Of a stretch of 49,041 nucleotides of DNA, positions 1 to 49,041 are shown piece after piece (the first letter of the stretch is position 1; the number at the start of each line of letters is the position of its first letter). Location: assembly GCA_964365275.1 (NCBI GenBank), contig CAYIOW010000002.1, forward strand, positions 1-49,041, in the 5' to 3' direction. The notes under the pieces were generated by a model. The model made no database searches. It was not told the origin of the DNA and worked only from the letters and a program-made list of their open reading frames with translations. A program made the translations under genes and the position numbers. This DNA is from an uncultured Gammaproteobacteria bacterium. GTDB lineage: Bacteria > Patescibacteriota > Patescibacteriia > UBA9934 > UBA11717.

Positions 1-102
1 GGCTGGGTGTATACCCTCCAAGTCCTTCCGGACGGCCGCATTGTTTCAGGAAGCGATGACAATACCATTAAGATATGGGACGGTGATGAATATTTGAGCT
101 AA
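1..102 (+). CDS. WD40-repeat protein, C-terminal fragment (gene starts upstream of window)
   Basis: Frame 1 reads GWVYTLQVLPDGRIVSGSDDNTIKIWDGDEYLS, then TAA at 100-102. SGSxDxTIKIWD is the classic WD40 blade signature. It is absent from the ORF track because there is no start in the window. Confidence 0.6.
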   Translation, partial: GWVYTLQVLPDGRIVSGSDDNTIKIWDGDEYLS

Positions 103-312
103 TTCGCTTACCTATGGACATAACACTATGAAACGGGACTTAGCATTCTTGAAAATGAGCAATATCCGATGCTCTGGAAAACAAAAAAACCGCAGGTGTA
201 CCGGCGAGTACATTGAGGATTTTTTCGTTTGAAGAGCGAGGAGATTGCCATTTTCAGACAATGATAGAGCCCTGTTACATAGCGTTATGTCCATATATTG
301 AGAGTAAAAAAT

Positions 313-1461
313 ATGCCAAAACTTAGACCACGTCTTCGCGTGCCGGTGCCGCCGTCCGTACGGCTTTACAGAAAGATTGCCGCCGTTTTTTTAGCTCTTA
401 CGGTCGCTATGCTAACCGTAGTTTTATATCTCGCAACGGTTAAGGCGACGATTAGGATTGAGACGGCCGATGTGCCTGTTTCAACGGAGTTTTTCGCAAG
501 AATCGTCTCGGAACCCCAGGGTCCGGAGGATATTGCGGGCAGGTTCTTTGAGGAGAATGTGGAGCGCGCGAGGACCTTTGAAGTGAAAGGCGAGGGAACG
601 GAAATTCCCGCAAAGGCGCATGGCATTGTTACAATTCAAAACGACAGTTTGACCGAGCAACAACTTGTAGCAACCACGCGCCTTTTGTCGCCGGAAGGCG
701 TGTTATTCAGAATAACAAGCGGAGTTATTGTGCCGGCGAAAGGGACGGTTTCGGTTGAGGCGCGCGCCGACAAAGAAGGCAAGGAAGGCGAGATTGAAGC
801 GACGGCGTTTACAATCCCAGGACTTCCGCAAGCCAGGCAGAAAGAGATTTACGCAAAAAGCGCGGAGAAGATGGTTGGCGGGACTGAAATAAAACGGCGG
901 GTTACCGAAGATGATTTAGCGGCGGCAGGTGATATTTTGCAGACGGAATTGTCGGATGAGCTGAAAGCGAAGTGGCAAACAGGTTTGCCGGAATCGCTGT
1001 CAGGTTTCGTTTTCTCTTTGGATGTTGCCGAGAAAAAATCTGATACCGCTCCCGGAACCGAGGCGGGTTCGTTTGCAGTAACATATATCGCGAAGGCGAA
1101 GGGTATGTTTTATGATGACGCAAAACTGAAAGCGGTTTCCGAAGCAGAACTGCAAGAGCATGTTCCGGATGGACAGATTTTAGTGGCAAGCGAGGCGCTT
1201 TCGGATGTCAAAATAAACGACTGGAATGTCAGCACGGGCATCGTTAAAGTTACCGTCTCCGTATCCGGTTTCGCATCCATTGAGGCGACATCAAAACTTC
1301 TTGACAAAGATAAGCTAATCGGCTTGAAAGCGGCTGAAGCGGAAGCGTATTTAAAGGAACTTCCTGCAGTAAAGAACGCGACAGTTGATTTGTTTCCATT
1401 CTTCGTGCGCCGCATACCGCGCCTGAAAGACCACATTGAAGTAGTGATTGAGAGTCGGTAG
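313..1461 (+). CDS. hypothetical protein with a single N-terminal TM anchor
   Basis: ORF 298..1461 opens on TTG; the first ATG is at 313. Hydrophobic segment IAAVFLALTVAMLTVVLYLATV. I recognise no family motif. Confidence 0.6.
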   Translation: MPKLRPRLRVPVPPSVRLYRKIAAVFLALTVAMLTVVLYLATVKATIRIETADVPVSTEFFARIVSEPQGPEDIAGRFFEENVERARTFEVKGEGTEIPAKAHGIVTIQNDSLTEQQLVATTRLLSPEGVLFRITSGVIVPAKGTVSVEARADKEGKEGEIEATAFTIPGLPQARQKEIYAKSAEKMVGGTEIKRRVTEDDLAAAGDILQTELSDELKAKWQTGLPESLSGFVFSLDVAEKKSDTAPGTEAGSFAVTYIAKAKGMFYDDAKLKAVSEAELQEHVPDGQILVASEALSDVKINDWNVSTGIVKVTVSVSGFASIEATSKLLDKDKLIGLKAAEAEAYLKELPAVKNATVDLFPFFVRRIPRLKDHIEVVIESR

Positions 1462-1497
1462 ATATGGATATGGAACTTCAACCGCGCTGGCTAAATA

Positions 1498-3318
1498 ATG
1501 AGATTTACAAATATGTCATCTGATATTTTACTCAACTTAATGCGTCATTCTTGCGCGCACCTTATGGCGGCGGCCGTTCAACAATTGTTTCCGGACGCAA
1601 AATTTGGCGTTGGACCGGTTGTTGAAAACGGATTCTATTACGATATTGATGTTGGTCGCGCGCTTTCGCCGGAGGATTTGGACACGATAGAGAAAAAAAT
1701 GCGCGAGCTTGCGGCGCAAAATCTTCCGTTTGAAAAAGAAGAAATGAAAATAGAGGATGCCATCGCATTCTTTGAGAAGCTAAAACAACCGTTCAAGGTG
1801 GAACTGCTTAAGGATTTGAAGGAGAAGGGGACGACAAAAGTCGGCGCGGATGAAGAAAACGATGTTGATGCGGCTCATCCGGATATTGCAACGATATACA
1901 AGACAGGCGACATTTTTATAGACCTATGTCGCGGACCGCATGTTTCAAACACTGGCGAAATCGGAGCATTCAAACTGGATAAACTCGCCGGGGCGTATTG
2001 GCGAGGCAAGGAAACGAACCCGATGCTCACGCGCGTTTATGGATTGTGTTTTGAAACACAAGAAGAGCTGGACGCGCATTTGAAAATGATGGAAGAGGCA
2101 AAGAAGCGCGACCATCGCAAGCTTGGTCGCGAACTGGACTTGTTTGCATTCTCTGACTTGGTTGGTCCCGGTCTTCCGCTATTCACTCCAAGAGGATACT
2201 TGCTTCGCCGAGCGTTGGAGGATTTTGTTTGGTCGCTTATGAAACCGTATGGATATGAGCGCGTGTGGATTCCACATATGGCGAAATCCGACTTGTACAA
2301 GACATCCGGCCATTGGGATAAATTCGCTGATGACATTTTTCATGTGTCTTCAAAAAAGTCGGACGAAGTGTTTGTATTGAAACCGATGAACTGCCCGCAC
2401 CACACGCAGATTTATGCTTCGTCTCCGCGGTCGTGGCGCGACTTACCGCTTCGTCTGTCAGAAGTTACGACCGTTTATCGCGATGAAAATACCGGACAAC
2501 TTGCCGGTCTGTCCCGCGTTCGTTCTATCACGCAAGACGACGCGCATATTTTCTGTACGCTTGAACAGGTAAAGGAAGAAGCAAACGGAATCTTTGAAAT
2601 CATTTCAAAGTTCTACGCGGCGTTTGGAATGTCTTTGCGTTTGCGCTTGTCAGTAAACGACCCACAACATCAGGAAAAGTATCTTGGCGAACCGGCGGCA
2701 TGGGAGAAGGCGGTAAATGTGCTTCGCGAATTGATTGAAGATAAGAAACAAGAATATGAATTGGGAGTCGGCGAAGCGGCGTTTTACGGGCCGAAGATTG
2801 ACTTTATGGCGAAAGACGCGATTGGACGCGAATGGCAGTTGGCGACTATTCAGATTGACTTCAATCAGCCGGAGCGATTCGGTCTTGAATACGCCGCGGC
2901 GGACGGCACGAAACAGCGGCCGGTGATGATTCATCGCGCGATTTCCGGTTCGCTTGAACGATTTATTTCTGTACTAATTGAACACTATGCCGGAGCTTTT
3001 CCGCTTTGGCTTGCTCCCGTTCAAGTTCGTATCGCGAGCGTTGGTGAGGCGCACGTTGAAGCTGCGAGAGCTCTCGTTTCCTCTTTAAAGGAGGAAGATA
3101 TTCGCGCGGAAGCCGATACTTCTGACGCGACTGTCGGCGCAAAAATCCGCGAAGCGTCCAGAATGAAAGTTCCGTATACGATTGTTTTCGGAGACAAAGA
3201 AGCCGCCGGAGGCGATTATCAGATTCGCGTTTTCGGAGAAGAAAAACCGTTGATTGTTTCTCAAGACAATCTCATTTCTGCGATGCGAGCGGAGGTAAAA
3301 CGACAGAGAGGGTTCTAA
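1498..3318 (+). CDS. thrS: threonyl-tRNA synthetase (no N-terminal TGS domain)
   Basis: 606 aa. It starts directly at the editing domain (HSCAHLM). Class II core is present (TVYRDENTGQLAGLSRVRSITQDDAHIF), followed by a C-terminal anticodon-binding domain. Confidence 0.95.
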   Translation: MRFTNMSSDILLNLMRHSCAHLMAAAVQQLFPDAKFGVGPVVENGFYYDIDVGRALSPEDLDTIEKKMRELAAQNLPFEKEEMKIEDAIAFFEKLKQPFKVELLKDLKEKGTTKVGADEENDVDAAHPDIATIYKTGDIFIDLCRGPHVSNTGEIGAFKLDKLAGAYWRGKETNPMLTRVYGLCFETQEELDAHLKMMEEAKKRDHRKLGRELDLFAFSDLVGPGLPLFTPRGYLLRRALEDFVWSLMKPYGYERVWIPHMAKSDLYKTSGHWDKFADDIFHVSSKKSDEVFVLKPMNCPHHTQIYASSPRSWRDLPLRLSEVTTVYRDENTGQLAGLSRVRSITQDDAHIFCTLEQVKEEANGIFEIISKFYAAFGMSLRLRLSVNDPQHQEKYLGEPAAWEKAVNVLRELIEDKKQEYELGVGEAAFYGPKIDFMAKDAIGREWQLATIQIDFNQPERFGLEYAAADGTKQRPVMIHRAISGSLERFISVLIEHYAGAFPLWLAPVQVRIASVGEAHVEAARALVSSLKEEDIRAEADTSDATVGAKIREASRMKVPYTIVFGDKEAAGGDYQIRVFGEEKPLIVSQDNLISAMRAEVKRQRGF

Positions 3319-3342
3319 TTACAAAACATTGATACACAGTTT

Positions 3343-5427
3343 CTACTCTTTTGGATTTTGTTCCAGCGATTTTTTGATTCTTGATTTGACTATCTTTCTT
3401 TTCGCCTCTTTTGATTTTGGTTTCCTGCTCGCGGTCTCCACTCTGTTCAAAATATTGTCCCAGTGTTTGATTTTGCGCCGTGCTTTCCATCTCGCGAAGA
3501 AACCGCCAACTGTTGTTTTATCCTGAAGCTCTAAATACGCATCCGGCGTGAGGTCTTTCAATTTCTCAAACGAACCAAGATACGCGTCCATCTCTCTCGC
3601 ATTAGCGTTCATATTCTTTTTTGCGTATTCAACAAGCCGCTCAACGCGCATTTTTACCGGCGTTTCTTCCGCCCCGGCCATTCGCTCTTCCACTTCAAGT
3701 TCCTTCTTTATTTCTTCATTGGCCTGAAAAACTCGCGGAGTTCTGCGGTCAATAATTTCAGAAGTCCCGCCATGTTCTATTGATTTATAATTTGAAAATA
3801 TTCCGCGCCTTCTGCTTGGATTCGGCGCTTCGTCTGCCGATTCGGAAATCTTGTTTTCGCGCGGGAGATTGAAGCCGTCATTGATTTCTGCATCCAACTT
3901 TGCCTCTTCTTCAGCATTCTTTGCGGCTCGTCGTTCGGTCTTAAACGCTTTTGTGCCTTTAGAGATATTTTTGGCTATTTCTTCCTGATAATCAGCGACA
4001 GACATTATTTCTCCGCTTTCAATGTCGGCTTTTAACTTTATCGCGGCATCCCGTCTTGCCGTGTCAGATAAATTCTTCGGCTGATTTGCAACCATTTCAT
4101 CCAGCACCTTCATAAATGTCGGTAAATCAACCCCGGTTCTTACATTGCTCTGCGGCGCAGTGGCATTTTCGTATTGCGTTTTCAGCCGGTCATACGCGTC
4201 CTGGACTGACAACACATCTTTTCGCGGTTCAATTAAAGTTTTCAAGACATCGGCAAACGCGACGACTTTGCCGTTTTTGATATCTTCAATCAAAGCTTCG
4301 GCCGCCACTCTTTTCTTCTCAAGCTTCGGGTCGGTTGAAGCGGCAAGCTCTTCAAGCACATCGTCAAACTCTTCTCTGTCCGATTCTCCGGTAACCCCGC
4401 AATTTTCGTATTGTTTTTTTAGTGCGAAATATTCCGGAAGCGAACGAGCCACCCGTTGGTCGCCTTCGTCGGTTTCAACAACCGAAGGCGCGATTTCAAA
4501 CTTTTGTTCGGCCCATTTCAACGCGGCATTATACGCTTCTGCGTTAAGCATTCCGGCACCGAGTGCAAGAGGACCGCTGGCGGCATGCAACGCTTCCGTA
4601 AGATCAACTATTTTTTCCGTATCGTCTTCTACTTCAATATCCCCCGCGAGCTGTGTTATAACTTCACCGCTGTCGTTAACTAGCTGAATTCCGGTTTCTT
4701 CAATCGCGCCATCTGGTAATTTTTTAATGTTGTCCGTAACTTCTTCAAGGTCGGTGTGAAGCTCATCAACATCCTCTTCTTCATAATGTTTCAAAAGCGG
4801 TTCTCGTAGCGGCTCTCCGTCTCGGTGCGCTCTTGCGGCTAGCACTTCCATTTGGGCATCTATTCCGGCGCGTTCGTCGCTTTCTCCGGCGCGCTGACGA
4901 ATATATTCCTTGAATGCCGCTTCAGCTTGTCTTGGGTGCATATCTGAAAGCGCTCGCGCTACCGGATACAGATTTGCGTTAAGTTTCCCGCGTTGGACCG
5001 CCGGTACATTGTAAGCGTCGCATACCGCGTCAATCATTTCGTCAGCGGCGCTCATCAGCGACTGTTCAACTTGTAATTCAACAAGCTGGCGTTCAGATAT
5101 TCGTTTATTGAGCTTGCGTTCGTTTCGTTCAAAACCGATTACATATAAAAACTTATCGCCGTCCTGTACGGTGTCAACAATCGTCCCGCCGATGAAACCG
5201 TGTTCGGAGTCGGGAATCTGGACGCTTTCCCCAACCTGAAACACCTGACGACTTTCTTGTATCGGCGGTTTAACGAACTCAACGACAGCTTTTTTCGGCA
5301 CGCTTGTTTTTTCCGCCGCTTCCGCGATTGAAAGCAGGGCGTCGTTGTTAACCGTATCCTCCGGTTTTTGCAGTTGAGGTTTGCGCGCTTCACGCATAGG
5401 GCTTTGCGCCGCTGTCGTTCTTGGCAT
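3343..5427 (-). CDS. large acidic orphan protein with internal repeats
   Basis: 694-aa ORF with an ATG start, rich in E/D/K. Module repeated at least twice (LKKQYEN...VLEEL...IEDIKNGKVVAFAD vs LKTQYEN...VLDEM...KADIESGEIMSVAD). No known domain recognised. Confidence 0.65.
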   Translation of the reverse strand: MPRTTAAQSPMREARKPQLQKPEDTVNNDALLSIAEAAEKTSVPKKAVVEFVKPPIQESRQVFQVGESVQIPDSEHGFIGGTIVDTVQDGDKFLYVIGFERNERKLNKRISERQLVELQVEQSLMSAADEMIDAVCDAYNVPAVQRGKLNANLYPVARALSDMHPRQAEAAFKEYIRQRAGESDERAGIDAQMEVLAARAHRDGEPLREPLLKHYEEEDVDELHTDLEEVTDNIKKLPDGAIEETGIQLVNDSGEVITQLAGDIEVEDDTEKIVDLTEALHAASGPLALGAGMLNAEAYNAALKWAEQKFEIAPSVVETDEGDQRVARSLPEYFALKKQYENCGVTGESDREEFDDVLEELAASTDPKLEKKRVAAEALIEDIKNGKVVAFADVLKTLIEPRKDVLSVQDAYDRLKTQYENATAPQSNVRTGVDLPTFMKVLDEMVANQPKNLSDTARRDAAIKLKADIESGEIMSVADYQEEIAKNISKGTKAFKTERRAAKNAEEEAKLDAEINDGFNLPRENKISESADEAPNPSRRRGIFSNYKSIEHGGTSEIIDRRTPRVFQANEEIKKELEVEERMAGAEETPVKMRVERLVEYAKKNMNANAREMDAYLGSFEKLKDLTPDAYLELQDKTTVGGFFARWKARRKIKHWDNILNRVETASRKPKSKEAKRKIVKSRIKKSLEQNPKE

Positions 5428-5449
5428 ATTGGTTGGAGTATAGCAGATG

Positions 5450-5478
5450 TTGACAGAGAGGAAAATATGGCATATGTT
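5450..5478 (+). promoter_or_regulatory. sigma70-type promoter TTGACA-17-TATGTT
   Basis: TTGACA (5450-5455), a 17-nt spacer, then TATGTT (5473-5478). AAGGAGGT (5503-5510) lies 5 nt before the ATG at 5516. Confidence 0.6.
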
Positions 5479-5515
5479 GAAAAGTCCCTTGAACGGGTTA
5501 GAAAGGAGGTGGCTT

Positions 5516-5986
5516 ATGCCGCTTCAAACCGAAAAAGAGGTTCGCCGACTTGGTCTGCACGAGCAGGTTGCGGCGAACGACCCGGTGATTATTGAAGAGG
5601 TTGTAGAGGGAATGCGGCGAATGTTCATGGAGTACATTTGGGTGTTCAAAGCCCCATTGTTACTTCCGTGCTTGCGTCGCGATGACATTCCGGCCTCCGA
5701 GCGGCTTTTGCGGTTTGTTGTTGCTCATGCGCCGAACTACGATGGCAAGAAACGAGTAGAGAGGGTTGAAGAGAAGGCGGTGACGGTGCTCTTTCGCCTT
5801 TGGAGGGTATGGCGAGAAAGCGCCGGGTACGATAACGACGGGCAATGCCGTCCGGAAAGTGTGCGGGCGTGGATTATGGAGGCGGCCGCCACTCGGCTTC
5901 TTTCCTGGCTTCGCACCGAACTTCACCCGACTCCCGATCTCGTTATCATCTCTGACGACGCGGTTGGGACTTCTGCGGCGCGCTGA
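5516..5986 (+). CDS. hypothetical protein (156 aa), GC-rich monocistronic unit
   Basis: ORF 5447..5986. I chose the internal ATG at 5516 because of the strong SD just upstream. No motif recognised. Confidence 0.55.
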   Translation: MPLQTEKEVRRLGLHEQVAANDPVIIEEVVEGMRRMFMEYIWVFKAPLLLPCLRRDDIPASERLLRFVVAHAPNYDGKKRVERVEEKAVTVLFRLWRVWRESAGYDNDGQCRPESVRAWIMEAAATRLLSWLRTELHPTPDLVIISDDAVGTSAAR

Positions 5987-6010
5987 GACACTTCGGCGCG
6001 TTTATTTTAT
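5979..6010 (+). terminator. rho-independent terminator
   Basis: 9-bp GC-rich stem (CGCGCTGAG / CTTCGGCGCG, including G-U pairs) that contains the stop codon, followed by TTTATTTTAT. Confidence 0.6.
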
Positions 6011-6061
6011 CTTGCACCTCCGTGGTTGTGTTCATAACTCATTTCTCGTAGAATTTTTCAA

Positions 6062-6964
6062 ATGGCGTCTCATCCGAAACTTATAGCGATAGTCGGTCCC
6101 ACTGCGTCCGGGAAAAGCGCGTTGGCTTTTGCTTTGGCGAAAAAATTCTGCGGAGAAATCGTGAATGCGGACGCGCGCCAGATTTATCGCGGGTTTAATA
6201 TCGGCACCGGAAAAGATGTCGGACTCGGCGTTCATCTCATTGATATAGCCGATGCGCGCGAAACGATGACGGTCGCCGAATATCAGCGGCGCGCTTTTGA
6301 AGCGATTGACGGTATTGTTGCGCGCGGTCGCCTGCCGATTTTGGTTGGCGGCACCGGTTTGTATGTGTCGTCGGTTATTGACGGTCGCGAATTCCCGGAT
6401 GTGCCGCCGCATCCTCGTTTTCGTTTTGTCGTCGGTTTGTTGCCGGTTATTTTGCAGAAATTTCTTCTTCGTATTCTTGACGGCAAAGCGGCAGAGCGCG
6501 TTGATTTGAAAAATCCGCGCCGCGTGCTCCGCGCACTTGAAATCGCTCTTTTTTCCGTGAAACGATTAAACCGAGGCCGTGATCTAAGTGTTCGCGGACA
6601 TTTGCGCGATTACGATGTTATGCGGCTCGGAATTGCGATTCAGAAAGACGAACTGGCAAGGCGCATCAATCGGCGTGTTGACGAGATGGTGAAGGGCGGG
6701 CTGTTTGATGAAGTTAAGAAATTGCTTGATTCTGGAGTGTCTACGAAGTTGCCTGCGATGTCCGGAATCGGATATAAAGAAATCACAGCCCACTTTCGCG
6801 GCGAACTTTCACGCGAAGAAGCGGTTGAGCTGATTAAAAAAAATACCAGGGCTTATGCCAAAAGGCAGATGACCTGGTTTCGCCGCGATGAAAAAATCAA
6901 GTGGGTTGAAAATACCGAACAAGCCGAACGCCACTCATCGCAATTTGTCAATAAGCAGTTTTGA
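6062..6964 (+). CDS. miaA: tRNA dimethylallyltransferase
   Basis: P-loop GPTASGKS, ADARQIYRGFNIGTGK, GGTGLY, RRVLRALE. Confidence 0.93.
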   Translation: MASHPKLIAIVGPTASGKSALAFALAKKFCGEIVNADARQIYRGFNIGTGKDVGLGVHLIDIADARETMTVAEYQRRAFEAIDGIVARGRLPILVGGTGLYVSSVIDGREFPDVPPHPRFRFVVGLLPVILQKFLLRILDGKAAERVDLKNPRRVLRALEIALFSVKRLNRGRDLSVRGHLRDYDVMRLGIAIQKDELARRINRRVDEMVKGGLFDEVKKLLDSGVSTKLPAMSGIGYKEITAHFRGELSREEAVELIKKNTRAYAKRQMTWFRRDEKIKWVENTEQAERHSSQFVNKQF

Positions 6965-8458
6965 CACTTCCGACGGGTCGGCGGCGCTTTTCGTTTCTTT
7001 CATAACTTGGCCGACGAAGAATTGAAGGAGGGCGGTTTTGCCGGAGCGATAATCGGCAACTTGTGTCGGTAATGACGCGATTACCTTGTCCGCGATGTCG
7101 TTTATATCAACGGATGTGTCGGCGCCAACCCCAAGTTCAGCAACAACCTCATGCGGGTCGCTCCCATTTTCAAGCATATGTTCCAGCACAGAAAACCCGT
7201 TGGTATTTGAAAGTTTCTTTTGAAAAATCATAGCGAGGAATTCCGCAAAATTCTCGGCGGTGAGATTCGTGTCGTTCACACTTTCTTTTTTTTCTTCCAG
7301 AAGCCCGAGAAGTTTTGTCGCCAGCCATGTGCCGAGCAGGCGTCCGAGCGCATCGCGATGACTTTTTGCGACGCTTTCTTCGGTTACATCGGTATTTGCG
7401 ACAATCCACGCATAAAACTCGCTTGCGGCATTTTCGGTGAATGCCGATATTGCCGGTTCGTTCGTTAGTGTCCACGATATCTCGTCTGCCAAGCCGAACT
7501 CTTCCTTGAATCGCAATCGTTTTGCGGACGGAAGTTCGGGCATTGTTTGTTTCTCTTCTTTAACAAGTGAAACGAGGTCAACCGGCGGCAAGTCCGGTTC
7601 ACGCATATAGCGATAGTCTGCGGCGACTTCTTTTGTGCGCTGTAAAATAGTTTTCTGTTTTACGGCATCCCAACCCCGTGTGGTATTTTCAGCGGGCGGC
7701 GTGTTAGCTCCCCACAATTCTTTTTGTCTTTGGATTTCAAAAATCAGCGCGCGTTCAACCGACTTGAACGAATTCATATTTTTAACTTCCGTCTTCGGAT
7801 AGAACTCGCTCTCGGTCGGGCGGCAGTTTTCATCAACAGGACGAAGGGACACATTTGCGTCGCAACGCAAGTGGCCTTTCTCCATATCCGCTTCCGATAC
7901 GCCAAGCGTACGCATTATTCTGCGATACTCTTGAAGGAATGATTTTGCGTCTTCAGGCGTTTGCAAGTCCGGCTTGGTTACCATTTCTATTAAAGGTGTG
8001 CCGCTACGATTGAAGTCAACCAGCGTTTTTCCGCCATGATGAATGTTTTTTGCCGCGTCGTCTTCAAGATGTATGCGCTCAATTCTAACTTTTATCGGAG
8101 TCCGTGTTCCTCCTTGAAACTCAACCGTCAGTTCGCCTTCGCTTGCGACCGGAACATCATACTGTGAAATTTGATAGCCCTTCGGAAGGTCAGGATACAA
8201 ATAATGTTTGCGGTCAAAGAATGTCGGCGAATTGATTTTGCAATTCAAAGCCAAACCTGCGCGTACGGCGTATCGCAACGCTTCGCGATTCGGATTCGGC
8301 AAAGTTCCCGGATGCCCGACGCAGATTGGGCAGATAAGCGTGTTTGGTGCCGCGCCTTCCGCCGAATTGTCGCATTCACAAAACAGCTTTGAACGAGTTT
8401 TTAGTTGGGTATGAACTTCAAGCCCGATCACGGCTTCCAAGTGGTGATATTTGAGCAT
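6935..8458 (-). CDS. gatB: Asp/Glu-tRNA amidotransferase subunit B
   Basis: VIGLEVHTQL...LFCEC near the N-terminus, PGTLPNPN, and a C-terminal GatB/YqeY tail (FFVGQVMKETKSAADP). 507 aa. Confidence 0.95.
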   Translation of the reverse strand: MLKYHHLEAVIGLEVHTQLKTRSKLFCECDNSAEGAAPNTLICPICVGHPGTLPNPNREALRYAVRAGLALNCKINSPTFFDRKHYLYPDLPKGYQISQYDVPVASEGELTVEFQGGTRTPIKVRIERIHLEDDAAKNIHHGGKTLVDFNRSGTPLIEMVTKPDLQTPEDAKSFLQEYRRIMRTLGVSEADMEKGHLRCDANVSLRPVDENCRPTESEFYPKTEVKNMNSFKSVERALIFEIQRQKELWGANTPPAENTTRGWDAVKQKTILQRTKEVAADYRYMREPDLPPVDLVSLVKEEKQTMPELPSAKRLRFKEEFGLADEISWTLTNEPAISAFTENAASEFYAWIVANTDVTEESVAKSHRDALGRLLGTWLATKLLGLLEEKKESVNDTNLTAENFAEFLAMIFQKKLSNTNGFSVLEHMLENGSDPHEVVAELGVGADTSVDINDIADKVIASLPTQVADYRSGKTALLQFFVGQVMKETKSAADPSEVSKLLIDKLR

Positions 8459-8565
8459 AATATGAACAGTGTATCAAGGAAGGATAGAAGCGGGGAAGTA
8501 TGGAAAAACGAGCAAACTAAACACCTATTTTGCGGATTTGCGAAAAATGGTAATGATAATTTCGA

Positions 8566-9285
8566 TTATTTTTTGAGTTCGCGATAAATGCGGACGCCAA
8601 TACCGACAATGACAGGCATAAACAGAGTGATTACCATCATTTGTCCGGCGGCCGCTAGGCCTATAGACGCGGTATTTGAAAACGCGCTTCCCATTGTCCT
8701 CAAAATCCACGCTATCACGATAGAGAGTATCCAAATCGGGACTAGCACCAATACATACGCCCACAGCATCGTCCAAAACATATTCCATTTTCTTTCTCGC
8801 GTAATTTCACGGCTCGCTTTCAAACATTCGCCGATTTTCTTTCCTTCAAGAATCAACATGTATTGCGCGGGGAAAAATGTCATCGCGATTATAATTCCGG
8901 GAATGATGAACAGCGCCGTTCCGATAAGAGCGAGCGCTCCGATTATGATTCCGAGACCAAGCAGAGGGAAGAGAATATCCCATACATTTTTTTTCGCCTG
9001 TTCAATATTGGTTGAACCGTTTGATTGAACCGATGCGAGAACTTTTATGAGCACAACAGTTGTCCAATATGATACGGCTATAGTCGCTATGCCTATAAAA
9101 ATCGCGGCAACCACATATGCTAAGGTATCACCGCGTGAAACGAGAAGCGCGGTTGAGAAATTATTCGCGGCAGACAATACAACCATCGGCGCCGTAACCT
9201 GCAGAAGTTCGCGCCAATGCTTCTTGAACAGCTCGTACGACTCTTTTGCGATTTCTCGCGAACGCGGGAGTTTTTTTATTTCCAT
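8566..9285 (-). CDS. polytopic membrane protein (239 aa)
   Basis: Multiple hydrophobic spans. It lies in tandem with a similarly organised neighbour. Confidence 0.6.
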   Translation of the reverse strand: MEIKKLPRSREIAKESYELFKKHWRELLQVTAPMVVLSAANNFSTALLVSRGDTLAYVVAAIFIGIATIAVSYWTTVVLIKVLASVQSNGSTNIEQAKKNVWDILFPLLGLGIIIGALALIGTALFIIPGIIIAMTFFPAQYMLILEGKKIGECLKASREITRERKWNMFWTMLWAYVLVLVPIWILSIVIAWILRTMGSAFSNTASIGLAAAGQMMVITLFMPVIVGIGVRIYRELKK

Positions 9286-9307
9286 AAATATTCAATGATG
9301 CGATGAA

Positions 9308-10159
9308 TTATTGTTTTATACTTTTCCAAATATGATAGTCGGTGATTATTGAAAGAGGATTTACGAACACCACCAGAGCGAGATAACTTGCCGCTTGGAA
9401 ATATGTTGAAAGTCGCGTGTAAGTTCCGCTTCCTTCGTCCGTCGTGCCGAGCAAAACAAGCTGGACAACATTTATTATGAAGTATTGCGCAAGAAACAAT
9501 ATACCGAAGTACAGAATTTTCGGAACGGCGAGACGGATAAAAACCTGCCAAAAATTCGCTTTTACGGCGAGCCAGCTCGTTTTTAGGGCGTCAAATCCTC
9601 TTTTGTCGTCAACAACAACGGCGAAAGGAACAAATGCCAGCATAAATACGACGGCGATTGACGGTATCAGCAAAAGCATCAAAATCAGGAGTATCGTTAA
9701 AGACATAAGCACCGGCAAAGACGGAGCAAGCGTTTCGGTAAAAAGTTTTATCAAGAGAAGCGGAATAAGCACTGATATGGTTATTGAGGCCCCGGTGTAA
9801 ATGAAAGCGACAAGTTGCGGAATGAAGGTGTTCCACCCACGGTTCGCGATTTCCTTCATATTCGCCGCCGCGCCGCCTGTCATCTTATCAACACCCGCAA
9901 TTAACATATTTGTCGTCCAGACGACCATTATGATGCCGATTGCGACATTGTTAAACACGAAAAGTGCAAGACCGAACATTTCAAGACCGGTAAGCGGACG
10001 CACGACGCGATAGGCGTCAACCGGATAAAACCCGATTGCAACTATATTTATCGCGGCGACCACAAGCAACCACGCGCTTAAGCGAATAAGCGTTGGAAAC
10101 TCTTTTCTGTACTGCTCCCACGAAGAGTCAATAAGCGCGCCGAGTGATTGTAAAGCCAT
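9308..10159 (-). CDS. polytopic membrane protein (283 aa), probable paralog of 8566..9285
   Basis: Multiple hydrophobic spans, the same N-terminal layout (short soluble helix, then TMs) and the same strand. Confidence 0.6.
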   Translation of the reverse strand: MALQSLGALIDSSWEQYRKEFPTLIRLSAWLLVVAAINIVAIGFYPVDAYRVVRPLTGLEMFGLALFVFNNVAIGIIMVVWTTNMLIAGVDKMTGGAAANMKEIANRGWNTFIPQLVAFIYTGASITISVLIPLLLIKLFTETLAPSLPVLMSLTILLILMLLLIPSIAVVFMLAFVPFAVVVDDKRGFDALKTSWLAVKANFWQVFIRLAVPKILYFGILFLAQYFIINVVQLVLLGTTDEGSGTYTRLSTYFQAASYLALVVFVNPLSIITDYHIWKSIKQ

Positions 10160-10162
10160 ATT

Positions 10163-10194
10163 TCAGATGTCAGGATTATCAGATGTCAGGATTA
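10163..10194. repeat. perfect tandem duplication of the 16-mer TCAGATGTCAGGATTA
   Basis: Two head-to-tail copies in the divergent intergenic region between 9308..10159 (-) and thyX (+). Confidence 0.85.
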
Positions 10195-10297
10195 AAAAAC
10201 GGACGAGTCATTTAATGATGAGAGTATATCATATGGCGCCACTGTGTATAACTTCCTTGCTCTCTTTTGGCGCTCTCGGTAAGATATTTCGGTTGCC

Positions 10298-12091
10298 ATG
10301 GAAAGCCAAAACGCAAATCCGGATGGAGGACTGTTGAAACAATCGCAAACCGATAGGTTGGCGGTTTTTTTGGATGAAAAAACAGGCGAACGGCTTGTTG
10401 CGCTCGGGGACGGAACCGTCCTGCCTTTCCGCTCGTTCATAGAAGAGAAGATGTTTGAACGCGGTCGCGAGTATCTAATGACGCCGGAAAGTTCGGTTAC
10501 CGCCCTTGACGGAGCTAAACTTGCGGGGTTGATGGGGGCCATGCTTGCCCGTCAGTCCCGCATTCCGGGAACCATAGTTGATGTTATGGTGCAAGAGTTT
10601 ATTGAAGAGGACGGTACAATAAAGCGGGAGAAATTGGACGCGCTGATTGAACGAATACTGATTCAATATGGCGACGATTCCGTGCAGGAGCTTGAATGCG
10701 CAACCGTGCTTTTCAATTCAATATCAAACCTGGCGACAAAAATTATTGAAGACCGCCGGCTTGGAAGTTATATTGAGCAGTCCAGCAGATATGTGGTTTA
10801 TACGGAGAAAGACCGCGCGACCGGAAAATGGCTGTATCTTCGCGAAGAGACGATTATGGCTTCGCCGTTGGCGCGAAGGTATGAGGAAAACATGGACAGG
10901 TGTTTTGAAGTGTATGCGGACTTCGTTGAAAAATTAACGGTGCACTACAAAGAAATAAAACCGATGGAGGAGACGGAATATGCGGTAAAGCCGCACGATG
11001 ATAAAAAATATCGCTATGCCGATTTGGACGACGACAAACAGAGAAAAGGGTTTGAACGGGCTTATGGCTTTGATATCAGAACAAAAGCGTGCGATACGGC
11101 GAGAATAGTTCTTCCGGCGGCAACGCTCACGAATATGGCGATGGTGGCGAACGGCCGGACATTTGAGCACCTGCTTAAACGGTTATATTCAAGCGATGTT
11201 GCGGAGTTTCATGATATCGCAAAACGGCTTCATGCCACGCTTAACCGCGTGATTCCAAAATATGTGAAACGCGCCGACCCCGCCGGAGTTCCGATTTGGA
11301 AAGAAATTGACGCGGCACTTGTTCGCCAAATAAGAGAGCGAATGCCTGTGCTTTGGGAACCGGAAGTTCCGGAAGAGGAAGTGTCGTGGATTTCAGTTCC
11401 ATCGCTGGTTCAGGACGGAGTTGAGCCGAAGTGGCATCTTTGCGCCGCGGCTTTGTTTCCGTTTGCGCGCTGTTCGTACAAAAAAATTATTGAGGCGCTC
11501 AAAGGCAAGAACAATGCGGAGTTGATTGAGCTTATGAAGCTTGCCGTCGGCGGAAGACAAAACCGCCGCGACCGCAGTCCGCGGACCTTTGAACATGGAT
11601 ACGATGTTACGGTTGAAGCGGTCGGTAATTTCGGAATCTTCCGTGATTTACACAGACACAGGATGATGACGCTTGAAAGGCAGGCGCTGAATCCACACCT
11701 CGGTTTCACTGTACCAGACGATATTGTCGCAATAGGAGGGAAGGATACGGCCCTGCGTATTCACGCCGATATTTGCGTGTTGTACGACGACATTGAGCGA
11801 ACTCTCGGAACGCATCGCGCGGAATATGCGGCTCTTTTTGGACATCACATCCGCTGGATGATGGGAATGAATCTTCGGGAGGCGCAACATCTGCTTGAAC
11901 TTCGCACAGTTCCGCAAGGGCATCCGGACTATCGCCGAGTCGCGCAAAAAATTCACAAAGAGATTTTGAAACGCGCGTCGTGGATAGGTGAAACAGATTT
12001 GTTGAAATTTGTAGACCACAACAACTACCAATGGTCTCGCGCTGACGCCGAAGCGCGCCAGAGCAGGAAGATAATTGAAATGGGGTCGTGA
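10298..12091 (+). CDS. thyX: FAD-dependent thymidylate synthase, long fused (pseudo-dimeric) form
   Basis: First half: DRRLGSYIEQSSRY and ARIVLPAATLTN. Second half: FRDLHRHRMMTLERQ and LELRTVPQGHPDYRRVAQ. Together these make up the ThyX RHR / SxRY / ARxxLP / R..aqxE motif set, spread over two tandem ThyX-like halves. Confidence 0.8.
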   Translation: MESQNANPDGGLLKQSQTDRLAVFLDEKTGERLVALGDGTVLPFRSFIEEKMFERGREYLMTPESSVTALDGAKLAGLMGAMLARQSRIPGTIVDVMVQEFIEEDGTIKREKLDALIERILIQYGDDSVQELECATVLFNSISNLATKIIEDRRLGSYIEQSSRYVVYTEKDRATGKWLYLREETIMASPLARRYEENMDRCFEVYADFVEKLTVHYKEIKPMEETEYAVKPHDDKKYRYADLDDDKQRKGFERAYGFDIRTKACDTARIVLPAATLTNMAMVANGRTFEHLLKRLYSSDVAEFHDIAKRLHATLNRVIPKYVKRADPAGVPIWKEIDAALVRQIRERMPVLWEPEVPEEEVSWISVPSLVQDGVEPKWHLCAAALFPFARCSYKKIIEALKGKNNAELIELMKLAVGGRQNRRDRSPRTFEHGYDVTVEAVGNFGIFRDLHRHRMMTLERQALNPHLGFTVPDDIVAIGGKDTALRIHADICVLYDDIERTLGTHRAEYAALFGHHIRWMMGMNLREAQHLLELRTVPQGHPDYRRVAQKIHKEILKRASWIGETDLLKFVDHNNYQWSRADAEARQSRKIIEMGS

Positions 12092-12204
12092 TGGAGGAAT
12101 AAGCAGGGATACACATGAATACGCAGGAATATCTATGTGGTTTTTTGACTTTTCACCACAAAGCATTAACATATCATTGCTCATAGCGAGCAGACGGAGG
12201 TTCT

Positions 12205-12771
12205 ATGGGACTTTTGATTGACCCTGTTGTTTCAAGCACGATGCTCGGCGAATTGCCAACCAAGCCGTATATCTACTTCTCTTACCCGCTTATCGGGTTG
12301 GCGATAGACGAGAGGAAGGCATTGCACGCGACCGCGTTTCGGCTGGCGTACTTTGTACGCAATTCATGCAAGCCGTGGCAAGCGTACTTGCCACACGAGA
12401 GTACCGACCCGGTATCTCGGCCTGAAGTGCCACAGGGCGCGATACGGTCAACTGACAAAGCGATGGTTGAGGGGGCGCGACTTATGGTGGCGTTCCTGGA
12501 GCCGTCGTCGGCTGGAGTCGCGATTGAACTTGAGTGGTGCGTACAGAGTCAGATTCCTGTTCTAGCGTGCATGTCTTCCGCGGCGCTGGACAGTGAATTT
12601 GGTGCTCAATCGGTTTCGCGTCTTGTGCTGGATACGGTTCGAGCGACTCGGCATAAGTTCTTCGGCTACGGCAAACAGCCGAGAGAAGGCGGATTTATGC
12701 GAGAGTCGGACGAGCGCAAGCTCGGGGACGCCATCAAGCAAATCCTGTCGGAGCTCGGCGCCTCTCGCTGA
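12205..12771 (+). CDS. nucleoside 2-deoxyribosyltransferase-like protein
   Basis: IYFSYPL start and DKAMVEGARLMVAFLEPSSAGVAIELEW..QIPVLA match the NDT-like Rossmann layout (aD.vva.l...Gt..ElG.A...P). GGAGG lies 5 nt before the ATG. The gene is visibly more GC-rich than its neighbours. Confidence 0.5.
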   Translation: MGLLIDPVVSSTMLGELPTKPYIYFSYPLIGLAIDERKALHATAFRLAYFVRNSCKPWQAYLPHESTDPVSRPEVPQGAIRSTDKAMVEGARLMVAFLEPSSAGVAIELEWCVQSQIPVLACMSSAALDSEFGAQSVSRLVLDTVRATRHKFFGYGKQPREGGFMRESDERKLGDAIKQILSELGASR

Positions 12772-12799
12772 CATTCCAAACTGGAATGTCGTTTTTTTT
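12771..12799 (+). terminator. rho-independent terminator
   Basis: ACATTCCA-AAC-TGGAATGT hairpin, followed by CGTTTTTTTT. Confidence 0.75.
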
Positions 12800-12802
12800 G
12801 CG

Positions 12803-12842
12803 CATAAACCAAACCCCGCCAAAGCAAAATGCGTCGGCGGGG
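12803..12842 (-). terminator. terminator-like hairpin downstream of the tRNA-like gene
   Basis: On the minus strand, CCCCGCC-N15-GGCGGGG followed by TTTGGTTT. Confidence 0.5.
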
Positions 12843-12871
12843 CGGTTGGTCCCAACATACACGCGTTAGCG

Positions 12872-12947
12872 TGGTGGACCCAACGGGAGTTGCACCCGTA
12901 TTTCTCGTTGTCAAAGCGAACGAGGTTACTATTACCTCCATGGGCCC
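12872..12947 (-). tRNA. atypical tRNA (76 nt, CCA encoded; G3:U70, A73; loop UUUGACA; T-loop UGCAACU)
   Basis: The minus strand folds as GGGCCCA-TG-GAGG-TAATAGTAA-CCTC-G-TTCGC-TTTGACA-ACGAG-AAAT-ACGGG-TGCAACT-CCCGT-TGGGTCC-A-CCA. Conserved positions U8, G10, G26, U33, Y48, G53:C61, T54, C56 and A58 are present. It deviates at G55, at the D-loop (no GG pair) and at C37. Confidence 0.5.
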
Positions 12948-12954
12948 GTCTGTC

Positions 12955-12992
12955 GGGACACAACAACAAACCCCCGTTTTGCGGAGGTTTGT
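12955..12992 (-). terminator. hairpin after the dCMP deaminase gene (terminator or processing structure)
   Basis: ACAAACC.CCG-loop-CGG.GGTTTGT stem (10 bp, one mismatch), followed on the minus strand by TTGTTGTTGTGT. It lies between the deaminase stop and the tRNA 5' end, so read-through or processing is needed to make the tRNA. Confidence 0.4.
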
Positions 12993-13059
12993 CGTGACAA
13001 CGAGAGGAGTTCTATACTCGCTCGCTTAATTAAGAGCGTACAGATTTTATGTTCTTTTG

Positions 13060-13578
13060 TCAACTGTGGATAACCGGTTCGGTTGATGTCGGAATGCTGA
13101 TGGGAGCTTGGTTTGAATAGGTTTCTACGGTCTCGTCAAAGTATTGAAGTTCAATCCCGGCCTGGCGGAACATTTCCTCGGTTTCGGCGCCGGCGTGATA
13201 GCGTTTTTCGCAAACGACTCTAATCATTCCCGCGTTCACAATCATTTTTCCACAAACGGTACATGGAGTCATTTTACAATATACGGTTGCGCCTTCAATC
13301 GGTACTCCTATTTTTGCCGCTTGCACAATCGCATTCTGTTCCGCATGAGCCGTACGGACGCAGTGCATACTTTCCGTTCCGTCTTCGTGCTTTACGGTTT
13401 TCATTTGGTGTCCAACATCGTCGCAATGCGGTTGACCCTTCGGCGAGCCAACATATCCGGTAACCAAAATCTGTTTATTCTTCACGATTACACATCCCGA
13501 ACGACCGCGGTCGCAAGTGGCGCGTGTGCCGACAACCTTGGCAATCTCCATAAAATATTGGTCCCAAGTAGGTCGCAT
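13060..13578 (-). CDS. dCMP (deoxycytidylate) deaminase
   Basis: CMP/dCMP deaminase zinc motif HAEQNAI ... PCTVCGKMI. 172 aa. Confidence 0.9.
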   Translation of the reverse strand: MRPTWDQYFMEIAKVVGTRATCDRGRSGCVIVKNKQILVTGYVGSPKGQPHCDDVGHQMKTVKHEDGTESMHCVRTAHAEQNAIVQAAKIGVPIEGATVYCKMTPCTVCGKMIVNAGMIRVVCEKRYHAGAETEEMFRQAGIELQYFDETVETYSNQAPISIPTSTEPVIHS

Positions 13579-13580
13579 AT

Positions 13581-13620
13581 GAGGAATGAATTGAGGAATT
13601 ATAGAATTGAGGAATGGAAT
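13581..13620. repeat. GAAT-rich repeat tract (TGAGGAAT x3) just upstream of the deaminase start
   Basis: GAGGAATGAATTGAGGAATTATAGAATTGAGGAATGGAAT. It is related in composition to the GAATCA elements at 18119 and 46816, and on the minus strand it contains a TATAAT. Confidence 0.6.
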
Positions 13621-13656
13621 CCCTCCCCTAAATAGGGGAGGTTAGGAGGGGTATGA
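13617..13656. repeat. 40-nt C/G-rich palindromic element, copy 1 (intergenic)
   Basis: GAATCCCTCCCCTAAATAGGGGAGGTTAGGAGGGGTATGA. 36 of 41 aligned positions match 23748-23789. Contains an 8-bp CCTCCCCT/AGGGGAGG hairpin and a second AGGAGGGG partner. Confidence 0.8.
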
Positions 13657-13840
13657 CCAACACATTTTCCCACATCTCCCCCAAAAACAAAAACCGCCAC
13701 TTGCAGGAAGCAGTATGATGTCTCCTTCTCCACGGTGTAGCTTCTCGCCAAACGAAAACAATCTCTTGTGGCTTGATCCATTTTAAACCAACCTTTCTGT
13801 CTTCCGACACTTTAAAGTTAACATATAGAAAATGCGTTGT

Positions 13841-13869
13841 AAACAAAAGACGCCCCTAACAAGGCATCT
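13841..13869 (-). terminator. rho-independent terminator after rplA
   Basis: On the minus strand, AGATGCC-loop-GGCGTCT followed by TTTTGTTT. Confidence 0.6.
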
Positions 13870-13885
13870 CTAATTTCGATTTACT

Positions 13886-14569
13886 TTATGCCTCTGGAGT
13901 GAAGCGAATCGCCGGACTCATCGTTGTTTTTAGAGAAGCGGAAAGAATATAAATACCCTTAACGCTTCCGGGTTTTGCTCGGCGGATTGCGTCCATACAG
14001 GAAACGAGGTTTTCTATAAGTTTATCTTTTCCGAATGACAGTTTGCCGATAGCAAGATGCGTGTTCGCGGTGTCGTCGTTTTTAAACGATATCTTTCCCG
14101 CTTTTTGTTCAGTTATAATTTTCACGATGTTCGGACCGACAGTATCTGTCTTAGGGTTTGGCATCAAACCTTTCGGTCCAAGAATCTGCGCAATCTTTGC
14201 GAGCTTCGGCATCATTGAAGGAGTCGCTACCGCTACATCAAAGTCAATGACTTTCTTCACGGCGATTTCTTCAATTTTTTGCTGGTCGCCGATTATGTCT
14301 GCCCCGGCCGCCTTTGCGTCCGCTTCTTTGTCCGCTTCAACGAAAGCGATTACTTTCTTTGTTTTTCCTGTTCCGTGAGGAAGGGAAACGGTGCCGCGCA
14401 ACTGTTGTTCACCTTTTTTCGGGTCAATTCCGAGGTGTAAATGAACTTCAACTGTCTCATCAAACTTCGGTTTACGAAGCTCGGTAAGAAGCGTCACCGC
14501 ATCGGTAACAGAATACACGCGATTTTTTTCAATCTTTTGCTTAACTTCTTTCTTGGTTGTGTTTTTCAT
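13886..14569 (-). CDS. rplA: 50S ribosomal protein L1
   Basis: The ORF extends to 14629, but a typical L1 N-terminus starts at MKNTTKKEV (14569). The longer form would overlap rplK. Confidence 0.93.
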   Translation of the reverse strand: MKNTTKKEVKQKIEKNRVYSVTDAVTLLTELRKPKFDETVEVHLHLGIDPKKGEQQLRGTVSLPHGTGKTKKVIAFVEADKEADAKAAGADIIGDQQKIEEIAVKKVIDFDVAVATPSMMPKLAKIAQILGPKGLMPNPKTDTVGPNIVKIITEQKAGKISFKNDDTANTHLAIGKLSFGKDKLIENLVSCMDAIRRAKPGSVKGIYILSASLKTTMSPAIRFTPEA

Positions 14570-14618
14570 ATTCGTGGTTCGGTCGCCCCCAAAGGGGACT
14601 CCCACAAGTGGATAATAA

Positions 14619-15044
14619 TTAGTCAACAATTTCTACACCCATCTGTCTTGCCGTGCCGGCTATGATTTTCATCGCGGAGTCAACATCGTTTGCGTTCAAG
14701 TCCGGCATTTTCTTCTCGGCAATCTCGCGAAGTTGCGCCTTCGTTAGTTTTCCGACCTTGTTGAGCAGTGGATTTGAAGAGCCCTTTTGCAAGCCAAGCG
14801 TCTTCATTATCAAAGACGAAGCTGGCGGCGTCTTCATTATGAAATCAAAACTTCTGTCCTCATACACCGAAATTACGACCGGAACGATGTCCCCGCGCCT
14901 GTCTTGCGACGCGGCGTTAAATGCCTGAACAAACGACTGAATGTTCACTCCGTGCTGACCCAATGCCGGACCGACCGGTGGCGCGGGTGTGGCGGCTCCA
15001 GCCGGAATCTGGAGCTTTATTTGTGTAACTAATTTTTTTGCCAT
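14619..15044 (-). CDS. rplK: 50S ribosomal protein L11
   Basis: [35 protein letters not shown] is the canonical L11 N-terminus. Confidence 0.95.
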
Positions 15045-15163
15045 AGCAATGGTGGAACCGTTATTTTAACCGGTTCCTTAATGTTTATGGGAGATTCCGG
15101 GGGCTTTTTGAGGAATTTCACGCCCTGGCGACTCCCGCTATGAGTTAATGGCGGTTTTATACA

Positions 15164-15709
15164 CTAAATCTTCACGACCTGCAAGAAGTCCAGTTCAACC
15201 GGGGTTTCTCGGCCGAACATATTAACCAAAACCTTCACCTTGCCGCGGCCCTCGTCTATATCGCTAACCTTACCTTCAAAATTCTTAAACGGTCCGTCCG
15301 ATATTCTTACAGGGTCGTTTACTTGCACATCTATCACGAATTCCGGCTCCGAAACCCCCATTCTTTTTTGCAACGCCGTAATCTCGTCTTCCGCGATTGG
15401 CGTCGGCGTATTTCCTGTACCTATAAATCCGGTAACGCTTGGAGTGTTGCGCACAACATACCAGGACGCGTCGTCCACCACCATTTCAACCAACACATAG
15501 CCCGGAAAAATTTTCTCCTCTACGGTTTTGCGTTTGCCGTTTTTAATTTTAATCTTTTTTTCTTTTGGGACGAGCACTGAAAAAATCTTATTCTCCATAT
15601 CCATGGAGTCAATTCGTTGTTTCAAATTCTCTGCAACATTTTCTTCAAAGCCGGAGTAAGTGTGGATTGCGTACCACCTTCGTCCGTAATTGGCTGTTTG
15701 TTTTGCCAT
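15164..15709 (-). CDS. nusG: transcription antitermination factor NusG
   Basis: I chose the internal start MAKQTANYGRRWYAIHTYSGFE. The C-terminal KOW is present (GDPVRISDGPFKNFEGKV). The longer ORF to 15865 would overlap secE. Confidence 0.92.
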   Translation of the reverse strand: MAKQTANYGRRWYAIHTYSGFEENVAENLKQRIDSMDMENKIFSVLVPKEKKIKIKNGKRKTVEEKIFPGYVLVEMVVDDASWYVVRNTPSVTGFIGTGNTPTPIAEDEITALQKRMGVSEPEFVIDVQVNDPVRISDGPFKNFEGKVSDIDEGRGKVKVLVNMFGRETPVELDFLQVVKI

Positions 15710-15710
15710 A

Positions 15711-15917
15711 TTATTCCAGAACCAAGGTAAGCAAGTATGAAAGACCGTAGTCAAGCGCCATAAAGAACGCGCCGACGAATACGGTGAGCGCAACAACCAG
15801 CACGCTATAACGAACTGTCGTTTTTTTTGACGGCCATGAAACCTTTCCTGCTTCTTCTTTGGCATCTTGAAGATACCGCGTCAGCCGTTTTAACGGATTA
15901 AGTTTGGTTTGCTCCAT
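15711..15917 (-). CDS. secE: preprotein translocase subunit SecE
   Basis: 68 aa, EEAGKVSWPSKKTT followed by a single TM. It sits in the canonical position upstream of nusG. Confidence 0.85.
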   Translation of the reverse strand: MEQTKLNPLKRLTRYLQDAKEEAGKVSWPSKKTTVRYSVLVVALTVFVGAFFMALDYGLSYLLTLVLE

Positions 15918-15990
15918 ATTTGAGAAGAATTAATGATAGTAAGTACTAAATGAATTGGAGATTTGACTGTCGCTCTTTCTTTTTCTCGGT

Positions 15991-16014
15991 ACTCAAAACC
16001 CCCGCGAGGGGGTT
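15991..16014 (-). terminator. rho-independent terminator after gyrB
   Basis: On the minus strand, AACCCCC-TCGC-GGGGGTT followed by TTGAG; the 3' arm supplies part of the U-run. Confidence 0.65.
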
Positions 16015-16052
16015 AATAATCGTTCGAATGATACATAACCGGAAACACCGTG

Positions 16053-18086
<2,034 letters not shown>

Positions 18087-18118
18087 CGAAACACGGAGGA
18101 AGGGAAGCGCTGGTAAAG

Positions 18119-18188
18119 TGAATCAATGAATCAATGAATCGGGGAATGGGAGAATGATGCGTCGCGAATTCATTGATTCCATGATTCC
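18119..18188. repeat. GAATCA/TGATTC inverted-repeat element, copy 1
   Basis: TGAATCAATGAATCAATGAATC ... GCGTCGCGAATTC ATTGATTCCATGATTCC. It shares GAATCAATGAATC, the 13-mer GCGTCGCGAATTC and ATTGATTC with 46816-46890. It lies in a divergent promoter region. Confidence 0.75.
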
Positions 18189-18197
18189 TTTTCTTCT

Positions 18198-18205
18198 TGT
18201 ATACT
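18198..18205 (+). promoter_or_regulatory. -10 element TGTATACT, 9 nt before the ATG at 18215 (leaderless-type)
   Basis: TGTATACT-GCCCTCAAT-ATG. Confidence 0.45.
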
Positions 18206-18214
18206 GCCCTCAAT

Positions 18215-19177
18215 ATGTTCGGCTCAAAAAAACCTGAAGTAATGCCGTCAAAAATGGCCGCGCAAACAGACGCACCGACTTTGGCGAAGGCGACGAAGGA
18301 AATTGAGAGTCGTTATTCGCGCGACATTTGGCTGATTAAGCATCGCGAAGGATTCAAAAAAGCCGGTATCGCCGCGCTTATCGCCGTTGAAACGCTATTG
18401 GTTCTATACGGTATTTGGGCGTTCGCCGATTATTATTTGATTCGCTATGTTGATGAACAAAAAATGATATCGTCGTTCTTAAACGGAGATGCGTTGTCTT
18501 CATCGGTCAGGGAGCAGGCGCCGTCGGAAATTGCATTTCGCGAGCCGACCGTGCTCTCAACGGGCGCGGCTTTTGACATTCTCGCCTTTGCAAAGAATTC
18601 AAATCCGAATTTTATCGCGGAAATAACTTATCATTTTCAAATAGCCGGAAAAGCGACCGACAAAACTTCGGTTCTGCTTTTGCAGGACAGCGAAATGCCT
18701 CTTACGGCTTTCGGGATTGAAGGAGACCGGCCGAGAAACGCGGAACTGGTTGTAGACGAAATTGAATGGTCAAGAATAAATCCGAAACAGATTCCGTATC
18801 CGGTTGCATGGAAAAATGACCGGCTTGGTTTTGTTGAGAAAAATGTTTTGCATGACCCGACATTTAAAATTAGCGACAAGACCGTTGGCCGCACTACATT
18901 TGTTTTTTCAAACCCGACCGGATACGGATATAGAGAAGTTGGATTGGTTATTGTGTTAAAACGGGGTGGCGCCGTAGTCGGCGTAAACAGGACAATCGTC
19001 TCAAATATTAATCCGCTTGAAGAAAAGTTTGTGCAAGTGGACTGGTTCGGCGGTGCGCCGGCGGCTAATCAAGTGGATATTTATCCAATTGTGGATTTAT
19101 TTGACCGGGAGTCGTACCTTGAAACATCGTTTGAAACGCCGAAGGACAGGCGCGACCTTTTGGAGCGACGAAGGTAA
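18215..19177 (+). CDS. hypothetical membrane-anchored protein
   Basis: ORF 18197 opens on TTG; the first ATG is at 18215. One TM (AGIAALIAVETLLVLYGIWAFADYYLI) followed by a large extracytoplasmic part. Confidence 0.6.
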   Translation: MFGSKKPEVMPSKMAAQTDAPTLAKATKEIESRYSRDIWLIKHREGFKKAGIAALIAVETLLVLYGIWAFADYYLIRYVDEQKMISSFLNGDALSSSVREQAPSEIAFREPTVLSTGAAFDILAFAKNSNPNFIAEITYHFQIAGKATDKTSVLLLQDSEMPLTAFGIEGDRPRNAELVVDEIEWSRINPKQIPYPVAWKNDRLGFVEKNVLHDPTFKISDKTVGRTTFVFSNPTGYGYREVGLVIVLKRGGAVVGVNRTIVSNINPLEEKFVQVDWFGGAPAANQVDIYPIVDLFDRESYLETSFETPKDRRDLLERRR

Positions 19178-19178
19178 T

Positions 19179-20282
19179 ATGCGTTTCCGTTTTCTTGGCG
19201 GAGGAGACGGTTGGATGGCTCTATCTGTTTTTGTTTTACTAATGCTGGGAATGGCTGCGCTTTGGAGTATGGCATTAGGCGCCGCTTCGCCTTCAGATTT
19301 TTCTTTTTTATACAAACAGATTTTTGCCGCCGTACTTGGAATTTTTCTTGCCGTCGGAATCATGGGTTGGGACGCGCGACTTCTGAAAAGTTATGCAGGA
19401 CCTCTTTTTATAGCCGGCGCGGCGATGCTTGCGGCGGTCTTAATCTTTGGTGTTGAAAGGCGCGGTACGGTAGGGTGGTTTGATTTGGGCGCGGCGAGTT
19501 TTCAACCCGTTGAGCTCGCAAAAATCATTTTAGTTATCGTGTTGGCGGCGATTTTGTCCGCCAGAAAAGAAAAGAAAGTCGGTTGGCGCGTTTTGCTGAT
19601 TTCCGCCATTCCTGTCGTAATTTACAGTTCGCTTGTCTTTGTTCAGCCGGACTTCGGTTCGCTTGCGCTTATGCTTGCGGTTTGGGCGTTAATGCTTTTC
19701 TTTGCCGGGTTAGACAGACGACTTTGTCTCGGAATGGCAGGGGCTGGAGCGACAGCCATGCTTGCCGGATGGTTTTTGTTTTTTGAAGAATTTCAAAGGC
19801 AGAGAATCTTGACTTTTTTGAATCCGTCCGCTGACCCGCTGGGCAGTGGCTATAATGTTGCGCAGTCAAAAATCGCCGTCGGTTCCGGACGGTTGTTCGG
19901 ACGAGGGCTTGGGTTCGGTCCGCAAAGCCAGTTGAATTATCTTCCGGAAGCGAAAACCGACTTCTTGTTTGCGGCAATAGCTGAAGGTCTCGGTTTCGTT
20001 GGTGTGGTTCTTGTCGTTGCCGCATTCGCAGTGTTTTTCTGGAGAATTTATCGTCTGATTCGCGACTCACGCGATGACTATTCATCTATCCTTGCTTTTG
20101 GAATTGGCGCTTTGTTTTTTACGCAAATGACGGTGAACATCTCAATGAATCTTGGCATATTTCCGGTAACCGGTCTTCCGCTTCCGTTCGTGAGTTATGG
20201 CGGCAGCGCTCTTTTGTCGTCTTTGCTCGCCTTCGGAATTCTGCAGAGTTTGGCGCGAAACAGTTCAAATATGGTAAGCTAA
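19179..20282 (+). CDS. FtsW/RodA/SpoVE-family peptidoglycan polymerase
   Basis: The internal start MRFRFLGG lies 1 nt after the upstream stop (TAAtATG). Polytopic. Family motifs QPVELAKI, NPSADPLGSGYNVAQSKIAVGSG and PFVSYGGSA. Confidence 0.9.
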   Translation: MRFRFLGGGDGWMALSVFVLLMLGMAALWSMALGAASPSDFSFLYKQIFAAVLGIFLAVGIMGWDARLLKSYAGPLFIAGAAMLAAVLIFGVERRGTVGWFDLGAASFQPVELAKIILVIVLAAILSARKEKKVGWRVLLISAIPVVIYSSLVFVQPDFGSLALMLAVWALMLFFAGLDRRLCLGMAGAGATAMLAGWFLFFEEFQRQRILTFLNPSADPLGSGYNVAQSKIAVGSGRLFGRGLGFGPQSQLNYLPEAKTDFLFAAIAEGLGFVGVVLVVAAFAVFFWRIYRLIRDSRDDYSSILAFGIGALFFTQMTVNISMNLGIFPVTGLPLPFVSYGGSALLSSLLAFGILQSLARNSSNMVS

Positions 20283-20288
20283 CAGTAT

Positions 20289-21437
20289 ATGATGCGGTCA
20301 AATGAAATGCTGGCGCCTATAGATGCCGAACTTTCGGCGATATCGGAGTCGGAGCTTGTGCGAAAATACAAGCCGAAGTTTTTAGGAATGGGTTCCGAAC
20401 ATATTGTTTTTGAATTGGAAGGCAGACCGAATCTTGTTTTGAAAGTCAGCAAGCGCGATGTGCGCGACTCTTTGATTTATAACAGGAGGAATGGGCTCGC
20501 GCCTGACAGCAAAAGCGAACACACAACGGGCTGGATGGCGCGCGCCGTTGAGAGTGAAAGGGACGAATACGCGCTTCTGCGAAATTATTTTGGCGAAGAT
20601 ATGCTTCAGGAAGCCATAACAACAATGCCGGTTCCTGTAACGGCCGACATGCTTAAATTGTCCTCCGGTACGCATGACCCGGTGCCGGACGAAATAATGA
20701 AGTGGTTCGGGAGCGGCACTAGAGATATCAACACGATAGTTCGTGTGCAAAAGAAAGCGAAACGGGAGATGTTGGTTGAAGGAGGCGCGGCGCCGATTTT
20801 AAGCGCATACTTTGAGCTGAATCGCGAGGCGTGTCCCGATGATAAATATGTTGAAGTGTTTGGAGCGCTGATTGACGGAAACGGCGAATTTGAGCGCGAA
20901 AATATTCCTTTTATTTTCGGAGCCAGGGCGGTCAGAGAACTGTCCGGGAATATTGATGACGAAGATTTTCTTCAAATGTTGCGGACATTCGCAGAAAAGG
21001 CGCAGTTATACACCGAGATTTCAGGCAGAACATTTGACCTTGCCGGTATCAATAACGCGAATGCCTACAAGGACGAGAAGACCGGAAGGTGGAGAATGAC
21101 TCTGCTTGATATCAGAAATCCCGCAATACATACGAAGGATTTTGAAAGGGCTAAAAGGTTGTTGTACGATTTTGCGAGCAGACGGCGCGAGTTCACCGAT
21201 TACGAGGCGATTTTGTTGATGAATGTCCTCGGTTATTTGAGAGTGGTAAACGCCATTGCCGATTTAACCGGCGCAGGAGTTAATTTGCGTCTTTCGCAAG
21301 ACCGACTCGCGCATCTCGCTTTGGATATAAGAAATGCGATAATCCACGCGCTTGCCGGTTCCGAACAGGCGCCTGATGAGAAAAGAGGAGACGACGAGCG
21401 GACGATACCGATTGCGCGCGCGGCTTCCGACAAATAA
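20289..21437 (+). CDS. hypothetical protein with a protein-kinase-like N-lobe pattern
   Basis: G-rich loop LGMGSEHIVFE followed by VLKVSK. Later motifs FDLAGINNAN and LLDIRN resemble catalytic and DFG-like segments. The assignment is weak. Confidence 0.4.
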   Translation: MMRSNEMLAPIDAELSAISESELVRKYKPKFLGMGSEHIVFELEGRPNLVLKVSKRDVRDSLIYNRRNGLAPDSKSEHTTGWMARAVESERDEYALLRNYFGEDMLQEAITTMPVPVTADMLKLSSGTHDPVPDEIMKWFGSGTRDINTIVRVQKKAKREMLVEGGAAPILSAYFELNREACPDDKYVEVFGALIDGNGEFERENIPFIFGARAVRELSGNIDDEDFLQMLRTFAEKAQLYTEISGRTFDLAGINNANAYKDEKTGRWRMTLLDIRNPAIHTKDFERAKRLLYDFASRRREFTDYEAILLMNVLGYLRVVNAIADLTGAGVNLRLSQDRLAHLALDIRNAIIHALAGSEQAPDEKRGDDERTIPIARAASDK

Positions 21438-21438
21438 T

Positions 21439-21780
21439 ATGAAAGGACCGAGATTTTCTTTTATTCCAGACGGAATGAGAATGGATTTTCCATGCCCATC
21501 ATGCGAAAGACGCAGAATGGGTACGGAGATTTCCGTTTTGTCGCAAGATAAAGAAAGAACGGTAATACACATGAAATGCGGCGGGTGTTTCCGTTCTATG
21601 GTAGCGACGATTCAAGCGCGCGGACACGATGTCTTGTGTATGGCAATGCTTTCCGACTGGACTGCAAGCGAGGCAAAATCGGCGCTGAACACGCGTCTAA
21701 TTGACCCGGTTGATGTTTTAGATATACGCGAAATGCTTATTAATGATAAGTTGTTTTGCGAGTTAAAGGAGGTTTCTTGA
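21439..21780 (+). CDS. hypothetical zinc-ribbon protein (113 aa)
   Basis: Start lies 1 nt after the upstream stop (TAAtATG). Contains CPSC ... CGGC cysteine pairs. Confidence 0.5.
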   Translation: MKGPRFSFIPDGMRMDFPCPSCERRRMGTEISVLSQDKERTVIHMKCGGCFRSMVATIQARGHDVLCMAMLSDWTASEAKSALNTRLIDPVDVLDIREMLINDKLFCELKEVS

Positions 21781-21817
21781 CAAAAAGCCGGCGGCGCGGC
21801 ACAATCCCGTTACTTTT

Positions 21818-22525
21818 ATGGAAAGAATTGAAATACATGTTGGCGAGAGAACGGCCGGAAGGCCGAATGATTCGCGGACGGAAGGCATGGTCCCCGGCGT
21901 CATCTATGGTGGCGGCAGGAAGGAACCGGCAGCTTTTGCGGTGAAAGACACAGATATCGCTCGTCTGGTAAAAAAGGCGGGGGAAAGCACTTTGATTAAT
22001 CTCCATTTAGGAAATGATGTTTCTGTTGTTCTTTTGGGTGAAGTTCAAAGACATCCGGTTACCGATGAGATTATTCATATTGATTTCAGACAGGTTGATT
22101 TGAAGAAGCCGGTGAAGGCGGCCGTTGCTTTACGACTTATCGGCGAATCGCCGGCGGTGAAAAATCTCGGCGGCACCCTTGTTTTAAACGCACAACAGGT
22201 GCATGTCCGCGCCTTGCCGGAGACGCTTGTTGATTTCATTTCCATTGACATAAGCCAATTGACTGACTTTGAGAAAACGATTCATATCCGCGATTTGGTC
22301 TTACCGGAGGGAATGGAAGTTTTGGACGACGCAGCGGCCGCCATCGCGCTTGTTATGCCGCCGAAATCGGAAGAAGAACTAAAAGCCGAAGAAGCGGAAA
22401 ACGCCGCGGTTGTTGAAGCGGAAGTTATCGGCGCCAAGAAGGGAGAAGAAGGTGCGGAAACGGACAAAGAAGAGAGTGGAGATAAAAAAGATGTGAATAA
22501 GGATGAAAAGAAAGCAGTGAAATAA
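21818..22525 (+). CDS. rplY: 50S ribosomal protein L25 / Ctc
   Basis: GMVPGVIYGGG, QRHPVTDEIIHIDF, and a charged C-terminal tail. Confidence 0.85.
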   Translation: MERIEIHVGERTAGRPNDSRTEGMVPGVIYGGGRKEPAAFAVKDTDIARLVKKAGESTLINLHLGNDVSVVLLGEVQRHPVTDEIIHIDFRQVDLKKPVKAAVALRLIGESPAVKNLGGTLVLNAQQVHVRALPETLVDFISIDISQLTDFEKTIHIRDLVLPEGMEVLDDAAAAIALVMPPKSEEELKAEEAENAAVVEAEVIGAKKGEEGAETDKEESGDKKDVNKDEKKAVK

Positions 22526-22526
22526 C

Positions 22527-23672
22527 ATGCGAGACAGAATATTGCGCATTTTGGAGGGGAAAGAAGGGGAGCGCGAAAGCGCCCTCCTTTTTGGGTTCGC
22601 GGTGTTTGTCTGTGTGTTGACTGTTGTCGGATGGTGGATTTGGCTTCGTCCAATCAGCATAGTCGCGGGTGACTCGTTGCAGATTGCGTCGGAGGTCGCG
22701 TTTCGTCATCCGCTTACCGGTGAACCGTCGGATTATGAAATTGCGATGCCTGCCGTTGCCGCCGTATCTATAGACCACGCCGGAGACGCAGGTCGCACGG
22801 CCGGAATTGAAAACGCTTTTTTGGTTTTTGAATTGCCCGTTGAAGGAAATATTACGCGATTGTTGGCATTTTTTGATTTGTCAAAAGACACTCCAGAAAT
22901 CGGACCGGTGAGAAGCGCGCGAAAATATATGGTTGATTTGGCTCGGCAAGGCGATGGAATCATTTTTGCGCATGTAGGCGGGAGTCCGGAAGCGCTGGAC
23001 GATTTGAAGGCGGTGAATACTCTGAAAGATGTTAACGAGTACTTTCACGCTTCAACTTTCTGGCGTTCAAAACAACGCTCCGCTCCGCATAATGTTTTTA
23101 CTTCAACAAGCCGTTTGCGCTCGGCGTTTTCAGAAAATGGCGATAGAAGCGGTTTTATGCCGATAGCCGGTCGTTTCAAAGAAGACATGCCGCCGGTTAC
23201 CTCGTCTCGCCCGTGTTTCCTTGTAACCTTCGGTGGGGAAAATGGATACGATGTGAAATGGTGTTATCGTGACGAGACAAACGATTTCGTGCGTTCCATG
23301 AATGGCGCCGTAGAGAAGACAAAAGATGGGTACGCGCTTACGGCGTCTCAAGTGATGATAATGCAAACCAACATTGAAACTATTGATGCCGTTGGTCGTA
23401 AACAAATTAAAACAACCGGACAGAATCAGGCGATACTTCTTCAAGACGGAGTTTTCAAATATATCGGATGGGAGAAAGTGTCGCGAAGCGCGCCACTGTC
23501 TTTTCGGGATGTTTCAAAAATGGTGAAAGATGGAGCAGGCGAGCCGGTTCTACTTCGTCCCGGTGCCGTTTGGGTTGAAGTGGTGGATAGCTCTTGGCCT
23601 GTTTTGTGGTATCCGGACGATGCGTATCACGACCAAGGGACCGCGCTAGACATCACGGTATACAGCCAATAA
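22527..23672 (+). CDS. DUF3048-like membrane-anchored protein
   Basis: N-terminal TM. AVSIDHAGDAGRTAGIENAFLVFELPVEGNITRLLAFF resembles the DUF3048 signature. Confidence 0.55.
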   Translation: MRDRILRILEGKEGERESALLFGFAVFVCVLTVVGWWIWLRPISIVAGDSLQIASEVAFRHPLTGEPSDYEIAMPAVAAVSIDHAGDAGRTAGIENAFLVFELPVEGNITRLLAFFDLSKDTPEIGPVRSARKYMVDLARQGDGIIFAHVGGSPEALDDLKAVNTLKDVNEYFHASTFWRSKQRSAPHNVFTSTSRLRSAFSENGDRSGFMPIAGRFKEDMPPVTSSRPCFLVTFGGENGYDVKWCYRDETNDFVRSMNGAVEKTKDGYALTASQVMIMQTNIETIDAVGRKQIKTTGQNQAILLQDGVFKYIGWEKVSRSAPLSFRDVSKMVKDGAGEPVLLRPGAVWVEVVDSSWPVLWYPDDAYHDQGTALDITVYSQ

Positions 23673-23682
23673 TATACTCGGT

Positions 23683-24540
23683 TCAAAGTTCCATGCGAAT
23701 GACGCGGGCGTTCCCTGACAGATCGTTATATATACAGACAGATTGTGCAAATCCCTCCCCTGAATCAGGGGAGGATAGGAGGGGTACGATATCTTTTTGT
23801 CCAGGATCTATTTCACATAGTACGACAAGTTCTTTGCCAAATTCCGCTCGTCTTTCACATATCTGTTTTAGGAGAGAACGGTAAATGTCCAGTCCGTCGT
23901 TATTATCAGATACAAGCGCGAGGTGAGGCTCATAATCTTTTACTTCGTTCGGAGAAGCCGCGAGCGTTTCGTCTGTGAGATATGGGAGGTTAGCGACGAT
24001 GAGAGTACGCAATACGCCCTGAATGTCACTTTTGCGAATGCGGGAGAGAAGCGAACAGCGCCGAAAAATCACGCCAGCGCCGAGCGTCTTTGCGTTTTTC
24101 TTTGCAACACGGAGCGCTCGGCGGGAAATATCGGTGGCGATGACTCGTGCGTTGGTTTCCAGCGCGAGTGTGATTGCGAGCGCGCCCGAACCGGTTCCGA
24201 TGTCCAAGACGAGGTCAAACGGTTTTTCATTTTTCACCAGATTGACGATAACTTCAGTTTCCGGTCTTGGAATCAAAACATTTCTGTTGACAAGAAATTC
24301 TCGGCCGAGAAATTCTCGGTATTGTAAAATGTAGGCGATGGGTTCGTTTTTCTGTCGTCTTGTTGCGAATGAACGAGCGCGGATGGATTGAAAAAAAGAA
24401 ACGCGTGTTTCAGGATGCGCGAAAAGTTCTTCGCAAGTAATGTTTAAGGCGCGGCAAAGTAAAAGACGAGCGTCTTGCGCGCCGTCTCTCCGACCGTTAA
24501 GCGCTACTTCAAGTGATTTTAACAATGGTTGTCGCGTCAT
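23683..24540 (-). CDS. prmC: release-factor glutamine N5-methyltransferase
   Basis: SAM motif DIGTGSGALAITLA. The catalytic tetrapeptide reads NLPY where NPPY is usual. It lies next to prfA. Confidence 0.88.
   Translation of the reverse strand: MTRQPLLKSLEVALNGRRDGAQDARLLLCRALNITCEELFAHPETRVSFFQSIRARSFATRRQKNEPIAYILQYREFLGREFLVNRNVLIPRPETEVIVNLVKNEKPFDLVLDIGTGSGALAITLALETNARVIATDISRRALRVAKKNAKTLGAGVIFRRCSLLSRIRKSDIQGVLRTLIVANLPYLTDETLAASPNEVKDYEPHLALVSDNNDGLDIYRSLLKQICERRAEFGKELVVLCEIDPGQKDIVPLLSSPDSGEGFAQSVCIYNDLSGNARVIRMEL
23748..23789. repeat. 40-nt C/G-rich palindromic element, copy 2 (inside the prmC CDS)
   Basis: AAATCCCTCCCCTGAATCAGGGGAGGATAGGAGGGGTACGA. On the minus strand it encodes IVPLLSSPDSGEGF in PrmC. 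Confidence 0.8.
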
Positions 24541-24544
24541 GTTC

Positions 24545-25612
24545 TCAATCGGTCAACGATGCGTCGTATACCGTGCCGTTGTCGCCGCGCTCCGCTTTCT
24601 TTAGAGCCGCAACGACATCAACGAAATTTCCTTCCATAATGCCGCGGATATTCCCCCAGTTTTGAGTAATGCGATGGTCGGTAACGCGGTCTTGTGGAAA
24701 ATTATATGTGCGGATTTTTTCAGACCGTTCGCCGGTCCCGATTTGTGAAAGTCGTTTTGCGTTTTCCGCGCTTTGTTTTTCCTCGCGATGTTTTTCAAAC
24801 AATCTTGCGCGCATAACCTCCATGGCTTTTACTTTATTTTGCGACTGCGACCTTTCGTCTTGGCAGGTTACGATAAGTCCGGTTGGTTTATGGATAATTC
24901 GTATTGCGGAATATGTAGTATTCACGCTCTGACCGCCGGCGCCGGACGATGTGGTGGCTTGAATGTCCAATTCCTGCGGGTCCATTTTGAAATCATCTTC
25001 TTCAACTTTCGGCAAAACGGCAACCGTGATTGTAGAAGTGTGCACGCGTCCGGCCTTTTCCGTGATTGGAACGCGTTGTACTCTGTGCACGCCAGATTCA
25101 AAACGGAAGTTTCCGTAAGCGCCCTCTCCGTTAATTTCAAAAATAACTTCTTTGATTCCGCCAAGTTCGGCGCGACTCTGTGAAATCATTTGTGTCTTTA
25201 ATCCGAGTGTTTCGGAGAAACGCAAATATGCTCTTGCGAGCTCTTCACCAAAGAGCGCCGCTTCTTCACCTCCGGTTCCCGCGCGGATTTCAATAATTGC
25301 GTCCTTCATATCAATGGGGTCGGGAGGAACGAGCAATTCATCTAACTCCCGTTCTGCTTTTTGAAGTTCCGGCATAAGTTGCTCCAATTCGGTTTGTGCA
25401 AGAGTCGCTATTTCAGATGAAGAGTCAGAAATCATTTTGTTCGCGTCTTGAACCTCCGCGCGAAGACGCATAACTTCGTTTTCTAGCGTAACTATTGCAG
25501 ACACGCGTTTATATTCGCGCGAAAATTCCGCCATTTTTTTTCTATCCGAAAGCACGCCCGGCTCCGCAATCAGGCGTTCGAGTTCCGCTTTTCGTTGTTT
25601 TGAGTCAGACAT
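24545..25612 (-). CDS. prfA: peptide chain release factor 1
   Basis: QRVPITE (PxT-type motif), GRVHTS, SSGAGGQSVNTT (GGQ). Start is taken at MSDSKQ; the ORF extends to 25621. Confidence 0.95.
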   Translation of the reverse strand: MSDSKQRKAELERLIAEPGVLSDRKKMAEFSREYKRVSAIVTLENEVMRLRAEVQDANKMISDSSSEIATLAQTELEQLMPELQKAERELDELLVPPDPIDMKDAIIEIRAGTGGEEAALFGEELARAYLRFSETLGLKTQMISQSRAELGGIKEVIFEINGEGAYGNFRFESGVHRVQRVPITEKAGRVHTSTITVAVLPKVEEDDFKMDPQELDIQATTSSGAGGQSVNTTYSAIRIIHKPTGLIVTCQDERSQSQNKVKAMEVMRARLFEKHREEKQSAENAKRLSQIGTGERSEKIRTYNFPQDRVTDHRITQNWGNIRGIMEGNFVDVVAALKKAERGDNGTVYDASLTD

Positions 25613-25659
25613 TGGACACATAAATAAGGCGGATAGGACTTATGAATATAAACAGGATA

Positions 25660-25690
25660 ACAAAAAACTGCTTAAAGCGGCAGTTTTTGT
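25660..25690 (-). terminator. hairpin terminator between rpmE and prfA
   Basis: AAAAACTGC-N8-GCAGTTTTT, with T residues following on the minus strand. Confidence 0.5.
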
Positions 25691-25697
25691 AAAACAG

Positions 25698-25982
25698 CTA
25701 CGCCAACTTCTTCGCCTTTTCGGCGCGCTTCGCTTTTCGCACTTCGTCTTTCGCTTTCTTTGTGCGAATCGGCGCGTCTGATTTTTTCGTAATGCGCGTT
25801 TTGAATTTCTCAACTCTGCGGGCAGTGTCTAAAATTTTCTGCGTGCCGGTGAAAAACGGATGGCAACCGGAACACAGCTCGGTGTTTATTTCCTCAACCG
25901 TTGAGCCGACTTTAATGGAGTTCCCGCAAGCGCAGGAAATTTTAGCTTTTGAGTAATATTTCGGATGGATATCGGCTTTCAT
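25698..25982 (-). CDS. rpmE: 50S ribosomal protein L31 with a lysine-rich C-terminal extension
   Basis: Start at MKADIHPKYY. The CxxC...CxxC zinc motif is present (CACG, CSGCHPFFTG). The ORF track extension to 26033 was rejected. Confidence 0.9.
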   Translation of the reverse strand: MKADIHPKYYSKAKISCACGNSIKVGSTVEEINTELCSGCHPFFTGTQKILDTARRVEKFKTRITKKSDAPIRTKKAKDEVRKAKRAEKAKKLA

Positions 25983-26159
25983 ATTGGCGGGATGGTAACA
26001 GGGGAGATTGAAAGCGTCAAGCGGTGTTGACACTATTCACTATCGTTGATACTCTCCTGCCATCTTATTCACCAAACCGCTCGGGCAAAAACGAGTACGG
26101 GACCTGGCATTCCCCAAAGGGGTCTGACCCCCGTGCGCGCCGAGCTAAGAAAAAAGGTT

Positions 26160-26927
26160 ATGCAAATGCCTACATTGGAGGAGCTCTTGAGGGCGGGAGT
26201 GCATTTCGGACATCAGCAGTCGCGCTGGCATCCGAAAATGGAGCCGTTTATTTTTGGCGCAAGAAACGGTGTGCATATAATTGATTTGGAGAAAACAGTT
26301 GTTCAACTTGAAAAAGCGGCGGCGTTTTTATCCGCAACGGCGGCTAAAGGCGGAAAGGCGCTTTTTCTCGGCACAAAACCGCAGACGAAGAAATTCGTGC
26401 AAACTGCGGCGGAACGCGCCGGAATGCCGTTCGTAACCGAACGCTGGCTCGGCGGAACATTTACGAACTTTGAAGAGATTCGCAGAATGATGAAACGGCT
26501 TGCCGAATTAAAAAAACAGATTGAAACCGGAGAACTGGCGAAGAAATACACGAAGCGCGAACTGCTGGATTTCTCGCGCGAGGCGGGCGAGCTTCAGAAA
26601 AAAATCGGAGGCATTGCCGATATGATGGAACTTCCGCGGGCGATTGTGGTGTTTGATGTTCGCGGCGAACTCACCGCGATTCGTGAAGCGAAAAAGAGAA
26701 AAATTCCGGTCGTTGCCGTTTGCGACACCAATGTAAATCCAGGTCCGGTGGATTATGTTATTCCGGGGAACGACGATGCGATAAAAGCGGTAGCGCTTTT
26801 TACGAGAGTGTTAGCGGATGCCGTTCTTGAAGGAAAAAAGCAATATGTCGCGCCGGCGCCGAGCGTGCTTGCCGGCAAAACGATGAGGCGCGTTGTTCAC
26901 ACTAAACCCGCAAGTGCGGAAAAATAA
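26160..26927 (+). CDS. rpsB: 30S ribosomal protein S2
   Basis: Start MQMPTLEELLRAGVHFGHQ, preceded by AAGG. The ORF track start at 26046 would add a non-homologous 38 aa. Confidence 0.95.
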   Translation: MQMPTLEELLRAGVHFGHQQSRWHPKMEPFIFGARNGVHIIDLEKTVVQLEKAAAFLSATAAKGGKALFLGTKPQTKKFVQTAAERAGMPFVTERWLGGTFTNFEEIRRMMKRLAELKKQIETGELAKKYTKRELLDFSREAGELQKKIGGIADMMELPRAIVVFDVRGELTAIREAKKRKIPVVAVCDTNVNPGPVDYVIPGNDDAIKAVALFTRVLADAVLEGKKQYVAPAPSVLAGKTMRRVVHTKPASAEK

Positions 26928-26929
26928 AT

Positions 26930-27553
26930 ATGGCGATAGACGCGAAATTGGTTGCGGAACTTCGCAACATGACAGGCGCGGGCATGATGGACGCCAAAGC
27001 CGCTCTTGAAGAGGCGGGCGGCAATCTTGAAACGGCCGCAGATATTCTTCGCAAAAAGGGCGTTGTAAAAGCGTCAAAAAGAGCCGGACGCGCGACGGGC
27101 GAAGGATTGGTTTACAGTTATATCCATTCAACCGGAAAAATAGGCGTTCTCTTGGAACTTCAATGTGAAACTGATTTTGTTGCAAGAACCGACGACTTCA
27201 AGGAACTCGCGCACAAGCTTGCAATGCATATAGCGGCGACGAATCCGAACTATCTTGACGACGCCGGCATTCCGTTGAAGGACATTGAACACGAACGCGA
27301 GCTTGCGTCGGAAGCGTTGAAGGCGGAAGGAAAGCCGGCGGAGATGATTGAGAAAATCGTTGACGGAAAAATTGAAAAATGGAAAGGCGAGTATGTTCTA
27401 TTGCGACAGCCGTTCGTGATGGATGAAGAGAAGACGGTTGAGGCGGTTTTGCAGGATGCGATTTCAAGAATTGGCGAGAACATTCGTCTTACCAGCTTTG
27501 CCCGATTTGATATTCAGGGAAGTATGACGGCGTGTTCAACCGTAGTTGCATAA
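26930..27553 (+). CDS. tsf: elongation factor Ts (short form, 207 aa)
   Basis: LRNMTGAGMMDAKAALEEAGGNLETAADILRKKG UBA-like N-terminus; ELQCETDFVART. Confidence 0.92.
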   Translation: MAIDAKLVAELRNMTGAGMMDAKAALEEAGGNLETAADILRKKGVVKASKRAGRATGEGLVYSYIHSTGKIGVLLELQCETDFVARTDDFKELAHKLAMHIAATNPNYLDDAGIPLKDIEHERELASEALKAEGKPAEMIEKIVDGKIEKWKGEYVLLRQPFVMDEEKTVEAVLQDAISRIGENIRLTSFARFDIQGSMTACSTVVA

Positions 27554-27646
27554 CGCAAAAATAAAATACATCTGTAAGGTTGCGTTAGAGTCCCAGCCCC
27601 ATTGGGGCGGACGACCGCAATCGAACAGATGTATTTTATTTTTGCG
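27554..27646. repeat. 93-nt long hairpin with a conserved core (family copy A)
   Basis: Perfect 22-bp arms (27554-27575 / 27625-27646) and an inner GGTTGCG/CGCAATC helix. Core is TTAGAGTCCCAG + GCCCC-ATT-GGGGC + GGACGAC. It starts directly after the tsf stop. Confidence 0.85.
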
Positions 27647-27682
27647 CAGAGAATTCATCCACATGTCAGCCACGGCACATCG

Positions 27683-27691
27683 TGATATACT
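27683..27691 (+). promoter_or_regulatory. extended -10 TGaTATACT upstream of gap
   Basis: CGTGATATACT lies 56 nt before the ATG at 27748. Confidence 0.45.
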
Positions 27692-27747
27692 TTTATGGGT
27701 GATAAATTTACAAATTCCTAAATTCTTCAATACCAAAATTATTTTTT

Positions 27748-28746
27748 ATGCCCCGCATTGCAATTAACGGCTTCGGAAGAATCGGTCGCCACGCCTTTAA
27801 AGTTGGTTTTGAAACGAAAGGATTCGAAGTTGTTGCGATAAATGATTTAACGGATGCTCCCACACTCGCGGCATTGCTTTCGCGCGATACGGTGTATGGC
27901 GGATATTTCAGAAAAGTGAAAGCAACAAACAACGCCTTGTTCGTGGATGGCAAACGAATTTCCGTCTTTGCGGAAAAAAACCCGGAGGCGCTTCCGTGGA
28001 AAAAACTTGGAGTGGATTTGGTTTTGGAGTGCACCGGCCGTTTCACCGACGAGGCGGGCGCCTCTCTTCATTTGAAAGCAGGAGCGAAGAAGGTCTTAAT
28101 CAGCGCGCCCGGGAAAGGCGGAGACATTCCGACATATATAATGGGCGTGAATCATCAAGACGCGAAAAAAGACAGGCATAAAATTTTCAACAACGGCTCT
28201 TGCACTACAAATTCGGTTGCTCCCGTGGCGGCGATAATAGGCGAATCGTTCGGTGTGAAGAAGGCGATGCTATCAACCGTTCATGCGTACACCGCCGACC
28301 AGAATTTGCAAGACGGTCCACACAAAGATTTGCGGAGGGCGCGGGCGGCGGCCGGGAATATTGTGCCGACAACAACGGGCGCCGCGATTTCGGTTACCGA
28401 AGCGTTGCCGGAGCTGAAAGGAAAATTTGACGGAACGGCGTTTCGCGTGCCGGTTATAGTCGGTTCGTTGACCGACTTTACATTCGTCCTGAAAAAGAGA
28501 ACCACCGTTGCGCTTGTGAACGCGGCGTTCAAAAAAGCGGCGAGAAGTCCGAGATGGCGCGGTATTTTGGAAGTTACGGAAGAGCCGCTCGTGTCGTCAG
28601 ATATAGTCGGTACGACCGCGTCTGCAATCGTTGACCTCGGCCTCACGAAAGTCGTGGACGGTGATTTGTTGAAAGTAGTTGCGTGGTACGATAATGAGTG
28701 GGCTTACGCGCATCGGCTTGTGGAGATGGCGTTTGCGGTTTCATAA
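27748..28746 (+). CDS. gap: glyceraldehyde-3-phosphate dehydrogenase (type I)
   Basis: INGFGRIGR, active-site SCTTNS, WYDNEW. Confidence 0.95.
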   Translation: MPRIAINGFGRIGRHAFKVGFETKGFEVVAINDLTDAPTLAALLSRDTVYGGYFRKVKATNNALFVDGKRISVFAEKNPEALPWKKLGVDLVLECTGRFTDEAGASLHLKAGAKKVLISAPGKGGDIPTYIMGVNHQDAKKDRHKIFNNGSCTTNSVAPVAAIIGESFGVKKAMLSTVHAYTADQNLQDGPHKDLRRARAAAGNIVPTTTGAAISVTEALPELKGKFDGTAFRVPVIVGSLTDFTFVLKKRTTVALVNAAFKKAARSPRWRGILEVTEEPLVSSDIVGTTASAIVDLGLTKVVDGDLLKVVAWYDNEWAYAHRLVEMAFAVS

Positions 28747-28747
28747 T

Positions 28748-29689
28748 ATGCTTTTCATTTTGGAGGCGGTGATTTGGCTCTTCTTGATTGTGGGAGGAGC
28801 GTTTTTTCTTGAGTTATTTGTTGTGTGGAAAGAAGGGAAAGCGAATGCGTGGAAAAAAGCTGTCGCGATTGTCTTGTCGCTCGGTTTGGCAGTTGTGTTT
28901 TACGGCTCGTTCATTGAGTCAAAATTGTTGACCGTAAAAGAAAATTCCATATCGCTTTATTCTTTTGAGAACTCGTTCACAACATCAGGAAAGATGCGCG
29001 TTGCTTTAATGTCTGACCTTCATATGGGTTGGTGGAAAGACGCAGAATGGGCCAAGCAAGTTGTTGAGAGGGTTAACGGCGAAAACCCGGAGCTTGTATT
29101 GATTGCCGGCGATTTCGTTTTGTCAAAAATGAAAGACGCCGACGAACTTGGGCCGCTGATGGATTTCAACGCTCCGGTCTATGCGGTTCTCGGCAATCAC
29201 GACCATAAGTTTGCTGACGCGAATGCGGTTGCGGCGAAACTTGAAAACCTCGGAATAACGGTTCTGCGGAACCGTCACACCCGCGTCAAAACGAAAAACG
29301 GAGAATTTGATTTGGCGGGAGTTGACGATGTGTGGTTTTCCGCTGACGCCGACCGTGCCTTACCCATTGAATCGCCGGGAGTTCCCGTTGTTTTGCTTGC
29401 GCATAATCCCGATATCATTCTTGACAGCGCGACAATGGAGCGCTCCGACCTTGTTCTGTCGGCTCACACTCACGGAGGTCACATTCGGCTTCCGTTCATA
29501 GGGCCGGTTCCTCCCTTGCCGACAAAACTCGGACGGTATTACGACGAAGGTTTATTTGAGGTCGGAAAAAAAGGTTTAAAACTATTTATTACGACAGGAG
29601 TCGGCGAGAGCGGAGTGCGCGCGCGGCTTTTCAATCCGCCGAAAATTGATATGCTTGACATAATCTGGAAAGCGCAGAGCGCGAATTAA
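28748..29689 (+). CDS. membrane-anchored metallophosphoesterase
   Basis: Start lies 1 nt after the gap stop (TAAtATG). N-terminal TMs. Calcineurin-like motifs SDLHMG, GDFV, GNHD, GHIR. Confidence 0.7.
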   Translation: MLFILEAVIWLFLIVGGAFFLELFVVWKEGKANAWKKAVAIVLSLGLAVVFYGSFIESKLLTVKENSISLYSFENSFTTSGKMRVALMSDLHMGWWKDAEWAKQVVERVNGENPELVLIAGDFVLSKMKDADELGPLMDFNAPVYAVLGNHDHKFADANAVAAKLENLGITVLRNRHTRVKTKNGEFDLAGVDDVWFSADADRALPIESPGVPVVLLAHNPDIILDSATMERSDLVLSAHTHGGHIRLPFIGPVPPLPTKLGRYYDEGLFEVGKKGLKLFITTGVGESGVRARLFNPPKIDMLDIIWKAQSAN

Positions 29690-29712
29690 AGAGAGGTATT
29701 GCGAATTGAAGA

Positions 29713-30990
29713 ATGTCTAAACGCATAATAATTGTTGGCGCGGGCTTCGGCGGCTTGTCCGCTTTTCTTGGGATATCTCGGCGGCTTCACTCTAAAGACA
29801 ATGCGGAAGTTGTTCTGATTGACAAAAATTCATATACGACATACACACCATTGCTTTATGAAGTTGCGTCAGGCGCCTTATTCGGTAAAACGAAAGTTGC
29901 GGATTTAAAAGCCGGAGCCACGGTCGCTTTGTCGCTTGCAGAGCTTCCTTATCCGACTGCGGTTAAAATATTTCGTGATGAAGTTGTTAGAGTTGATGCG
30001 GAGAAACGCGCGATTGTTTTGAAATCCGGAAAACGGCTTGCTTACAACGCTTTGGTTTTATCATGCGGAAGCAAATCCTTTACTTACGGAGTGCGCGGCG
30101 CCGACAAATACGCGTATCCGCTTAAGACGCTTGATGACGCGCAGAAAATCAGAATGCGACTCGCCGCAATGGTGGCAAATTGTGAATCGCGCGACCGCGA
30201 AGCCATCAGAGTCGTTGTTGTGGGCGGAGGAGCCAACGGAGTTGAAACCGCCGCTGAATTGGCGAGTGCGTTCCGTCTCGCCCGAAGAAAAAAAAAGTTG
30301 AAGGCGCCGTGGAGCGTTCTTATATTGGAATCGGGTTCAAGATTGTTGTCGCAGGCGAGCGAACCCGTGTCGCAGACGGCATTGTGGCGTCTCCGACGGC
30401 TTGGAGTTGATGTCTCGCCGGCTACGAATGTGCTTGAAGTCGGAGACAGATGGGTTTTAATCTCGCCTAACAAAAAATGCAAATGGAAGGGAAGTTTGTT
30501 CGCCGCTAACAAAAAGATTGAGGCGGATATTGTTATTTGGGCAGGCGGAGTTGGCGCTCGTTCGGAGTGGAAAAAATGGGGATTTGAAACCGATGATTGC
30601 GGATTCGTGAAGGTTGACGACACACTGCGCGCGAAAGGGAAGAAAACGGTTTGGATTATCGGAGATATGGCCGCAATGGAAACGGCTTTGCCTCGTCGCG
30701 CTCCCGCGGCTATTTACGAGGGCGAAATCGCGGCTGAAAATCTTGTCAGATTTTTGCGCGGCGGGAAACCTGATAAAAAGATAAAGTCGCGTTCGTGGCC
30801 GCTTGTAGTTCCACTTGGAGGAAAAAACGCCGTATGTTCTTTTGGCATTCGCTCGTATTCTGGGATGCCGGCGTTCATATTAAGGAAACTTGCCGACTTG
30901 CGTTATTTACTGTCAATACTTTCCGCGCCGCGAGCAATTTCCTCGTGGTGGAAAGGAGGAAAAGTTTATGCGGAAAATGATTTCAGATAG
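29713..30990 (+). CDS. ndh: type II NADH dehydrogenase-like FAD/NAD(P) oxidoreductase
   Basis: IIIVGAGFGGLSA dinucleotide fold, TPLLYEVASG, and a second GGGANGVE fold. Confidence 0.7.
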   Translation: MSKRIIIVGAGFGGLSAFLGISRRLHSKDNAEVVLIDKNSYTTYTPLLYEVASGALFGKTKVADLKAGATVALSLAELPYPTAVKIFRDEVVRVDAEKRAIVLKSGKRLAYNALVLSCGSKSFTYGVRGADKYAYPLKTLDDAQKIRMRLAAMVANCESRDREAIRVVVVGGGANGVETAAELASAFRLARRKKKLKAPWSVLILESGSRLLSQASEPVSQTALWRLRRLGVDVSPATNVLEVGDRWVLISPNKKCKWKGSLFAANKKIEADIVIWAGGVGARSEWKKWGFETDDCGFVKVDDTLRAKGKKTVWIIGDMAAMETALPRRAPAAIYEGEIAAENLVRFLRGGKPDKKIKSRSWPLVVPLGGKNAVCSFGIRSYSGMPAFILRKLADLRYLLSILSAPRAISSWWKGGKVYAENDFR

Positions 30991-32164
30991 TCAAATTCGC
31001 GAAGTTGCGGTTGGCGATGTTGCGGGAAAGCGCATTGTTTTGCGCGTTGATTTGAATGTTCCGTTAGACGAGAATGGCGTTGCGGATGGAAATTCACTGC
31101 GTCTTTCTGCGGCGCGCGCGACGATAGAAAAATTGCAGGATATGAAGGCGCGCATTGTAGTTTTAGCGCATCGTGGAGACCCAAACGGGATTGATTTGAA
31201 TATGTCTTTACAGCCGATTGTCCGCTCAATGATGCAAAAGATGAAGAGCGGTCCGTGTTTATGGCAATCGTTTGCTCCGTTGGAAGAAATTCACGCCAGA
31301 ACGATGTCCTTGGCAACAAGTGATGTTCTATTTGTTGAAAATATTCGTTTCTTTGTCGGAGAAACAAAAAACGACGAAGAGTTTTCACGCGAACTGGCAA
31401 CGCTTGGAGATGTTTTCGTAAACGATGCTTTTGGAGTTTGCCACAGGGAACATGCCAGTGTTGTCGGCATCGCAAAACATCTGCCGTCTTTTGCGGGGCC
31501 TACGATATTAAAGGAAACGGGAGCTCTGAACCGCGTCGTAGACAACCCAGCGCGACCTTTCGTTGCCATTGCCGGCGGTGCGAAAATTCACACTAAATTG
31601 TCCGCTCTTTTGGCGCTATTGCGCGGCGCCGATGAGGTTTTTGTCGGTGGCGCGCTCGCGGCGGCATTTTTCAAAGCAAAAAAAATGAGAATAGGGGTGT
31701 CGCAAGTTGAACTGGACGATGAAAAACTGGCGGAGATTTTGCTGAAAAATTCATCCCTTCATCTTCCTGAAGATGTCGTGGTTAAAAACTCTTCCGGCGA
31801 GACGCGCTTGTCTTCGCCGGACGACATAAGGAGCGACGAAGCGATTGTTGATATCGGCAGAAATGCAATTGCGGCGATTGCGACATCGGCGCGCGCCGCT
31901 AAAACGGTTGTGTGGAATGGTCCGGTCGGTGTGATTGAGGAGACGGAATCGCGTGTTGGCACTGATGCGGTTGCGCATCTCTTGGCGGAAATCGGACGCG
32001 GGCCGGCATTCGTGCTTGCCGGCGGAGGAGAAACGGTTGATGTGATTGAATCGCTGAAACTGTCTGATTTTTATGACCATGTTTCTGTTGGAGGCGGCGC
32101 GATGCTAGAATATATCGGCGGAGGAAAACTTCCCGGATTGGTTGCGCTGCGGAATGTGGAATAA
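30968..32164 (+). CDS. pgk: phosphoglycerate kinase
   Basis: KRIVLRVDLNVPLD, AHRGDP, FVNDAFGVCHREHAS, GGGAM. Start is taken at MRKMISD. It overlaps the ndh end by about 23 nt. Confidence 0.92.
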   Translation: MRKMISDSQIREVAVGDVAGKRIVLRVDLNVPLDENGVADGNSLRLSAARATIEKLQDMKARIVVLAHRGDPNGIDLNMSLQPIVRSMMQKMKSGPCLWQSFAPLEEIHARTMSLATSDVLFVENIRFFVGETKNDEEFSRELATLGDVFVNDAFGVCHREHASVVGIAKHLPSFAGPTILKETGALNRVVDNPARPFVAIAGGAKIHTKLSALLALLRGADEVFVGGALAAAFFKAKKMRIGVSQVELDDEKLAEILLKNSSLHLPEDVVVKNSSGETRLSSPDDIRSDEAIVDIGRNAIAAIATSARAAKTVVWNGPVGVIEETESRVGTDAVAHLLAEIGRGPAFVLAGGGETVDVIESLKLSDFYDHVSVGGGAMLEYIGGGKLPGLVALRNVE

Positions 32165-32172
32165 ACTCGCTC

Positions 32173-32253
32173 GTGCTGAAATTCTGACGCTGGGATGCGT
32201 CGTCCGTCCTGCGGACTGGGACTCTAAGCATCCCAGCGTCAGAATTTCAGCGC
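32173..32253. repeat. 81-nt long hairpin with a conserved core (family copy B, opposite orientation)
   Basis: Perfect 24-bp arms (32175-32198 / 32228-32251). The reverse complement of the loop reads TTAGAGTCCCAG + GTCC-GCA-GGAC + GGACGAC, which is the same core as copy A. It lies between pgk and eno. Confidence 0.85.
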
Positions 32254-32265
32254 TTACGAATTCAA

Positions 32266-33555
32266 ATGTTTATTAATCCATACCATATGTCTGATGTTAT
32301 TGAACATATCCATGCACACGAAATTTTGGACTCGCGCGGAAATCCGACCGTCGCGGTTTCGGTTTTGACGAAAAATGGCGCGCTTGGACAAGCAAGCGTT
32401 CCTTCGGGCGCTTCAACCGGTGCGCACGAAGCGCATGAGCTTCGCGACGGCGACGCTAATCGCTATGGCGGTTTGGGCGTGCGAAAAGCCGTGCGAAATA
32501 TTCATCAGAAAATCACGCCGGCGATTCGCGGAATGAAGGTGTCTGCGCAAAGGGAAATTGACGCCGCGATGATTGAACTTGATGGGACGAAAAACAAATC
32601 ACGGCTCGGCGCAAATGCAATTTTGGGTGTTTCTTTGGCGGTTGCCAGCGCGGGCGCGAGGTCTAAAAAAATGCCGTTGTACGCTTATATTCGCTGGGTT
32701 TTTGACATCGTTGAAGAATCATGGCGGCTTCCGGTGCCGCTTATGAACATATTAAACGGCGGCAGGCACGCAGACACTAATCTTGACATTCAGGAATATA
32801 TTATCGCGCCGGTCGGGATAAGAACATTTAGGGAAAAGGTGCGCGCCGGCTCTGAAATTTTTCACGCACTCGGCGATATTTTACGAGCGGATAAAATTGA
32901 CACTGATGTCGGCAATGAGGGCGGTTACGCGCCGAATCTCGGAACCACGGAAGACGCGCTTGTGTATATAATGAAAGCGATTCGCAAGGCGAAATATTCG
33001 CCCGGTCGGCAAATTCGTCTTGGACTTGATGTGGCCGCCAGCGAATTTTACGACGAGAAGAAGGATAGATACATAATGCGCACCGACCGCAAGAAAATGA
33101 CGGATGAAGAAATGATTGAACTTTTGGAATCGTGGGTTTCGCGCTATCCGTTTCTTTCAATTGAAGACGGATTGGCGGAAGATAAATGGAGCGGGTGGGA
33201 GGAATTAACGAGACGGCTCGGAAAAAAAATATATTTGATCGGAGACGATTTGTTTGTGACGAACAAGACGCGTCTTCAGGAAGGCATAGAGCGAAAAGTC
33301 GCCAACGCGATTCTCATAAAACCGAACCAGATTGGTTCACTGTCGGAAACAATTGATACGATAATGCTGGCGAAAGCGCACAAATATAAAATCGCGGTAT
33401 CTCATCGCTCCGGCGAGACAACCGACACTTCTATAGCCGACCTTGCCGTGGCGGTAAACGCAGAGTTTATAAAAACCGGAGCGCCGTCGCGGTCCGAACG
33501 GCTTGCCAAGTACAACCGTTTGATGGAAATTGAGGAGGAACTTGCCCGCCGTTGA
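32266..33555 (+). CDS. eno: enolase
   Basis: ILDSRGNPTV, SGASTGAHEA, IEDGLAEDKW, KPNQIGSLSET, SHRSGETTD. The true start may be the ATG at 32287. Confidence 0.96.
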   Translation: MFINPYHMSDVIEHIHAHEILDSRGNPTVAVSVLTKNGALGQASVPSGASTGAHEAHELRDGDANRYGGLGVRKAVRNIHQKITPAIRGMKVSAQREIDAAMIELDGTKNKSRLGANAILGVSLAVASAGARSKKMPLYAYIRWVFDIVEESWRLPVPLMNILNGGRHADTNLDIQEYIIAPVGIRTFREKVRAGSEIFHALGDILRADKIDTDVGNEGGYAPNLGTTEDALVYIMKAIRKAKYSPGRQIRLGLDVAASEFYDEKKDRYIMRTDRKKMTDEEMIELLESWVSRYPFLSIEDGLAEDKWSGWEELTRRLGKKIYLIGDDLFVTNKTRLQEGIERKVANAILIKPNQIGSLSETIDTIMLAKAHKYKIAVSHRSGETTDTSIADLAVAVNAEFIKTGAPSRSERLAKYNRLMEIEEELARR

Positions 33556-33556
33556 T

Positions 33557-35134
33557 ATGTCTCCAAGACCAAAACCGCTCGTTCTGCTTATAATAGACGG
33601 TTTTGGAATTGCGCCGGACGATGCCGGCAATGCAATCACGCAGGCGAAGACGCCAACTCTGCGTGATTTGATTTCAAAATATCCGACAATGACATTGCGC
33701 GCCAACGGCGAAGCGGTTGGTTTGTCATGGGGGGAAATGGGAAATTCAGAAGTTGGGCATCTCGCAATAGGCGCAGGCCGCGTGTATTACCAATCATTGC
33801 CGAGAATCTCGCTTGCAATTGAAAATGGAAGTTTTTTTGACAACGAGGTCTTAAAAGACGCGGCGGAGCATTTGAAAAAAACAGGCGGAGCTCTACATTT
33901 AATCGGAATGATAGGAATCGGAAAAGTGCATGCGTCTGACCAGCACGGTTTTGCGCTTTTGGAATTCGCCAAGAAAAACGGAATTGGCGATGTGTTTCTC
34001 CACGCGATTTTGGACGGGCGCGATTCGCTCTATAATTCAGGACACGGTTTTCTTGAAAAGTGGCTTGAAAAAATGCGCGAACTTGGAATTGGCGCAGTAG
34101 CTTCGGTTTCCGGCAGATATTACGCTATGGACAGGGATAACAAGTGGGAAAGGACCGAAAAAGCGTATCGCGCGATTGCCGAAGGCAAGGGCGAGCCGGT
34201 TGAAAATCCGCTTGACGCCATTCAGTCGTCGTATGCTAAAGAAGTGTATGATGAGCAGTTCGTTCCGACAACAGCGATAAAAGACGGCGTGCCGGTAGCC
34301 AAGATTGAAGAAGGGGATGTTACTTTATTCTTTAATTTCAGACCGGACCGCTCACGACAGCTGACAAAGGCGTTTACGCTTCCGACATTTGAATACTTTG
34401 ACCGCGAGTATATAAAAAATCTTTTTTTTGCGACGATGACTGAATACGAAGCCGGGTTGCCGGTTCATACAATGTTTCCTCCGGAAGTGATTCACAAAGG
34501 ATTCGCGGAAATTATTTCAAACATCGGGCTCAAACAATTGCATATTGCGGAAACCGAGAAATACGCGCATGTTACCTTCTTCTTAAATGGCACACGCGAG
34601 GAGCCGTTTCCGGGAGAGGAGCGTGTGATGATTCAATCGCCGAAGGTGTCAAGCTATGATGAAACGCCGGAAATGGGAACAAATGAAATTGCGGACAGAG
34701 TGGCAAAAGAAATTAAACTTGGCAATTACGATGTGATTGTGGCAAATTTCGCAAATCCGGATATGGTCGGACATACCGGCAATTTTGAAGCGACGAAGAC
34801 GGCGGTGGAAAATGTTGATTCTGCGATAAAGCGCGTGACTGACGCGGCGCTTCAGACGGGTGGAGTTGTTGTCATCACTTCCGACCACGGGAACGCCGAA
34901 GAAATGAAAAATTTAAAAACGGGCGAAATGGACAAGGAACATTCAACGAATCCGGTGCCGTTCATAATTGTCGGAAAGGAGTATAAAGGAAAGACATCGG
35001 TCGCCGGAGAAATTCCGGGGGGCGATTTAAGTTTGATTCAACCTGTTGGGGTGCTGGCAGATGTGGCACCGACCTTGCTTACAATTTTAGGCATTCCGCA
35101 ACCGCCTGACATGACGGGTCAACCATTGACATAA
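33557..35134 (+). CDS. gpmI: 2,3-bisphosphoglycerate-independent phosphoglycerate mutase
   Basis: Start MSPRPKPLVLLIIDGFG lies 1 nt after the eno stop (TGAtATG). NSEVGHL, ANFANPDMVGHTG, TSDHGNAE. Confidence 0.95.
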   Translation: MSPRPKPLVLLIIDGFGIAPDDAGNAITQAKTPTLRDLISKYPTMTLRANGEAVGLSWGEMGNSEVGHLAIGAGRVYYQSLPRISLAIENGSFFDNEVLKDAAEHLKKTGGALHLIGMIGIGKVHASDQHGFALLEFAKKNGIGDVFLHAILDGRDSLYNSGHGFLEKWLEKMRELGIGAVASVSGRYYAMDRDNKWERTEKAYRAIAEGKGEPVENPLDAIQSSYAKEVYDEQFVPTTAIKDGVPVAKIEEGDVTLFFNFRPDRSRQLTKAFTLPTFEYFDREYIKNLFFATMTEYEAGLPVHTMFPPEVIHKGFAEIISNIGLKQLHIAETEKYAHVTFFLNGTREEPFPGEERVMIQSPKVSSYDETPEMGTNEIADRVAKEIKLGNYDVIVANFANPDMVGHTGNFEATKTAVENVDSAIKRVTDAALQTGGVVVITSDHGNAEEMKNLKTGEMDKEHSTNPVPFIIVGKEYKGKTSVAGEIPGGDLSLIQPVGVLADVAPTLLTILGIPQPPDMTGQPLT

Positions 35135-35158
35135 AAAACTAACGCCGGAAGAGAGGCG

Positions 35159-35443
35159 TCAGATAGAGAGGGATTTCGCTGTTTGAATCTCGCGAATTAC
35201 GGCTGCGTGGTCGGAGATGCGATACGGAGCTTTCTCCTTCCGAAACTCGCGAAGCAGTTCCTCTTTGGTCGGGTTGTCGTTTCCGTCCATTCGCAGGTTT
35301 CGCACCGCTTCGTTGAAGTGCCGGTTGCACGAAGCGCAGACGCGCAAATTGCAGTTGCGATTCACTTCGAAACTGTAATGACATCCAACGCATTGCAGTA
35401 CTTTCATGACCTCTGCTGTTTCAAACTCACGAAGCTCGTCCAT
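35159..35443 (-). CDS. hypothetical zinc-ribbon protein (94 aa)
   Basis: CVGC ... CASC cysteine pairs. No family recognised. Confidence 0.45.
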   Translation of the reverse strand: MDELREFETAEVMKVLQCVGCHYSFEVNRNCNLRVCASCNRHFNEAVRNLRMDGNDNPTKEELLREFRKEKAPYRISDHAAVIREIQTAKSLSI

Positions 35444-35551
35444 GATGCCTCCTCGGCCGGGTTGAATGAAGCTGTGTCAATATATCTTATTTTCTTCAAA
35501 ATACGCAAACCGTTTGGCTTTTGCGGGCTTGTTCTGCCTTCCTGACATATT

Positions 35552-35560
35552 TGTTATACT
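35552..35560 (+). promoter_or_regulatory. extended -10 TGtTATACT, 9 nt before the ATG at 35570 (leaderless-type)
   Basis: TGTTATACT-CATTTGACT-ATG. Confidence 0.5.
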
Positions 35561-35569
35561 CATTTGACT

Positions 35570-36337
35570 ATGGAAAAGATTCAAGCGATATTGCTTGCCG
35601 GCGGAAAGGGGACTCGGCTTGCGCCACTCACGGATACATTGCCAAAACCGCTCGTTCCGGTTGCCGGAAAACCGATTATGACATGGATTTTGGAGCATTT
35701 AAAAAAATCTGGGATTAATAATGTGGCACTTTCAGTGGCTCATCTTGGAAATCTGATAGAGGCGCATTACGGAAACGGCGAGGTGCTTAATATGAACATA
35801 TCGTATCTTCGCGAACCGGAGCCGATGGGAACAGGCGGTTGGACGCGTTTGGTGGATTGGGATGAACTTGCCGACGATGTAATTGTTGCGAACGCGGACA
35901 ATATTTATTTTGTTAATGTTACGGCACTTCTGAATCGTCATCGTGCGTTGTCGGGAGCGACATTGGTTGGCGTGCGAAAGCCCAGCGAGGCAGTTCGTGG
36001 AAATGAAATCGCGATTCCATCCGCCGACGGCGCTTGTCTGGAGAGGTATGTAGACCGCACAGAGAGCAATGACATTCTAGCCGCGTCTCAATCAGTATTC
36101 GTGAGCGCCGGATGGTATGTGTTTTCGCCGTCGTTGATTCGTCAGTACATTCCGCACTGTTCGCCGATCTCAAACGAACAGCATATTTGGCCGGCGCTTG
36201 CGGCGAATATGAGCGGCATCGGTTTTTATGAAGCGACTGAACCGTGGTTTGAGACCGACAATATGGAACGATTGTTGCACACCGAGCAATATTTGATTTC
36301 AAATTATGTTGTTTCTACGGAAACCCAAACCGCGTAG
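35570..36337 (+). CDS. sugar-phosphate nucleotidyltransferase
   Basis: ILLAGGKGTRLAPLTDTLPKPLVPVAGKPI signature. The ORF track start at 35564 is TTG. Confidence 0.8.
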   Translation: MEKIQAILLAGGKGTRLAPLTDTLPKPLVPVAGKPIMTWILEHLKKSGINNVALSVAHLGNLIEAHYGNGEVLNMNISYLREPEPMGTGGWTRLVDWDELADDVIVANADNIYFVNVTALLNRHRALSGATLVGVRKPSEAVRGNEIAIPSADGACLERYVDRTESNDILAASQSVFVSAGWYVFSPSLIRQYIPHCSPISNEQHIWPALAANMSGIGFYEATEPWFETDNMERLLHTEQYLISNYVVSTETQTA

Positions 36338-37331
36338 GTATCGTTTTGTGTGGCCGGTTGGATTGGCGGCGGCTGTTATCATTGTGTTTGTTTTACGACC
36401 GCTATTCTTTGCGCGTCCGGCTCCCGACATAATTTCAATTGAAATTGAGTCCGGTGAAACGCTCGTCAGCATTGCCGACGAACTTGCTCGGCAAGACATC
36501 ATCTTGTCGCCATTTTTGTTTCGTCTATACGGCAAGGTTAGCGGGCAGGCGAAGGATATCAAAGCCGGTTCCTTTGAAATCGCGAAAGGAACCGGCATGC
36601 GCGCGCTCTATAGTTTGTTGACTGACGCCGGAATTGCGAACGAAGAAATAATGATACCGGAAGGATGGACGGTTGATGACATAGCCGGCTCGCTTGAAAA
36701 AAACGGTTTCGTTGATGCGGAAACTTTTATTCTAACAGCGGACGGCGCGTCATGGAGCGATGAATTTTCGTTCTTGCCGAAAGAGTCCGGGGAAGGAAAT
36801 TCAAATTATGAAGGATATTTCTTTCCGGACACATATCGTTTTTCCGCCACGCGCCCGGAATTGGATTTGCCTCGTCAGGCGTTTCGCAATTTTCAAAAGA
36901 GGGTCATTGAAGGATTTGCGGGCGAACTGCAATCATCGGACTATTCTCTTCATGAAATAATAATCATCGCAAGCATTTTGCAGGCCGAAGTCAGGAAACC
37001 GGAAGATATGATAAAGATGGCTGATATATTGGAGAAACGGCTAAAAGCTGGAATGGCGCTTCAAATGGATTCTACCGTCAATTTTGCGACCGGAAAGAAC
37101 AATGTGTTTACTTCAGCTGGGGATCGTGCGACGGATTCACCGTATAACACATATAAATATCCGGGTTTGCCGCCTGGACCGATAAATAATCCCGGTTTGG
37201 ATGCAATTCGCGCCGCACTCAAACCGGAAACAAATCCATACTATTATTTCTTGACGGCCGACGACGGTACGGCGTATTACGCAAAAACATTGGACGAACA
37301 CAACGCAAATCGCGCCAGATATTTGAAATAG
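36306..37331 (+). CDS. mltG: endolytic transglycosylase MltG (YceG-like)
   Basis: N-terminal TM, IPEGWT, ASILQAEV, NTYKYPGLPPGPINNPG. It overlaps the upstream gene by 32 nt. Confidence 0.85.
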   Translation: MLFLRKPKPRRYRFVWPVGLAAAVIIVFVLRPLFFARPAPDIISIEIESGETLVSIADELARQDIILSPFLFRLYGKVSGQAKDIKAGSFEIAKGTGMRALYSLLTDAGIANEEIMIPEGWTVDDIAGSLEKNGFVDAETFILTADGASWSDEFSFLPKESGEGNSNYEGYFFPDTYRFSATRPELDLPRQAFRNFQKRVIEGFAGELQSSDYSLHEIIIIASILQAEVRKPEDMIKMADILEKRLKAGMALQMDSTVNFATGKNNVFTSAGDRATDSPYNTYKYPGLPPGPINNPGLDAIRAALKPETNPYYYFLTADDGTAYYAKTLDEHNANRARYLK

Positions 37332-37333
37332 AT

Positions 37334-39352
37334 ATGGCGATTGATTACAAAAAAGCGTTGAATGAAGAACAGATGCGCGCGGTTGAAAACGGCGGAGGGC
37401 CATGCTTGGTTTTAGCCGGCGCCGGCTCCGGTAAAACACGCACGATTGTATATCGTGTCGCGTGGCTTTTAGAACACGGGGTGTCGTCTTCATCCATTTT
37501 ACTCGTAACTTTTACAAACAAAGCGGCGCGAGAGATGACGGATAGATTAGAAGTATTGCTAGGCGAAAAACCGCAAGGGTTATGGGCCGGAACATTTCAC
37601 GCAATTGGAAGCAGGGTTTTGCGGATGTACGGACGCGAAATAGGCGTGAAAGAAAACTTTACGATATTGGATTCGGACGACAGCGAGCGATTGCTGAAAA
37701 CATGTATTAAATCGGAAGGGTTGGCAGAGCGCGGGCGGTTTCCTTCGGCATCCGTACTGCAGAGCGCGATTAGTTATTCAAAGAACAGCGATAAGCCGTT
37801 TGTGGAAGTATTGGAAGAACGATTACCGCATTTTGATTCGGTATCGGAAATTATAAGAAGAATAGCGAAGATGTACGAAGATAAAAAACGCGAGAGCGGC
37901 TGTTTGGATTTTGACGATTTATTGGTTTCGTGGCGGGAGCTTCTCGCGAAATCGGAAACGGTGAAGTCGCGCCTTGCAAAACAATTCCAATATATTCTCG
38001 TTGACGAGTTCCAGGATACGAATGTTCTTCAAGCGGATATCGTTTCGTATCTTGCGAGCCATCATAATAATTTATTGGTGGTTGGCGACGATGCGCAGAG
38101 TATTTACTCGTTTCGCGCGGCGAATGTTCGTAATATTTTAGATTTTGAAAAGCGGTTTCCAAACACGCGCACATATCGTTTGGAGGAAAACTATCGTTCA
38201 GTGCCGGAGATTTTGGAAGTGGCGAACGCGTCAATTGTTCATAATGAGAATCGTCTGGATAAAACCTTGCGTACTACACGATTGTCAGCCGCGCGGCCTC
38301 GTCTTGTGTTTGCTCCATCTGTTCGGGAAGAAGCAAAGACAATCGCGGACGCAATTGACAGTTTATTATTTGGCGGAATGCCGGCGGAAAATATCGCGGT
38401 TTTGTTTCGCGCCGCATACCAATCACAAGCGCTGGAATTTGAACTTTTACGCCGCGGACATATATACGAATATCGCGGAGGTTTGCGGTTCTTTGAACGG
38501 GCGCACATTAAGGATGCGCTTGCGGCGCTTCGCATTTTGGAAAATCCAAAAGACGAGGCATCATGGCTTCGTATTTTGTCGCTCGCTCCAGGAATCGGTC
38601 CCACATCGGCATCGCAAATCTTTTCCCTCGTTTCCGGAGTTGATGCTGAAGTGTGGACAGATACAAACTTTTTGAAGCAGATTCCGGGAAGGGCTATGGC
38701 CGGTTTCAAGGAAATAGCAGAGTGGTTTTCCGGTATGCAAAAAGTGAGCAGAGTTGAAGAGCAGGTGCGCGCGTTTGTAAACTCTTCGTATGCGGAATAT
38801 TTGGAACGCGAATATCCGGATGCTACTGATAGGTTGCAGGACTTGGTTCAGCTTGCGTCGTTCGCCGATTCATACGAAACGAGGACGAGATTTTTGGAAG
38901 AAGCGACACTTTCTGACGCGTTCGGCGTGAAGAAAGATGTTTCGCGAAGTCGCTTGGTTCTTTCTACTATCCATCAGGCAAAAGGACTGGAATGGGAAGC
39001 GGTGTTTGTGATTTCATTGACCGACGGGGCATTTCCAAGCCGAAGGTCTTTTGACGATGACGCGGCAATAGAAGAAGAACGTCGGTTGTTCTATGTTGCC
39101 GTAACTCGCGCGAGAACGCATTTGACTTTATCGTCTCCAATGCGAACCGTTGGAGAAGAAGACGGATTTACCGCGCCGTCCAGATTCGTTCAAGAAATTC
39201 CAAGCTCACTTTTTTCTATTGAACGAAAACGAATGGGGTTTGATACTGTATTTGCGTCGTCTCTTTCATCTGGAGACGATGCGAGTCAGGGCGAATTCTT
39301 TGACGAAGATGCGATGCCGAAAAAGAAAAAAGGGTTTCTTTCAACAATATAA
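37334..39352 (+). CDS. pcrA: UvrD/PcrA-family ATP-dependent DNA helicase
   Basis: Walker A AGAGSGKTR, VDEFQDTN, VGDDAQSIYSFRAA, TIHQAKGLEW, YVAVTRAR. Confidence 0.9.
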   Translation: MAIDYKKALNEEQMRAVENGGGPCLVLAGAGSGKTRTIVYRVAWLLEHGVSSSSILLVTFTNKAAREMTDRLEVLLGEKPQGLWAGTFHAIGSRVLRMYGREIGVKENFTILDSDDSERLLKTCIKSEGLAERGRFPSASVLQSAISYSKNSDKPFVEVLEERLPHFDSVSEIIRRIAKMYEDKKRESGCLDFDDLLVSWRELLAKSETVKSRLAKQFQYILVDEFQDTNVLQADIVSYLASHHNNLLVVGDDAQSIYSFRAANVRNILDFEKRFPNTRTYRLEENYRSVPEILEVANASIVHNENRLDKTLRTTRLSAARPRLVFAPSVREEAKTIADAIDSLLFGGMPAENIAVLFRAAYQSQALEFELLRRGHIYEYRGGLRFFERAHIKDALAALRILENPKDEASWLRILSLAPGIGPTSASQIFSLVSGVDAEVWTDTNFLKQIPGRAMAGFKEIAEWFSGMQKVSRVEEQVRAFVNSSYAEYLEREYPDATDRLQDLVQLASFADSYETRTRFLEEATLSDAFGVKKDVSRSRLVLSTIHQAKGLEWEAVFVISLTDGAFPSRRSFDDDAAIEEERRLFYVAVTRARTHLTLSSPMRTVGEEDGFTAPSRFVQEIPSSLFSIERKRMGFDTVFASSLSSGDDASQGEFFDEDAMPKKKKGFLSTI

Positions 39353-39355
39353 AAT

Positions 39356-40501
39356 ATGGACATAAATGAACAAAGCATTGAGTTGCACAGGAAGTCAAAA
39401 GGAAAGTTGGCTACGGCGCTGACGGTGCCACTCGCTACGAGGGAGGATTTGTCGTTGGCGTATACGCCGGGGGTAGCGGCGCCGTGTTTGGAGATTGCGA
39501 AGAATCCGGAGGAGGTTTGGAACCTGACGATTAAATCGCATACCGTTGCGGTGATAACAGATGGGTCGGCGGTCTTGGGATTGGGAAATATTGGAGCCGA
39601 GGCATCACTTCCCGTTATGGAGGGGAAATGTGCGCTCTTCAAACGGTTTGCGGGGTTGGATGCGTTTCCGATTGCGATTAAGTCGCAAGATGTTGATGAA
39701 ATTGTTGAAACAGTTGTTCGCATCGCGCCGATTTTCGGCGGAATCAATCTTGAGGACATATCTGCGCCTAGGTGTTTTGAGGTGGAAGAGCGATTGAACG
39801 CGCTATTGGATATTCCGGTTATGCACGATGACCAGCATGGCACAGCCACCGTAATAGTCGCCGGGCTCATAAACGCGTTGAAGGTCGTAAATAAAAAAGC
39901 GGAAGATATAAAAGTTGTTTTCTCTGGCGCCGGAGCGGCGGGTTTGGCAAGCGCGAAGTTGCTCGTTCGCTTAGGAGTAAAGGATATCGTGATGGTGGAC
40001 AGTAATGGCGTGATTTCATCTGCACGCACCGACCTCAATGATTTCAAGAAAAGTATGGTTCAAATGAATATTCGCGATGTTCAGGGGACGCTTGCTGATG
40101 CTGTGAACGGAGCCGATGCGTTCGTGGGACTTTCAGCGCCGAGATTACTATCGGTTGAAATGGTGAAGACGATGGCACCTTCGGCGATCGTGTTTGCCAT
40201 GGCTAATCCCACGCCAGAAATTATGCCCGGTGAAGCGAAAGCGGCCGGCGCCGCGGTTGTTGCCAGTGGAAGGAGCGATTTTCCTAATCAGATAAACAAT
40301 GTTTTAGCATTCCCCGGCATTTTCAAAGGCGCGCTTCGGATTCGTGCCAGAAAAATTACAGAGGAGATGCAACTGAAGGCGGCGCGAGCTATTGCGTCTT
40401 TGGTGTCAGACCCGACGGCGGAGAAAATTGTTCCGTCCCCGTTTGATGCAGGCGTCGCGGATGCCGTTGCAGATGCGGTTGCTTCAATAAATGATGTATA
40501 A
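39356..40501 (+). CDS. NAD(P)-dependent malic enzyme (short form)
   Basis: LSLAYTPGVAAPC, FGGINLEDISAPRCF, HDDQHGTA, GAGAAG. Confidence 0.88.
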   Translation: MDINEQSIELHRKSKGKLATALTVPLATREDLSLAYTPGVAAPCLEIAKNPEEVWNLTIKSHTVAVITDGSAVLGLGNIGAEASLPVMEGKCALFKRFAGLDAFPIAIKSQDVDEIVETVVRIAPIFGGINLEDISAPRCFEVEERLNALLDIPVMHDDQHGTATVIVAGLINALKVVNKKAEDIKVVFSGAGAAGLASAKLLVRLGVKDIVMVDSNGVISSARTDLNDFKKSMVQMNIRDVQGTLADAVNGADAFVGLSAPRLLSVEMVKTMAPSAIVFAMANPTPEIMPGEAKAAGAAVVASGRSDFPNQINNVLAFPGIFKGALRIRARKITEEMQLKAARAIASLVSDPTAEKIVPSPFDAGVADAVADAVASINDV

Positions 40502-40502
40502 T
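40495..40502 (+). promoter_or_regulatory. -10 element TGTATAAT, 16 nt before the ATG at 40519
   Basis: It lies within the last codons of the malic enzyme gene. Confidence 0.4.
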
Positions 40503-40518
40503 TTGGAATGAGCAGTGT

Positions 40519-41187
40519 ATGTCAAGATATCAGATAACAAACGAATGGGGGAGGCACAATCGCGGGCCTGTTTTTGTGCGCCGACGGAGATTTAATTGGT
40601 TCGGCGTAGTTTGCGCCGCTATTATGGTAGTTATCGCCGGAAGTTGGTTTGTAAACAATAACGATGATGCGCCGGCAGTCGTAAATAATGAGAAGCTTGA
40701 TGTTGGTGGAAGCGGCACCGGTGGAGCGATTGAAGAGGTGTTGTCAGGGAAGGTGCTTTCAATTCCAATTTCGGGACAAGAGGTTATTGATTCTACCGGC
40801 TCCGGTGAAGCTGACATCGCTCAAAGCACAAAAGATGTAAAGGTGAACGCGAAGTCAATGGAAGCGATTTTAGCGTCGGAGACGGGAAGGCAGGGTTCGG
40901 GAACGGCGACAAGTTCGTTTTTGGACGGAGAGTTTCAACATATTGTCGTTTCAAATCTTCCAGACCCAGGTGCCGGATATTTTTATGAAGTGTGGTTGAT
41001 TCGCTCCAAACCGTTTGATTTCTTTTCAACGGGTCGCTTGATTCAGCATGCCGACGACTTAAAGTGGTATTTGATATATTCCGGCAAGGAAGACAAAACG
41101 GATTTTCTTAAAGTTGTCGTAACAATAGAAAAAGACGACAGAAACGCGGCGCCAGGAGAACATATTCTGGAAGGAATATTAAAGTAA
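40519..41187 (+). CDS. membrane-anchored protein with an RskA-like (anti-sigma-K C-terminal) domain
   Basis: One TM (FGVVCAAIMVVIAGSWF). YFYEVWLIRSKPFDFFSTGRL resembles the RskA extracytoplasmic domain. Confidence 0.4.
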   Translation: MSRYQITNEWGRHNRGPVFVRRRRFNWFGVVCAAIMVVIAGSWFVNNNDDAPAVVNNEKLDVGGSGTGGAIEEVLSGKVLSIPISGQEVIDSTGSGEADIAQSTKDVKVNAKSMEAILASETGRQGSGTATSSFLDGEFQHIVVSNLPDPGAGYFYEVWLIRSKPFDFFSTGRLIQHADDLKWYLIYSGKEDKTDFLKVVVTIEKDDRNAAPGEHILEGILK

Positions 41188-41188
41188 C

Positions 41189-41285
41189 AAATAATATTCT
41201 CTATATGCCCTCCCTCTGCCAAGACATCGCAAACGAATACAACGAACTCATTAAATTAAGAGACGCCTTTCTAATTGAGCATAAT
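41189..41285 (+). repeat. 97-nt direct repeat, copy 1 (94/97 identical to 48801-48897)
   Basis: It covers 16 nt upstream plus the first 27 codons (MPSLCQDIANEYNELIKLRDAFLIEHN) of a small gene. Confidence 0.9.
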
Positions 41286-41348
41286 ATATGTCGCAATATT
41301 CACCGGAGCAGATGGAGGAAATTAGAAGGATTGAGGCAGAGAATCTAA
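41205..41348 (+). pseudogene. possible 5' fragment / truncated paralog of the gene at 48817
   Basis: The first 27 codons are identical. It then diverges into an arginine-rich 20-aa tail and ends at TAA. Confidence 0.4.
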
Positions 41349-41392
41349 TAAATGGATGGCGTGTCGTATCCGATGAAATAATATTGGTATGA
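41288..41392 (+). CDS. small ORF (34 aa) coupled to the downstream gene by an ATGA overlap
   Basis: MSQYSPEQMEEIRRIEAENLINGWRVVSDEIILV. It starts exactly where the repeat ends, and its stop overlaps the ATG at 41389. Confidence 0.3.
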   Translation: MSQYSPEQMEEIRRIEAENLINGWRVVSDEIILV

Positions 41393-42312
41393 TATTCGTA
41401 ACGAGTTATATTGGGCCGGATATGGACGGAACGGCGTGTGCGATCGCGTATGCCGAGCTGATGAACCGGCTGGGAGTAGAAGCGGAAGCGGCTATTATGG
41501 GAGAACCGACAGTGGAAGCGGTGTTTGTGTTGAACATATTGAGTGTGTCAAGCTTTCTAAAGCGTGAGAAGTTTAAAGTTACCGACAAGATAGTGTTGTT
41601 GGACGCGAGCGAGGCGAGGTTTTTTGTTGGGCGGTTAGCTCCCGAACAGGTGATTGAAGTAATTGACCACAGAATGGTTAATGAAGCGGAGAAGTTCGTC
41701 AACGCGAAGATTCAAATTGAAATGGTTGGCGCGGCGGCGACTTTGGTGGCGGAACGATTTCGTGAGGCAAATATTATGCCAAGCGAGACGAGCGCGCGGT
41801 TACTTCAAGCGGCTATTATCTCAAATACACAGAACTTTCAATCAAAAACTACAACCGAGCAAGACCATAATATGATGAAGTGGCTAGATGAACTTGCGCC
41901 ACTTCCAGACGGATTTGTCCATAAGATGTTTGAAGCGAAGTCGGATTTTGTCGGTGATAAATTGGCGATTGCGATGGACGCGGAGGCGGGAAGCAATGTT
42001 ATGAACGGAAAAACAGTAAGCTGTGTACAGCTTGAAATGATTGGCTCCGCGGTTTTAGTGCGTGACAGAAAAAACGAGATAATAGAGATTTTATCTCGTA
42101 TGAAAACCGAGAATGGCTATGACTATATTTACGCTTCTTTTTTGGATATAGAAGAAAAGGTAAATCGTATTCTGTGCGACGATATGTCGTTTCAGTCGTT
42201 TCTTTCCAAGGCGCTTGATATAAACTTTGAGAATGGTTTGGCTTTAAGAAATGAAATTATTATGCGCAAAGAAATTACACCTTTGCTAAAGATCGTTTTG
42301 GAGACATTGTAA
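41389..42312 (+). CDS. DHH/DHHA2-family phosphoesterase (family II pyrophosphatase-like)
   Basis: 307 aa. The N-terminal GPDMDGTACAIAYAEL (DxD motif) and IDHR (a DHH-like motif with R in third position) match the size and layout of PpaC/NrnA-like proteins. Confidence 0.55.
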   Translation: MIFVTSYIGPDMDGTACAIAYAELMNRLGVEAEAAIMGEPTVEAVFVLNILSVSSFLKREKFKVTDKIVLLDASEARFFVGRLAPEQVIEVIDHRMVNEAEKFVNAKIQIEMVGAAATLVAERFREANIMPSETSARLLQAAIISNTQNFQSKTTTEQDHNMMKWLDELAPLPDGFVHKMFEAKSDFVGDKLAIAMDAEAGSNVMNGKTVSCVQLEMIGSAVLVRDRKNEIIEILSRMKTENGYDYIYASFLDIEEKVNRILCDDMSFQSFLSKALDINFENGLALRNEIIMRKEITPLLKIVLETL

Positions 42313-43521
42313 TTAGCGTGGTATTTGGGCGCGGAAACCGCCGATTGCGCGTGTTGCCGGCGATAGTATGACTGATGCCGGACGAAAAATACGAGAGCCG
42401 AAACGAGAGCGGAGACGATCGGCGAAAGGTAAGAGCGCCGTGCGGCGGTTTGTTTTTTTATCAGTAGACAGTTGGATGGAGTTTGGCGCGAAGTCGTGAA
42501 GAGAGATGCCTATAAGCCGGATAGGCGATGAGTCGGCTATGATTAAGAGATGAGACAGAGCAGTTTCAAAAAATATAAGTCCGTCTGTTGTGGGGGAGGT
42601 GAGTGTGAATTGTTTGGAAACAAACGACAGGTCGCCGAAGCGAACCGTGAGCGTGATACGCCTTGCCGATAAATTATGACGACGCAAACGAAATGCCGTC
42701 ATTTCGGACAGAAGGAGGAGGGTGCTTCGTAGGAGCGCGTTGTTTGTTGTGTCAAATGGCAATGTGGTGCTGTGGCCGATTGATTTTGGGTCGTTAATAT
42801 TCGGCGATACGGGCGACGTGTCTATTCCGCGAACGGCGTTGAATATGAAATTGCCATATGAGTGAAACTCTGAAACGAGTTCGCTTACAGATATTCTTTG
42901 CGCGTCTACGGTAGTTTGTATTCCCCACCTCTCTTCCAAGTGTCGTAAAATTGAATTACCGATTCCGGGGATTGCGCCAAGCGATTGTTTGGCTACAAAA
43001 CTGGCTTCTTCGCCGGAGTTTACAATTGTAATTCCGTTTGGTTTTTCACATTCAGACGCCATTTTAGCGAGAAGTTTGTTGGGCGCGATACCGACTGAAA
43101 CTGTAAGACACTGTCCGAGTTCGCGACGAATATCATTTCTTATGCGCAAAACGATGGCTAGTGCGTCCAAAGTATCATGCGTGATATCGGTTATGTTCAT
43201 AAACGCCTCATCTATGGAAAAAATCTCTACGGCTTCGGTGTATCGTTTCAAAATAGATACGAAATGTTCAGAAACCTCGCTGTAGTAATCCGCGTTTCCT
43301 GGAACCAATATTAGTTCAGGACAGATTCTCATTGCCTCCGCCGTACTTATGCCGGTTTTTACTCCGCGGGCTTTTGCTTCGCGTGATGCGGTGGAGACGA
43401 TGGTGCGCTCTCCTGGTTTTCCCCCAACGGCAATGGCTTTACCGCGCAGAAACGGATTAGCTTGCTGTTCTGCGCTCGCGAAAAAAGAGTTGAAGTCAAT
43501 GTGAAGTATTGTTTGAGTCAT
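42313..43521 (-). CDS. dinB: DNA polymerase IV (Y-family)
   Basis: Start at MTQTILHIDFNSFFASAEQ. SIDEAF; the little-finger region is present. The ORF track extension to 43560 was rejected. Confidence 0.92.
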   Translation of the reverse strand: MTQTILHIDFNSFFASAEQQANPFLRGKAIAVGGKPGERTIVSTASREAKARGVKTGISTAEAMRICPELILVPGNADYYSEVSEHFVSILKRYTEAVEIFSIDEAFMNITDITHDTLDALAIVLRIRNDIRRELGQCLTVSVGIAPNKLLAKMASECEKPNGITIVNSGEEASFVAKQSLGAIPGIGNSILRHLEERWGIQTTVDAQRISVSELVSEFHSYGNFIFNAVRGIDTSPVSPNINDPKSIGHSTTLPFDTTNNALLRSTLLLLSEMTAFRLRRHNLSARRITLTVRFGDLSFVSKQFTLTSPTTDGLIFFETALSHLLIIADSSPIRLIGISLHDFAPNSIQLSTDKKTNRRTALLPFADRLRSRFGSRIFRPASVILSPATRAIGGFRAQIPR

Positions 43522-43529
43522 ATTGTTTA

Positions 43530-43787
43530 TTATTCTGCGAACATTTCTATAAGACGCCACTCCAATGTATCGGTATTGAAAGAGAGTTTAAAGAAATTCG
43601 TATTGTCGCTTACGGAGAAGAAAAAGCGTTTTGTACTTCCTTCATTAATACTGTGCACTGAATGCATGGTACGAATATCGTAAACTCGCCCGTTCCATGC
43701 CATAGAACGAGGAAGAACACGCAGACCGCAAAAGTCAACGCGTACTTCCACCGGTTCGTTTATGTTTTCTTGTGGCATAATTAACAT
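43530..43787 (-). CDS. hypothetical 85-aa protein immediately upstream of dinB
   Basis: Its stop lies 8 nt before the dinB ATG. No motif recognised. Confidence 0.45.
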   Translation of the reverse strand: MLIMPQENINEPVEVRVDFCGLRVLPRSMAWNGRVYDIRTMHSVHSINEGSTKRFFFSVSDNTNFFKLSFNTDTLEWRLIEMFAE

Positions 43788-43800
43788 AATTCGCGATATA

Positions 43801-43823
43801 AAAGAAAGCCCCCTTGCGGGGAC
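43801..43823 (-). terminator. GCAA-tetraloop hairpin plus U-run at the 3' end of the structured RNA region
   Basis: On the minus strand, GTCCCC-GCAA-GGGGGC followed by TTTCTTT. Confidence 0.55.
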
Positions 43824-43826
43824 TTT

Positions 43827-44273
43827 TGGTGGTTAGACCAGCATTGCTCGTCCCCATAAATATAAAACTTTTGTATCTATCTGTCAAACTCTGGAGCCGT
43901 GGAGGTGCGGGGATTTGCACCCCGATAGCAATTGTTGACGAGCAATGCTATGTACTAAACCACCCCCACGGATTTCAATGTTCAACGATAGCTTCTAGTG
44001 TCTATCTATGAGCGCGATATATAGTTATGCGAGCTGTTCAGCGTGGTGAGTTATTCGAATCTCGCCAAATTTCAGCATCATTAACCATGCTCGGACACGA
44101 CCCCCGTCTATCCAAGTGTGACAAATGATGTGATTAATAACTGAACAGCTCGTGATTTAATTGTGCGTCGTCCATGTTTCGGCGCACAGTTTTGCCTACA
44201 TGGATGGTGAGGCAAAACTATGCGTCGTGCAGGTTTGGTTTGATTGTGTCAGCGAAGATAGAGTAGGCAACCG
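43827..44273 (-). ncRNA. unclassified structured non-coding region between lexA and orf85-dinB
   Basis: No credible ORF. 12-bp long-range pair 44030-44041 / 44141-44152. 10-bp hairpin 44188-44197 / 44210-44219. 13-bp perfect pair 43840-43852 / 43937-43949, extended by GGTGGTT.AG / CTAACCACC. Confidence 0.45.
43897..43971 (-). ncRNA. tRNA-like module (G3:U70, A73, T-arm CGGGG-TGCAAAT-CCCCG, no D-arm, no encoded CCA)
   Basis: On the minus strand, CCGT-GGGGGTG ... CACCTCC-ACGG forms an 11-bp helix with a G-U at the third acceptor pair. It encloses the hairpin TAGCATTG..CAATTGCTA and a T-arm-like hairpin. Confidence 0.45.
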
Positions 44274-44894
44274 TTAGGCGGTTTGGAATTTGCGGATAAC
44301 GGCGCGGACTACTCCCTGGACTATTACATCGCGAACAAAAATGGGTTGCATTTCACGGTTTGCCGGCTGGAGACGAATGCGATTTGTCTCGCGATAAAAT
44401 CGTTTGAGTGTGGCGTAAGTATTATCTAGCAGGGCAACGACAACATCGCCGTTTTTCGGGTAATTGCTTCGTTCCACAACTACATAGTCGCCGTCAAAAA
44501 TCCCGTCTTCAATCATAGAATTCCCCTTCACGCGTAAAACATACGAGTTCATATGGTCTACAACAAAATCAGATGGTATCGCCATTGTTTCCTTTGTTTC
44601 TATCGCTTCAATCGGGGCTCCGGCGGCAATGAGTCCTGCGAGCGGTAGGTTAAAAATTCCGTGTCCCCAAGTTTCCTTCGGCTCAACCACTTCAATAGAA
44701 CGCGCCAACCCTTCCTCCCCACTCATCAGATACCCTTTTTCAATTAATGCCTGCACATGCTGAAACGCGGTTGCAGGTGACGCGAGTTCAAAATGGTCGG
44801 CAATCTCGCGATACGATGGCGCATACCCTTCGTCTTTAACAAACCCCTTTATGAAGGAGAACACTTCGGTTTGTTTGCGAGTGAGTGTTGGCAT
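44274..44894 (-). CDS. lexA: LexA repressor
   Basis: Start at MPTLTRKQTEVFSFI (wHTH). The C-terminal S24 peptidase has VKGNSM (Ser) and LKRF (Lys). The ORF track extension to 44957 was rejected. Confidence 0.9.
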   Translation of the reverse strand: MPTLTRKQTEVFSFIKGFVKDEGYAPSYREIADHFELASPATAFQHVQALIEKGYLMSGEEGLARSIEVVEPKETWGHGIFNLPLAGLIAAGAPIEAIETKETMAIPSDFVVDHMNSYVLRVKGNSMIEDGIFDGDYVVVERSNYPKNGDVVVALLDNTYATLKRFYRETNRIRLQPANREMQPIFVRDVIVQGVVRAVIRKFQTA

Positions 44895-44968
44895 ACGGAA
44901 AGAATTAAAGAATTGTGCAATTGAATTCGTGCAACTGGTGGCAACAAATCGTTCCATTCAGTTCGCTC

Positions 44969-44993
44969 TTTGTTCGTAGTATACACGAACAAA
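44969..44993. promoter_or_regulatory. perfect palindrome TTTGTTCGT-AGTATAC-ACGAACAAA with an embedded -10 (TGTATACT on the minus strand); candidate LexA operator
   Basis: 9-bp arms with a 7-nt centre, 75 nt upstream of the lexA ATG. The arms contain GTTCG/CGAAC half-sites. Confidence 0.5.
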
Positions 44994-45067
44994 AACCGAA
45001 CGCAAGGGCAAACTGTGGATAAGTGACAAACAAAAAAGCGAGACACCGCGCCTCGCTTATCTGTTGC

Positions 45068-45406
45068 TTACTTTATCCCCTTATATAGCGTGATGAAAAG
45101 CCATACCGCCAAGAGCGCGACCGCATTCCAGATAATAAGTCCGGAAATAAAATAGCCGGCGCCGAAATAGTTTGAAGTGAACGACACATCCGCGTGCATA
45201 GAATACCGCATAAACGCTATTCTGCCGGCCGGATACATTGCTACGAATGCGTAGCAAACCACATACACTATACTTACCCACGCCGAAGTAACTTTTAGAA
45301 GGTGGTTTGTGTTTGTCATAAAAATAGTTGAAGAGTAAACTTTGTTTTGTCGACCTTTATGCGCCGATATCGTACTGGATGAATATAGTATATCATTTTC
45401 GGTCAA
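45068..45406 (-). CDS. small membrane protein
   Basis: Two or three hydrophobic spans. The true start may be the internal M at 45319 (MTNTNHLL). Confidence 0.5.
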   Translation of the reverse strand: MTENDILYSSSTISAHKGRQNKVYSSTIFMTNTNHLLKVTSAWVSIVYVVCYAFVAMYPAGRIAFMRYSMHADVSFTSNYFGAGYFISGLIIWNAVALLAVWLFITLYKGIK

Positions 45407-45543
45407 GATATTGTTATATACAGAATATCGACCATGTACTATCGCACATTAGAGGCGTTTCGCATCAGCCGCGGCGCTCAACTTCTACAAGCCGGATGAT
45501 AATTTAATGAACTCGTTGCGCTAGATTCTTGAAACCAAGAAGT

Positions 45544-45960
45544 ATGAAAATTGGAATCATTGGCAGTATGCATCACAGCGAGAAAATGCTGGAGATTAAA
45601 GAAAAGTTGGAAAAAATGGGACACTGTGTTATTTGCTCAAAGTTTGTGAACAATTTTATCGGCAAGAATGATGAAGAGAAGGAAGAAATAAAGCTTCATC
45701 AGAAGTATAACATGGACGCTATCAAAGAGTTTTGGAACGATATGCAAGTTGTTGACGCGGTACTCGCTCTAAATTTAGACCGCAAAGGAATCCCGAACTA
45801 CATTGGCGGCAATACTTTCTTAGAGCTCGGTTTTGCGCATGTGCTAGATAAAAAAATATATTTATTCAATCCCGTTCCAGACATTCATTTCTACGACACC
45901 GAAATAATCGCCATGCGGCCGGTTATATTGAATGGGGATTTGGCGAGGATTGGTCAGTAG
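45544..45960 (+). CDS. nucleoside 2-deoxyribosyltransferase-like protein (second copy in window)
   Basis: MKIGIIGSM start and GGNTFLELGFAHVLDKKIYLF match the NDT-like layout. The ORF track start at 45529 is TTG. Confidence 0.5.
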   Translation: MKIGIIGSMHHSEKMLEIKEKLEKMGHCVICSKFVNNFIGKNDEEKEEIKLHQKYNMDAIKEFWNDMQVVDAVLALNLDRKGIPNYIGGNTFLELGFAHVLDKKIYLFNPVPDIHFYDTEIIAMRPVILNGDLARIGQ

Positions 45961-46130
45961 AATAAATCTTATATGTAATGTTATTTAACCGCTTCTTTGT
46001 TGCCGAATTGCCTTATCCATTCATAAACTCACTCGTTCCAACCCTTGGGTTTTTTCTTTCAACCTTGACTGTTCCGTGGGTGAAAGCAATTTGGATAAAG
46101 CGGAATAAGTAGGAGAAAGGATACATTGAC

Positions 46131-46166
46131 CGACAAACAAAAGAGACGCTCCGCAGTGTCTCTTTT
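46131..46166 (-). terminator. rho-independent terminator (usable in both directions)
   Basis: AAAAGAGAC-N10-GTCTCTTTT, with T-rich sequence following on both strands. Confidence 0.65.
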
Positions 46167-46179
46167 GGTTCAGTTCTTG

Positions 46180-46743
46180 TTATTTCCCTTTCACTTCCAC
46201 CTGTAATTCATTCGCCCAATAATTCTTCCCTCCTATTTCAGCGTGGACGCGGAGGTAGATAGTGCCGCTTTCCGGCGTTTTGAGATTGGTCTCAAACGCG
46301 GCGGGAATTGCGAACGAGCCGCTTGAATACTCGGTGGTTGCGTTCGGATACTGCTTTCCCGGCGCTGTATTTTCATCAAATGTGTTATCTGCCTTTGAAG
46401 CAGTTCCCCAATGCACACCCGTATGCGTTATGGTTCCAGCTTCAGGAGCAGAAACCTGCCAATCAACGCCGATGAAGCTGTTCGGCTCGGCGCTTTCGGC
46501 GGTTTTCACTTCGTAAATGCCGGGAATTGGACGAGCAATTACCGCATTATCGGCCGGGGCGTTCGCTTCGGGAGACGGCGCTTGCGCAGGCGGCACATTC
46601 TTCTGCAAAACGAACAAAACTATCGCGACCACAATCACTATACCAACCACCCACACCCATCCGTACTCCGACGCACCCTCCGGCACCGGCACTTCGGTCG
46701 GATCCGGAGAAAGACCCAAGTCCTCCTGTTCTTGATTGTCCAT
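46180..46743 (-). CDS. membrane-anchored extracytoplasmic protein
   Basis: Acidic N-terminus, TM WVWVVGIVIVVAIVLFVL, P/A-rich linker, beta-rich C-terminal domain. Confidence 0.55.
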   Translation of the reverse strand: MDNQEQEDLGLSPDPTEVPVPEGASEYGWVWVVGIVIVVAIVLFVLQKNVPPAQAPSPEANAPADNAVIARPIPGIYEVKTAESAEPNSFIGVDWQVSAPEAGTITHTGVHWGTASKADNTFDENTAPGKQYPNATTEYSSGSFAIPAAFETNLKTPESGTIYLRVHAEIGGKNYWANELQVEVKGK

Positions 46744-46815
46744 ATATTGAATGAAAAGGATAAGACCCTATAATGGTACGCCTTCCGTGGAGGGTGGCAA
46801 GAGGGGTCAAATCAA

Positions 46816-46890
46816 GGAATCGTGGAATCAATGAATCAACGAATGTGGCAAAGCGTCGCGAATTCCCTGATTCATGGATTCATTGATTCA
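46816..46890. repeat. GAATCA/TGATTC inverted-repeat element, copy 2
   Basis: GGAATCGTGGAATCAATGAATCAACGAAT ... GCGTCGCGAATTC ... TGATTCATGGATTCATTGATTCA. It lies in the divergent region between 46743 (-) and the metK-like gene (+). Confidence 0.75.
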
Positions 46891-46894
46891 GGTG

Positions 46895-46903
46895 TGATAA
46901 GTT
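46895..46903 (+). promoter_or_regulatory. extended -10-like TGaTAAGTT, 8 nt before the ATG at 46912
   Basis: TGATAAGTT-ATCGATAT-ATG. Confidence 0.35.
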
Positions 46904-46911
46904 ATCGATAT

Positions 46912-47955
46912 ATGATCAAGGTGGCTGAACACCATTTAGAGGGGCATCCGGACAAGATTTGCGACCAAATTGCGGATGCGATTTTAGACGAATTCGTGCG
47001 GCGAGACGAAAAAACGCGGGCTGATATTTCGGTTTTTGGAGGACATGGCGCTGTTATGATTTCCGGCGAAGTTATGTCAAAGGCGGATTTTGACTGCGCT
47101 GAAATAGCAAAGCGGGTTTATCGCGATATAGGATATGAAGACGAAGTGGAGCCGTTCGTGCATTTAGGCGCGCCGCCGTCGGCGTGGCAAGAAGGCGTTT
47201 CAAAGAATGCTCCCATTGATAGAGCGCTTTGCACTGGATTTGCCGCGAAAGCGACAAGAGAGTTTCTTTCTCCGGCAAATGTATTCGCATCACTTTTGGC
47301 GGAAAAGATAGATGAAGCGAGACGGCACGATGCCAATATGAACTGGCTTCGGCCTGACGGAAGCGTATGGGTTGGTATGGATGGAAATCGTGTAACCTCC
47401 GTTGGTATATTTTGCCAACATACTGAAGGCGCCTTAGTTCAGCAGGTATATGGAGGCGTATTGGACAGAATCATCAGGCCGGTAATTGGTAATGTGGACG
47501 GGGTGAAGCTTTTCGTTAATTCGGGAGGTTCATTTGTGGAAGGTGGATTCAAAAAAACCGTAGGGCAATCCGGGTCTGCAATTGCGTCAGACCTTTATGG
47601 AGGTCTATTGCCTCTTGGAATGGGTGGTTTGTCAGGTAAAGATGGCTCGCATCCACTTCGCGCCGGAACATATATGGCGCGACACATAGCGAAGTCGTTG
47701 GTTGTCTCTGGCGCGTCAATGCAGGTTTTCGTGAAAATGTTGTATGCGCCTGGACGGGTTGACCCAGTTATCTTTGAGGTTGTTGGTGATTCTGGCATTG
47801 ACCTTACCGAAGTGGCGAAAAAGAACTTTGACCTTCATATTGAATCAATAGTTGAAAAGTTCGGCCTCCGCAAACCAATCTTCCGCAGATACTCCGCTTC
47901 CGGTCCAATTGGCAAAGTCGGCGCGCCATGGGAGGAAGTGAGTGCGATATCGTGA
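46912..47955 (+). CDS. metK: divergent S-adenosylmethionine synthetase-like protein (347 aa)
   Basis: Start at MIKVAEHHLEGHPDKICDQIADAILD (MetK N-terminal motif). WLRPDG, DLYGG and GGLSGKD are retained, but GAGDQG, GD.G and TGRK are not. The ORF track start at 46822 (GTG) would translate the repeat element. Confidence 0.65.
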   Translation: MIKVAEHHLEGHPDKICDQIADAILDEFVRRDEKTRADISVFGGHGAVMISGEVMSKADFDCAEIAKRVYRDIGYEDEVEPFVHLGAPPSAWQEGVSKNAPIDRALCTGFAAKATREFLSPANVFASLLAEKIDEARRHDANMNWLRPDGSVWVGMDGNRVTSVGIFCQHTEGALVQQVYGGVLDRIIRPVIGNVDGVKLFVNSGGSFVEGGFKKTVGQSGSAIASDLYGGLLPLGMGGLSGKDGSHPLRAGTYMARHIAKSLVVSGASMQVFVKMLYAPGRVDPVIFEVVGDSGIDLTEVAKKNFDLHIESIVEKFGLRKPIFRRYSASGPIGKVGAPWEEVSAIS

Positions 47956-47992
47956 TGGGTCTTGTAGATTAAAATGGTACACTTAGACAACT

Positions 47993-48436
47993 ATGAAATA
48001 CTTTCCTATCGCCCTTCTCGCAATCGTTTTCTTTTTCTTTGGCGCAGGATGTGCGTCATCTTCAACCGATACGATATCGGATTCAAGCATATCGCCGTCG
48101 GTTGTTTTAGAAAGTCGTATCGTGGTTGATGTTCCGCAACCGAACGATTTAGTCGCAAGTCCGCTTGAGATTTCAGGAAAGGCGCGAGGACCGTGGTATT
48201 TTGAAGGGTCGTTTGTGATTGATTTGGTTGATGTGAACGGTGAAGACATCGGAACTGGACTTGCAACCGCAGACGGCGAGTGGACAACGGAGGACTTTGT
48301 GCCGTTTACTTCAACGATGGAATTCATCGCGGAGCCGACCGCCGATACGGGAAAGCTGATTTTTTACAAAGAGAACCCATCCGGGCTTCCTGAAAATGAC
48401 GCATCATTTGAAGTCCTTGTTAAATTCAAGGAATAA
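47993..48436 (+). CDS. lipoprotein with a Gmad2-type Ig-like domain
   Basis: Lipobox FFFGAGC. LEISGKARGPWYFEGSFVIDLVDVNGEDIG matches the Gmad2 pattern. Confidence 0.55.
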   Translation: MKYFPIALLAIVFFFFGAGCASSSTDTISDSSISPSVVLESRIVVDVPQPNDLVASPLEISGKARGPWYFEGSFVIDLVDVNGEDIGTGLATADGEWTTEDFVPFTSTMEFIAEPTADTGKLIFYKENPSGLPENDASFEVLVKFKE

Positions 48437-48437
48437 T

Positions 48438-48779
48438 ATGGGCCGTCGCGGAATAAAGACGATTGAAATGCCGAGCGTGCCTGAACCGAGCGGAGCGGAG
48501 GTTAGTTTACTTGCCGCGGAGATTAATCCGGATACTGAAACATTGGATTTGCACGGAATGGACAAAATTGAAGCCGAACATGCCGTTGAATTATTTATTG
48601 ACAGGGCATTTACGGCGCATACATACGCAGTGCGCATCGTTCACGGCGTAGGGTCCGGCGCGCTTCGCGATATGGTGCGAAGAATCCTGGATAAGCACCC
48701 GCTTGTGGAAAAATGGCGTCCCGCGCCACAGCCGTATACCGCCGGCACGGTGCATGTCGCGTTGGTGAAGAGAAAATGA
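48438..48779 (+). CDS. Smr-domain protein
   Basis: Start lies 1 nt after the upstream stop (TAAtATG). LDLHGM ... RIVHGVGSGALR is the Smr signature. Confidence 0.75.
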   Translation: MGRRGIKTIEMPSVPEPSGAEVSLLAAEINPDTETLDLHGMDKIEAEHAVELFIDRAFTAHTYAVRIVHGVGSGALRDMVRRILDKHPLVEKWRPAPQPYTAGTVHVALVKRK

Positions 48780-48800
48780 GTGATAACATATTTTAGATGT

Positions 48801-48897
48801 AAATAATATCGTCTATATGCCCTCCCTCTGCCAAGACATAGCAAACGAATACAACGAACTCATTAAATTAAGAGACGCCTTTCTAATTGAGCATAAT
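48801..48897 (+). repeat. 97-nt direct repeat, copy 2
   Basis: See 41189-41285. The three mismatches are at repeat positions 10, 11 and 40. Confidence 0.9.
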
Positions 48898-49041
48898 GAA
48901 GGAAAAGAAACGGGAGACCTGAAGAAACTGAACAAGTCCAAAAGAGAACTTGAAAAGAAAAGAGATTCTCTAATGGAGAAGTTATGGTCTCCTTACTATT
49001 ATCCCAGAGAGCTTAAAAGAGTTGAAAAGAAAGATAACTAT
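48817..49041 (+). CDS. hypothetical coiled-coil protein, 5' part (runs off the window)
   Basis: MPSLCQDIANEYNELIKLRDAFLIEHNEGKETGDLKKLNKSKRELEKKRDSLMEKLW..., open to the end of the window. It is not in the ORF track because there is no stop. Confidence 0.5.
   Translation, partial: MPSLCQDIANEYNELIKLRDAFLIEHNEGKETGDLKKLNKSKRELEKKRDSLMEKLWSPYYYPRELKRVEKKDNY

Follow-up and report, generated by a model that had tools for sequence, protein, structure and literature searches.

In type VIII RNA-RNA toxin-antitoxin pairs, as in the 3'ETS-leuZ sponges that come from pre-tRNA spacers, a small RNA neutralises its partner by pairing. The non-proteogenic tRNAGly of staphylococci are without G18-G19 and U55 and take no part in translation (PMC13443448), and those of S. 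aureus carry an altered anticodon loop and feed FemXAB (PMC13443448; PMC7826273). The tRNAProX of Streptomyces and Kitasatospora is an encoded bacterial mistranslating tRNA in which the acceptor-stem identity and the anticodon belong to different amino acids (PMC11415595), a hybrid made possible by a synthetase that does not read the anticodon (PMC11415595). The valine-accepting viral tRNA-like structures are aminoacylated, and elongation factor binding has been modelled for them (PMC7749636).

The locus described here lies in a window (the whole stretch of 49,041 nucleotides of DNA that was analysed) from an uncultured groundwater bacterium of a Patescibacteria (CPR) lineage near Uhrbacteria. 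Its tRNA-like gene, read on the minus strand as GGGCCCAUGGAGGUAAUAGUAACCUCGUUCGCUUUGACAACGAGAAAUACGGGUGCAACUCCCGUUGGGUCCACCA, is, judging from sequence conservation, the second of the two parts of a conserved transcription unit, in which a predicted sigma-70-like promoter leads into a leader of ~40 nt (Box A, a small hairpin and Box B), followed by a U-tailed hairpin, the tRNA and a terminator. The features of this cassette are:

12872-12947, minus strand: tRNA-like gene of 76 nt, with G3:U70, A73, an encoded CCA, the anticodon UGA, C37, a C31xA39 mismatch, A18 and G55
13058-13063, minus strand: -35 hexamer TTGACA of the predicted cassette promoter, at the matching place in 10/10 loci
13035-13042, minus strand: -10 region, TG + TACGCT, 17 nt after the -35 and the weakest -10 of the family
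13017-13027, minus strand: leader Box A, AAGCGAGCGAG, complementary to tRNA columns 24-34
12994-13005, minus strand: leader Box B, UCUCGUUGUCA-C, complementary to tRNA positions 34-44
12961-12992, minus strand: hairpin 1, ACAAACCUCCG-CAAAA-CGGGGGUUUGU with a U-rich tail, terminator-like, between leader and tRNA
12951-12959, minus strand: 5' arm of the tRNA-bracketing stem, GUCCCGACA, pairing with 12849-12857
12849-12857, minus strand: 3' arm of the tRNA-bracketing stem, UGUUGGGAC, pairing with 12951-12959
12806-12847, minus strand: cassette terminator, AACCGCCCCGCC...GGCGGGGUUUGGUUU, a conserved hairpin and U tract found in all cassettes

A preliminary description of this DNA had missed the cassette with its leader complementary to the anticodon and D arms; together, the cassette and the complementary leader change the most likely mode of action. 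The reading preferred here, held with about even confidence, is that the gene encodes an accessory tRNA-like RNA, distinct from a standard elongator, that can be charged with alanine and that has its anticodon arm masked by the leader sRNA of the same cassette.

The letters of the cloverleaf that the preliminary description had drawn at 12872-12947 were re-read, and all of the features described are present, on the minus strand. The acceptor stem GGGCCCA/UGGGUCC holds G3:U70 and is followed by A73 and the encoded CCA; the D-loop is UAAUAGUAA, with A18 G19; the anticodon loop UUUGACA presents the anticodon UGA and C37, with the C31xA39 mismatch in its stem; the variable region is 4 nt; and the T-loop is UGCAACU, that is, G55. 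The comparison set comprised seven distinct copies, the window copy and six homologues from Patescibacteria (CPR) metagenomes. Across these copies 91% of the cells of the cloverleaf are paired and both sides have changed in 8/21 pairs, with 0/500 shuffles as good, and the 7/4/5/5-bp stems are backed by covariation. The pairs G1-C72, G2-C71 and G3:U70, together with A73 and CCA, are invariant in 7/7 copies while pairs 4-7 co-vary, which upholds the earlier view of an atypical tRNA that carries the AlaRS identity set, and the gene is both real and conserved; this set is present too in the diverged copy L056. Also constant in 7/7 copies are the anticodon UGA and C37; the loop core UUGACA is invariant and an 11-nt block, GCUUUGACAAC, is found in six of the seven. 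The 31:39 pair is never standard (C·A in six copies, A·C in L093) and the anticodon stem is weak, with 69% of cells paired over the seven copies. An alternative 6-bp stem, CUCGUU/AACGAG, that had been offered for this arm is found in the window copy alone; L082-L084 and L067 do not keep it, as judged by reading the aligned homologue sequences by eye.

The coupling of A18 to G55 that had been suggested is seen among the homologues: A18 accompanies G55 in five copies and GG accompanies U55 in two (L067 and L093), with G19 retained in the copies that have A18/G55. Given that L067 and L093 carry the canonical GG/U55, G55/A18 cannot define the family. The UGCAA T-loop is not lineage-wide, as GGTTC is found in all 15 other tRNAs called by ARAGORN in the relatives' loci; the 16th call is the family member L067, likewise with GGTTC. 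None of the three circumstances that the preliminary description had named as fatal to its proposal, namely lineage-wide T-loops of this kind, an ordinary isoacceptor, or a locus that is unconserved and untranscribed in relatives, was found.

Standard searches recover these genes poorly. ARAGORN, a check proposed for this gene, returned 0 tRNAs across the 49-kb window, and Rfam with default filters gave no match in the window. A second proposed check, the tRNA model RF00005, matched with permissive filters only, at 38.9 bits, above its gathering score of 29 (E = 7e-7 locally, 8.7e-5 across the whole window), compared with 73.5 bits for the canonical tRNA-Asn of a relative. The window, L083 and L084 copies were missed by ARAGORN, and the L067 and L082 copies were found as tRNA-Ser(tga). 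Genes of this kind are probably under-counted, given that the window copy and several others escape the standard tRNA finders and Rfam at its default filters.

The RNA shares several properties with the Staphylococcus tRNAGly species NP1-NP3, each being an extra tRNA with an intact synthetase identity set, an abnormal anticodon loop and, in five of the seven copies here, no canonical G18/U55 contact, and what the preliminary description says of the staphylococcal peptidoglycan tRNAGly is right in substance (PMC13443448). However, the identity here is Ala rather than Gly and the anticodon is mismatched to it, two of the seven copies keep GG/U55, and G19 and G51-C63 are kept. Furthermore, no Fem partner was found in the 49-kb window or beside any cassette, and the leader is complementary to the anticodon arm, whereas none is reported for the staphylococcal genes. 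The T-stem pairs are A/G49-U65, C50-G64 and G51-C63, the last kept across copies. The 51-63 pair of the T-stem has been described as conferring EF-Tu binding specificity, and G-C at this place marks a strong EF-Tu binder. Given that G51-C63 is kept, an exclusion from EF-Tu of the staphylococcal type is not evident.

In the RF00233 alignment of valine-accepting viral tRNA-like structures the consensus T-loop is likewise UGCAACU, and the T-arm GGGUGCAACUCCC and D-loop AGU of the RNA described here also agree letter for letter with the consensus of that family. As this T-loop is shared with aminoacylated viral structures, charging is not precluded by G55, and by analogy the viral family shows that an elbow of the G55/A18 type is compatible with an aminoacylatable L-shape. 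The viral structures are nevertheless 3' UTR elements with a pseudoknotted acceptor stem, whereas a normal helix is present here, and the match to RF00233 reaches 20 bits, below the gathering score of 40.

The identity set and the decoding-impaired anticodon loop raise the possibility, already put forward in the preliminary description, that the RNA is dedicated to delivering alanine to a tRNA-dependent reaction outside the ribosome. Candidate reactions are alanine tailing of the RqcH type and the making of Ala-phosphatidylglycerol, of a cell-wall bridge of the Fem/MurM type or of a peptide natural product; on this view the leader sRNA only bars the RNA from translation. Such a role has a parallel in the S. 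aureus non-proteogenic tRNAGly that feed FemXAB (PMC13443448; PMC7826273), and an RNA masked at its anticodon and D arm would leave its acceptor and T arms open to AlaRS and a transferase. This explanation is nevertheless considered unlikely. First, a tRNA-dependent transferase was found neither in the 49-kb window nor adjoining any cassette: a Pfam search of the ~45 window genes for the enzymes that the preliminary description had envisaged yielded no Fem/MurM, MprF, L/F-transferase or cyclodipeptide synthase, and RqcH and Rsr were likewise absent among the window genes and cassette neighbours. Second, two members have the normal GG/U55, and the loop core UUGACA is invariant, which a pure acceptor-arm donor would not need. 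Third, the patchy presence of the cassette argues against a core role in the cell wall.

The anticodon itself points to serine. When compared with a tRNA-Ala, the RNA has G3:U70 and A73 and is without the anticodon NGC. Bacterial SerRS relies on a long variable arm and bacterial tRNA-Ser has G73; the RNA described here is without the long variable arm (4 nt) and its discriminator is A73. Two hallmarks of a canonical elongator, G18-G19 and U54-U55-C56, are absent from the window copy, as are a purine at position 37 and a 31-39 pair. Position 37 is given as a strictly conserved purine of tRNAs in the account consulted (PMC7812866), and a 4-bp anticodon stem occurs in 5.6% of bacterial tRNAs (PMC13092985). 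With C37, a constant A/C mismatch at 31·39 and a weak stem, the anticodon arm looks poorly suited to decoding.

Given UGA in all seven copies and the ARAGORN label tRNA-Ser(tga) for L067 and L082, the gene could be read as an ordinary tRNA-Ser(UGA) isoacceptor that inserts serine at UCA/UCG during normal translation; UCA is in regular use for serine (169 of ~13,700 codons) and 4-bp anticodon stems have the precedent noted above (PMC13092985). This is extremely unlikely, given the absence of a long variable arm, the A73 where bacterial tRNA-Ser has G73, the C37 in place of a purine, and the invariant G3:U70, which would cause alanine mischarging. In addition, the gene is missing from most close relatives and so cannot be an essential decoder, and its anticodon-pairing leader is, to our knowledge, not a feature of any known housekeeping tRNA gene. 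A reassignment of UCA from serine to alanine is ruled out, since the UCA codons of the window genes align with Ser in 37% and with Ala in 10%, as for other serine codons. With UCA still denoting serine here and normal T-loops in the related tRNAs, the gene reflects neither an altered code nor a habit of the lineage. In three metatranscriptome runs from a study that contains the organism's DNA, the only such runs linked to it, there were 0 matches to the tRNA region; the organism itself is absent from these runs, in which the adjoining ribosomal-protein genes had only two short matches, at 90-95% identity, and the result is uninformative as to expression.

The cassette is conserved as a unit. 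Promoter, boxes, hairpin 1, bracketing stem and terminator are kept across seven lineages despite differing flanking genes, which are a deaminase, gatB or NUDIX gene upstream and thyX, thyA or miaA downstream. In 10/10 cassette or leader-only loci the hexamer TTGACA precedes the tRNA-like gene or leader by 110-180 nt, and the 17-nt spacer between -35 and -10 differs freely in sequence among loci; the -10 in the other loci, at the same place, is TG-n-TTGAAT, TGTAAT, TTAAAT, TTTACT or TACAAT, these elements having been assigned by eye and not being listed by a consensus promoter scan. Hairpin 1, with co-varying arms, is present in 7/7 cassettes and is not among the terminators listed by the terminator scan, which does list the cassette terminator of L089. 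Bracketing helices of 8-10 bp, at offsets of -12 and +15 and of differing sequence, were found in 5/5 cassettes tested. In cassettes of the UGA type the tRNA-like gene lacks a separate promoter.

Within the leader, Box A is directed at the 3' strand of the D-stem, nt 26, the 5' strand of the anticodon stem and nt 32-33, and Box B at positions 34-45, with the anticodon UGA, C37, A38, A39 and the 3' strand of the anticodon stem. Box A forms 11 bp with the tRNA in the window copy, 10 of them Watson-Crick; its equivalents of 9-13 bp occur in 7/7 cassettes, with both sides changed in 6/13 pairs. The helix of Box B has 11/11 Watson-Crick bp in the window copy and 11-12 bp elsewhere (8+4 bp with a 1-nt bulge in L083/L089), shows compensatory changes at tRNA positions 39 and 41-44, and is predicted by RNAalifold too. 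Taken together the two helices comprise 26 pairs, 11 of them changed on both sides, and are 86.8% paired, a value biased by the alignment of the boxes by complementarity; slid controls were 29-46% paired and 0/500 shuffles were as good. At a single locus, the longest leader:tRNA run is equalled by 1-9% of mononucleotide shuffles, and it is conservation and covariation, rather than single-locus run length, that appear to give the case for pairing its strength. The boxes stand in the order A-B, and their targets in the order 5' strand then 3' strand, such that forming both helices at once would call for a pseudoknot-like or side-by-side arrangement.

The preferred reading, of a masked and alanine-chargeable RNA, can be set out as follows. 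Given that AlaRS reads the acceptor stem and not the anticodon, AlaRS is predicted from the identity elements to charge the tRNA-like RNA with alanine. Transcripts that end at hairpin 1 would supply free leader sRNA, and read-through would supply the tRNA. The leader would open the weak anticodon stem and sequester the anticodon and D arm, leaving the acceptor and T arms free, and might do so in cis within the precursor and in trans as an sRNA. Masking of this kind would keep the alanyl-RNA off the ribosome, or release it only conditionally, and the RNA would then serve a purpose other than translation, or would decode Ser(UCA/UCG) as Ala in a switchable manner. Its uses may be those of a non-ribosomal alanine donor, of conditional Ser-to-Ala mistranslation or of an sRNA decoy.

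Several known arrangements of RNA were compared with the cassette. As in a T-box riboswitch, a leader RNA pairs with a tRNA anticodon, Box B holding the codon UCA (UCG in L082). However, the pairing here extends over 11-13 bp and both strands of the anticodon arm rather than 3-4 nt, and the controlled gene would be the tRNA itself; a T-box was rejected, with no Rfam T-box match at E <= 10 and, on inspection of the leaders, neither a T-box sequence nor a conserved UGGN element that could read the NCCA end. The tRNA-like domain of tmRNA is alike in G3:U70, A73, CCA and T-arm and in charging with alanine without an anticodon, as predicted here. RF00023 is the best Rfam clan match for L067 (30.4 bits) and L056 (22.8), and tmRNA was rejected because these scores fall below the gathering score of 47 and the match is confined to the two ends of the model; moreover, tmRNA has ~350 nt, whereas the RNA described here has 76 nt, full D and anticodon arms, no pseudoknots and, in the leaders inspected, no conserved tag frame. 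A leader peptide, UCA-codon attenuation or a tmRNA-like tag was likewise rejected, as the frames of Box B or hairpin 1 vary in both length and sequence between cassettes and are without ribosome-binding sites, and a C/D- or H/ACA-like guide was rejected on inspection, the box order being unfit and the box motifs absent. The mutual neutralisation by pairing of a small RNA and an adjacent RNA, predicted here, resembles type VIII toxin-antitoxin pairs and 3'ETS-leuZ; unlike in those systems, the partner is a complete tRNA-like RNA and not an mRNA, sRNA or spacer fragment.

Since the tRNA has no promoter of its own in UGA-type cassettes, the leader is predicted to be at least as abundant as the tRNA, as would suit an antidote. 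This raises the possibility of a conditional mistranslating or toxic tRNA, in which every transcript supplies the leader and read-through the tRNA, and in which loss or titration of the sRNA, for example in stress or phage shut-off, would free an alanyl-tRNA(UGA) that reads Ser UCA/UCG as Ala or jams decoding. The pair would be a two-RNA switch, acting through a proteome-wide Ser-to-Ala mistranslator or ribosome poison, and an RNA-only toxin/antidote or stress switch in CPR bacteria. This model is tentative and judged improbable. It has a precedent in tRNAProX, an encoded bacterial mistranslating tRNA (PMC11415595), and the hybrid identity is shared with this and with the tRNA-Ala anticodon variants of yeasts and humans. 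The RNA unites an Ala identity with a Ser anticodon, the leader covers the anticodon itself, the module is self-contained, patchy and set in varying neighbourhoods, and the loci that hold only a leader resemble orphan antitoxins. However, decoding on the ribosome should be inefficient with C37 and an open 31·39 pair, the neighbourhood holds no defence genes, and the cassette sits among housekeeping genes in conserved regional synteny, unlike typical mobile toxin-antitoxin loci. The other encoded mistranslating tRNAs also differ from the RNA described here, which combines a bacterial Ala identity and Ser anticodon with C37 and a mismatched 31·39, has no dedicated synthetase gene adjoining and is coupled to an anti-anticodon leader.

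Such a switch is also favoured by the presence, in the same window, of another tRNA-like element accompanied by a complementary sRNA:

43897-43967, minus strand: module 2, a more degenerate tRNA-like element, with acceptor stem G3:U70, A73 and T-arm UGCAAAU, and CGG in place of CCA
43805-43887, minus strand: module 2 partner (promoter, box and terminator), the promoter and terminator taken from a scan

The preliminary description had assigned the combination of G3:U70, A73 and UGCAA to this second module as well; G3:U70, A73 and the T-loop, as UGCAAAU, are indeed shared, but the D-arm and CCA are absent. Module 2 has no RF00005 match and scores 25.7 bits on the family model R1. Its partner has the promoter TTGACA-17-TATATT at 43887-43859 (11/12 consensus matches), a box at 43855-43828 whose sequence complements nt 5-32 of module 2, and, at 43826-43805, an intrinsic terminator listed by the scan; the predicted fold contains a long helix between module 2 and the box (z = -4.8). 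Under the same improbable two-RNA switch model, module 2 with its partner (43805-43967) would be a more degenerate copy of that logic.

In the loci L088 and L097 the promoter, leader and terminator are kept and the tRNA is absent, the 3' terminator of the cassette following directly after Box B in place of hairpin 1. Their 37-nt leader is identical to that of L083/L089, while their MiaA is only 72-74% identical to that of L083, and by this comparison the leader is an entity in its own right. E. coli pre-tRNA spacers sponge sRNAs, and the leader sRNA could be the main actor, on other RNAs, with the tRNA-like RNA as a decoy, sponge or stabilising 3' module. Despite the perfect conservation of the leader and its retention without a tRNA, this is very unlikely for three reasons: the boxes have no other convincing targets, giving chance-level matches only in the window and the relatives' loci examined; they co-evolve with the tRNA, even in the highly diverged pairs L093 and L056; and a decoy alone needs no invariant G3:U70, A73 and CCA or co-varying cloverleaf.

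It is also conceivable that the complementarity has no function between RNAs and either acts at the level of DNA, as inverted repeats for a recombinase (an invertible promoter switch or the ends of a mobile element), or is a relic of partial duplication. Inverted repeats of 11-13 bp do flank a promoter-proximal segment, and the leader partly resembles the tRNA's own D-arm and 5' strand of the anticodon stem. Nevertheless, this can be given hardly any credence: the repeat pairs are interleaved (A, B, a', b'), a misfit with a single invertible segment, no recombinase adjoins, and compensatory changes that affect both partners across lineages call for selection or for continuous homogenisation. 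Moreover, the contigs of four independent DNA runs show one orientation and no inversion joints, with the proviso that contigs drop rare variants.

The distribution of the cassette is patchy and, with most close relatives lacking it, the cassette is dispensable. Assemblies that bear it include GCA_038055655.1, the CAMTUG01 MAG and GCA_964513275.1, while GCA_016206085.1 and GCA_016205995.1 hold the leader without the tRNA. No copy of the tRNA-like gene was found in viral contigs. More cassettes were reached via MiaA homologues; deaminase homologues plateaued at 72-79% identity and were uninformative.

If the preferred reading is true, the gene would be a natural bacterial tRNA that unites an alanine identity with a serine anticodon, and the cassette would add a mode of tRNA control, by a dedicated sRNA that pairs with both anticodon-arm strands of a tRNA encoded beside it; control of this kind by an anti-anticodon sRNA was not found in Rfam 15 or in the literature searched. 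It would then provide a handle on how cells bar, or release on demand, a potentially miscoding aminoacyl-tRNA, and on the role of accessory tRNAs in the reduced genomes of the candidate phyla radiation.

At the centre of this analysis is a single gene of the window:

12872-12947, minus strand: tRNA-like gene, read from 12947 to 12872 as GGGCCCAUGGAGGUAAUAGUAACCUCGUUCGCUUUGACAACGAGAAAUACGGGUGCAACUCCCGUUGGGUCCACCA

The RNA folds with a 7-bp acceptor stem that bears G3:U70 along with A73 and a gene-encoded CCA, a D-arm (GAGG/CCUC) closed by the loop UAAUAGUAA (A18 G19), an anticodon arm (UUCGC/ACGAG) in which C31 lies opposite A39 and the loop UUUGACA presents the anticodon UGA and C37, a variable region of 4 nt, and a T-arm (ACGGG/CCCGU) with the loop UGCAACU (G55). 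All the features listed for it in the preliminary description are present in the minus-strand sequence. ARAGORN called no tRNA in the whole window and Rfam with default filters returned zero matches across it; with permissive filters the gene reaches 38.9 bits on RF00005, whose gathering score is 29 (E-value 7e-7 locally, 8.7e-5 for the window) and is the sole tRNA-like match in 49 kb, the canonical tRNA-Asn of a relative scoring 73.5 bits. The gathering score is exceeded only after the speed filters are relaxed, and these filters alone can be enough to lose atypical tRNAs of this type.

The window derives from the chromosome of an uncultured groundwater Patescibacteria (CPR) bacterium: the DNA runs containing its sequence are groundwater and aquifer metagenomes, GCA_038055655.1 includes an identical 4.4-kb contig, and the nearest L1 proteins, at no more than 62% identity, are from MAGs of Uhrbacteria, Falkowbacteria and Magasanikbacteria. 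On the minus strand gyrB, secE, nusG, rplK, rplA and a dCMP deaminase gene precede the tRNA element; from the plus strand a long thyX and a gene of 188 aa converge on it, and two membrane proteins, gatB and miaA lie beyond. The thyX-type gene (10298-12091, plus strand) is unusually long at 597 aa, two stretches of which match the Thy1 domain. At the relative's locus L067, thyA plus DHFR occupy the thyX position and a dCTP deaminase replaces the upstream dCMP deaminase, so that the thymidylate genes are swapped and the tRNA cassette is still between them. The remaining window genes are housekeeping (glycolysis, ftsW, RF1, S2, EF-Ts, uvrD, lexA, dinB, metK). Sizeable open reading frames have no Pfam match (3343-5427, minus; 18197-19177, 20289-21437 and 298-1461, plus), one of them, of 382 aa, directly after ftsW; none of the Pfam-less frames in the window shows likeness to Fem-type transferases at E <= 1.

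One homologue was found by ARAGORN in 80 relatives' loci around rplA (L067, 8198-8273), three further ones (L082, L083, L084) by a pattern scan of metagenome contigs, and L089 (= L090) and the more diverged L093 through MiaA homologues of the L083 lineage, giving a family sample of seven cassettes, one diverged variant and two leader-only loci. Among the seven distinct sequences 91% of cloverleaf cells are paired and 8 of 21 pairs have changed on both sides; 500 column shuffles yielded no result as good, and slid controls reached 33-52% pairing. The tRNA-like element is a conserved, structured RNA. Invariant in all seven copies are G1-C72, G2-C71, G3:U70, A73 and CCA, G19, U54, C56, A57 and A58, and the anticodon-loop core U33-U34-G35-A36-C37-A38. 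G3:U70 is the universal AlaRS determinant (see also PMC6451123 and PMC6055181). Acceptor pairs 4-7 co-vary around the G·U at 3:70, which stays fixed, a pattern expected from selection for AlaRS recognition. Of the helices, the anticodon stem is the weakest (69% of cells paired, 28:42 broken in three copies), and given that pair 31:39 is never standard, being A·C in L093 and C·A in the other six, the A/C opposition itself is kept. The D-loop of six of the seven copies reads UAA-NNG-UAA, which in the window copy (UAAUAGUAA, 12924-12932) gives three stop codons in one frame and may be a purely structural motif; that of L093 has 10 nt, UAAUCGGUAA, and the position that is usually A14 is U in the D-loop of this family.

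A coupling of A18 to G55, suspected from the window alone, holds in the family: A18 occurs together with G55 in five copies and a GG D-loop with U55 in two (L067, L093), although on a sample of seven copies this may go back to one evolutionary event. In Rfam, the consensus of the valine-accepting viral tRNA-like structures has the same T-arm, GGGUGCAACUCCC, and the same D-loop AGU as the window tRNA; since these viral structures are aminoacylated, with elongation-factor binding modelled (PMC7749636), G55 alone does not exclude charging or factor binding. The preliminary description is correct in substance on the non-proteogenic tRNAGly species of Staphylococcus, which are kept out of translation, are devoid of G18-G19 and U55 and have an anticodon loop that is shortened (PMC13443448; PMC7826273). 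A lineage-wide T-loop oddity was rejected, given that all 15 other tRNAs called by ARAGORN in the relatives' loci have GGTTC, as has the 16th call, the L067 family member.

The UGA anticodon, and the ARAGORN label tRNA-Ser(tga) for L067, raise the possibility of an ordinary tRNA-Ser. This is most improbable: the RNA has no long variable arm and no G73, carries the alanine determinant, and has a pyrimidine at position 37, termed a strictly conserved purine position in PMC7812866. A 4-bp anticodon stem occurs in 5.6% of bacterial tRNAs (PMC13092985) and such a stem alone is therefore unremarkable. Recoding of UCA was likewise rejected: the codon is normally used (169 of about 13,700 codons) and, in alignments with relatives, stands opposite Ser in 37% and Ala in 10% of cases, UCG, UCU and UCC behaving alike. 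Nor is the gene an essential decoder, being absent from most relatives that share the gene neighbourhood.

Alignment of the homologues' flanks shows that conservation extends far beyond the tRNA. In the window, in order on the tRNA strand, the cassette comprises:

13058-13063, minus strand: -35 element TTGACA, invariant in 10 of 10 loci
13017-13027, minus strand: Box A, complementary to the D-stem 3' strand, nt 26 and the anticodon-stem 5' strand
12994-13005, minus strand: Box B, complementary to tRNA positions 34-45
12961-12992, minus strand: hairpin 1, long, with a U-rich tail
12951-12959 and 12849-12857, minus strand: arms of a bracketing stem, 5' arm ..CCCGR.. pairing with 3' arm ..YCGGG..
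12806-12847, minus strand: strong terminator 3' of the tRNA

The promoter, of a type that the consensus promoter scan did not list, is suggested on our reading by conservation: a 17-nt spacer of free sequence separates the -35 from a TG-extended -10 (TTGAAT, TGTAAT, TTAAAT, TTTACT or TACAAT, the TACGCT of the window being the weakest). Box A (9-13 nt) begins some 6 nt after the -10, a small hairpin resembling the tRNA D-arm (GAGGU...ACCUC) follows, and Box B (11-12 nt) targets the anticodon, C37-A38-A39 and the anticodon-stem 3' strand. The bracketing helices, of 8-10 bp with the 3' arm about 15 nt past CCA, lie at the same offsets with differing sequences in five of five cassettes tested.

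The longest leader:tRNA run in each sequence is 11-13 (G·U allowed) and is equalled by 1-9% of shuffled leaders, so that the case stands on recurrence and covariation. In a construct alignment of the seven cassettes (13 nt from each of the two boxes plus the tRNA), 11 of the 26 proposed pairs have changed on both sides and 86.8% are paired, the latter figure, unlike the former, being inflated by the placing of boxes by complementarity. None of 500 shuffles was as good on any measure, and sliding the partner by 1-3 columns lowered pairing to 29-46%. Compensatory changes for Box B fall at tRNA positions 39 and 41-44, and its helix is predicted independently by RNAalifold from the natural alignment and forms in four of the six full transcripts folded to minimum energy. 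That the boxes are mere DNA-level repeats is hardly credible beside these changes. The boxes run A then B and their targets 5' strand then 3' strand; with a spacer of 7-14 nt, both boxes bound at once would be pseudoknot-like or side-by-side helices, a geometric problem for the model. None of the Rfam 15 families covers the leader, and literature searches turned up neither a tRNA nor a cassette of this kind; absence from these sources does not prove novelty.

In cassettes of the UGA type, hairpin 1 and the tRNA lie only 15-60 nt apart, with no promoter found between them; the tRNA would therefore be made by read-through, with the leader in every transcript. Two loci between miaA and a NUDIX gene have the leader and no tRNA:

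L088 (GCA_016206085.1), about 6100-6220, minus strand: promoter, Box A, small hairpin, Box B, terminator
L097 (GCA_016205995.1), about 3950-4052, minus strand: promoter, Box A, small hairpin, Box B, terminator

In both, the cassette terminator directly follows Box B, by junctions that are not alike. They share their 37-nt leader, without a single difference, with L083 and L089, although the promoter spacers differ and MiaA of the two genomes is only 72-74% identical to that of L083; this speaks for a leader RNA that is itself under selection and acts in trans. That the tRNA-like RNA serves as a decoy for the sRNA is quite unlikely.

A diverged member comes from a Magasanikiibacteriota MAG:

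L056, 6660-6960, plus strand: region right after rplA with a 75-nt G3:U70/A73/CCA tRNA-like RNA

ARAGORN did not detect this RNA, and its best Rfam matches, tRNA-Sec and tmRNA, are both below threshold. Its 9-nt loop, CCUUAUCAA, presents UAU and then C-A-A; upstream lie a promoter (TTGACA-17-TACAAT), a box, CUUGAUAAGGGUG, with complementarity to the loop of the same element, a terminator and, before the gene, a second promoter-like site, judged by eye. L056 follows the logic of the cassette in wholly different letters. The window holds a further, more degenerate element, module 2, followed by its own partner, a putative promoter-driven small RNA:

43897-43967, minus strand: module 2, acceptor stem with G3:U70, A73 and a T-arm with UGCAAAU
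43887-43859, minus strand: partner promoter (11/12 match), directly downstream of module 2
43855-43828, minus strand: partner box, complementary to module 2 nt 5-32
43826-43805, minus strand: intrinsic partner terminator

The combination G3:U70, A73 and UGCAA attributed to module 2 is complete, but the D-arm and CCA are both absent and there is no RF00005 match, the family model giving 25.7 bits. The region 43805-43967 (minus strand) sits between lexA and a dinB-type polymerase gene and folds as a whole with z = -4.8. The window accordingly holds two loci of shared arrangement, each a tRNA-like element with a complementary partner.

Beyond what is established, namely the fold, the identity elements, the weak abnormal anticodon arm, the cassette architecture, the co-evolving complementarity and the leader-only loci, it is proposed that AlaRS charges the tRNA-like RNA and that the leader, at least equimolar by design, would invade the weak anticodon stem and hold the anticodon and D arms in two helices of about 12 bp, leaving the acceptor and T arms free. 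Masking of this kind would either bar the alanyl-RNA permanently from the ribosome, its role then lying in a non-ribosomal reaction, or make it a conditional Ser-to-Ala decoder or toxin that is freed upon leader loss. The uses are weighed roughly by the invariance of the anticodon-loop core and by the leader covering exactly the anticodon: a conditional decoder or toxin has a low probability, and a pure acceptor-arm alanine donor an equally low one.

Follow-up and report, generated by a model that had tools for sequence, protein, structure and literature searches.

The spacer between lexA and an error-prone DNA polymerase cassette in a groundwater Uhrbacteria genome, read on the minus strand, consists of two parts of different age: a real, previously unclassified conserved structured RNA (44024-44236, minus strand; part A) and a genome-specific add-on (43797-44010, minus strand; part B) with tmRNA-type sequence. 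Our preferred reading, to which we assign a probability of roughly 45%, is that the conserved RNA is a cis-acting, terminator-embedded attenuator or 3' UTR element gating the operon from lexA to the polymerase. A sequence-only reading of this DNA had proposed, as one of several candidates, an SOS-linked ncRNA with two alternative folds, which merges the conserved 5' part and the lineage-specific 3' add-on. All positions refer to the window, i.e., the whole 49,041-nt stretch of DNA analyzed.

Genomic setting and folding of the spacer

The gap runs for about 495 nt from the lexA stop codon (44274-44276) to the true start of an 82-aa gene (ATG 43778), and the conserved RNA starts no more than ~40 nt past that stop codon. 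Lying together in most of 48 related loci are lexA, the gap, the 82-aa gene and the Y-family polymerase gene, with gap lengths across these loci ranging from 5 to 725 nt. Upstream of lexA, a palindrome of the form TGTTCGT-N7-ACGAACA is the probable LexA operator. The genes and the signal framing the spacer are as follows:

44971-44991, no strand: perfect palindrome TGTTCGTAGTATACACGAACA upstream of lexA, the sole zero-mismatch match in the window
44274-44894, minus strand: lexA (Pfam Peptidase_S24 and LexA_DNA_bind; homologs named LexA of Candidatus Uhrbacteria)
43530-43778, minus strand: conserved 82-aa gene, first of the downstream cassette (weak DUF6504 match)
42313-43521, minus strand: Y-family (DinB/ImuB-like) DNA polymerase gene (Pfam IMS, IMS_C, IMS_HHH_1)

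Thermodynamically, the minus strand of the 501-nt spacer reaches -170.8 kcal/mol vs. -125.9 +/- 5.5 for its shuffles (z -8.1; none of 100 shuffles folded as well), and the plus strand has a z of -6.1. Together with the covariance model scores on the lexA strand (see below), this bears out the earlier proposal of a structured RNA on the minus strand. As had also been noted from the letters, the gap holds no credible ORF: the only ones found are unconserved and at most 61 aa long, and those beginning at the invariant AUGGACGA span 28 to 61 aa in the relatives, with sequences that diverge past the first residues. The label "unclassified" holds as well, since Rfam 15 gave 0 matches across the whole window at the gathering threshold; five relatives searched at E up to 5 gave nothing relevant, and no lexA-linked or Patescibacteria RNA motif turned up in the literature. 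ARAGORN called 0 genes in the window and, over a further 49 loci, neither a tRNA nor a tmRNA in the lexA-polymerase spacers. The tRNAs that it detects in two of the loci (L012 and L013) are unrelated to the 43897-43971 module described below.

The conserved RNA downstream of lexA

Directly 3' of lexA, the part A RNA occurs in 17 further distinct Uhrbacteria sequences, and the family is thus narrow, with 18 distinct sequences (window included) from one Uhrbacteria subclade. Over ~240 nt, it comprises two adjacent hairpins and then a domain of several helices enclosed by P3, a stem of 11-12 bp:

44158-44236, minus strand: conserved domain 1, hairpins P1 and P2 (covariance model R1, 69.2 bits, E 3.7e-12; alignments A3 and A4)
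44188-44219, minus strand: P1 hairpin, 44210-44219 with 44188-44197 (inverted repeat, covariation)
44162-44187, minus strand: P2 hairpin GUGCGCCG-AAACAUGGA-CGACGCAC(A) (loop-loop complementarity, alignment)
44024-44157, minus strand: conserved domain 2, long-range stem P3 around P4 and P5 (covariance model R2, 46.3 bits, E 1.1e-8, full model)
44030-44152, minus strand: P3, 44141-44152 with 44030-44041 (inverted repeat, alignment)
44076-44130, minus strand: P4, a long hairpin tipped by the conserved GAC-GGGG-GUC-G, 44098-44108 (alignment)
44045-44066, minus strand: P5 hairpin GCGAG-AUUCGAAUAA-CUCAC (alignment)

The relatives examined were lexA-linked loci, and blastn of the window RNA against them returned short matches only, the family being recognized by eye, then by regular expression and covariance models. 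Evolutionarily, its helices are maintained by compensatory change. RNAalifold on the 18 sequences predicted 44 pairs, with compensatory changes in 30, and our own structure for 16 sequences had 89.5% of cells paired (vs. 29-42% in slid controls) and double changes in 50 of 76 pairs (vs. 14-21 when slid), with 0 of 500 shuffles reaching any of these measures. Strand is equally clear: the lexA strand gives covariance-model scores of 63-101 bits and the reverse at most 21 bits, and U-G pairs are frequent. In a leave-one-out search, the domain-2 model built without the window still matched 44024-44157 on the minus strand (E 1.1e-8). Homologs, compensatory changes and restriction to one strand are found together for 44024-44236 only.

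Position and operon layout are conserved too. Within the close clade, the shared core keeps a constant place after lexA, and in three loci with lexA homologs of similar identity but no downstream cassette (L065-L067) the RNA is absent as well, a link between RNA and layout that draws on just two or three independent lexA-only loci. A sister clade carries a different structured element and a canonical terminator at the same site, and the domain-1 core matched none of the viral contigs scanned.

Within domain 1, both of the long helices called by the sequence-only reading are relevant, one here (its helix (ii), now P1) and one in domain 2 (its helix (i), now P3); each is present where it had been placed, and the spacers of relatives, which that reading had suggested comparing, reveal strong covariation for both. 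P1 has double changes in 9 of 9 pairs and can be extended to 18-nt arms (44180-44197/44210-44227, 89% complementary), and P2 has double changes in 4 of 9. The P1 loop CACCAUCCAUGU holds the word UCCAUGU (44198-44204), to which the P2 loop (44171-44179) is complementary across 7 nt (UCCAUGU:ACAUGGA). This loop-loop pairing is 100% in 16 sequences and 6 of its 7 pairs never vary; judged by complementarity, the two invariant loops could kiss. An upstream hairpin of the relatives, P0, is poorly formed in the window.

In domain 2, the P3 arms CGAGCTGTTCAG/CTGAACAGCTCG (12 nt) are 100% complementary in the window, and double changes affect 6 of 11 pairs in the alignment. P4 (helices 6-8) is 92-94% paired, with double changes in 18 of 20 pairs. 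Its base resembles a pair of LexA half-sites in many relatives (UGUUCGU/ACGAACA), a reading that we rejected as the window has CAUCAUU/AAUGAUG there. Among relatives, a further helix, P4b, is an optional component of this domain. The P5 loop is a conserved 10-mer (A-N-U-C-G-A-..-A) that might be T-loop-like as a possibility only: read as UUCGA its first position varies, and shifting it to UCGAA accommodates 13 of 16 sequences. Besides the P1 loop, the P2 loop has a second complementary stretch, made up of UCC and the 4 nt that open the P3 3' strand (93.8% paired vs. 15-51% when slid). One of these pairs is A-U in 8 and G-C in 4 of the sequences, and at least the same value was obtained in 24 of 500 shuffles.

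The lineage-specific add-on

The add-on (a tRNA-like module, an alternative helix and an ACCACCA/terminator end) was found in this population only, and the module only in loci identical to the window, so that no comparative evidence bears on the module or the alternative helix. These elements, previously taken as parts of the RNA, lie outside the conserved RNA and are population-specific. Phage and plasmid searches with the add-on yielded nothing relevant. Its features are:

43897-43971, minus strand: three-way junction, a lineage-specific alanine/tmRNA-type minihelix (fold; 26-nt identity to permuted tmRNAs)
43828-43964, minus strand: imperfect inverted repeat, 43937-43964 with 43828-43852, the alternative helix (helix (iv) of the sequence-only reading), which excludes the minihelix fold
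43854-43887, minus strand: candidate sigma-70-like promoter match TTGACA-17-TATATT (11/12), inside the add-on (sequence)
43800-43826, minus strand: canonical intrinsic terminator ~20 nt upstream of the 82-aa gene (9-bp stem, GCAA loop, U tract)

Taken as structures, the junction, the alternative helix and the GCAA-tetraloop terminator (43826-43805, with its U tract) had all been correctly located from the letters. The junction is both the MFE and the centroid fold of 43890-43980 on the minus strand (-34.2 kcal/mol, z -3.1) and combines a closing helix of 11 bp, a 9-bp hairpin whose loop has 8 nt (43925-43951) and a T-arm, CGGGG-UGCAAAU-CCCCG (43908-43924). The alternative helix is built on a 13-nt perfect inverted repeat (43840-43852/43937-43949). 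The MFE of the whole spacer uses this helix and that of 43795-44010 alone uses the junction, so the two mutually exclusive folds really compete in silico. A candidate antiterminator, GGGGAC/GUCCCC, was rejected, having only 6 bp vs. the 9-bp GCAA-loop terminator and appearing in no MFE.

The earlier proposal of a tmRNA- or tRNA-like module stands for the acceptor and T-arm. The acceptor (GGGGGUG/CACCUCC) has 7 bp with G3:U70 and A73, i.e., the acceptor identity of tRNA-Ala and tmRNA, and CGGGGTGCAAATCCCCGCACCTCCAC (26 nt) recurs without a mismatch as T-arm plus 3' acceptor strand in 8 permuted tmRNA loci, 6 of which ARAGORN calls as tmRNA. In one bona fide permuted tmRNA (L075) the 5' strand GGGGGUG is also the same, making the acceptor stem identical. 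A 20-mer of T-arm and acceptor strand matches only permuted tmRNA loci in IMG/VR; the 17-nt T-arm alone is not specific, occurring also in a phage tRNA-Ile and many uncalled contexts. At the level of sequence, then, the tmRNA-type identity of the add-on is evident, and an origin from an ssrA- or tRNA-Ala-like sequence is most likely.

The remainder of that proposal is not supported. The module has no pseudoknots, no tag ORF and no D-arm, its middle arm has 9 bp and an 8-nt loop, RF00005 is not among its listed matches (E up to 10), its acceptor helix is lengthened by CCGU/ACGG, and its discriminator is followed by CGG (the gene reads A-CGG), not CCA. Between the acceptor 5' strand and the T-arm lie ~45 nt in which ARAGORN finds no tag (tmRNAs sharing this T-arm encode ANDNFA..LAA tags), and for the D-loop analogue (GG..UCGAC) and GGAC the module reads GUUUAGUAC and ..UGCUAU, vs. 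UGCUAGGAUCGAC and ..AGGAC in the tmRNAs. Rfam searches of the window, the module alone and five relatives, at gathering and permissive thresholds, peaked below threshold with mascRNA (23.5 bits), tmRNA_permuted (13.6-14.8 bits) and tmRNA (9 bits); at the module, tmRNA (RF00023) is the top-scoring tRNA-clan family, its 9 bits comparing with a cut-off of 47 and only the two model ends aligning.

Among known RNAs, the alphaproteobacterial permuted tmRNA (RF01849, RF04321) shares with the module the T-arm, 3' acceptor strand, A73 and next C over 26 nt, including the unusual UGCAAAU T-loop. However, the gene order of the module is not permuted, it has no coding piece, its host phylum differs, and it reaches 14.8 and 8.3 bits where the cut-offs are 47 and 50. 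mascRNA/MALAT1 modules (RF01684) are the top Rfam match to the module (E 0.004 on a 101-nt stretch) and likewise form a cloverleaf remnant 3' of a longer structured RNA, whose 3' end RNase P cleavage would create, but the score falls short of the 42.5-bit cut-off and the resemblance is one of generic tRNA-likeness. RF01684 is a vertebrate family, and homology to the module is implausible. Similar in layout are the rare CDS-less mini-tmRNAs, nearer to tmRNAs than to tRNAs, of phage DS6A, Mallomonadaceae plastids, jakobid mitochondria and Patescibacteria (PMC11915505), in that the module (~67 nt) consists only of a tRNA-like domain with a 7-bp acceptor with G3:U70, A73, a 5-bp/7-nt T-arm, a hairpin closing the P2 position and no tag frame, in a patescibacterial host. 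Likened to them from the published description, the module differs in escaping detection by ARAGORN and by the Rfam tmRNA models at their thresholds, in having neither D-loop analogue nor GGAC, and in being embedded in an operon spacer, with leader-trailer pairing, in one population.

Possible roles and significance

In one Uhrbacteria clade, the conserved RNA is present wherever lexA precedes the small-gene/Y-polymerase cassette, and as a cis attenuator it would be transcribed with lexA. All 15 relatives in alignment A3 have a U tract directly after P3, which suggests that this GC-rich closing stem also serves there as an intrinsic terminator. Most transcripts started at the LexA-controlled promoter would then stop after lexA, and the folded domains would set the extent of read-through into the error-prone polymerase genes, probably via a bound factor or ligand, or through the P2 loop competing for the P3 3' strand. 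In this genome, the U tract past P3 is lost (P3 is followed by CAUAACUA) and ~220 nt have been gained, with the alanine-type tmRNA/tRNA-like minihelix, the inverted repeat that competes with it and, some 200 nt downstream of P3, a new canonical terminator just before the cassette. At the least, the add-on would restore a terminator at that place. The comparisons show conservation, secondary structure, strand, linkage to the operon layout and the tmRNA-type sequence identity; termination and regulation, like any minihelix activity, are what we infer from these arrangements. The likeness to terminator-coupled cis-regulatory RNAs (riboswitches and attenuators that bind a protein or tRNA, such as T-box and RAT/LicT leaders) is in the complex conserved fold within an untranslated operon stretch, the conserved loops and junctions beside covarying stems, the GC-rich stem with, in relatives, a U tract directly upstream of the putatively regulated genes, and a plausible competing pairing that touches the terminator stem. 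Unlike leader attenuators, this RNA lies between cistrons after lexA rather than in a 5' leader, and its terminator stem closes the whole 130-170 nt domain rather than forming a separate small hairpin; it matches no Rfam riboswitch or leader in sequence or model, and any ligand, protein or antiterminator is putative.

Some observations weigh against attenuation. The U tract that is key to the terminator reading is missing from the window itself, a pairing that breaks no more than the 4 inner pairs of P3, out of 11, might leave termination intact, and the cassette could have an internal promoter, for which the window offers the 11/12 match inside the add-on (promoter scans in relatives are uninformative, as they miss even the lexA promoters). 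The same RNA might instead be a stable ncRNA from the lexA 3' UTR, acting in trans or as a protein scaffold, which we consider unlikely though deserving serious attention. Released by termination at P3, it would rise during the SOS response; the terminator-like end in relatives, an elaborate fold with invariant loops as in partner-binding RNAs, and the retention of the RNA in two loci missing the small basic ORF (L002 and L021) would all suit it. However, the RNA is absent where no polymerase cassette lies behind lexA, which a cis role fits better, and the window copy has no U tract. Self-cleavage separating the lexA mRNA from the polymerase mRNA is very improbable: the intercistronic position and the pseudoknot-like kissing core with invariant nucleotides (including CGAAAC) are compatible with a ribozyme, but there is no match to any Rfam ribozyme family (E up to 10) and the layout is unlike any of the known small ribozyme topologies compared. 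We give hardly any credence to a decayed protein gene or small hidden ORF. Relatives do encode a basic peptide of 27-54 aa between the RNA and the next gene, and a 33-aa TTG ORF of the window (43884-43985) contains SIAR, but the best hit of the peptide-family HMM in six frames of 43761-44300 had an E of 0.16 (6-sequence database), so that no decayed gene was recognizable, and in the conserved part substitutions are compensatory in helices and the frame is not preserved. An ATRKHK resemblance to the basic peptide is out of frame in the next gene and was taken as chance.

Other readings give a role to tRNA-likeness. Region 43897-43971 could be a working CDS-less mini-tmRNA that is processed by RNase P and at its 3' end, CCA-added, AlaRS-charged and SmpB-bound, serving as a decoy or modulator of trans-translation in the SOS response. 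The G3:U70/A73 acceptor (AlaRS reportedly charges G3:U70 minihelices; Francklyn and Schimmel 1989), the T-arm identical to that of bona fide permuted tmRNAs and the top rank of tmRNA within its clan speak for it. CDS-less tmRNA-like genes of ~65 bp are also known from plastids and from phage DS6A, whose copy is an inhibitor of host tmRNA, and the "Standard NoCDS" entries among bacteria come only from Patescibacteria and genomes of undetermined phylum (PMC11915505). We nonetheless think this quite improbable given the negative ARAGORN result, Rfam scores of 9 and 14.8 bits against 47, the missing D-loop analogue, pre-T-arm GGAC and encoded CCA, the 25-28 nt competing helix, and the presence of the same 17-nt T-arm in a phage tRNA-Ile and many uncalled contexts. 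Moreover, the acceptor helix runs 4 bp past positions 1 and 73, which should hinder processing, nothing shows selection on a module confined to one population of identical sequences, and none of ten small ORFs screened encodes SmpB. The Y RNA/YrlA identity put forward from the letters, in which the whole element would be an Rsr/Ro60-binding long stem with a tRNA-like module, found no support and is scarcely credible. From P3 through P4 with its G-rich loop, P4b where present and P5 with UUCGAAU in its loop to P3', the succession of helices does resemble that of tRNA arms, and the tRNA-like junction of the add-on sits on a long stem. But no Y_RNA or YrlA match appeared (E up to 10), no rsr was found among 16 window ORFs scanned with Pfam, the putative T-loop (UUCGA) varies at its first position, and the YrlA-like stem is not conserved.

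We retain the cis attenuator as our working interpretation. It is tempting to speculate further that it is a riboswitch-like or factor-binding attenuator of the Y-polymerase cassette in a CPR SOS operon, sensing a damage or growth signal via its kissing-loop and T-loop-like domains, and here joined to an SOS-induced, alanylatable, CDS-less mini-tmRNA modulating ribosome rescue, although we regard this larger scenario as a long shot. Since the family is narrow and its function inferred, we present the claim as a well-founded lead rather than a result.

To our knowledge, few regulatory RNAs have been described in Candidate Phyla Radiation bacteria, and we know of no post-initiation layer in SOS regulons, whose control is usually attributed to LexA operators alone. 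That an ornate, strongly covarying RNA lies between the gene for the SOS repressor and a cassette for an error-prone polymerase suggests that mutagenesis is also controlled after initiation and, if a signal is sensed, this RNA would represent a new orphan class of riboswitch or attenuator. The add-on, for its part, is a natural tmRNA-type alanine minihelix outside an ssrA gene, and as such bears on the origin of CDS-less tmRNA-like genes in Patescibacteria.

The lexA locus and its spacer

The window derives from a Candidatus Uhrbacteria genome (Patescibacteria/CPR), and Hainich groundwater assemblies are the source of contigs identical to it across this region. Its LexA shares 65-98% identity with the top-scoring homologs of a protein search, the named ones being LexA of Uhrbacteria or of the Patescibacteria group. 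The locus reads:

44971-44991, perfect 21-nt palindrome TGTTCGTAGTATACACGAACA upstream of lexA
44274-44894, minus strand, lexA (Peptidase_S24 and LexA DNA-binding domain)
~495 nt, minus strand, spacer between lexA and the 82-aa gene
43530-43778, minus strand, conserved 82-aa gene (weak DUF6504 match; 11 homologs by protein search)
42313-43521, minus strand, Y-family polymerase gene

Alignment with the 11 homologs places the start of the 82-aa gene at the ATG at 43778 (MPQENINEPVEV...), the longest ORF (43530-43787) beginning at 43787. The DUF6504 match to this family is sub-threshold (17.5 bits, cut-off 24.2), and a family member always precedes the Y-family polymerase gene. The palindrome probably serves as this lineage's LexA operator, and the lexA-to-polymerase operon would therefore be SOS-controlled. 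Gene content upstream of lexA varies (contigs L053:1592-2419, L054, L055 and L056-L058): several relatives carry a tyrosine recombinase gene with Phage_integrase domains directly upstream, others have a SAM synthetase gene near lexA, and the window has a DUF5676 gene upstream of it instead.

The sequence-only reading had described the spacer as structured RNA, and all of the pairings it listed were recovered at their positions. The spacer far exceeds dinucleotide shuffles in stability (z -8.1 for the lexA strand, -6.1 for the other) and holds no credible ORF. Across the whole window, Rfam at curated thresholds gave 0 matches, and ARAGORN called no tRNA and no tmRNA.

Comparison loci were gathered from genomes and metagenomes via the 82-aa protein family, with further contigs added via LexA homologs, the resulting set being lexA-linked loci. 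Of the 48 loci from genomes and metagenomes, most retain the order lexA, gap, small gene, polymerase, with gaps of 5-725 nt. Small basic ORFs of one family, 27-54 aa long (e.g., L052:3420-3548, L023:3612-3779, L049:3390-3542), separate the lexA-3' RNA from the 82-aa gene in most relatives as well as in more distant clades; they have an N-terminal M..S[IL]A.R.W.AT and a C-terminal R..K[IM]L[VI]V.A motif and are missing from the window and from loci L002 and L021. At this locus, two related Uhrbacteria also have near-identical tRNA genes beyond the polymerase gene (L013:6240-6315 and L012:6358-6433), called by ARAGORN as tRNA-Ala(tgc) and tRNA-Thr(tgt); the D-arm region of both is unusual (GGAGGUAAUGGUA(A/G)CCUCG).

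A conserved structured RNA 3' of lexA

In the closest clade (LexA at least 72% identical to that of the window), every gap opens with the same core: an invariant AUCCAUGU, then 19 nt on an invariant CGAARCAUGGACGA, and further along GACGGGGGUCG and GAGAWUCGAAUAACUC, plus a long-range stem. In the window this RNA spans 44024-44236 on the minus strand. An RNAalifold consensus of 18 distinct sequences contains 44 pairs, and compensatory changes occur at 30. Extended by hand on a 16-sequence alignment, the model comprises domain 1 (P1, P2) and domain 2 (P3-P5):

P0, UUCG hairpin, weak (53% paired) and poorly formed in the window; tentative
P1, 44210-44219 with 44188-44197, minus strand
P2, 44180-44187 with 44162-44170, minus strand
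P3, 44141-44152 with 44030-44041, minus strand
P4, long hairpin made up of a base, a 2-bp internal element, a mid-section and a GAC-GGGG-GUC-G tip
P4b, optional hairpin, in half of the sequences
P5, hairpin with the loop A-N-U-C-G-A-N-N-A-N

P1 and P3 had already been noticed from the sequence. In the 16-sequence alignment, standard pairs fill 89.5% of cells, vs. 29-42% when 3' partners are slid by 1-3 columns, and both sides have changed in 50 of the 76 pairs (14-21 after sliding). Across 500 column shuffles, not one of five pairing measures was ever reached, and most of the covariation comes from P1, P4 and P3. The strand is clearly that of lexA: a domain-1 covariance model scores 63-101 bits on it and at most 21 bits on the opposite one, and U-G pairs are frequent. 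A domain-2 model built without the window recovers 44024-44157(-) over its full length (46.3 bits, E 1e-8), hence the window copy is a true member.

Neither domain model found a match in more distant clades, elsewhere in the window, or in three contigs (L065-L067) with LexA of similar identity and no polymerase cassette after it. Rfam searches of the window and five relatives gave no family match even at permissive E-values, and no described motif of this kind was found in the literature. This RNA is well supported as a new structured RNA family associated with an SOS/translesion-polymerase operon of Uhrbacteria.

The loops of P1 and P2 share a 7-nt complementarity, UCCAUGU with ACAUGGA, in which six pairs never vary and the seventh alternates between U-A and U-G only. 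From this complementarity and invariance, rather than from covariation, we infer a kissing-loop interaction. The only near-identical variant contig, L068, has 3 differences in 347 nt, at 921, 926 and 978 (window 44233, 44228 and 44176), of which the C to U at 44176 turns a G-C of the proposed kissing helix into G-U and keeps the pairing. Two further observations concern the window itself. Only in the window can P1 be extended, to an 18-bp hairpin at 44180-44227(-) (CGACGCAUAGUUUUGCCU/AGGCAAAACUGUGCGCCG) that the single-sequence MFE favours over the conserved P1+P2. The extension consumes the P2 5' strand, since a copy of the P2 3' strand lies upstream of P1. In addition, the UGUUCGU/ACGAACA words of the 44971-44991 palindrome form the P4 base in many relatives, not in the window.

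A tRNA-like add-on in the window

The 3' half of the window gap (~43797-44010) has no counterpart in any relative; there, the gaps of relatives hold repeats, the small basic ORF or no sequence at all. In the window, P3 is no longer followed by a U tract (CAUAACUA); ~220 extra nt stand in its place, which fold well alone (z -6.0) and include:

43897-43971, minus strand, three-way junction (the tRNA-like module)
43937-43964 with 43828-43852, minus strand, competing inverted repeat
43800-43826, minus strand, textbook terminator ending the add-on, ~20 nt before the next gene

The MFE shows either the junction or the inverted repeat depending on the flanks included.

Scanning IMG/VR with GGGGTGCAAATCCCCGCACC returned eight contigs, all sharing their context (GGAC before, CACCTCCACCA after). 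ARAGORN called a permuted tmRNA at six of these eight loci, with tags such as ANDNFAPMALAA, and Rfam alpha_tmRNA matched all three loci tested (103-113 bits). The window shares 26 identical nt with these loci (CGGGGTGCAAATCCCCGCACCTCCAC), including the unusual UGCAAAU T-loop, and L075, the only locus examined over its whole length, shares the 5' acceptor strand GGGGGUG. The acceptor stem and T-arm of the module are thus specifically of alanine/tmRNA type. The 17-nt T-arm CGGGGTGCAAATCCCCG alone is less specific, occurring in 55 viral IMG/VR contigs, including in a phage tRNA-Ile. Among these loci (L081-L127; e.g., L092:12453-12469, L084:91-107), ~30 copies have CATG/TATG before and CCCGC.. or CCATCTGC... 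after; ARAGORN made no call at the five tested (L081, L083, L092, L098, L104), making this a recurrent tRNA-like element outside ARAGORN calls.

The module is a genuine sequence feature, and the very divergent tmRNA-like RNA suggested from the sequence is borne out in its acceptor and T-arm; it nevertheless qualifies as neither tRNA nor tmRNA and is part of a single-lineage add-on. As a tRNA, the junction leaves ARAGORN and RF00005 silent, has no D-arm, and its middle arm is 9 bp long with an 8-nt loop. Within the tRNA clan, tmRNA scores best for the isolated module, at only 9 bits; the top hit of all, to the tRNA-like mascRNA model at 23.5 bits, falls short of that model's cut-off. Unlike true tmRNAs, it is without tag frame, pseudoknots, D-loop analogue, GGAC before the T-arm and encoded CCA; its acceptor helix is extended by four more pairs. 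The closest published likeness is to the rare CDS-less tmRNA-like genes of ~65 bp, found in phage DS6A and some plastids; among bacterial phyla, "Standard NoCDS" entries come only from Patescibacteria and genomes of undetermined phylum (PMC11915505). The module shows no sign of selection, and every copy of the add-on has the same sequence and belongs to a single population. We regard the add-on as an insertion specific to this lineage, derived from an ssrA- or tRNA-Ala-like sequence and at the least providing a terminator again; that the module works as a mini-tmRNA is an interesting possibility, albeit of low probability.

The Y RNA/YrlA identity also raised from the sequence was rejected, with no model match, a proposed stem that is not conserved, and no rsr among the ORFs screened. 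Known ribozymes gave no matches, and a decayed gene was likewise discarded, the small basic peptide profile finding nothing in the spacer.

Proposed role of the conserved RNA

The conserved RNA starts a few tens of nt past the stop codon of lexA, so there is hardly space for a promoter. In all 15 relatives of the alignment, a run of U immediately follows the GC-rich P3, an intrinsic-terminator signature with the whole P4-P5 domain as its "loop". The next genes (small basic ORF where present, 82-aa gene, polymerase) lie within tens of nt. At the same position, a sister Uhrbacteria clade has a different conserved structure and a canonical terminator. Together with the cassette association, these features make a cis-acting attenuator the most likely reading. 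Most transcripts from the LexA-controlled promoter would end after lexA, and the folded RNA, possibly with a ligand or protein partner, would set the share that reads through to the error-prone polymerase genes. A serious rival is a stable ncRNA derived from the 3'UTR; promoter scans are uninformative on whether the cassette has its own promoter, since they miss even the lexA promoters.

The sister-clade element (L009:1930-2080, L007:3590-3770, L011, L005/L026, L042), just 3' of lexA, consists of two hairpins, a long one (GAUCCC...GGGAUC) and a second (GUCCU..AGGAC), followed by the terminator, whose loop, CCUCCUCCUC, is anti-Shine-Dalgarno-like; it has no match in Rfam.

For the attenuator, the P2 loop could offer a switch, being also complementary to UCC plus the first four nt of the P3 3' strand. 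This pairing is 93.8% formed (vs. 15-51% in slid controls), and at one position 8 sequences have A-U and 4 have G-C. As 24 of 500 shuffles do equally well, it is no more than suggestive; just 4 of the 11 P3 pairs would be opened by it, and the window is without it. The sequence-only interpretation holds in part: of the new SOS-linked ncRNA that it had proposed, the tRNA-like module is set apart as a single-lineage add-on, and the valuable part of the finding is the conserved 5' RNA.
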